NCBI GenBank assembly: GCA_964549075.1
Contig: CAZJUB010000001.1
Coordinates: 1 to 28,815 of the forward strand
Length of the DNA: 28,815 bases
Source: an uncultured archaeon
GTDB taxonomy: Archaea > Asgardarchaeota > Heimdallarchaeia > Heimdallarchaeales > Heimdallarchaeaceae
Reading direction: 5' to 3'
Positions within the stretch are counted from its first letter, which is position 1. The number at the start of each line of letters is the position of its first letter. Shown one piece after another: positions 1-28,815 of the stretch. Made by a program: the position numbers and the translations under genes. A model generated the notes under the pieces. The model saw only the letters and a program-made list of their open reading frames with translations, ran no database searches and had not been told where the DNA came from.

Positions 1-853
1 CTAGATATGTAGAATCTGCAGCTTTTAATTTGTCAAATTGTCTAAATTGTATTTCAACAGCTTTTGAAAATCCAGCTAACAATGCTGGATTTTCCACATC
101 TGGAGAAAGTATTTCTACACTTAATTGTCCTTCATAGAGAGATTTGAGTTTAACTCCTTCTTTAATATACAAAGCTGCTATTCCTTTTGGACCTAAGATC
201 TTGTTACTATTGAAAGTTGCTAAATCTACACCTAATTCATTAAAATCTAAAGGAATACGTCCAAATGCAGCAGTAGCATCTGTATGAAAGAATATATCTT
301 CATTTTTGTCTTTGACAATTTCTAAAGCTTCTTTGATTGGTTGTATAGTGCCTATTTCATGATTAGCTGTTTGAAAACTAACTAGAAGAGTATCATCATC
401 CAGTTTTTCCTGTAACACATCTAAATTGATTGTTCCATCATTAGAGACTGGAACTATATCAACATTGTATTGTCGATCAAACAGTGATTTAGCAGAATGG
501 ATGACACTTAGATGCTCAACCTCTGAAACAATTATCTTTTTTTTCTTCTTATACATAGGAAGAAGACCTTTAATTGCTAAATTGTTAGATTCAGTAAAAC
601 TATGAGTAAGAGCTATTGGTTGTGGATCAACATTCAAAGGTTTAGCGATAGTGGTTTTTGCTTTAACATAAAAATCATATGTTTCCCAACCTACCTTATG
701 AGTGATAGCAGGATTTCCAAATGTCTTCTCAAGATAAATAGGTATCATTGCATCCAATACTTCTTTATCTATTACTGATCCATTTTCCCAATCTAAATAT
801 ACATCCTTAGGCGGAGTTCCATGCTGTTGTAGCAAATCTTCTACATTTGACAT
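1..853 (-). CDS. Cysteine desulfurase-like class V PLP aminotransferase (IscS/NifS family), truncated at window edge
   Basis: Not in the ORF track because it runs off the window. Manual translation from ATG at 853: MSNVEDLLQQHGTPPKDVYLDWENGS...FGNP...FTESNNLAIKG...IIVSEVEHLSV...ANHEIGTIQPI...FHTDATAAFGRIPLD...DLATFNSNKILGPKGIAALY, which are IscS-like motifs. The catalytic Cys region lies outside the window. Confidence 0.88.
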   Translation of the reverse strand, partial: MSNVEDLLQQHGTPPKDVYLDWENGSVIDKEVLDAMIPIYLEKTFGNPAITHKVGWETYDFYVKAKTTIAKPLNVDPQPIALTHSFTESNNLAIKGLLPMYKKKKKIIVSEVEHLSVIHSAKSLFDRQYNVDIVPVSNDGTINLDVLQEKLDDDTLLVSFQTANHEIGTIQPIKEALEIVKDKNEDIFFHTDATAAFGRIPLDFNELGVDLATFNSNKILGPKGIAALYIKEGVKLKSLYEGQLSVEILSPDVENPALLAGFSKAVEIQFRQFDKLKAADSTYL

Positions 854-858
854 TTTTT

Positions 859-1143
859 TTAACCTAGTAATTCTGTTAGAAATTCTTCAACATCTTCAAC
901 TTCAGATAGCAGCAATCTTCCAGTTGCATAATATGATATCTTAAGTTTGACATATTGATACTTTTCTACCATGTTGCCAATTTTTTGTATCAGTTTACAT
1001 TTATTTTGGATTTTTTTATGTACATCTTCTATAGTACCCCATTTGAGCAAGATAACATAGCTGTTATCTTTTTTACAACTCTCAACTATCGAATCCACAT
1101 AGTCTTGGTACAACCAATTAACACCTAATACAAAATAAGTCAT
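859..1143 (-). CDS. Small hypothetical protein, probably co-transcribed with the IscS-like gene
   Basis: 94-aa ORF ending 5 nt before the IscS-like start. The C-terminus ISYYATGRLLLSEVEDVEEF loosely resembles the 'xFxxGR(hydrophobic)3...D.EEA' pattern of ThiF/MoeB C-terminal-type small domains (by-eye inference). Confidence 0.6.
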   Translation of the reverse strand: MTYFVLGVNWLYQDYVDSIVESCKKDNSYVILLKWGTIEDVHKKIQNKCKLIQKIGNMVEKYQYVKLKISYYATGRLLLSEVEDVEEFLTELLG

Positions 1144-1169
1144 GGAATGGGGTTTATTTAATCTTTGTT

Positions 1170-1667
1170 TTAATCAAAATTTTTTGTATTTACTTCTACT
1201 ATTTTCTGACATGCCACACAAAGGGAAGAAGGTTTGTGTTTTGCTTCTTTCAGATTATTAGAATATTGCATTACACATGCACTCTGACAATGTTCTAAAC
1301 CCAAGATATGCCCACATTCATGAATACTTTCTTTTATTTTCATCTCAGTTGATTCTAAACGATAAAAAGACACTAATGCTCCATAATATTGTGTTGCTAA
1401 TCCAAAAACAAAATTCATTACAGGTACATATAAATCATCTTTTATTATCCAGAAGAAAAATCTGTAATTTTCTTTATCTATTAAATGATTCAAAAGATCT
1501 TGACCATTATATTGTTTTCTTGACCAGTTATAAGCTCTAAGATTTGGTCTTAAGCTTCTAACCGCTTTTATTTCAAGCTTATATATTTTTACCATTTGTT
1601 TAATAATTTCCTCAATTTCATTTCTATCCAGATTTGGATCAAATAAAACAGTCAGTGGTGGAAACAT
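1170..1667 (-). CDS. amzA: Archaemetzincin (peptidase M54) zinc metalloprotease
   Basis: HECGHILGLEHC-x3-CVM motif, distal CxxC (CVAC), NFVFGLA and RxQY motifs typical of archaemetzincins. Confidence 0.92.
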   Translation of the reverse strand: MFPPLTVLFDPNLDRNEIEEIIKQMVKIYKLEIKAVRSLRPNLRAYNWSRKQYNGQDLLNHLIDKENYRFFFWIIKDDLYVPVMNFVFGLATQYYGALVSFYRLESTEMKIKESIHECGHILGLEHCQSACVMQYSNNLKEAKHKPSSLCVACQKIVEVNTKNFD

Positions 1668-1715
1668 ATCATGTCCTCTAAATTTAAAACTTAACTTACA
1701 TGAATTAAATGTTAT

Positions 1716-2999
1716 CTATCCAAACACTTTCTTTATTATATCAGATTCTATTTTGTTTTTCTTCGCTATTGCTGCATACATTCTAGCTGAATCTCTAATT
1801 TGTCTTTCTTTTGTCTTGTAGTCAATTCCGATGAGACCAAATCGCGGTTCAAATCCTTCAGCCCATTCCCAATTATCTATTGTCGACCAATAGAAAAAAC
1901 CTTTAACATCTGCGCCATTCTCAATGGCTTTATGAACTTCAAATAGATGTCTTAAAATAAATCTCTGTCTTAAACTATCATCTAAAGTACCAATACCATT
2001 TTCACTAATATAGATAGGACCATTATAACTATTTTTTATTCTCATTATATTTTGGTATAAACCTTCAGGATAGATACCATATCCAAGTTGAGTAATCTCA
2101 GTCTCATCTTCTTCTTTGAAAACCATTTCTACAGGTATTCCAAGCTTAAATTTAAAATAAACAGCGGAATAATAGTTAATTCCAAAAAAATCTATAGTAT
2201 CTTTCATCCAACTTTTGTAAGTAAAAGGTATGAAAGGAACTTTTCCTCTTGTTGCTGCATCTATCGCAACTTGATTATATGTATAGTCTATAAAAGAAGA
2301 AATAATCCTATGCCAAAGTGAACCATGGTCTTTTTGATAGAAATAAGCTAAATTCTTAACAATCCCCACCTGGCTTTTGGGATTATATTTCTTTAATGAT
2401 TTATAAGCTATAGAATGAGCTTTCATCATTATTCGATATACTTTTGTATAAGCAAGAATCGATTTTTTAGCTGGAGGGAATTCACCATATAAATACCCCA
2501 TAAGAGGGACAACACCTGGTTCATTAATTGGGTTCCAAAATTTTATTTCAGGAAAATTTTTCGCAATAATGTCACAATACTGCTGAAAATATTCAAGATT
2601 CTTGTTTTTTAAAAAACCGCCTTTTCTTTCAAACCAAATGGGGATAGTAAAATGATAGAGAGTTACAAATCCTTCTAGATTATTTTTCTTTAAAGATTCA
2701 AACACTTTGTGATAATGTTCAATTTCTTCATCATCTACCTCATTTTCTTCAGGAATTATTCTGCTCCACTCAATTCCAGTTCGATGGGAGTTATGATTAA
2801 GATTACTAAACAATTTGTGGTCATTTTCAAACAATTCGTAATGATTTGCTGATTCTCCACACTTTTCATTATTCTTTATATTTCCTGGAATTTGTTCAAA
2901 TTCATACCAATCATTGTTATAATTGTTACCTTCAGTTTGATAGGCTGATTGTGCTCCACCCCAAAGAAATCCCTCAGGAAACAGATATTCTTTAGTCAT
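1716..2999 (-). CDS. Glycoside hydrolase family 1 beta-glucosidase/beta-galactosidase
   Basis: FPEGFLWG..SAYQTEG N-terminal signature, INEP acid/base, ISENG nucleophile, DNWEWAEGF..RFGL. Confidence 0.95.
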   Translation of the reverse strand: MTKEYLFPEGFLWGGAQSAYQTEGNNYNNDWYEFEQIPGNIKNNEKCGESANHYELFENDHKLFSNLNHNSHRTGIEWSRIIPEENEVDDEEIEHYHKVFESLKKNNLEGFVTLYHFTIPIWFERKGGFLKNKNLEYFQQYCDIIAKNFPEIKFWNPINEPGVVPLMGYLYGEFPPAKKSILAYTKVYRIMMKAHSIAYKSLKKYNPKSQVGIVKNLAYFYQKDHGSLWHRIISSFIDYTYNQVAIDAATRGKVPFIPFTYKSWMKDTIDFFGINYYSAVYFKFKLGIPVEMVFKEEDETEITQLGYGIYPEGLYQNIMRIKNSYNGPIYISENGIGTLDDSLRQRFILRHLFEVHKAIENGADVKGFFYWSTIDNWEWAEGFEPRFGLIGIDYKTKERQIRDSARMYAAIAKKNKIESDIIKKVFG

Positions 3000-3075
3000 T
3001 GAGATTATTTTATTTATCTTCTTTTAAACCTTTAGAGAACAAAAATTTTTAAACTGAAAATTTGCTCCTCTCTCA

Positions 3076-4239
3076 ATGAATAATAAATCTTGGAATATTC
3101 TAATGGTTGTATTAAGTTCAGTCAACCCAGATGTTAGAGTGGAAAAGGAAGCTAGATATTTAGCAAGTAAAGGACACAAAGTTACAGTGATAGGAACCAA
3201 TGCTAGAGGAAATTTAGCTGAAGAAGAATCAAGAGATGGTTATACTATTATCAGAGTTCCAAGTAAGAAAAAGTTATTTTTTAAATATTTTGAGTTTTGG
3301 AAAAATGTTCGAGAAGTTGTTAAAGAGCAAAAATTCGATATAATTCATCTGCATGACTTAAATGTTCTACCTCTTTATTCTAAACTAAAAAAGAACACAA
3401 AAATAACGATTTATGATAGCCATGAAAATTTCCCAGAACAAATGTCTGAAACATATGGATTTCTTGGATTATGGGGATATTCAATGGTAGAGAGATTTTA
3501 TGTTAAACGAGTGCAAGGTATTGTTACTGCTGGCATCACATACTCTGAAAATTTGGAGCGTAAATATAATGTAAGAAGTAGATGGATAGCAAATTATCCT
3601 TCTAAAATAGATGTTGAAAAAGCTCATGAAAAGATAATCCCAAAGCAATTTCAAGATAAAACAAGATTCCGTGTGGTTCATTTTGGAGTTATGTATCATA
3701 ATCTTGGATATGATAAAACAGTTGAAGCAGTGAAAATACTAAGTAAACAATTGAAATCTAACAAAATAGAATTTTTAGTCATGGGATCTGGTTCTTCTTT
3801 AGAACCAATGAAACAGCTAATTATCCAGTTTAATTTAGAAGAATACTTTACTTTAACTGGATGGATGAACTATCATGAAGCTCTTTCAATCATGCGCTCC
3901 TGTGATATTGGTTTAATTCTATTTCAACCAGGAAAAAATAACTATCTTAGAATACCTAACAGACTTTATGAATATGCTTCAGCTGGAATTCCTTTCATAG
4001 GTTCCAATTTTGAAGGTCTAAAGCGTTCAATTCAATCAAGGGAGGAAATGGGTATTCTGATTGATCCAACTTCTCCAGAAGAGTTAGTTAATGCAATTCT
4101 TGAAGTTTATAATAACAAGGAGAAACTAGATAAAATGAAACAGATAGCTGCAGAAGCGTATAAAGAACAATTTAACTGGGAAAGCGAAATACCAAAAATC
4201 ATTCAGAGTTACCAAGAAGCTTTTAATCAGAAAAAATGA
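3076..4239 (+). CDS. Glycosyltransferase family 4 (GT-B)
   Basis: DVRVEKEA..L...GH.V.V, DIIHLHD, YDSHE, PNRLYEYASAGIPFI, FNWE motifs. Confidence 0.93.
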   Translation: MNNKSWNILMVVLSSVNPDVRVEKEARYLASKGHKVTVIGTNARGNLAEEESRDGYTIIRVPSKKKLFFKYFEFWKNVREVVKEQKFDIIHLHDLNVLPLYSKLKKNTKITIYDSHENFPEQMSETYGFLGLWGYSMVERFYVKRVQGIVTAGITYSENLERKYNVRSRWIANYPSKIDVEKAHEKIIPKQFQDKTRFRVVHFGVMYHNLGYDKTVEAVKILSKQLKSNKIEFLVMGSGSSLEPMKQLIIQFNLEEYFTLTGWMNYHEALSIMRSCDIGLILFQPGKNNYLRIPNRLYEYASAGIPFIGSNFEGLKRSIQSREEMGILIDPTSPEELVNAILEVYNNKEKLDKMKQIAAEAYKEQFNWESEIPKIIQSYQEAFNQKK

Positions 4240-4241
4240 GA

Positions 4242-5093
4242 TTAAAATCTACGTATAATGTTGAAAATTTGTTCTTCAACCATTGCAGCTTGATCTGATA
4301 CTTCTGAGATATCACTAACTCCTTCAAAGAACTTTGTAAGGATATTCTTTATTTTATCAATACCATATACTAAGTCAGAATATTCTGCAGGATAACCTAA
4401 AGCAACAATACAGTAATCAATTCCTCTAAATCTTGGATCTTTTTGATTCTTATCTTTTACAACATATAGAAAACTCGTTGCGTTATATTGTTTCATTTTT
4501 GGAATTTTTACTGGACCTGAGATAGTTCCTGTTTCAAGCATTTCGAGTTCTCCCATTCCAAAAATAGTGAAAAGTAAAACCCCTAGAGCTAATGTTACTG
4601 TCTCTCTGACATTTTCATATTCACTTGGGATTTTCTCAATATAAATTGGTTCAGTTCCTGATTCTCCAAATCTGTAAAAAGAAACAAAGATTTTATCTAA
4701 ATCATATTTTGATTCTACCTTAGTTACTTTATCAATAGCATTTGGAATCTGGTTGAAGAAACGTCCTCTTTTTACAATATAATCAGAAGCACCCATTTTC
4801 ATCGCATTTACAGCAACTTCTTCAGAACCTTGACCTGTAATAATAAGAACAGGTATTTCTGCTACTTGACGTATTTCTTCGAGTATTTCTAGTCCTGTGG
4901 AATTGACTAAAAGGTAGTCCAGAAGGATTACATCTATGTCATAATTAAGGCCAGAAAGCAGTTTTAGAGTATCTTCTTTCGTTTTAGTGATAAATACTTC
5001 TGCATCAGGATAAGCTTTTAACACATTTATCTTAATTAAGAAGGCTATATCAGCATCGTCTTCGCATAAAAGTATTTTTAATTTATTCTGCAT
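4242..5093 (-). CDS. Response regulator: N-terminal receiver domain plus uncharacterised C-terminal domain (possibly longin/uDENN-like)
   Basis: ILLCEDD acidic pocket, phosphoacceptor in VILLDY, IITGQG, GASDYIVK. The ~150-aa C-terminus is not a recognisable HTH, GGDEF or kinase domain. Confidence 0.88.
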   Translation of the reverse strand: MQNKLKILLCEDDADIAFLIKINVLKAYPDAEVFITKTKEDTLKLLSGLNYDIDVILLDYLLVNSTGLEILEEIRQVAEIPVLIITGQGSEEVAVNAMKMGASDYIVKRGRFFNQIPNAIDKVTKVESKYDLDKIFVSFYRFGESGTEPIYIEKIPSEYENVRETVTLALGVLLFTIFGMGELEMLETGTISGPVKIPKMKQYNATSFLYVVKDKNQKDPRFRGIDYCIVALGYPAEYSDLVYGIDKIKNILTKFFEGVSDISEVSDQAAMVEEQIFNIIRRF

Positions 5094-5153
5094 TGTAGAT
5101 ACTCCAAATTAATATTTGTGATTTCGCTATTTTATCTTTATTATTCTGTCAAC

Positions 5154-6158
5154 CTATTCCAGTAGTCCATCTTCTTTTAGAGATTCTAAAATTTCAGAAA
5201 TCTCATCTTCAAGTTTATCAATTGTATCATCTTTACCTTTTTTAGATTTTTGTGTTTTTCGTCTCTCTTCGATTAAATCTTGAAGGCTGCTTCCATCAGG
5301 AAGATCGACTAGTGTACCACCTACTTTAGATATTTCATCTCTTATCGTTTCAAGTTGGGCTTTTGATTCATCAAAAACATCTTTATCTGGAAGCATTGAA
5401 GCTAATTCTGGTACAGAATCAGTCTTCCCAGCTGGTTGAAGAGAACCTAAATCTTCCAAACCCAATTCTTGGAGTAACCTTTTCTCATCAAGCTCTAATG
5501 CTGAATCTGAAGCTGTAGTAAACTGATCAATCTTGGTTTGAGATTTAGTCATGGGAGTGGAATCAAATTGTATAGTTGCAGTTTCTTTCTGTTTGCAATG
5601 ATGATCTTCTGTAATTGGATGATGAATACCACAATAGGGACAAATTGTCTCATGAAGAGTCTGTATATGAACACCTAATGCTCTTTGATCATGTGTCACA
5701 AAACCACAGTGATTGCATTTCAATAGAGGAATAAAACTCTCAGAAGCTACAAAATCATCGAAGTTAGCATATAGATACCATAAAAGAGAGATTCTAACTG
5801 CTTTGGAAGTACTCCAACCAGTTTTCTTTTTAATGTTCTCTAGACTTTCAGAACTTACTTGATCCTTTAAACGAAAAGAGAGTTTGGTGTCTTTTTTTGA
5901 TTTTGATTCTTCCTCATATCTTTTCATAAGCAGGATTTCAAGTTTTATATAATCATTTAACTCCTCTATGATATTCATTCTATTCTTCATTTTCTTGATA
6001 CGGATAGCTAAATCATCCAATGAAAGTGTAACTATTTGACTAGCTCCCCCAAAACTCTTTGATTGCTCTAAAACAGCATTTTTAAAGTTTTCAGGGATAT
6101 TAATTGTGTATACATTTGATGCTCTTATTTCACCTGTTTGTGGAGGAATCTGCCTCAC
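5154..6158 (-). CDS. Putative DNA-binding protein: two ribbon-helix-helix-like motifs, C2H2 zinc finger, second Cys/His knuckle, acidic low-complexity tail
   Basis: VYTINIPENFKNAVLEQ...SQIV and LSFRLKD...LENIKKKTGWSTSKAVRISL are RHH-like; CNHC-x12-H-x4-H; CPYC..HH..HHC; D/E-rich C-terminal half. GTG start. Confidence 0.65.
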   Translation of the reverse strand: MRQIPPQTGEIRASNVYTINIPENFKNAVLEQSKSFGGASQIVTLSLDDLAIRIKKMKNRMNIIEELNDYIKLEILLMKRYEEESKSKKDTKLSFRLKDQVSSESLENIKKKTGWSTSKAVRISLLWYLYANFDDFVASESFIPLLKCNHCGFVTHDQRALGVHIQTLHETICPYCGIHHPITEDHHCKQKETATIQFDSTPMTKSQTKIDQFTTASDSALELDEKRLLQELGLEDLGSLQPAGKTDSVPELASMLPDKDVFDESKAQLETIRDEISKVGGTLVDLPDGSSLQDLIEERRKTQKSKKGKDDTIDKLEDEISEILESLKEDGLLE

Positions 6159-6284
6159 CTACATCGTATTATTTGTGTATTATCAATTTCTGTATAAAAA
6201 TTTTTTCTATTGAAAGAAATTTAGTAACTCACCATAATATATGAACAATCAAAACCAATATTAAACCATATCTAGATGTTTTTT

Positions 6285-6356
6285 TGAGAGTTTATGATGA
6301 TCATGCACTACTTTGAACAACAGTAAGGCAAGAAAAACGGGGATCTGAGACTCTCA
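6285..6356 (+). ncRNA. Box C/D 2'-O-methylation guide sRNA
   Basis: Box C ATGATGA (6294-6300), D' TTGA (6313-6316), box D CTGA (6345-6348), perfect 7-bp terminal stem TGAGAGT (6285-6291)/ACTCTCA (6350-6356), archaeal-type size, intergenic. The D' guide TCATGCACTACT is complementary to the SSU rRNA helix 34 GUGCAUG region. The C' box is degenerate. Confidence 0.8.
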
Positions 6357-6361
6357 CTAAA

Positions 6362-6808
6362 TTATTTTTGAATTAAATTAATCTCAAGTGGAATACCGTT
6401 TTTTACACTCTGAGAAACTATGCAATAATCCTCGTACATTTCTTTACATTTTTTATAGTCAGAACCTTCCTTTTCCTCTACCGTTGGCTCTAAATCCACA
6501 TGTATTTTAGATATTCTCCAGAATCCATTTTCATTTCTTTTACGAGTAAGCTTTACAGTGGTTTTTAGTTCTTGAATCTCAACTCTTTTTTTAGTCGCAC
6601 AGAAAGTCAAAGAAGCTGATAAACAATTGCCTACAGCAGCAGCGAGTAACATTGATGCTGTTGGACCTCTCCCTTCTCCTCCTGGGATAGAAGGAGGTTC
6701 ATCAGTCAATAGTTTTGGGATTTGATCTGACTCAAAATCTACTTCAAACTTGTAATTGTCTTTTCTTCTCATTTCAATAACATATTCAAATTCATGACTT
6801 TCTGACAT
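6362..6808 (-). CDS. OsmC/Ohr-like family protein
   Basis: TDEP...GGEGRGPT...LLAAAVGNC and YEDYCIVSQSV: the two conserved Cys of the OsmC family. Confidence 0.9.
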   Translation of the reverse strand: MSESHEFEYVIEMRRKDNYKFEVDFESDQIPKLLTDEPPSIPGGEGRGPTASMLLAAAVGNCLSASLTFCATKKRVEIQELKTTVKLTRKRNENGFWRISKIHVDLEPTVEEKEGSDYKKCKEMYEDYCIVSQSVKNGIPLEINLIQK

Positions 6809-6833
6809 TTAATCACCACACTTCAAATAACTC

Positions 6834-7760
6834 TTAATCTCCAGATATCAAGATATCATCTAAAACATCTTCTAAATCTGGTCTATCAGGTGGTTTTTCT
6901 GGTTTCTCATACTCACCTTCAGTGATGGCATCAGATAGATCCAGATCAGCTTTCCCTCGTCTTCTGGTTGGTGTAGATACAACCATTGTTCCACTTAAAT
7001 TCTCTATTTTATCGTTTATCTCCATTACCAAATTAACTAACTTTGATATTTGATCATTACTGAAACCTTCAACATCAAGTAAATCTGTTCGTGCTTGATT
7101 TTCAAAACTTGGAACTGCTTCTTGAGCAGCTGCTGCTATTGCTTTAGATTCAGAACTAATTCCGTTTTCTACTATTGCTTCACTTTTCTCTTGATATGAC
7201 ATAGCTTTAGCAGCTTTTGCAGCAATTGCTTCAGTTGGGAAGAGTTCAGTCAGTTCTGCAAGAACTTGTTGCTGATTAGTTTCATTTAATAAAAATATTT
7301 TGTCTTTAAGATCATCCCTCTCATTTATCAAATCTTCAAACTCATTTTCTAATGCAGAATATTTGTCTTTAACTAGCTTGTTTTCTTGATTTAAAAGCTT
7401 AATTAGTTTGATTAATTTTGGAAGTCCTCTAGCTAGTTCAGTAGCGTTGTTCTGCATTTCTTTATATCTAGCTACAGAAACAAGTTTAACACCTTTTTTG
7501 TTTTGTTCTTTGAATTCTTCTTCAAGTCCTTCTACTCTCTTTTTCAAATCTCTATTTTGGACTAGTAATCTTTCAACTAACAATTTTACTTTTCTAAGAG
7601 CTTCAAGAAGGATTCTATTTCTTTCTTGTAACTCTTTCACATCTGATTCTGTGAAATTATTTTCACTTAAAATTTCTTCAAAATCTTGCTCTTCTTCATC
7701 ATAGGATTGCTGAATTTTTTTAAGAAGTTTTTCCTCCGGATTGAGTCCTGTGTAATTCAT
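6834..7760 (-). CDS. Long coiled-coil protein of unknown function with an internal repeat and acidic C-terminal tail
   Basis: Heptad-rich E/K/L composition over ~aa 40-170, Ala-rich linker, short second helical segment, tail EKPEKPPDRPDLEDVLDDILISGD. Confidence 0.75.
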   Translation of the reverse strand: MNYTGLNPEEKLLKKIQQSYDEEEQDFEEILSENNFTESDVKELQERNRILLEALRKVKLLVERLLVQNRDLKKRVEGLEEEFKEQNKKGVKLVSVARYKEMQNNATELARGLPKLIKLIKLLNQENKLVKDKYSALENEFEDLINERDDLKDKIFLLNETNQQQVLAELTELFPTEAIAAKAAKAMSYQEKSEAIVENGISSESKAIAAAAQEAVPSFENQARTDLLDVEGFSNDQISKLVNLVMEINDKIENLSGTMVVSTPTRRRGKADLDLSDAITEGEYEKPEKPPDRPDLEDVLDDILISGD

Positions 7761-7906
7761 ATGACAACCAATATGATGCTATTTGTAATTTGTTACTCCC
7801 CTTAAAAAAAATTTGCTTATAGTGAATTCTAACTTCAAGACACCTGATTTCTTCGATTATTCGATAAAATAACTTGCTCTTGATTTATGTCGATATTCTT
7901 CTGTTT

Positions 7907-7940
7907 GAAAAATTAAAAAGAAGGAAAAGAAGAAAAAAAC
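7907..7940 (-). terminator. T-rich archaeal intrinsic terminator downstream of the MFS gene
   Basis: The minus strand is a ~33-nt pyrimidine tract of several T runs immediately after the stop codon at 7942. Confidence 0.55.
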
Positions 7941-7941
7941 T

Positions 7942-9408
7942 TTATTTGTAATATTCTTCTAGTTTTTTATATGGTGCTCTTTCACCGGTAAGATATTCTT
8001 CATGAACATCAATATATTTTCTTATGATAAGATAGCCTATTATGAAGAATAATAGAAGTGGAGTTAATGCTATAGCATATGAGTTTGGAATACTTAATCC
8101 TAAAGATCCACCTAAACCTAAAAATCCAAGGAACATCAAAGGACTTACTATTGCACTTACTCTTCCCGCGATTTGTTTAAATCCTTGATACTGTGTAACC
8201 TTATCAGGAGGAGCAACCTCGAAAACAAATTGTCTTCCTATTATCCAAAGACCTCCGAATCCAACACCTATAAAAAACGCAACTGGGAACATAATTTGCC
8301 ATGGTAAAATATGTGTGCCATTGACTTCAATACAGGCTAATACTGCGATAATAACAGCGATAAACCAAGCAACAATATTGATAACAAAATTTTTCTTTGG
8401 TCCCCATTTATCAAGAAGAAGACCAACTATGATAGCTCCAATCATTGATAGTAAACCACCTATAGCAATAATATAGAGTGCTTGTGAGGGATTTGCTCCT
8501 GCTCCATCTATCATCACTAACTGCATATAAAGTATAGTTGTATTTGCAGCATCAGTAACGAAAAACCAGCCTAAAATAAAGAATAATGCGTTTTTATTTT
8601 TGGAAGCAAAAATTTCTTTGAAAGTTTGTTTATAATTTCCTAGTGCTAGTCTAACATTTTTATGGAATCCATTTTGATTTGGATTAATTTTTTCTTTACT
8701 GAAAAGAAACGGAAGAGCAAACAGTAGAATCCCTGCGACCACCATAGGAATTAGATAGAAAAGACCTGTATATTCAATGGTCGGTCCAGGATTTAGTATA
8801 CGGTTCCCAAGTTCTGATACTCCACTAAAAATCGATTCTGGTTCGCTAAAATGTTCCCAAATGCCAAAACTATCATTGTATGCAACCATTGATAAAATAA
8901 TCCCAGCAAAAGTACCTAGAAAGCTTAAAGATCCCGAAATACCTGAAGCTTTACCTCTTTCCTCTGTTTTAGAAATAAAAGGAATCATTGAATCGTAAAA
9001 CATTCTACCAACTTGGTAAGAAAAGTTTGCAAAAACAAACAATACACATAACCACCAGAAATTCATCCAAACCATAAACAACAAAGTAGAACCACACATC
9101 ACAGATGCTGCAATAATAACAGCTGGTTTTCGTCTTCCTAAAGTGTCACTTAATGCACCTATGACTGGTCCCAAAATAGCTACTAAAAGATTCGAAAAAG
9201 CCATAAAAGCTGACATTAAAGCAAAAGCTGTAAAGTAATCAGTTATTCCATTTTGATAAGCAAGGAGTAACACTAATGGTTGAAAAACTATACTAAGAAT
9301 CCCCTGACTGAATAAAGTATCAGCTGCATCATAACTACTCCATAAGAAAATATTTCTCATTTTAGTATCTTTAGCTTCAATAACACTAATATCCATTGTT
9401 TCACTCAT
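7942..9408 (-). CDS. MFS transporter, UMF1/Atg22/BtlA-like
   Basis: About 12 hydrophobic segments, W..YD.A N-terminal motif, GALSDTLGRRK motif A, FYDSMIP...EERGKASG, second-half LLDKWGPKK. Confidence 0.9.
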   Translation of the reverse strand: MSETMDISVIEAKDTKMRNIFLWSSYDAADTLFSQGILSIVFQPLVLLLAYQNGITDYFTAFALMSAFMAFSNLLVAILGPVIGALSDTLGRRKPAVIIAASVMCGSTLLFMVWMNFWWLCVLFVFANFSYQVGRMFYDSMIPFISKTEERGKASGISGSLSFLGTFAGIILSMVAYNDSFGIWEHFSEPESIFSGVSELGNRILNPGPTIEYTGLFYLIPMVVAGILLFALPFLFSKEKINPNQNGFHKNVRLALGNYKQTFKEIFASKNKNALFFILGWFFVTDAANTTILYMQLVMIDGAGANPSQALYIIAIGGLLSMIGAIIVGLLLDKWGPKKNFVINIVAWFIAVIIAVLACIEVNGTHILPWQIMFPVAFFIGVGFGGLWIIGRQFVFEVAPPDKVTQYQGFKQIAGRVSAIVSPLMFLGFLGLGGSLGLSIPNSYAIALTPLLLFFIIGYLIIRKYIDVHEEYLTGERAPYKKLEEYYK

Positions 9409-9413
9409 AACAA

Positions 9414-9540
9414 TCTAGCAATTGCTCTTTTTGACTTGTATATAAACATTCATTCGAAACGTACAGGACATCAAATAATTCAAACTAATAGTGATGATTG
9501 CTAGATAGATGATTAAATTGCTAGAAAAGTCTATAAATAA
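9414..9540. promoter_or_regulatory. Divergent promoter region with three ATTGCTAGA copies and TATA boxes
   Basis: ATTGCTAGA at 9497-9505 and 9517-9525 (+) and 9414-9422 (-). BRE/TATA-like AAAAGTCTATAAATA at 9525-9539, 26 nt before ATG 9566. Minus-strand TTTATATA near 9439-9446. Confidence 0.5.
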
Positions 9541-9565
9541 TAAATTCATTAATAGGTTGGTTTTA

Positions 9566-10702
9566 ATGAATATTCTCGGAATCGAAAGTAGAAAGGGAGA
9601 AACAGTATTTGATTACATTGAAATGTTTGAATATCCACATGGAACGACAGAAAAATTACCAATTTGTATAATAGAAGGTGATGAAGCAGGACCAACCTTT
9701 CTTTTTACTGGTAACATTCATGGCAATGAGCTACATGGTTTGGTAGCATTACAAGAGATAATTCAAGAGATAGATCCAACAAAAGTCAAAGGAAAAATAA
9801 TCATAGTCCCTACGTTAAATCCAGCTGGATTGCTTACATTGAAAAGATCACCTTTCTATATAAGAGCTGATCCAAACAGATTATGGCCTGATCCTAAACC
9901 TAAGAAAGAATCAAGACTAAAATATGTTGATCTTTATGATGATAATCTTGATTCTACCAAGTATCCTAATATACAAGAAATTTTTTACACAAGATTTTCA
10001 AACATACTTTCAGAAATTGATTATTTTGCTGATTTGCACTGTCATGCTATTGGTTCCTTACCATTTTCTTATTTAGATAGAGTGTATTTTGATGAGGATA
10101 TAGAAGGAGCAAAAGAAGAAGCAGAAAAATTGTATGAAAAAACAAAGGGATTAGTCGAAGCTTTTGGGTTAACTATTGTAATTGAAAGTCCTCCAAAGCA
10201 TTATTTTGATTCTAAATTACAAAGGTCGACAACTGGAAGTTTTGTAAATAAATTCAGAAAACCAGGTTTCACAGTAGAATTAGGCGCTGCAGATTATGTT
10301 GATATCGAGCTTGTTAGAATCGCTAAGAAAGGAATTTGGAACGTTCTAAAATATACAGGAATTTTAGAAGGAGACATTGAACCAATTAAGAAGGTTCCTG
10401 TATTGAAAGATAATTTATGGAGAGAGATAAAAATACGATCATCCACTTCTGGATATTATATTCCTATAGTTAAATGTGGTGAAATGATTGAAAAAGGCGA
10501 TCCTATCTTTGAAATAAGAGATATTTTTGGAAACATCAAAGAAACGATTATCTCAGTTCATAAAGGAACAATTCTTGGGATCTGGAATGATATTATATGT
10601 TATCCAAACAGTGAACTAGCTTCATATTTAATAGAAAATGATATTGATGTTGTTCTTCCTTGGGAATATGAGAAAAAAGATGAAGGAGAGAAGAGTGAAT
10701 AA
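9566..10702 (+). CDS. Succinylglutamate desuccinylase/aspartoacylase family (M14-like) deacylase
   Basis: GNIHGNELHG Zn motif, PTLNP.G, DPNRLWP, DLHC, FTVELG, C-terminal biotinyl-like region. Start moved from 9509 to ATG 9566 because a TATA box lies between them. Confidence 0.9.
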   Translation: MNILGIESRKGETVFDYIEMFEYPHGTTEKLPICIIEGDEAGPTFLFTGNIHGNELHGLVALQEIIQEIDPTKVKGKIIIVPTLNPAGLLTLKRSPFYIRADPNRLWPDPKPKKESRLKYVDLYDDNLDSTKYPNIQEIFYTRFSNILSEIDYFADLHCHAIGSLPFSYLDRVYFDEDIEGAKEEAEKLYEKTKGLVEAFGLTIVIESPPKHYFDSKLQRSTTGSFVNKFRKPGFTVELGAADYVDIELVRIAKKGIWNVLKYTGILEGDIEPIKKVPVLKDNLWREIKIRSSTSGYYIPIVKCGEMIEKGDPIFEIRDIFGNIKETIISVHKGTILGIWNDIICYPNSELASYLIENDIDVVLPWEYEKKDEGEKSE

Positions 10703-10705
10703 ATC

Positions 10706-11386
10706 TTAATCTTCTTCTAGTTCTAAAGTAACAACTTCATGAGTTGGTAGGCTATTCTTGAAATCTTCTAAAAAGGACAGATTTCCTATACCTCGTCCCA
10801 CATGCATTGCAATAGTAATTTTCGCATCAATCGCTTTTGCTGCTTCAACTGCTTCTTCGACATCCATAACATAAGTACCAGAGATAGGGATAAGAGCAAT
10901 TTCTGGTCTCAAATTATTCATTTCTGGTATTTTATCTGCATCTCCAGCATGGTAAATTGTTACACCATCAATATCTAAGATAGGACCAATATGTCCAGAT
11001 TCTTTAGGATGAAAAGGAGTCTTAGTTGCAGGATCTCTGAATCTGTGTATGTTGTAAGCTGCAATAGCAGAAACATTGATACCTTCAATTTCGAGAGAAT
11101 CACCTGGATTGAGTTCCATAATTTTCTGTTTCTTATTTATTTTCTCTTTAAAAATCTCTTGTACTATTTTAGGACCAATAAGTATTGTCTGATCGGAAGA
11201 AATTTCATTTATAGCATCAGGATTACAATGATCGAAATGTTCGTGACTTGAGATGACAATATCAGCTTTTGGAAGGTTTGATTTGCCTAGTTTATATGGG
11301 TCAAGATAAATATTCTTCCCTTTAGCTTCTATCCAAAACGCATCATGTCCTAACCAATGGATCTTAATATCTTTATATTCATACAT
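10706..11386 (-). CDS. MBL-fold metallo-hydrolase (UPF0173/UlaG-like)
   Basis: IHWLGHD.F, YLDPY, SHEHFDH, IYHAGD, ALIPISGTYVM, AMH. Confidence 0.92.
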   Translation of the reverse strand: MYEYKDIKIHWLGHDAFWIEAKGKNIYLDPYKLGKSNLPKADIVISSHEHFDHCNPDAINEISSDQTILIGPKIVQEIFKEKINKKQKIMELNPGDSLEIEGINVSAIAAYNIHRFRDPATKTPFHPKESGHIGPILDIDGVTIYHAGDADKIPEMNNLRPEIALIPISGTYVMDVEEAVEAAKAIDAKITIAMHVGRGIGNLSFLEDFKNSLPTHEVVTLELEED

Positions 11387-11513
11387 ATGTTATCGTATTT
11401 AACTTAAAATTCCTCTTATATAGATTTTATGTGTTAATTTTTTAGATGCTGAAATAAATCGTTTTCTAATAATAGTAAAAAATTAAATATTTTAAAAAAA
11501 TAAACAAAAGAGG

Positions 11514-13049
11514 TCAATATACTCGTTTTTCATTAACAAAAACAAAAACTTCTTCAGGAGTAATATAACCTGTTAGTAAATCTCCTACTTTCATCTCTTT
11601 ATATTTTTCAGTCTGTTCCTCAAAATCCACAAGAATTATAGTATCATCCTTAAGTGTTCCAGTAATTTTAACTTCAGTTCCTAAATACTCAATTGTGTGA
11701 ATTTTAAATTCAATAGGACTATCTGTTCTTTCATGAAGACTTATAACTTCTGGTCTTACTATGAGATTTACTTCTGCTCCAATTTCTAGTGGCTGTTTAG
11801 TTACTATTTTCACAGTTTCTCCACCGACTAATTCAACCTTATCGGAAGCAACTATTTTTCCTTTTAGTGTACTTGAACTGCCAATAAACTGTCCAACAAA
11901 GAGTGTTTGAGGATCCGTAAAAACTTCTGTTGGTGTACCATATTGTTCAATAAATCCGATGTTCATCACAGCAATTCTATCACTAATAGCTAGTGCCTCT
12001 GCTTGATCATGGGTAACATAAATAGCAGTCATTCCTATTTTCTTGATGATAGAACGAATCTCAGTTCGCAATTCTTTTCTAAGCTTCGCATCTAAGTTGC
12101 TTAGAGGTTCATCACACAAAAGAACATCAGGTTCAACGACAATACTTCTTGCAAGAGCTATTCTCTGTTGTTGGCCACCAGAAAGTTCAGTAGGATTTTT
12201 ATCTATTTGATCAGCAAGATGTACTAGTTCTAGAACTTCTTGTACTTTCTCTCTTCGAAATTCAAAAGCAGAATCTTTAGAAGCTTTATAATTTAGATAT
12301 TTTGCTTTTCTATTCACCCAAAAATAAGGTTTTGTCAGCCATAAGAAACGCAAATGGAGTGGTGTTCTTATTGTTTTTCTTTCTTCCTTTGTTTTTTTCT
12401 TAGGTAACCAATCAGGAAGCTTTTTCACTGTAAATTCGAAATGATTCCTTATTGCTAATCTTAAGGCTCCAAGAAGGAACTTTGCATTAGCTTCTTTCGT
12501 TTCTATAAAAACTAATGAAGCAAAGAAGGTTTTAATTGCAATTTCTGGAATATCAAGAGGTCCTCGAATATCATCTAAAGTTAAAATCCAAACTTCTTTA
12601 ACATTTTTACCAGAAACAAATTTTTCCATCTTTTCAGCAAGTTGAACCAAATCTTCTTTAGCACCATATTTCATATAAGAGGTAGACTCAATTATCCCAT
12701 CTGAATTGATTTTCATGTTATAAACAATTTTATGTTTTAACCTTAGTTTGAGACCATATTCGACATTTTTAAAAATCGATAGATGTGGCCAGAGAGCGTA
12801 ATTCTGAAAAATCATTGCAGTATTACGTCTCTGAGGAGGAAGGATTGTCACTTCTTTCTCTCCAATAAATATTCTACCTTCAAAAGGTTCTACAAAACCA
12901 GCTAACGAACGAAGAAGTGTAGATTTCCCACAACCTGATGGGCCTAACAATGTAGTAATTTCTCCATCAGGTACATTTAGAGTAACACCTTTGATTGCAA
13001 TAAAATCATCATAAGCAATCTTTACGTTTTCATACTTCACAGAAACCAT
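11514..13049 (-). CDS. ABC transporter ATP-binding protein (PotA/FbpC/MalK-like, TOBE domain) with a large internal insertion
   Basis: Walker A GPSGCGKST, Q-loop FQNYALWPH, LSGGQQQR, Walker B LLCDEPLSNLD, YVTHDQ, C-terminal TOBE-like region. About 155 extra residues between YGLKLR and EKVQEVL. Confidence 0.9.
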   Translation of the reverse strand: MVSVKYENVKIAYDDFIAIKGVTLNVPDGEITTLLGPSGCGKSTLLRSLAGFVEPFEGRIFIGEKEVTILPPQRRNTAMIFQNYALWPHLSIFKNVEYGLKLRLKHKIVYNMKINSDGIIESTSYMKYGAKEDLVQLAEKMEKFVSGKNVKEVWILTLDDIRGPLDIPEIAIKTFFASLVFIETKEANAKFLLGALRLAIRNHFEFTVKKLPDWLPKKKTKEERKTIRTPLHLRFLWLTKPYFWVNRKAKYLNYKASKDSAFEFRREKVQEVLELVHLADQIDKNPTELSGGQQQRIALARSIVVEPDVLLCDEPLSNLDAKLRKELRTEIRSIIKKIGMTAIYVTHDQAEALAISDRIAVMNIGFIEQYGTPTEVFTDPQTLFVGQFIGSSSTLKGKIVASDKVELVGGETVKIVTKQPLEIGAEVNLIVRPEVISLHERTDSPIEFKIHTIEYLGTEVKITGTLKDDTIILVDFEEQTEKYKEMKVGDLLTGYITPEEVFVFVNEKRVY

Positions 13050-13174
13050 TTATCTCAACCTTAATGACTTAATAGATGGTTAAAACTTAAGTATAAAAAT
13101 TTTGTCTGAAAAACATAAAACAGAAAACATCATTTTCTAGAAATACTTTTGATTGGTTAAACACATCTAAACTC

Positions 13175-14140
13175 ATGTATTACCTTTCAGATGATATTCT
13201 CTTATTAGAATGCAAAAATGAAGAGAAACTTTCAAGGGGTATGGGAGCAGTCAATACTTTGATAGTATTAAGTCCAGAAGAGTTACTTGTAATTGATCCT
13301 GGTGTTTGGACCTATCAATATAAAATAATGAAAAAATTACATAAGAGAGAAATAATTGATTTTTCAAAAATCGAAAAAGTTTGTATAACGCATCAACACT
13401 GGGATCATTCTACTTTTGCCTGTTATTTTCAAAGGAAGTTCGGTGCAAAAATCCTATCACACAGTGAAGAAAAGGAAGCTTTGGAAGATGAAACGATTAT
13501 GCTAAAAAATTTCTTCAGAGGATATAAATTTCTCAAATATGAATTAGAGAGATACCCATTATGGATTATGAGAAAAGCAATTCACTTTCTTTGGGGAAAA
13601 TATCAAGGAGTAAAAATAGATCAAACACTCAAAGATGGAGACAAATTAGACCACACAATTTCTGTTCAAGTGGTAGAACTGCCAGGTCACACTATAGGGA
13701 ACATAGGATTCTATTTTCCAACAGAGAGGATACTAGCAGCAGGTGATTTAATAGACTTAGAAACAGGGATAGGATTCGATTTGAACAGCCCTCTATCATG
13801 TTTTGAAACTGCAAAAAAATCAATTGAAAAGTTAATTAGTATGCAAATAGAGACTTTTATCTCTGGACATGGTAAAATAGTTCAAGGAGTACAAGAATGC
13901 AATGCACTTTTCGAAAAGAAAATCAGGAAGTCTATTAATCTTCGAGAAAAAATCATTGAAGTATTATCTGAAAAAGAATGCTCATTAAAAGAGTTAATTG
14001 CTAAAGTAACACAAAAGAAAAGTATTATTGAGTATCTTCTGAACAAGCACGTGTTTTATTGCTATTTAGAAAGTATTGATAGAGAAAAATCCATTGAGTT
14101 TCGAAAAAAAGGAAAAAAAACGCTAATGAAAATAGTATAA
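13175..14140 (+). CDS. MBL-fold metallo-hydrolase (glyoxalase II-like) with probable C-terminal winged helix
   Basis: VIDPG, THQHWDH, LPGHT.G, AGDL, SGHG. Confidence 0.88.
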   Translation: MYYLSDDILLLECKNEEKLSRGMGAVNTLIVLSPEELLVIDPGVWTYQYKIMKKLHKREIIDFSKIEKVCITHQHWDHSTFACYFQRKFGAKILSHSEEKEALEDETIMLKNFFRGYKFLKYELERYPLWIMRKAIHFLWGKYQGVKIDQTLKDGDKLDHTISVQVVELPGHTIGNIGFYFPTERILAAGDLIDLETGIGFDLNSPLSCFETAKKSIEKLISMQIETFISGHGKIVQGVQECNALFEKKIRKSINLREKIIEVLSEKECSLKELIAKVTQKKSIIEYLLNKHVFYCYLESIDREKSIEFRKKGKKTLMKIV

Positions 14141-14210
14141 GGATTAATTCGATATAACAAAAATTAAAAAGCAATTAAGGGGTTATGGATACAGATAAAG
14201 AGGTGTCTTT

Positions 14211-15446
14211 ATGGTAAAAAGAAACCCAAGTAAATTTCTAAAAGACGAATACAAACAAATTCAAGCTGAAGGACGAGAATGGGTCCATCGTAAGTTAGAA
14301 ACTCCTTCAGTGCCAAGAGTAATAGTTGATGGAAAAGAATTATTGATGTTATGTTCAAATAATTATTTGAATCTAAGCAATCACCCTCATTTAAAGAAGA
14401 AAGCTATTGAAGCTGTGGAAAAATTAGGAGCTGGTTCAGGATCAGTTCGTGCAATAGCTGGGAATATGGCCATTCATGAAGAATGGGAACGAAAACATGC
14501 AGACTTTAAAGAGCAAGAAGCTTCAATGGTTTGGATGTCAGGATTCATTGCTAACGAAGGTGCTATTCCGCCACTAGTTAGAAAAGACGATTTTATTCTG
14601 AGTGATCAACTCAACCATGGTTCAATTATCGATGGTGTAAGATTGACTAAGACTCAGAGACATGTATATGAACACACAGACTTAGGTAGTCTTGAGGAAA
14701 AACTCAAAGAGATTGATTCTCTAGATCCTAATGGAGAAAAACGTATTTTGCTCATCACAGATGGTGTATTTTCTATGGATGGGGATATGGCTCCTTTGGA
14801 TGGCATCCAGAAACTTGCAGATGAATATGGAGCAATGATCTATGTAGATGATGCACATGGAGATGGAGTTCTAGGCCGTAACAGGAAAGGAAAAGGTATT
14901 GTAGATCATTTTGGTTTACAAGGTAAAGTCCAAGTAGAAATGAATACTTACAGTAAAGCAATGGGAGTAGTTGGAGGTGCTATTGTAGGTTCTCAAGATT
15001 TGGTTAATTTCCTTAGAAACACCGGTAGATCTTATCTTCTAAGTGGTTCACAACCCCCAGCAGTTGCTGGTGCAGCTATAGGAGCTTTAGAGATATTAGA
15101 TCCTAAATCACCTATGCATGAACCTATTGTAGCTAAGTTGTTGGATAATTGTGATTATTTCAAGAACAGAATCGTTGATATGGGTTATACTCACGAAATA
15201 ACTGCTGCCTCAGCTAAGTGTCCTACAGCCATTGTACCTATCATATGTGGTGAAAATGATGTTGCTAAGAAACTTAGTGACAGACTAGGTGAAGAAGGAA
15301 TATTTGCTCTACCCATAGTTTTCCCAATGGTACCAAAAGGGACAGCAAGAATCAGAGTTATGATGAACGCTGGTCTAAACAAAGAAGATTTAGATTTTGC
15401 TTTGATGAAATTCGAAGATTTAGGAAGAGAATTAAAGATTTTCTAA
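14211..15446 (+). CDS. kbl: Glycine C-acetyltransferase / 8-amino-7-oxononanoate synthase family PLP enzyme
   Basis: CSNNYLNL, GAGSGSVRAIAG, SDQLNHGSIIDG, ITDGVFSMDGD, VDDAHG, TYSKA (PLP Lys), FPMVPKGTARIRV. Shine-Dalgarno-like GAGGTG upstream. kbl versus bioF cannot be settled from sequence alone. Confidence 0.85.
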   Translation: MVKRNPSKFLKDEYKQIQAEGREWVHRKLETPSVPRVIVDGKELLMLCSNNYLNLSNHPHLKKKAIEAVEKLGAGSGSVRAIAGNMAIHEEWERKHADFKEQEASMVWMSGFIANEGAIPPLVRKDDFILSDQLNHGSIIDGVRLTKTQRHVYEHTDLGSLEEKLKEIDSLDPNGEKRILLITDGVFSMDGDMAPLDGIQKLADEYGAMIYVDDAHGDGVLGRNRKGKGIVDHFGLQGKVQVEMNTYSKAMGVVGGAIVGSQDLVNFLRNTGRSYLLSGSQPPAVAGAAIGALEILDPKSPMHEPIVAKLLDNCDYFKNRIVDMGYTHEITAASAKCPTAIVPIICGENDVAKKLSDRLGEEGIFALPIVFPMVPKGTARIRVMMNAGLNKEDLDFALMKFEDLGRELKIF

Positions 15447-15472
15447 TTCTCTATTCTTTTTAATTTTTTATT
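15447..15472 (+). terminator. T-rich terminator after the kbl-like gene
   Basis: TTCTCTATTCTTTTTAATTTTTTATT directly after the stop codon. Confidence 0.5.
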
Positions 15473-15517
15473 AAATCACTGAAAATATTTATAATTATTT
15501 TTACAGTTGGTTAAGTG

Positions 15518-15748
15518 ATGTCTGAAGCAAAAAGGTTTTTCAGAATTTATGGATTAGTTTGTTTGCTTTATGTATTCTTTTATGCGATTGCTCGTTTTTT
15601 TACGGTTGTTTTGTTTAGCTCTGGATGGAGATTTGGCATTTTAGAAAGGGGCTTTGTAGGATTAATTATTGTTATTTTCTTACATTTTTTTTGTAACCAT
15701 AGTAATTCCAAAATCAATTATATTTGTTGGCAAGTTGATATTAGGTAG
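15518..15748 (+). CDS. Possible small membrane protein (doubtful)
   Basis: The only ORF in a ~350-nt gap; two hydrophobic stretches; TTTATAA ~25 nt upstream. The hydrophobicity may simply reflect T-rich DNA. Confidence 0.3.
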   Translation: MSEAKRFFRIYGLVCLLYVFFYAIARFFTVVLFSSGWRFGILERGFVGLIIVIFLHFFCNHSNSKINYICWQVDIR

Positions 15749-15800
15749 GCATAATTGATTTCACAATTCTTAAAAAGTTAGATAATTCAACTGAATTGTA

Positions 15801-16340
15801 ATGGATGAAAACAAAGAGAGAGATTTTAAGGAAAAAATCTTTTTTACTACAGAAAGAGGAAAAAGATTTTTGATGTTCTTTTTAGTGGGAACTGTTGGAT
15901 GGGGTTTGAATTTTCTGCTATTGTATCTCTTAGACGATTATATATTAGGGCATACTTTTATTAAAAACATAAATTACTCTTTATGGATTTTTACAATCGA
16001 TCAAAGTGTAATAGCTTCATTACTATCAATGGTAATTGTTTTCATATTAACGTTCGTAGTCAACAAATTTTGGACATTTAAAGGTCAAGGAGACGAATTT
16101 AATCCAAGCACAATTTTACAGTTCTTACAGTTTACAATTATTGGATTATTTGGTTACGCGATCTACTCTGGAATAAATATGATTTTAGATGGCTCTCTAA
16201 ATTGGAATAAATATCTTGCAATGACTATTGCTTTCTATACAGGCTTAATCAGTAACTTCATCTGGAATGATATTTGGACATTCAATCCTAAACTTATCGA
16301 GAAAAGAAAGAATAGAAGAAATCAAAAGAATTTCGATTGA
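15801..16340 (+). CDS. GtrA family membrane protein (putative lipid-linked sugar flippase)
   Basis: RFLMFFLVG..G...N, F.VNKFWTF, QFLQF, NFIWNDIWTF; four TM helices. Confidence 0.9.
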   Translation: MDENKERDFKEKIFFTTERGKRFLMFFLVGTVGWGLNFLLLYLLDDYILGHTFIKNINYSLWIFTIDQSVIASLLSMVIVFILTFVVNKFWTFKGQGDEFNPSTILQFLQFTIIGLFGYAIYSGINMILDGSLNWNKYLAMTIAFYTGLISNFIWNDIWTFNPKLIEKRKNRRNQKNFD

Positions 16341-16371
16341 CAAAGTGAGTAGGATTTTAGTTAAAGAGCAT

Positions 16372-17340
16372 TTATTGATTGTATAAGTAGCTTAGAGACA
16401 CATTAGGATATTGAGGTGAGAATCTAAGCTTAGGATAATTTTTAGCTGGAAAACGTATCCATAAGTATTTTATTTCACTCTCTTTAAGCGACCTGCCTAC
16501 AAATCTCAAGAGTATTTTTTCTTCTGTCTGAACTGTTATATTGTCAAGTTTTTCGGAAATCATACGTGTATTTGAAATATCAAGTTCGAAGACTTTCATA
16601 GGATAGCTTTTCAATGGAAAGAATGTTGTTTCAAAATGACTTTCATCCAAATCAATTATTAAATAGCCTTTTTCTTCAACAATCTCCATAAAACTCGTTC
16701 TAATTAGTGAACCGATGTATTGAACCTTGTTACTCTGAATTGATTGAGTTCTATGAATATGACCTGAAAGAGTCAGTATCAAATTATCTGGAAAATCTTC
16801 TGTTTTCAAAGTATCTGGTCTATTTCGAAAAATATGATTATGAGGTCCAAAACTTGCTCCATCAAACAGCTGATGACATAAAATTATATATTTTTTTCTT
16901 GGATTGCTAATTATTTTTTCTTTAATTTTCAAGAATGTTTTTTTCGGAGAGGTTAATTCGAATGGGAATCCAATTACACCTACTTCACTAAGTTCTACTT
17001 CAGATATTTTATTCAGAAAATGAATCCTACTTGAAAGATGATTTAGAAGTGTTTCTGGAAGTCTAGATTTATCATGATTTCCAGGAATCGATATGAAATC
17101 GATGTCATATTCAGCGAATTTTTCTAGAATAGTATAAGCTCTTGCTATCAATTCGTTCTTAGGTTGAGATCTATTGAATACATCTCCTCCATGAAGTACA
17201 CAATCAACATTTTCCTTTACTGCAATCTTGAGAACATTTGAAAAAACTTCATATCCCCAATTTATTTGTTCTTTCTTTGATTCTGTAGTCCTCCCATATT
17301 CATAACCAAAATGTGTATCTGAGAGAGCAAGTATCCTCAT
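16372..17340 (-). CDS. Mre11/SbcD-like metallophosphoesterase (nuclease)
   Basis: SDTHFG, GGDVF, PGNHD, CHQ, SGHIH..Q, YIGSL...SF.E..E.KGY motifs. Confidence 0.85.
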   Translation of the reverse strand: MRILALSDTHFGYEYGRTTESKKEQINWGYEVFSNVLKIAVKENVDCVLHGGDVFNRSQPKNELIARAYTILEKFAEYDIDFISIPGNHDKSRLPETLLNHLSSRIHFLNKISEVELSEVGVIGFPFELTSPKKTFLKIKEKIISNPRKKYIILCHQLFDGASFGPHNHIFRNRPDTLKTEDFPDNLILTLSGHIHRTQSIQSNKVQYIGSLIRTSFMEIVEEKGYLIIDLDESHFETTFFPLKSYPMKVFELDISNTRMISEKLDNITVQTEEKILLRFVGRSLKESEIKYLWIRFPAKNYPKLRFSPQYPNVSLSYLYNQ

Positions 17341-17431
17341 CAACTATCACAAAATTTCAAGTTAAGATACTAACAAGAAATGAATATAAAAACAAACAAC
17401 TTTTTTCTCTTTTTAAGAAACTTTTTTTGTA

Positions 17432-18919
17432 TTAGATTACCTCAGCTTCTCTTAAATTATTAATCCACAGAGGTTTTCTTTCAATGAACAAAGAGAAATT
17501 CTCTGCAAAAGTATCATCTCTGTTGTATATTTGTCTTAATTCTTCATCGATCAATATAACTTTCATTTTCTCTTTAATTTCTATTTTCAAGAAAGAATCT
17601 ACACTCAAAACAAAAGTATTTTTCGCTACCAAATTTTCTAAGAATTCACATACATTCTGTCCTTTTTTTGTGAAGTGTATGACCCACCTATTATTATCTA
17701 TGAATGGACCTGCTACTACATCAACATGTTTAGCATATTGTTTTAGGAATTTCAGAGATTCTTTTGAAGTTATTTCTGGTCCTTCTTTACGAATCGATAT
17801 CTGAGGTTTAATATCCATTAATGAGATGAATAACCCATAATACTCCTCAGAGACAAATGTTTTAGATCTTTCTAATATATAGTTATTATTGAAAAGTTCA
17901 ACTTGAAATGCATTTTTTATGGATAATGCTTTTTGCCAGCATATTTCTTGTTCTTCAAAATTTCTTTTGAGAGCGAGTATAAGTACTTCTCTACCTGAAT
18001 TAGTTATTTTACGAACAAGTTCATCGTAATCAGGTACTTCACATAATAAATCTTCGAAGAAAGCAATGTCTGGTTTCATCAAATAAGTGTTAGCAGCTGC
18101 AACAAGAGATGTATATTGATCTATTGAAACATCTGCTGCTACATTATCTTTAGGATTGAGAGGATCAGGAACATAAAGAGGATAGTACTTTAGCAGCATC
18201 TCACTTGTTAGTAAATCTACATCTTCCATTCGTTCTACATTTCTTTTAATATCAATAATAGTTCTTGGACTCCATTTACAGATTGCTTCTATAGCTTTTC
18301 TAAAAGTTTCATAAAAAATTATAAGAAGTTCACATAAATAGCCATTGAAACCGATAGCACCAATTTCAGTTCTATAAACTCCAATTGTCTTCAGAAATTT
18401 CTTTAAAAGTAGAATTTCCTTTCTGTTCTCCTCTTTCATATGAGTAATTATATATTGTGAATGCATGGGAATTAAATCAAAGATAGATTCAGCTTCTTCA
18501 CCTGGTGAAACCTCAAATCCTACAAACAAGTTAATTAATTCACCTTCGATATTAACTCTCAGATAAGGCAATTTTCCAGTATGTTTTGTTACTTCTATTG
18601 GATTATTATTGGTTCTATCTTTCTTTAGTCTTTTTTCCAATGCATCTAAAATTTGATGAACCTTAGACTTATCTGATTTCTGCAAAATTAAAAGTAAATC
18701 AAAAGAATCATCCTCACTTAAGTAGGTTTTTCTTACAAATGAACCTTGATCTTCCACTCTAGCAATATATCCAAGGGCATTAACATCAAGCATTATCTTC
18801 TCTTTTAAAATAGAAAGAAGTTCTCTGATTTCTTCATGGTGTTCCCATTGAACTTGTATGATTTCTAGAACATTCTTTTCAATGCTTTCTGATGTTTCAG
18901 CTGGTTTTTCGTCACTCAT
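17432..18919 (-). CDS. cca: Archaeal class I CCA-adding enzyme homologue with divergent active site
   Basis: GS..RKTYL...D, PYL, LLKKFLK.IGVY..E....GF.GYLCELLI..Y, DP....NVAA, GP...W; immediately downstream of thpR. Several catalytic residues appear substituted (see findings). Confidence 0.82.
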   Translation of the reverse strand: MSDEKPAETSESIEKNVLEIIQVQWEHHEEIRELLSILKEKIMLDVNALGYIARVEDQGSFVRKTYLSEDDSFDLLLILQKSDKSKVHQILDALEKRLKKDRTNNNPIEVTKHTGKLPYLRVNIEGELINLFVGFEVSPGEEAESIFDLIPMHSQYIITHMKEENRKEILLLKKFLKTIGVYRTEIGAIGFNGYLCELLIIFYETFRKAIEAICKWSPRTIIDIKRNVERMEDVDLLTSEMLLKYYPLYVPDPLNPKDNVAADVSIDQYTSLVAAANTYLMKPDIAFFEDLLCEVPDYDELVRKITNSGREVLILALKRNFEEQEICWQKALSIKNAFQVELFNNNYILERSKTFVSEEYYGLFISLMDIKPQISIRKEGPEITSKESLKFLKQYAKHVDVVAGPFIDNNRWVIHFTKKGQNVCEFLENLVAKNTFVLSVDSFLKIEIKEKMKVILIDEELRQIYNRDDTFAENFSLFIERKPLWINNLREAEVI

Positions 18920-18923
18920 TTTC

Positions 18924-19487
18924 TCACCTTTTTTGAGCTTTTACTTCATGTAGAGATGTATAAATAGGTCCTGTAGGGTATAGCTCTGATTTCTTAAGAT
19001 TAATAGAGTCGATTTCTTCTTCGCCACAACTGAATTTAGAAAGGTTGTTTATAACTTTAATTAGTTCAGACTTATTTTTTATGGATTTTACTCTTGCTAT
19101 AGTGAGATGAGGTTTAAAACCTCTAGAATCAACCTTAAAACCTGATTCTTTTAATTTAAATCTTAACTCTTTTTGGATATTTTGCAGTACTTCTAATTCT
19201 CCATCCATTTCACAGAAAATTACTCTAATATATTTTTCATTAGGTAATAATCCAGGTTGTTTTATCTCCAAACGGAATTTTGGGAATTTAATTTCATCCA
19301 AAATCTTTGATACAACTTGAATCTGCTCTTCAGTTATTTCTCCTAGAAATTCTAAAGTCAAGTGTAAGATTTTAGGATTAACCATCTTTAATTTAGCATC
19401 TATCTCTCCTAATTGGTGCTGGATTTTTCCTATATTATCGATAATGTTCTCATTATTAAAATCGATGGAAATGAATGTTCTTACCAT
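18924..19487 (-). CDS. thpR: RNA 2',3'-cyclic phosphodiesterase (2H phosphoesterase, LigT/ThpR)
   Basis: MVRTFISID start (ATG 19487, preferred to 19553), HLTLEFLGE and FKPHLTIARVK, S.L.PTGPIY. Confidence 0.93.
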   Translation of the reverse strand: MVRTFISIDFNNENIIDNIGKIQHQLGEIDAKLKMVNPKILHLTLEFLGEITEEQIQVVSKILDEIKFPKFRLEIKQPGLLPNEKYIRVIFCEMDGELEVLQNIQKELRFKLKESGFKVDSRGFKPHLTIARVKSIKNKSELIKVINNLSKFSCGEEEIDSINLKKSELYPTGPIYTSLHEVKAQKR

Positions 19488-19592
19488 TGTTATGAAAGGT
19501 TTTTTTGATATTTTATAAATATTTATTAGATTACTATTTCTTGACATTAACAACCTTTTTAACTACGAAGAATATTTCCCCTTTGAAACCCG

Positions 19593-20171
19593 ATGAATGA
19601 ATCCACAACTAGAGTACTTGGAGTAACTGGGATGCCAGGATCAGGCAAAAGTGAATTTGCTCTTTTTGCTGAAGAATTGGGTTATCACACCGTAGTTATG
19701 GGAGACGTTGTGCGAGCTAAGGTTATTGAAGAAGGTTTCGAACCTACTCCCGAAATGAGTAATAAATATATGCATAAGCTTCGTGAGGAAATGGGTGATG
19801 CAGCTATTGCTCATCTTACCTGTATTGCAATTGATAAATTAATTGCAGAAGGGAAACGAAAACTCATTATTGATGGTATCAGAAGCCAAGCAGAAGTTCT
19901 TCATTTTAAAGAACATATGCAAAACTCTTTTGTTATTATTGCAATACATGTTGATCCAGAATTGAGATTCAAACGTTTGAAAGTTAGAGGAAGGAAAGAT
20001 GCACCAATCACTGAGGATGATTTCAAAAGACGCGATCAATCTGAATTAGATTTAGGTCTTGGTGAAACTATTGCATTCTCAAATTATATAATTCCAAATA
20101 ACAAATCAATAAAAGATTTTAAAGAAAAAGCTCTTAGTTTGTTAAATGAATTAGAGAGAGGAAATATTTGA
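19593..20171 (+). CDS. UPF0200 P-loop nucleotide kinase (dephospho-CoA kinase-like)
   Basis: GVTGMPGSGKS, MGDVVR, IIDGIRS..E, RF.RL..RGR.D, RD..EL..G. Confidence 0.88.
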   Translation: MNESTTRVLGVTGMPGSGKSEFALFAEELGYHTVVMGDVVRAKVIEEGFEPTPEMSNKYMHKLREEMGDAAIAHLTCIAIDKLIAEGKRKLIIDGIRSQAEVLHFKEHMQNSFVIIAIHVDPELRFKRLKVRGRKDAPITEDDFKRRDQSELDLGLGETIAFSNYIIPNNKSIKDFKEKALSLLNELERGNI

Positions 20172-20617
20172 AACTTGAAATCAGTCTTAAAGTCCCATTA
20201 TTTTCAACAGAAGACAAATCAAAAGTAGAATCATGTATAAAGAATCTATTGGATTTTCTTCCTGAGTTAAAAGAAGTTAATGAAAATGGAATCACCATAC
20301 TTACTTCAGACAGAATTAAGATAGAGGCACTGAAACACTTTTATTTTCAAATTAGACAAAGTGAAATCTTAGATACAGTTAGGAGACAAGCTCATATAAA
20401 TCCACAAACAAACCAGATAATTTTTATTATACACAAACAAGCTTTATTAATAGGTAAAATTGCTGTCGTATCTAAAGACACTACATCCCCTCTTGGTCAT
20501 CTAGAACTGATCATAAATGCAGAAGATGCAAACAAGTTTCTAGATTGGTTTGCTCCACATACTGTAGAAGGAAAAATCCAAAATCCAAGTAAATTTAATT
20601 CAATTTTTAGTCTTTAG
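20168..20617 (+). CDS. UPF0201 putative RNA-binding protein
   Basis: TED..KV...I.N, IR..EILDTVR, HKQA...GK, PLG.LEL.I, W.AP.T.EG; 4-nt overlap with the UPF0200 gene, its usual archaeal neighbour. Confidence 0.85.
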   Translation: MKLEISLKVPLFSTEDKSKVESCIKNLLDFLPELKEVNENGITILTSDRIKIEALKHFYFQIRQSEILDTVRRQAHINPQTNQIIFIIHKQALLIGKIAVVSKDTTSPLGHLELIINAEDANKFLDWFAPHTVEGKIQNPSKFNSIFSL

Positions 20618-21527
20618 CTTTCAATTTTAGCTTTAAACCATCATAGGCTAAAATTGTATTTGCAAAAACCTTCTTGCTTTCACTTAAAGAGTGTTCTAAG
20701 TCTGAATGTAATTCCGATATGTGAGTTAAAACGAGTTTCTTTACTTTAGCTTTTTGTGCAACTGTAGCTGCATCTATACAAGTAGAGTGACTGTATTTGG
20801 CAGCTCTTTCCTTTTCTTCTGGAGGATAAGTAGCATCATGTATTAATAGATCTGCACTTTTTGAATTTTCAACCACATTATCATCAAACACAGTATCTCC
20901 GGTAACAACAATCTTCAATTTTTTTGGTTTGATTTTTTCAGTTACTTCAGTAGGTAAAATAGTTTTATTGTTCACTTCAATCTCATGCCCCTCTTGAAGC
21001 TGTTTCCATAAAGGACCTTTAGGGATACCTAAAGAATTTGCTTTTTCTGGATTGAATTTAAATTTCTTTGGTTTTGTCTCTATTACATAACCAATTCCTT
21101 CAATAGAATGTTTGATTGTAAAGGCTTTTACTGTTAAATCTTTATTATCAAGAACTAATCCACCTTGTGTTTCAAGTACAGAAATTTCAAATGCGGGTTT
21201 AAATCGATAAGCTAAGAATAAAATTGATAGAAATTGAGAAGTCCAAGTAGGACCGATTATAGTAATAGGTGAATTGATGTTAAAGAAATTTCTAGTAGTT
21301 AATAATCCCATCAATCCAAGAGTATGATCTGAGTGTAGATGAGTTAATAATATTGTTAATTTTCGAAGACTTATCTTATTCCTGAGCATCTCAATTTGAG
21401 TTCCTTCACCTGCATCTATAAGTAACAAATTTCCTCTATATTTAAGAGCTAAAGAGCTTTGTCTTCTATCTACTTGAGGAGGAGCAGAAGACGTACCCAA
21501 GAATGTTATAGTCATCTCATCAGACAT
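20607..21527 (-). CDS. rnz: Ribonuclease Z (tRNase Z)
   Basis: FLGTS...P...R, DAGEGTQ, THLHSDH, GIPKGPLW.QLQ.G exosite, TGDT, HDATY, HST, LTHIS. Confidence 0.95.
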   Translation of the reverse strand: MSDEMTITFLGTSSAPPQVDRRQSSLALKYRGNLLLIDAGEGTQIEMLRNKISLRKLTILLTHLHSDHTLGLMGLLTTRNFFNINSPITIIGPTWTSQFLSILFLAYRFKPAFEISVLETQGGLVLDNKDLTVKAFTIKHSIEGIGYVIETKPKKFKFNPEKANSLGIPKGPLWKQLQEGHEIEVNNKTILPTEVTEKIKPKKLKIVVTGDTVFDDNVVENSKSADLLIHDATYPPEEKERAAKYSHSTCIDAATVAQKAKVKKLVLTHISELHSDLEHSLSESKKVFANTILAYDGLKLKLKAKD

Positions 21528-22560
21528 CTTTACACCTCAAAACCATTATTCTTCGCGTGAGAGATTTATGAATCACACAATCTATTGTTTTTATCAATTT
21601 GAAATCTGTTTTTTCTACAATTTTTTCAGGTTCTACTACAGCAGGAGTACTAAACACTAAGTAACCATTATTTTTCAGAATTTTTAAAGAATCTTTTAGA
21701 AAATTATAAACCAAATCTGAAACATTTTCTCCATGAGTAGAAGATTGTGTTGCATAAGGAGGGTCAGTAGCTATCGCATCAATTACTTTAATTGCTGAAC
21801 ATCGCGAATCACCACGATAAATTGCAGTGTTGAAACTTCTATATTGAGATAAATTCTCTTTTGAACCTTGTACAGCAAATCTATCTATATCACTACCTAT
21901 AGCATATGCTCCAATTTCCGAAGCTTCTAAAAGAAAACCTCCTCCTCCACAAAATGGATCAAAAAAAGTGTCTCCATTTTTAACACGAGAGAGATTAACA
22001 ATAGCTCGTGCAAAATCTGTTTTCATCGCACCAGGTCTAAAATACGCTCTTTGTCCAGGTTCTCTGACAGCAAATTTCTTTCGATCTTGAGACCATAATT
22101 CCAAGCCTAAGAACAGTTGTTTCTTGAGTAAAATAGCTAAAAACAAATAATCTGGATCATCTAAATTTACTGTTAGTTGAGATTGCTCAAATTTCTTATA
22201 AACGAAAGATCCTATTATTTGTTCTAAATCAACGGTCTTGATATCAATCTCCTTTTTACCAATCCTACGGACTCTTACTGCAAAGCTCTTTTGAGCTTCA
22301 ATTTCAAGATTATTCTGCTTAGCAGAAAAATTTACTTCTTTTTGGCTATACTCACCTATATCTATTAAATGAATCAAAGCATGTAAAAATGCACATCTTG
22401 CAGCAGCTTTAATTGGATCTTGATCAGTTTCAAAGATAATAATCCGATTTTTTTCTGTAACATTATGATATTCCACACCTTCTGCTTCTAGACAAGCATA
22501 AAATTCCTCAAATCCAAGAGGGATATGATGTCCACAGATAAAAGCAAGATATTTTGTCAT
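21520..22560 (-). CDS. trm11: tRNA (guanine(10)-N2)-methyltransferase, THUMP + Rossmann MTase
   Basis: THUMP SFAVRVRR...VNLDDPD, R.YF.PG.M....ARA.VNL, DPFCGGGGFL.EA, ATDPPY, IHKSLTR. Confidence 0.9.
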   Translation of the reverse strand: MTKYLAFICGHHIPLGFEEFYACLEAEGVEYHNVTEKNRIIIFETDQDPIKAAARCAFLHALIHLIDIGEYSQKEVNFSAKQNNLEIEAQKSFAVRVRRIGKKEIDIKTVDLEQIIGSFVYKKFEQSQLTVNLDDPDYLFLAILLKKQLFLGLELWSQDRKKFAVREPGQRAYFRPGAMKTDFARAIVNLSRVKNGDTFFDPFCGGGGFLLEASEIGAYAIGSDIDRFAVQGSKENLSQYRSFNTAIYRGDSRCSAIKVIDAIATDPPYATQSSTHGENVSDLVYNFLKDSLKILKNNGYLVFSTPAVVEPEKIVEKTDFKLIKTIDCVIHKSLTRRIMVLRCKDV

Positions 22561-23453
22561 AGAAATTTGTCCTTGATAAATCTACTAGCTGTAAAACAGA
22601 TATCAATTTGGTTAATATCTGAACGTATTATTGTATTCGTTGATATTACTTCAGAAACCCCTATTTGCTTAAATTTAGAAAAAATCTCTGGTTTTGCTAG
22701 AGCATGAACTACAATAAAACTTAATCTCTTTGGTTTTCTACTTAAGATAAGTCTACTAGCTTCAAGTGCTGTTCCTCCTGATGTTATCACATCATCAATC
22801 AATATTATATTCTTATCTTCAAAGTTTGAACCATCATCCGTTATAATAATCTCATGTGTTTTTGGATCTCTATATTTGTCTAAACAAAAGTATGAAGTTC
22901 CTAATTCTTCTGAGAGACGTTTCAAATCACTATCTATTCCTTTATCTGGACCTACAAGTACAGTTTCTGCATCGATTTTTTCTCTCAAATATTCTTCAAT
23001 TGATTCTAAAGCATTAATATCATATTTTTCCAATTCTGGCACTAAAGAGACAAAAGCTTCTCTATTATGTACATTAAAAGTAATTATTGAATCTACACCA
23101 GATTTATACAGCAATTCTAAAGTTATTCTATGTGCTATAACTTCTTTTTCTAGTCTTCTTCTATCCGCTCTAGCATAACAGAGATATGGAGCAAAGAGAT
23201 AGACCTTAGAGGCCTTATATTCTTTTAATGTTGAAGCGATGAGCATAATCTCCAACAAACGTTTCTCTTGATAGGGGTAGGTATTTTCTATAATTAAGAT
23301 GTCTTCATTTTCAACTTCTCCATCAATTCGAAGATAAGTTTCACCATCTGTAAAGAATTTGCTTTCTAAATTTAAAGATGGTAAGTCAAGTTTTTCAATC
23401 ATTTTACTACTCAGTTCTTCAGAAGTTGGACCAGATAATATTTTCATTTCCAT
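22557..23453 (-). CDS. prs: Ribose-phosphate pyrophosphokinase (archaeal type)
   Basis: F.DGE.Y.RI, PYL.YAR.DR, GPDKG, K.R, IDDVITSGGT, VH, STNTI. Confidence 0.93.
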   Translation of the reverse strand: MEMKILSGPTSEELSSKMIEKLDLPSLNLESKFFTDGETYLRIDGEVENEDILIIENTYPYQEKRLLEIMLIASTLKEYKASKVYLFAPYLCYARADRRRLEKEVIAHRITLELLYKSGVDSIITFNVHNREAFVSLVPELEKYDINALESIEEYLREKIDAETVLVGPDKGIDSDLKRLSEELGTSYFCLDKYRDPKTHEIIITDDGSNFEDKNIILIDDVITSGGTALEASRLILSRKPKRLSFIVVHALAKPEIFSKFKQIGVSEVISTNTIIRSDINQIDICFTASRFIKDKFL

Positions 23454-23607
23454 AAAAAAGTGTCAACATATAAATTAAAGCATTTTCATGTCATTGAATA
23501 TTCATATTTTCCGCTTATTCTATCGAAATTTGACTAAAAACATATATTTATTAACGCAAGTGAACCTTTTCTAATGAAAATAACTTCAGCGATTATTTGT
23601 GATAATT

Positions 23608-25545
23608 ATGGCCTCTGGAACACGTAGTGGTGGTAAGAAAAAAGCTAAAAATAAAGAAGAACCTCTATTAGATATAGACTTTAAAGATACAAGCGAAATC
23701 TCAGTACCACCTCGATTAATAGACCAAGTGATTGGGCAAGAACACGCCTCTGAAATTGTTAAAAAAGCAGCTCTACAGAGAAGACATGTTCTACTCATAG
23801 GGGAACCAGGGACAGGTAAAAGTATGCTTGGTCAAGCAATGGCTGAACTTCTTCCTAAAGAAGATTTAGTGGATGTTCTTTGTATAGCTAATCCAAAATA
23901 TCCTAATCAACCCAGAATTGCTACTTTACCAGCAGGTCATGGTGCTAGGAAGGTTGAAATGGATGCTGAAGCTGCTAGAAAGAGTGGTAATAAGAGGTTC
24001 ATTATATCTATCGCTATTCTATTAGCTATCATTGGTTATGCATTGATAGCAACAGCTGGTCACCCAGAACAACAACCTCAGACTCTTTTGATAGCTATGT
24101 TTGTAGGATTTTTCATATTCTTTATGCTTAACCAATCCAGATCTAGAACAGAATCAATGGTACCAAAACTTCTAGTGGATAATTCAAAGAAGGACAAAGC
24201 TCCATTCGAAGATGGCACTGGCAGTCATGCTGGAGCGCTATTAGGAGACGTTAGACACGATCCTTTTCAAAGTGGGGGATTAGGTACACCACCACATGAA
24301 CGTGTTGAAAGTGGATTAATTCACAAAGCGCATTTAGGTGTTCTTTATTGTGATGAAATAGGAACACTTGAAATGAGAACGCAACAGAAGCTACTTTCAG
24401 CTATGCAAGATGGTAAACTTTCAATTACTGGGCAATCAGAATTAAGCAGTGGAGCCATGGTTCGTTCTGAACCTGTACCCTGTAGATTTGTGCTTGTTGC
24501 AGCAGGTAATATTGAAACTACTCGCAACATGCATCCAGCTTTAAGGTCAAGGATTCAAGGTTCAGGCTATGAAGTTTATATGAGAGATACTATGCCTGAT
24601 TCTCCTGAAAATCGAAGAAAATTAGCAAGATTTTGTGCTCAAGAGATTTATAATGACAGGAAAATTCCTCATTTTTCTAAAGAAGCAGTTGAAGAAATCA
24701 TTTTCGAAGCACAAAGACGTGCTGATAAAAAAGATCACCTAACTCTCAGGTTAAGAGAGCTCGGAGGTTTAATCAGAGCAGCAGGAGATTTAGCTAAAGA
24801 GCGAGGAGAGGAATTCGTATCAGCTGAAACTGTAAGACAATCTAAAGTTATTGCACGAACCTTAGAGAATCAAATGAGTGATTCTTATGCCGATGCAAGA
24901 AAATTGTACAAAATCTTCCAAACTCAAGATGCGATGGTAGGCAGAGTAAACGGATTGGCAGTTATCAACCAACGATCAGGGATTGTAATGCCAATAGAAG
25001 CAGAAGTAGTTCCTGCATTTTCTCGAAGAGAAGGTAAAATTATTGCAACTGGTCAGCTCAGGATAATCGCTAGAGAGGCCGTTCAAAATGTTTCAGCAAT
25101 TGTAAAGAAATACGTCGGAAAGGACATCTCAGATTTTGATTATCATATACAATTTGTTGGAGCCTATGCTGGAGTAGAAGGTGATTCAGCCTCAGTCTCA
25201 ATTGCTGTTGCTATAATTTCTGCGCTAGAAAAAGCACCTATTCGTCAAGACACTGCTATGACTGGTAGTTTAACAGTGAGAGGTATAGTTATTCCCATCG
25301 GTGGAGCTACTGCAAAAATTGAAGCAGCCGCTGCAGCTGGTATTAAAAGAGTCATTATTCCTGTTCAGAATATTGATGATGTTAAGCTTGAGGAAAGATA
25401 TAGAGGTAAAGTAGAAATAATCCCAGTCTCTAATTTCCACGAAGTTCTAAGAGCTGCATTACCGAGTGAATATCACTCTATAGCTAAAAAGTTCGAGGAT
25501 TTAGCAAATGAGAAATTAGTAGCTCCTTCTAAAAAGTCTAAATAA
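23608..25545 (+). CDS. lonB: Membrane-anchored ATP-dependent protease LonB
   Basis: DQVIGQEHA, Walker A GEPGTGKS, two TM helices inserted in the AAA domain, GDVRHDPFQSGGLGTP, VEGDSAS catalytic Ser, GGATAKIEAA Lys. ATG 23608 preferred. No intein. Confidence 0.96.
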   Translation: MASGTRSGGKKKAKNKEEPLLDIDFKDTSEISVPPRLIDQVIGQEHASEIVKKAALQRRHVLLIGEPGTGKSMLGQAMAELLPKEDLVDVLCIANPKYPNQPRIATLPAGHGARKVEMDAEAARKSGNKRFIISIAILLAIIGYALIATAGHPEQQPQTLLIAMFVGFFIFFMLNQSRSRTESMVPKLLVDNSKKDKAPFEDGTGSHAGALLGDVRHDPFQSGGLGTPPHERVESGLIHKAHLGVLYCDEIGTLEMRTQQKLLSAMQDGKLSITGQSELSSGAMVRSEPVPCRFVLVAAGNIETTRNMHPALRSRIQGSGYEVYMRDTMPDSPENRRKLARFCAQEIYNDRKIPHFSKEAVEEIIFEAQRRADKKDHLTLRLRELGGLIRAAGDLAKERGEEFVSAETVRQSKVIARTLENQMSDSYADARKLYKIFQTQDAMVGRVNGLAVINQRSGIVMPIEAEVVPAFSRREGKIIATGQLRIIAREAVQNVSAIVKKYVGKDISDFDYHIQFVGAYAGVEGDSASVSIAVAIISALEKAPIRQDTAMTGSLTVRGIVIPIGGATAKIEAAAAAGIKRVIIPVQNIDDVKLEERYRGKVEIIPVSNFHEVLRAALPSEYHSIAKKFEDLANEKLVAPSKKSK

Positions 25546-25577
25546 GATAATCTGATTCAAATGATACAGTATCAAAG

Positions 25578-25910
25578 GTGTTCATACAAATGACAACATC
25601 AGGTTTTTATCATTATTATTGTGGAATCACAGCTCAACCTAATGATGAAGAGCAATATGAAGACCTTGGGGAATTTGATCTCTATTTGAATCTTGTTCAA
25701 CAAGACTTAGAGGAACAGGATCCAAAAAGGCAACCAAGATTTGAGACAGGATATTTTCAAGCAGAATGGATTGAAATTAGTTTTATTTTTCGAGCTTCAT
25801 TCAGAGATGGAAACGAAGAAATATACAGATATATCGATCATGTATCAGAGACCTTAGAAAATCAACTTAATATCACTATTGTAGATTTTCAAGTCGAATC
25901 AATAATTTAG
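25578..25910 (+). CDS. Acidic hypothetical protein
   Basis: 110-aa ORF filling the gap between lonB and a convergent gene; the start may be ATG 25590. Confidence 0.65.
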   Translation: MFIQMTTSGFYHYYCGITAQPNDEEQYEDLGEFDLYLNLVQQDLEEQDPKRQPRFETGYFQAEWIEISFIFRASFRDGNEEIYRYIDHVSETLENQLNITIVDFQVESII

Positions 25911-25913
25911 AAT

Positions 25914-26951
25914 TTATTTGAAAACAATATTCAAATGATTCTCACATTTATTACAAGTACCAGTTAAGGAAATACGATGTAATTCTGTAGTTGTAGATGT
26001 TCTTTTTATCAAGAGAGAATTGCATTTAGGACAGTAGGTGTTATTTGCACGATGATCAGGGACATTATCAAGATAAACAAAGCTTAGACCAGCTTCTTTA
26101 GCTGCTTCATATGCTTCCTCTAACTCTTCTCTGGTTGTTGGATTTAGTTCTTTCAATCGGTGTGCAGGCAATAACCTTGCTAAATGCAGAGGTATATTTG
26201 GAGAAAGTTCTGTGATAATCCACTCTGCTAGTTTTCGTGCCTCTTCAGAACCGTTTCCTAGTCTTTTATGAATCACTAAATTGAGTTCAATGAGCTTATC
26301 TTTTTCATATATTAGCTTGATGATTTCTTTTATATGACTGAAACTTCCTCTCTGACAATTATCTTCGTATCCTTTGTCCGAAATTGATTTAACATCTAAA
26401 GTTACAGCATCTATGTATTCCAATATTTCTTCTACTGGTTCTTTATCAAAGTAACCATTTGTTCTAAGTAAAACTTTCAATCCTCTTTCTTGTGCTAATT
26501 TTGCTGAATCTCTTACCCATTCAAAAGAGATCAATGGTTCAGCTTCTCCAAAGCAAATCACTCTTGAACCCGATGCCATTCCAAACATTGCAACTTGATC
26601 TGGAGCCATTTTCTTACCTATAAATTGCTCAGGATCATGAAAGGCTTTTTCTGGCATAGGACAATAATCACAGTCTAAATTACAGTTATATGTAGAAAAT
26701 GTTTGAGCTCTTGAATTTGGTAAAAAGTGATAAACATGTTGTTTTTCAATCATATCAATTTTCATATCTGTAGCACCATATGTTAGAGAATATAACTTAC
26801 CGTCAATATTCTTTCGTGCTAAACATTTTCCTTTCTCTCCCACCAGTAAAGTACAATGGATTGGACATAATGTACACTTAACAACCTTGTTTTCTTCATC
26901 TATCAATTCAAAGTACTCTGCTTCATGTAATGTTTGTGACATCGGTTTCAT
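25914..26951 (-). CDS. AmmeMemoRadiSam (AmrS)-like radical SAM enzyme, divergent
   Basis: N-terminal CTLCPIHC..G.C.AR.N, IEK...HFLP, CNLDCDYC, RTNGY, PLH..R..P, GL.FVY..NV, NTYCPKC, distal CNKC. Confidence 0.88.
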   Translation of the reverse strand: MKPMSQTLHEAEYFELIDEENKVVKCTLCPIHCTLLVGEKGKCLARKNIDGKLYSLTYGATDMKIDMIEKQHVYHFLPNSRAQTFSTYNCNLDCDYCPMPEKAFHDPEQFIGKKMAPDQVAMFGMASGSRVICFGEAEPLISFEWVRDSAKLAQERGLKVLLRTNGYFDKEPVEEILEYIDAVTLDVKSISDKGYEDNCQRGSFSHIKEIIKLIYEKDKLIELNLVIHKRLGNGSEEARKLAEWIITELSPNIPLHLARLLPAHRLKELNPTTREELEEAYEAAKEAGLSFVYLDNVPDHRANNTYCPKCNSLLIKRTSTTTELHRISLTGTCNKCENHLNIVFK

Positions 26952-27126
26952 GACAATCTTTGTAGTTCATTATTAAACTTTATTAAACCAACAATAAACT
27001 GTTCTTATAGATAATTGCAGAATATATCAAAATGATAAAATTCAGCAACTGAATTCTTGTAATTCGACGAAGTAATAACAACTAGAAAGCAAAAAGTATT
27101 TCTAATCTTAGACTTAATTTATATTA

Positions 27127-28272
27127 ATGTATTCTCTTTTTCGTAGAGATGTTATGACAATTTGGCAACAAGTTGAGCTGCAAAATAGACTTGTACAATA
27201 TCGAGAAATTTTCCAAGGTAAACGATTACCTAGATATAAACTTGCACGATTGTTTTATGTCTCTTTTGATAATTATGGAGATAAAAATGATTTAATGAGT
27301 ATTCATGAACATTTTCATCCAAAATTTGTCAAATGGTTGAAAGAAAAACAAACCCAACCTATAGAAGAAATTGAACAAGAAGTATTTTCTAATATTACAG
27401 AAAAAGAAATTGAACAAAATAATTATCTAAAACTTAAATCTGAATTACTGAATAATATGCTCTCTGCTTGTGAATTCTGTGAAAATAAGTGTAAAACAAA
27501 TCGATTTGAAGGGAAAGTTGGAAAATGTGGTGTAGATGGAGAAGCTTATGTCAGTTCAGCATTTATTCATATGGGAGAAGAAAGTCCCATAATTCCAAGT
27601 GGTACTATCTTCTTTTATGGTTGTACCATTAACTGCCAATTTTGTCAAAATTGGGATATTAGCCACACTTTTGACTTAGATAGGTTAAAAGGTAGAGGAA
27701 CATCAGCAGTGCAGCTTGCTGCTATGTTTTATTCTTTAGTTAAACAAAATGCTAGGAATATTAATTTTGTTGGGGGAGAGCCTACACCAAATCTACATAG
27801 AATAGTTGAAGCACTTCTTATCAGTCAAGTGAATGTTCCAATGTTATGGAACAGCAACATGTATCTAACTGAAACAAGCATGAAAATAATCTCAGATTTG
27901 TTTGACATCTGGCTTCCAGATATGAAATATAGTAACAACGAGTGCTCTCTCAAATATTCAAAAGCTCCAACTTATTGGGAAACATTACAACGAAACATGA
28001 AAATGATAGAGAACAGAGGAAGTGGAGAATACATAATCCGTCATTTAGTAATGCCAGCTCATACTAAATGCTGTTCAATACCTCTTTTAGATTGGATTAA
28101 TGAAAATTTAGAAACACCTCTAGTAAATATAATGTCACAATATCATCCTGATTACAGAGTTCTTCAAACAGATAAATTTCCAGAAATTGGAAGAAAAGTT
28201 ACTACAGGTGAAATGCATGAAGTTAGAAGTCATGCAGACAAATTAGGATTATTTTGGAAAAGCGTTTCTTAA
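27127..28272 (+). CDS. PflX-like radical SAM protein with N-terminal extension
   Basis: CEFCENKC..NR....G.C, HMGEE.PI.PSGTIFF.GCTINCQFCQNWDIS, NINFVGGEPTP, WNSNMY, DIWLPDMKY, IIRHLVMP.H..CC, NIMSQY.P. The start may be ATG 27154. Confidence 0.9.
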   Translation: MYSLFRRDVMTIWQQVELQNRLVQYREIFQGKRLPRYKLARLFYVSFDNYGDKNDLMSIHEHFHPKFVKWLKEKQTQPIEEIEQEVFSNITEKEIEQNNYLKLKSELLNNMLSACEFCENKCKTNRFEGKVGKCGVDGEAYVSSAFIHMGEESPIIPSGTIFFYGCTINCQFCQNWDISHTFDLDRLKGRGTSAVQLAAMFYSLVKQNARNINFVGGEPTPNLHRIVEALLISQVNVPMLWNSNMYLTETSMKIISDLFDIWLPDMKYSNNECSLKYSKAPTYWETLQRNMKMIENRGSGEYIIRHLVMPAHTKCCSIPLLDWINENLETPLVNIMSQYHPDYRVLQTDKFPEIGRKVTTGEMHEVRSHADKLGLFWKSVS

Positions 28273-28277
28273 TTGTT

Positions 28278-28766
28278 CTATTGAATACTCATGTCCCAAA
28301 GAAGTCTTTTAGTTGTGTTTCTCTCCCATGTATTCAAAGCACTTCTTGCTGCAATTGTTTCTGATAAGAACTTATGTTGAAAATCAGAGATGAAATCTAT
28401 TAATTTATCAATTTCAGCTACTTTTTCTAATAAGGCTTCTGAAATATAAAATGTAATAGAAAAACCTGGCTCAGGTTCTTTTTGAACTATTCCAGTTGAC
28501 TCATATAAAGCTAAACTTAGTCTTTTTAACAGCATATCATCAAAAGGATCTCTAAGTTCAAGAATTAGTGAAATCAAACTAGAATTTCTAGTTTTTTCTA
28601 TAAATCCATTTTTCAAAGGGAATTGCTTTAAATCCATTTCTCTACAATCTTTACAAATAACGCAGGGATAGTTTATTTGTCTATGAGGACAGATATAGCG
28701 TTCAAGCTTTAAAGCTGCTCTAATTTTTTCTTTATCGTCCATAAATTCAGAAGAAGTAGAACTCAT
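28278..28766 (-). CDS. ARPC4 (Arp2/3 complex subunit 4, p20-Arc)-like protein
   Basis: Collinear by-eye matches to human ARPC4 as recalled: IRAALKLERY~LQAALCLENF; FIEKTRNSSLISL~LIEGSINSVRVSI; DPFDDML~DEIEKIL; IVQKEPEPGFSITFYIS~ILRRKPVEGYDISFLIT; KLIDFISDF~KLVDFVIHF; RSALNTWER~KLSVNARAR. Similar length. Confidence 0.82.
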   Translation of the reverse strand: MSSTSSEFMDDKEKIRAALKLERYICPHRQINYPCVICKDCREMDLKQFPLKNGFIEKTRNSSLISLILELRDPFDDMLLKRLSLALYESTGIVQKEPEPGFSITFYISEALLEKVAEIDKLIDFISDFQHKFLSETIAARSALNTWERNTTKRLLWDMSIQ

Positions 28767-28815
28767 CACTTAACACAGAACGTGTTCGGTTTTTAATTTT
28801 TCTTTTGTCCTACTG

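Follow-up and report, generated by a model that had tools for sequence, protein, structure and literature searches.

A box C/D-type sRNA conserved in an Asgard archaeal family and predicted to guide methylation in helix 34 of 16S rRNA

Can a stretch of about 72 nucleotides between two protein genes of an uncultured Heimdallarchaeaceae archaeon encode a box C/D guide RNA, and would such an RNA address the same helix-34 nucleotide that is addressed by a snoRNA in eukaryotes? Only a small number of ribose-methylation positions in rRNA are known to be common to archaea and eukaryotes, and a conserved Asgard guide gives a testable cross-domain prediction, namely a Gm in helix 34 of the 16S rRNA. 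The locus lies in the window, by which we mean the whole stretch of 28,815 nucleotides that was analysed and which is contig 1 of an assembly of 3.23 Mb (217 contigs, 32% G+C, 89.7% complete). A previous reading made from the letters alone (here, the sequence-only reading) had proposed a guide RNA for this site and had spoken of an Asgard organism. The Asgard affiliation is supported by a VPS28 (ESCRT-I) match above the Pfam cut-off in this genome, which is absent from all 14 control genomes, and by genomes of the same phylum in which the matches are identical to those in Thorarchaeota-titled records. A profilin Pfam search gave no match in the genome or in the controls, being uninformative as an Asgard marker.

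On inspection of the sequence, the element spans positions 6285-6356 on the plus strand, and every part that had been claimed for it (box C, D', box D and the 7-bp stem) is found in its place on that strand. The closing stem is formed by seven Watson-Crick pairs between 6285-6291 and 6350-6356. C6308, which had been picked out by the D+5 rule, is the fifth base 5' of TTGA, as proposed. The copy in the window carries UUGA at the D' position, and a canonical C' (UGAUGA) is absent. The features are as follows.

6257..6265, plus strand: TATA-like promoter element AATATTAAA, with a putative archaeal TATA/BRE role suggested by its spacing
6258-6263, plus strand: promoter core ATATTA, ending 22 nt before the first stem base
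6285-6291, plus strand: 5' half of the terminal stem, TGAGAGT, seen in sequence, fold and covariation
6292-6293, plus strand: spacer TT between the 5' stem and box C
6294-6300, plus strand: box C, ATGATGA, seen in the sequence
6301-6312, plus strand: D' (5') guide TCATGCACTACT, 12 nt directly after box C
6313-6316, plus strand: degenerate D'-like box TTGA, seen in the sequence and in the alignment to relatives and Rfam
6317-6332, plus strand: interior of 16 nt without a canonical C', from the sequence
6326..6336, plus strand: degenerate C' region AGGCAAGAAAA, from alignment A4, its register being uncertain
6333-6344, plus strand: D (3') guide AAAAACGGGGAT, an apparent orphan guide
6345-6348, plus strand: box D, CTGA, seen in the sequence
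6349, plus strand: spacer G between box D and the 3' stem
6350-6356, plus strand: 3' half of the terminal stem, ACTCTCA, seen in sequence, fold and covariation
6365..6369, plus strand: T5 run, a possible oligo-T terminator overlapping the 3' end of the coding sequence of the convergent OsmC-like gene

In the predicted fold, the terminal stem closes off an otherwise open interior. Its z-score is -2.3, and 3 of 200 shuffled sequences fold equally well.

The sRNA lies wholly in the gap between the ORFs at 5154-6158 and 6362-6808, which are both on the minus strand. It had been described as antisense to both flanking genes, of which the opposite orientation stands and the overlap does not, the element being intergenic and touching neither gene. 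The downstream ORF (6362-6808) is OsmC-like according to Pfam, and for the upstream ORF (5154-6158) the search matched no Pfam family. A gap of 5 nt separates the sRNA from the OsmC-like stop codon. Across the relatives, the sRNA is found between the same two genes, even where the neighbouring proteins are down to 50-60% identity, and in genus g13 it is retained although the OsmC-like gene is more than 1 kb away.

Upstream of the stem, the TATA-like element is directly preceded by a purine-rich CAAAA. In the upstream alignment, the offset of ATATTA is identical in all 21 rows from the genera g1 and g10, and the four rows from g11-g13 show AT-rich TATA-like words at the same place. This spacing would suit an archaeal TATA box with a transcription start near 6284-6288. 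On the other side, T-rich runs follow the terminal stem in most relatives. Scans with bacterial-type models, which are uninformative for an archaeal host, found no terminator and four promoter-like sites against 2.0 expected. The DNA is found in a salt-marsh or sediment habitat, and the 20 sequencing runs listed for positions 5200-7700 of the window are all DNA metagenomes.

A DNA search recovered full-length copies in 15 of the 25 genomes of the genus, 12 of which were used to build the covariance model R1. With R1, the sRNA is found in 20 of the 25 genus genomes (its own included) and in each of the six genomes that represent the family's four other genera, and a second covariance model, R2, agrees with these results at E < 1e-8. 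Where no copy was found in the genus, in five genomes, the completeness is 76-90%. Within the RNA, the guide core CATGCACTAC is invariant in all 26 family copies, in contrast to the flanks, the interior and the D guide. The TGATG of box C is invariant in the 15 genus copies (alignment A1), with TGACGA, TGAAGA, TGATGT and GGATTG as box C variants in relatives, and box D is invariant in the genus and reads ATGA in g13. Conservation of the boxes in relatives had been set as a check beforehand, and boxes C and D are conserved across the genus.

Among 11 diverse copies, six of the seven pairs of the terminal stem show compensatory changes on both sides, and 92.2% of the stem cells are paired compared to 71.5% in shuffles, none of 500 shuffles being as high; slid controls reach 32-64%. 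These comparisons, which are the decisive support, indicate a real conserved RNA gene. The boxes, the stem covariation, the promoter, the conservation and the synteny all fit the box C/D guide RNA identity that had been proposed for it.

The target had to be read from the 16S genes of relatives, since the assembly itself contains the 23S gene and no assembled 16S gene. All 12 family 16S genes that were examined contain GAGAGGTAGTGCATGGCCGTC in the 5' strand of helix 34, and the stretch with which the guide pairs, GGTAGTGCATGG, is present in each of them. Against the 16S of the same genus, the D' guide forms 10 Watson-Crick pairs and two flanking terminal G-U pairs, and the 16S of the species itself is predicted to contain GUAGUGCAUG. 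The predicted site corresponds to about position 1051, which we take to be its E. coli numbering.

An sRNA and a 16S gene are both available for 14 genomes, and in every one of them the central 10 guide bases are all Watson-Crick paired. The copies from outside the family came from model R2 and two pattern scans. In a fifteenth genome (G025), nine contiguous guide-16S pairs can be read by eye. The 16S stretch occurs in four variants (GGTAG, GGTGT, GGTGG and GGAGG), each of which is met by a matching guide:

16S GGTAG..., guide ...CTAC: the family and an Altiarchaeales-titled genome
16S GGTGG..., guide ...CCACC: G038
16S GGTGT..., guide ...AACAC: G040
16S GGAGG..., guide ...CCTC: a Wolframiiraptor-titled genome

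In G040, G038 and G401, a changed target is accompanied by a changed guide. In G040, the base at the predicted methylation site is itself changed, and the fifth base of the guide is changed too, placing an A opposite the U. When shuffled guides are compared with the same-genus 16S and the own 23S, a perfect run of 10 nt is attained by 17 of 1000 and the pairing score of the D' guide by 31 of 1000. The target match in a single sequence is by itself moderately unlikely, and the covariation is the stronger argument. The helix-34 target, as first proposed from one sequence, gains its support through the relatives, in the form of the 16S complementarity and the joint changes of guide and 16S. We consider it highly probable that the locus encodes a genuine C/D-type RNA with helix 34 as its pairing partner.

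The second guide appears to be an orphan with no conserved target. Its best match is the 16S stretch GTCCCCGCTTTT, presumably near E. coli positions 1379-1390, with 10 Watson-Crick pairs, one G-U pair and one internal mismatch, the longest perfect run being 6 nt and the match being equalled by 31 of 1000 shuffles. The D guide differs between the subclades of the genus, and the matched 16S stretch is constant. We rejected GTCCCCGCTTTT as a target on the grounds of the internal mismatch, the shuffle-level score and the missing conservation across subclades. The view that the D guide is without a target was essentially right, the match being weak and non-conserved.

The comparison with Rfam leads from the archaeal helix 34 to the eukaryotic one. 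At the gathering thresholds, the element matched no Rfam family. Relaxed thresholds gave 17 weak matches, 16 of which are C/D-box snoRNA families, all on the plus strand and none of them close to its gathering score. They include RF00533 (fly Me18S-Gm1358) with 19.8 bits against a gathering threshold of 50 and RF00300 (plant Z221/snoR21b) with 17.7 bits against a gathering threshold of 44. In the consensus of both families, box C, the guide and a D' box (CUGA) align in the register of the window, and the guide agrees with the RF00300 consensus at 11 of its 12 bases. Judging by the name, the snoR21b of RF00300 would be the AtsnoR21 of published tables. According to these sources, Arabidopsis Gm1272 (AtsnoR21), which is Gm1275 in newer numbering, equals yeast Gm1271 (snR40) and human Gm1328, with Gm1266 as the Dictyostelium equivalent. 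The site, which is methylated in the 18S rRNA of all four organisms, is assigned there to helix 34 and to the part of the decoding centre around the A site (PMC2794176, PMC8817022, PMC8583080). For snR40, a passage of PMC4344503 describes the use of the guide upstream of the D' box for Gm1271. The register alignment with Rfam and the published site tables support the equivalence to yeast Gm1271 and human Gm1328 that the sequence-only reading had asserted.

The internal boxes D' and C' are degenerate in most of the genus. At the D' position, eight of the 26 family copies read NTGA (TTGA in six, CTGA in one and ATGA in one), and the remaining copies read TTAA (14), TCGC (2), TCAA (1) and TAGA (1). 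The guide register is fixed, because relatives (G044, G040 and G038) carry a canonical CTGA that aligns exactly on the TTGA of the window. In alignment A4, the C' region stands opposite ATGATTG and GATGATTG in G044 and G043, and opposite GCGAT or GTGATAG in other relatives; there, a UGAU-type C' is found only in G043 and G044, the C' being degenerate across the genus. The guide is thus held fixed while the internal K-loop drifts. D'-guided methylation in archaea is normally expected to need a canonical C'/D' motif (compare PMC8413462). This pattern can be read in two ways, as a particle that methylates in spite of its non-canonical C'/D' or as an RNA whose function is limited to pairing. A guide that stays fixed during the decay of C'/D' provides a natural experiment on the use of the 5' guide by homodimeric Nop5 particles, and by extension it bears on the ancestors of the asymmetric eukaryotic snoRNPs.

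The protein partners of such a particle can be traced in the genus. L7Ae-family genes are present in the genome itself, and its 89.7%-complete assembly has neither a Nop5 nor a fibrillarin gene above the cut-off. All 24 other genomes of the genus contain nop5 and fibrillarin as adjacent genes, and one unassembled operon would explain both absences. The genus genomes have a single Nop-domain gene each, the one exception being a gene that is split across two contigs.

Taken as a whole, the locus is probably best explained as follows. Positions 6285-6356 of the plus strand would be transcribed on their own into a box C/D sRNA of about 72 nt, in which the 7-bp terminal stem joins boxes C and D into a kink-turn. 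L7Ae would bind this kink-turn, followed by Nop5 and fibrillarin. The 12-nt guide, bounded by box C and the D'-like box, would pair with the 5' strand of helix 34 (GGUAGUGCAUGG in the family). Its fifth base would then face the G immediately 5' of UGCAUG, which fibrillarin would 2'-O-methylate. Methylation of this particular G in helix 34 seems likely to us.

The pairing, the boxes and the stem also have to be set against other explanations of the locus. Seen as DNA, the conserved stretch could be a regulator site or the terminator of the convergent OsmC-like gene, as it is located 5 nt past the OsmC-like stop codon and contains an inverted repeat that could form a hairpin on either strand. 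However, its conservation is strand-asymmetric and box-shaped instead of palindromic, the co-varying stem contrasts with invariable boxes C and D and an equally invariable 10-nt 16S antisense, all Rfam matches of the C/D family are on the plus strand, and g13 keeps the RNA with the OsmC-like gene more than 1 kb away, which makes a mere DNA element extremely improbable. It is also very unlikely that we are dealing with a true C/D sRNA whose main target is another RNA (23S, tRNA or mRNA) and whose match to helix 34 is incidental. The guide does have a further match at position 21 of the own 23S, close to the 5' terminus, where 10 of 12 bases fit and the two mismatches are internal, and the set of stable RNAs searched was incomplete, with 23 tRNAs recovered from an incomplete genome. 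Yet the helix-34 match is the best in this set and its sole 10-nt perfect run, and the guide and the 16S co-change in four lineages, which is unexpected for an incidental match.

A further explanation accepts the pairing and questions the chemistry, suggesting a C/D-type sRNA that pairs with helix 34 without directing methylation and acts as an rRNA-folding chaperone during 30S assembly. In that case, the C'/D' motif that places fibrillarin on the 5' guide would have decayed, and the RNA would hold the 5' strand of helix 34. The D' box is not maintained, so the guide may be kept for pairing rather than for methylation: it is invariant in 26 of 26 copies, yet D' is NUGA in eight and UUAA in 14 of them, and C' is degenerate as well. 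The single Nop-domain gene per genome also leaves no eukaryote-type Nop56/Nop58 asymmetry, and a chaperone role has been proposed for archaeal C/D sRNAs in part of PMC4644070. Against this stand the genomes with CTGA or ATGA as D' and a UGAU-type C' (G044, G043, G040 and G038), which keep the same position-5 register, and the guide of G040, where position 5 has changed to match the target, as expected if this pair matters. Moreover, many eukaryotic snoRNAs methylate despite degenerate D' boxes. We regard the chaperone without methylation as unlikely and return to the methylation guide as the preferred reading.

The distribution of the guide bears on the idea of a descent shared with the eukaryotic snoRNA. 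Within the class, convincing copies are found in 26 of 31 genomes of its own family, f1 (its own genome included), in the one genome of f2, in three of 12 of f3 and in one of two of f6, where the copy is at a contig end and the guide apparently stands before box D. Searches of limited sensitivity recognised none in f4 (0 of 3), f5 (0 of 22) and f7 (0 of 12), and R2, with the same limitation, recognised none in 41 sampled genomes of another Asgard class. The R2 matches in f4, f5 and f7 and the second matches in the genus were rejected, as box D or the stem was absent or the stretch was apparently coding; in the other class, R2 gave 10 weak matches, and none of the seven inspected shows C/D anatomy.

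Pattern scans extend the view beyond the class. The strict pattern TGATGA-N(0-2)-CATGCACYNCNNTGA matched five of 400 genomes of the phylum, all belonging to family f1, and its blanks mean little, because it recovers only five of the 26 model-positive family genomes (own included). A second pattern, in which CTGA is required at D', matched nine of the 400 genomes and likewise misses most of the known family copies. Five of these matches, from family f31, were dismissed as chance occurrences in coding sequence, being located inside a conserved ORF, and the sole f31 16S obtained does not fit the guide.

A global scan with the strict pattern, covering one genome per prokaryote species, returned 50 loci. 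Bacterial-titled loci, a large share of them titled Chryseobacterium, were set aside uninspected as chance, because bacteria are without C/D machinery. The 13 archaeal loci that were inspected comprise one in G044, two Thorarchaeota-titled, seven TACK-type and three Altiarchaeales-titled loci. The two Thorarchaeota-titled loci were discarded as the same match as that of f31, of which an example (G377) was translated and lies in coding sequence. The seven TACK-type loci (titled Nitrososphaeria, Wolframiiraptor and Geocrenenecus) resemble bona fide sRNAs, in which the guide stands before box D and not D', on a shorter RNA with a GC-rich stem. In the one Altiarchaeales-titled genome, all four boxes of the candidate (C, D', C' and D) are fully canonical, and its three copies lie on short high-coverage contigs. 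Both groups of candidates would address the same 16S stretch as the sRNA in the same register, with the same G opposite the fifth base. The non-Asgard guides match their own 16S in both genomes for which it was obtained (GGAGGTGCATGG in G401 and GGTAGTGCATGG in G403).

A distribution by vertical descent, that is, across Asgard archaea and nowhere else in the Archaea, is not what these searches found, the guide being patchy in Asgard archaea and occurring in TACK-type and Altiarchaeales-titled genomes. Guides for this site appear to be scattered over the archaeal lineages and to occupy one half of the RNA in some and the other half in others, their sequence being set by a target that is almost universal. 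Such a picture would be expected from repeated invention, and descent would be compatible with it as well. As the guide is found in TACK-type genomes and one Altiarchaeales-titled genome, a descent shared with the eukaryotic snoRNA is unproven, and the non-Asgard occurrences warn against reading the guide as an Asgard-to-eukaryote signature.

A full-text literature search, with subscription journals and bioRxiv supplements being outside its scope, found no catalogue of Asgard C/D sRNAs. Articles that name both Asgard and box sRNAs were reviews or unrelated; in those inspected, box sRNAs are named in the reference list only, and the Asgard passages deal with rRNA expansion segments. PMC4644070 reports 489 sRNAs from seven archaea, and in its supplementary file 1 for these seven archaea the guide core occurs in two sRNAs only, neither of which is placed for helix 34.

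Compared to the eukaryotic RNAs for this site, namely snR40, U32A/SNORD32, snoR21, RF00533 and RF00300, the sRNA has the same predicted helix-34 nucleotide. It also has in common with snR40 (in the passage of PMC4344503) and with the RF00533 and RF00300 consensus the placement of the guide in the 5' (D') half, and with the same-site eukaryotic snoRNAs the degenerate C'/D' boxes and a terminal stem. In contrast, the likeness outside the boxes and the guide is nil, the scores are far below the family thresholds, the second guide has no visible correspondence to the LSU targets of snR40 or U32A, and the helix-34 guide is not confined to Asgard archaea. The guide resembles those of eukaryotic snoRNAs because the conserved target forces its sequence, and with a likeness confined to the boxes and this target-constrained guide, homology cannot be inferred. 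Of the Asgard counterpart of a eukaryotic snoRNA that had been suggested, the predicted functional analogue holds, and common descent is not demonstrated. It is rather improbable, in our judgement, that the sRNA and snR40/SNORD32/snoR21 come from the same ancestral gene; if they did, a snoRNA with 5'-guide placement and relaxed C'/D' would predate eukaryogenesis and be traceable from archaea into the nucleolus.

The closer likeness is to the box C/D sRNAs of archaea. These share with the sRNA the RUGAUGA and CUGA boxes that a terminal stem brings together, a guide of 12 nt immediately 3' of box C with the fifth-base rule, a length of about 70 nt, an rRNA target in the region of the decoding centre and an own, here putative, promoter in an intergenic gap. 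The sRNA differs from them in having one recognisable target for two guides and a long 7-bp stem, and whereas archaeal sRNAs usually keep both C' and D', according to the relevant part of PMC7994747, these are degenerate in most of this genus. The sRNA is a further case of the known archaeal box C/D guides, previously unrecorded in the literature searched, and within that literature it adds the first concrete entry to the Asgard C/D sRNA repertoire.

The predicted box C/D guide RNA (sRNA) and the OsmC-like gene that adjoins it are flanked by two conserved proteins:

window 5154-6158, minus strand, conserved protein of 334 aa
window 6834-7760, minus strand, conserved protein of 308 aa

The synteny of both is kept across the genus with an identity of 50-87%, and neither of them has a Pfam family.

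A 16S gene and the nop5-fibrillarin pair, which encodes two proteins of the C/D methylation machinery, were not found in the organism's own assembly; in the other 24 genomes of the genus, nop5 and fibrillarin always lie side by side. The 23S rRNA match on another contig of the assembly (C65:1287-5521, locus L001) is 4235 nt long against a model of 2987 positions, so this gene carries more than 1.2 kb of insertions; expansion segments or introns may account for them. Contig C137 holds another C/D-like candidate, on its minus strand near position 4484, whose terminal stem has 6 bp and which has a perfect 10-nt match to the organism's 23S near position 449; it comes from a crude scan that yielded 53 candidates versus 15 in a reversed-sequence control.

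Among the relatives with matches to the helix-34 guide, the Thorarchaeota-titled ones of family f31 account for five loci (L119-L123). The look-alike of box C, guide and CTGA at L123 (genome G377) was rejected, being inside the final codons of an ORF, and L119-L122 have flanks near-identical to those of L123, which cautions that matches to the guide pattern may be coding sequence.

Compact C/D sRNA candidates were found in TACK-type genomes (L130, L132-L134, L149, L151, and L167), where the box-D guide is predicted to select the same helix-34 G as the window sRNA. The D' position is non-canonical in these candidates too, and a small gene, starting with MVRVRIFGPLKE in L133, follows directly downstream.

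In one Altiarchaeales-titled genome, three short contigs of very high coverage (L135, L153, and L157) each carry a C/D sRNA whose boxes are all canonical and which shares the helix-34 guide of the window sRNA. The gene may be multi-copy or lie in a mobile context, or the DNA may be mis-binned. The small hairpin 3' of D' in these copies (GCTTTTAAGC) closely resembles that of the class-mate copy in genome G079 (L095/L118).
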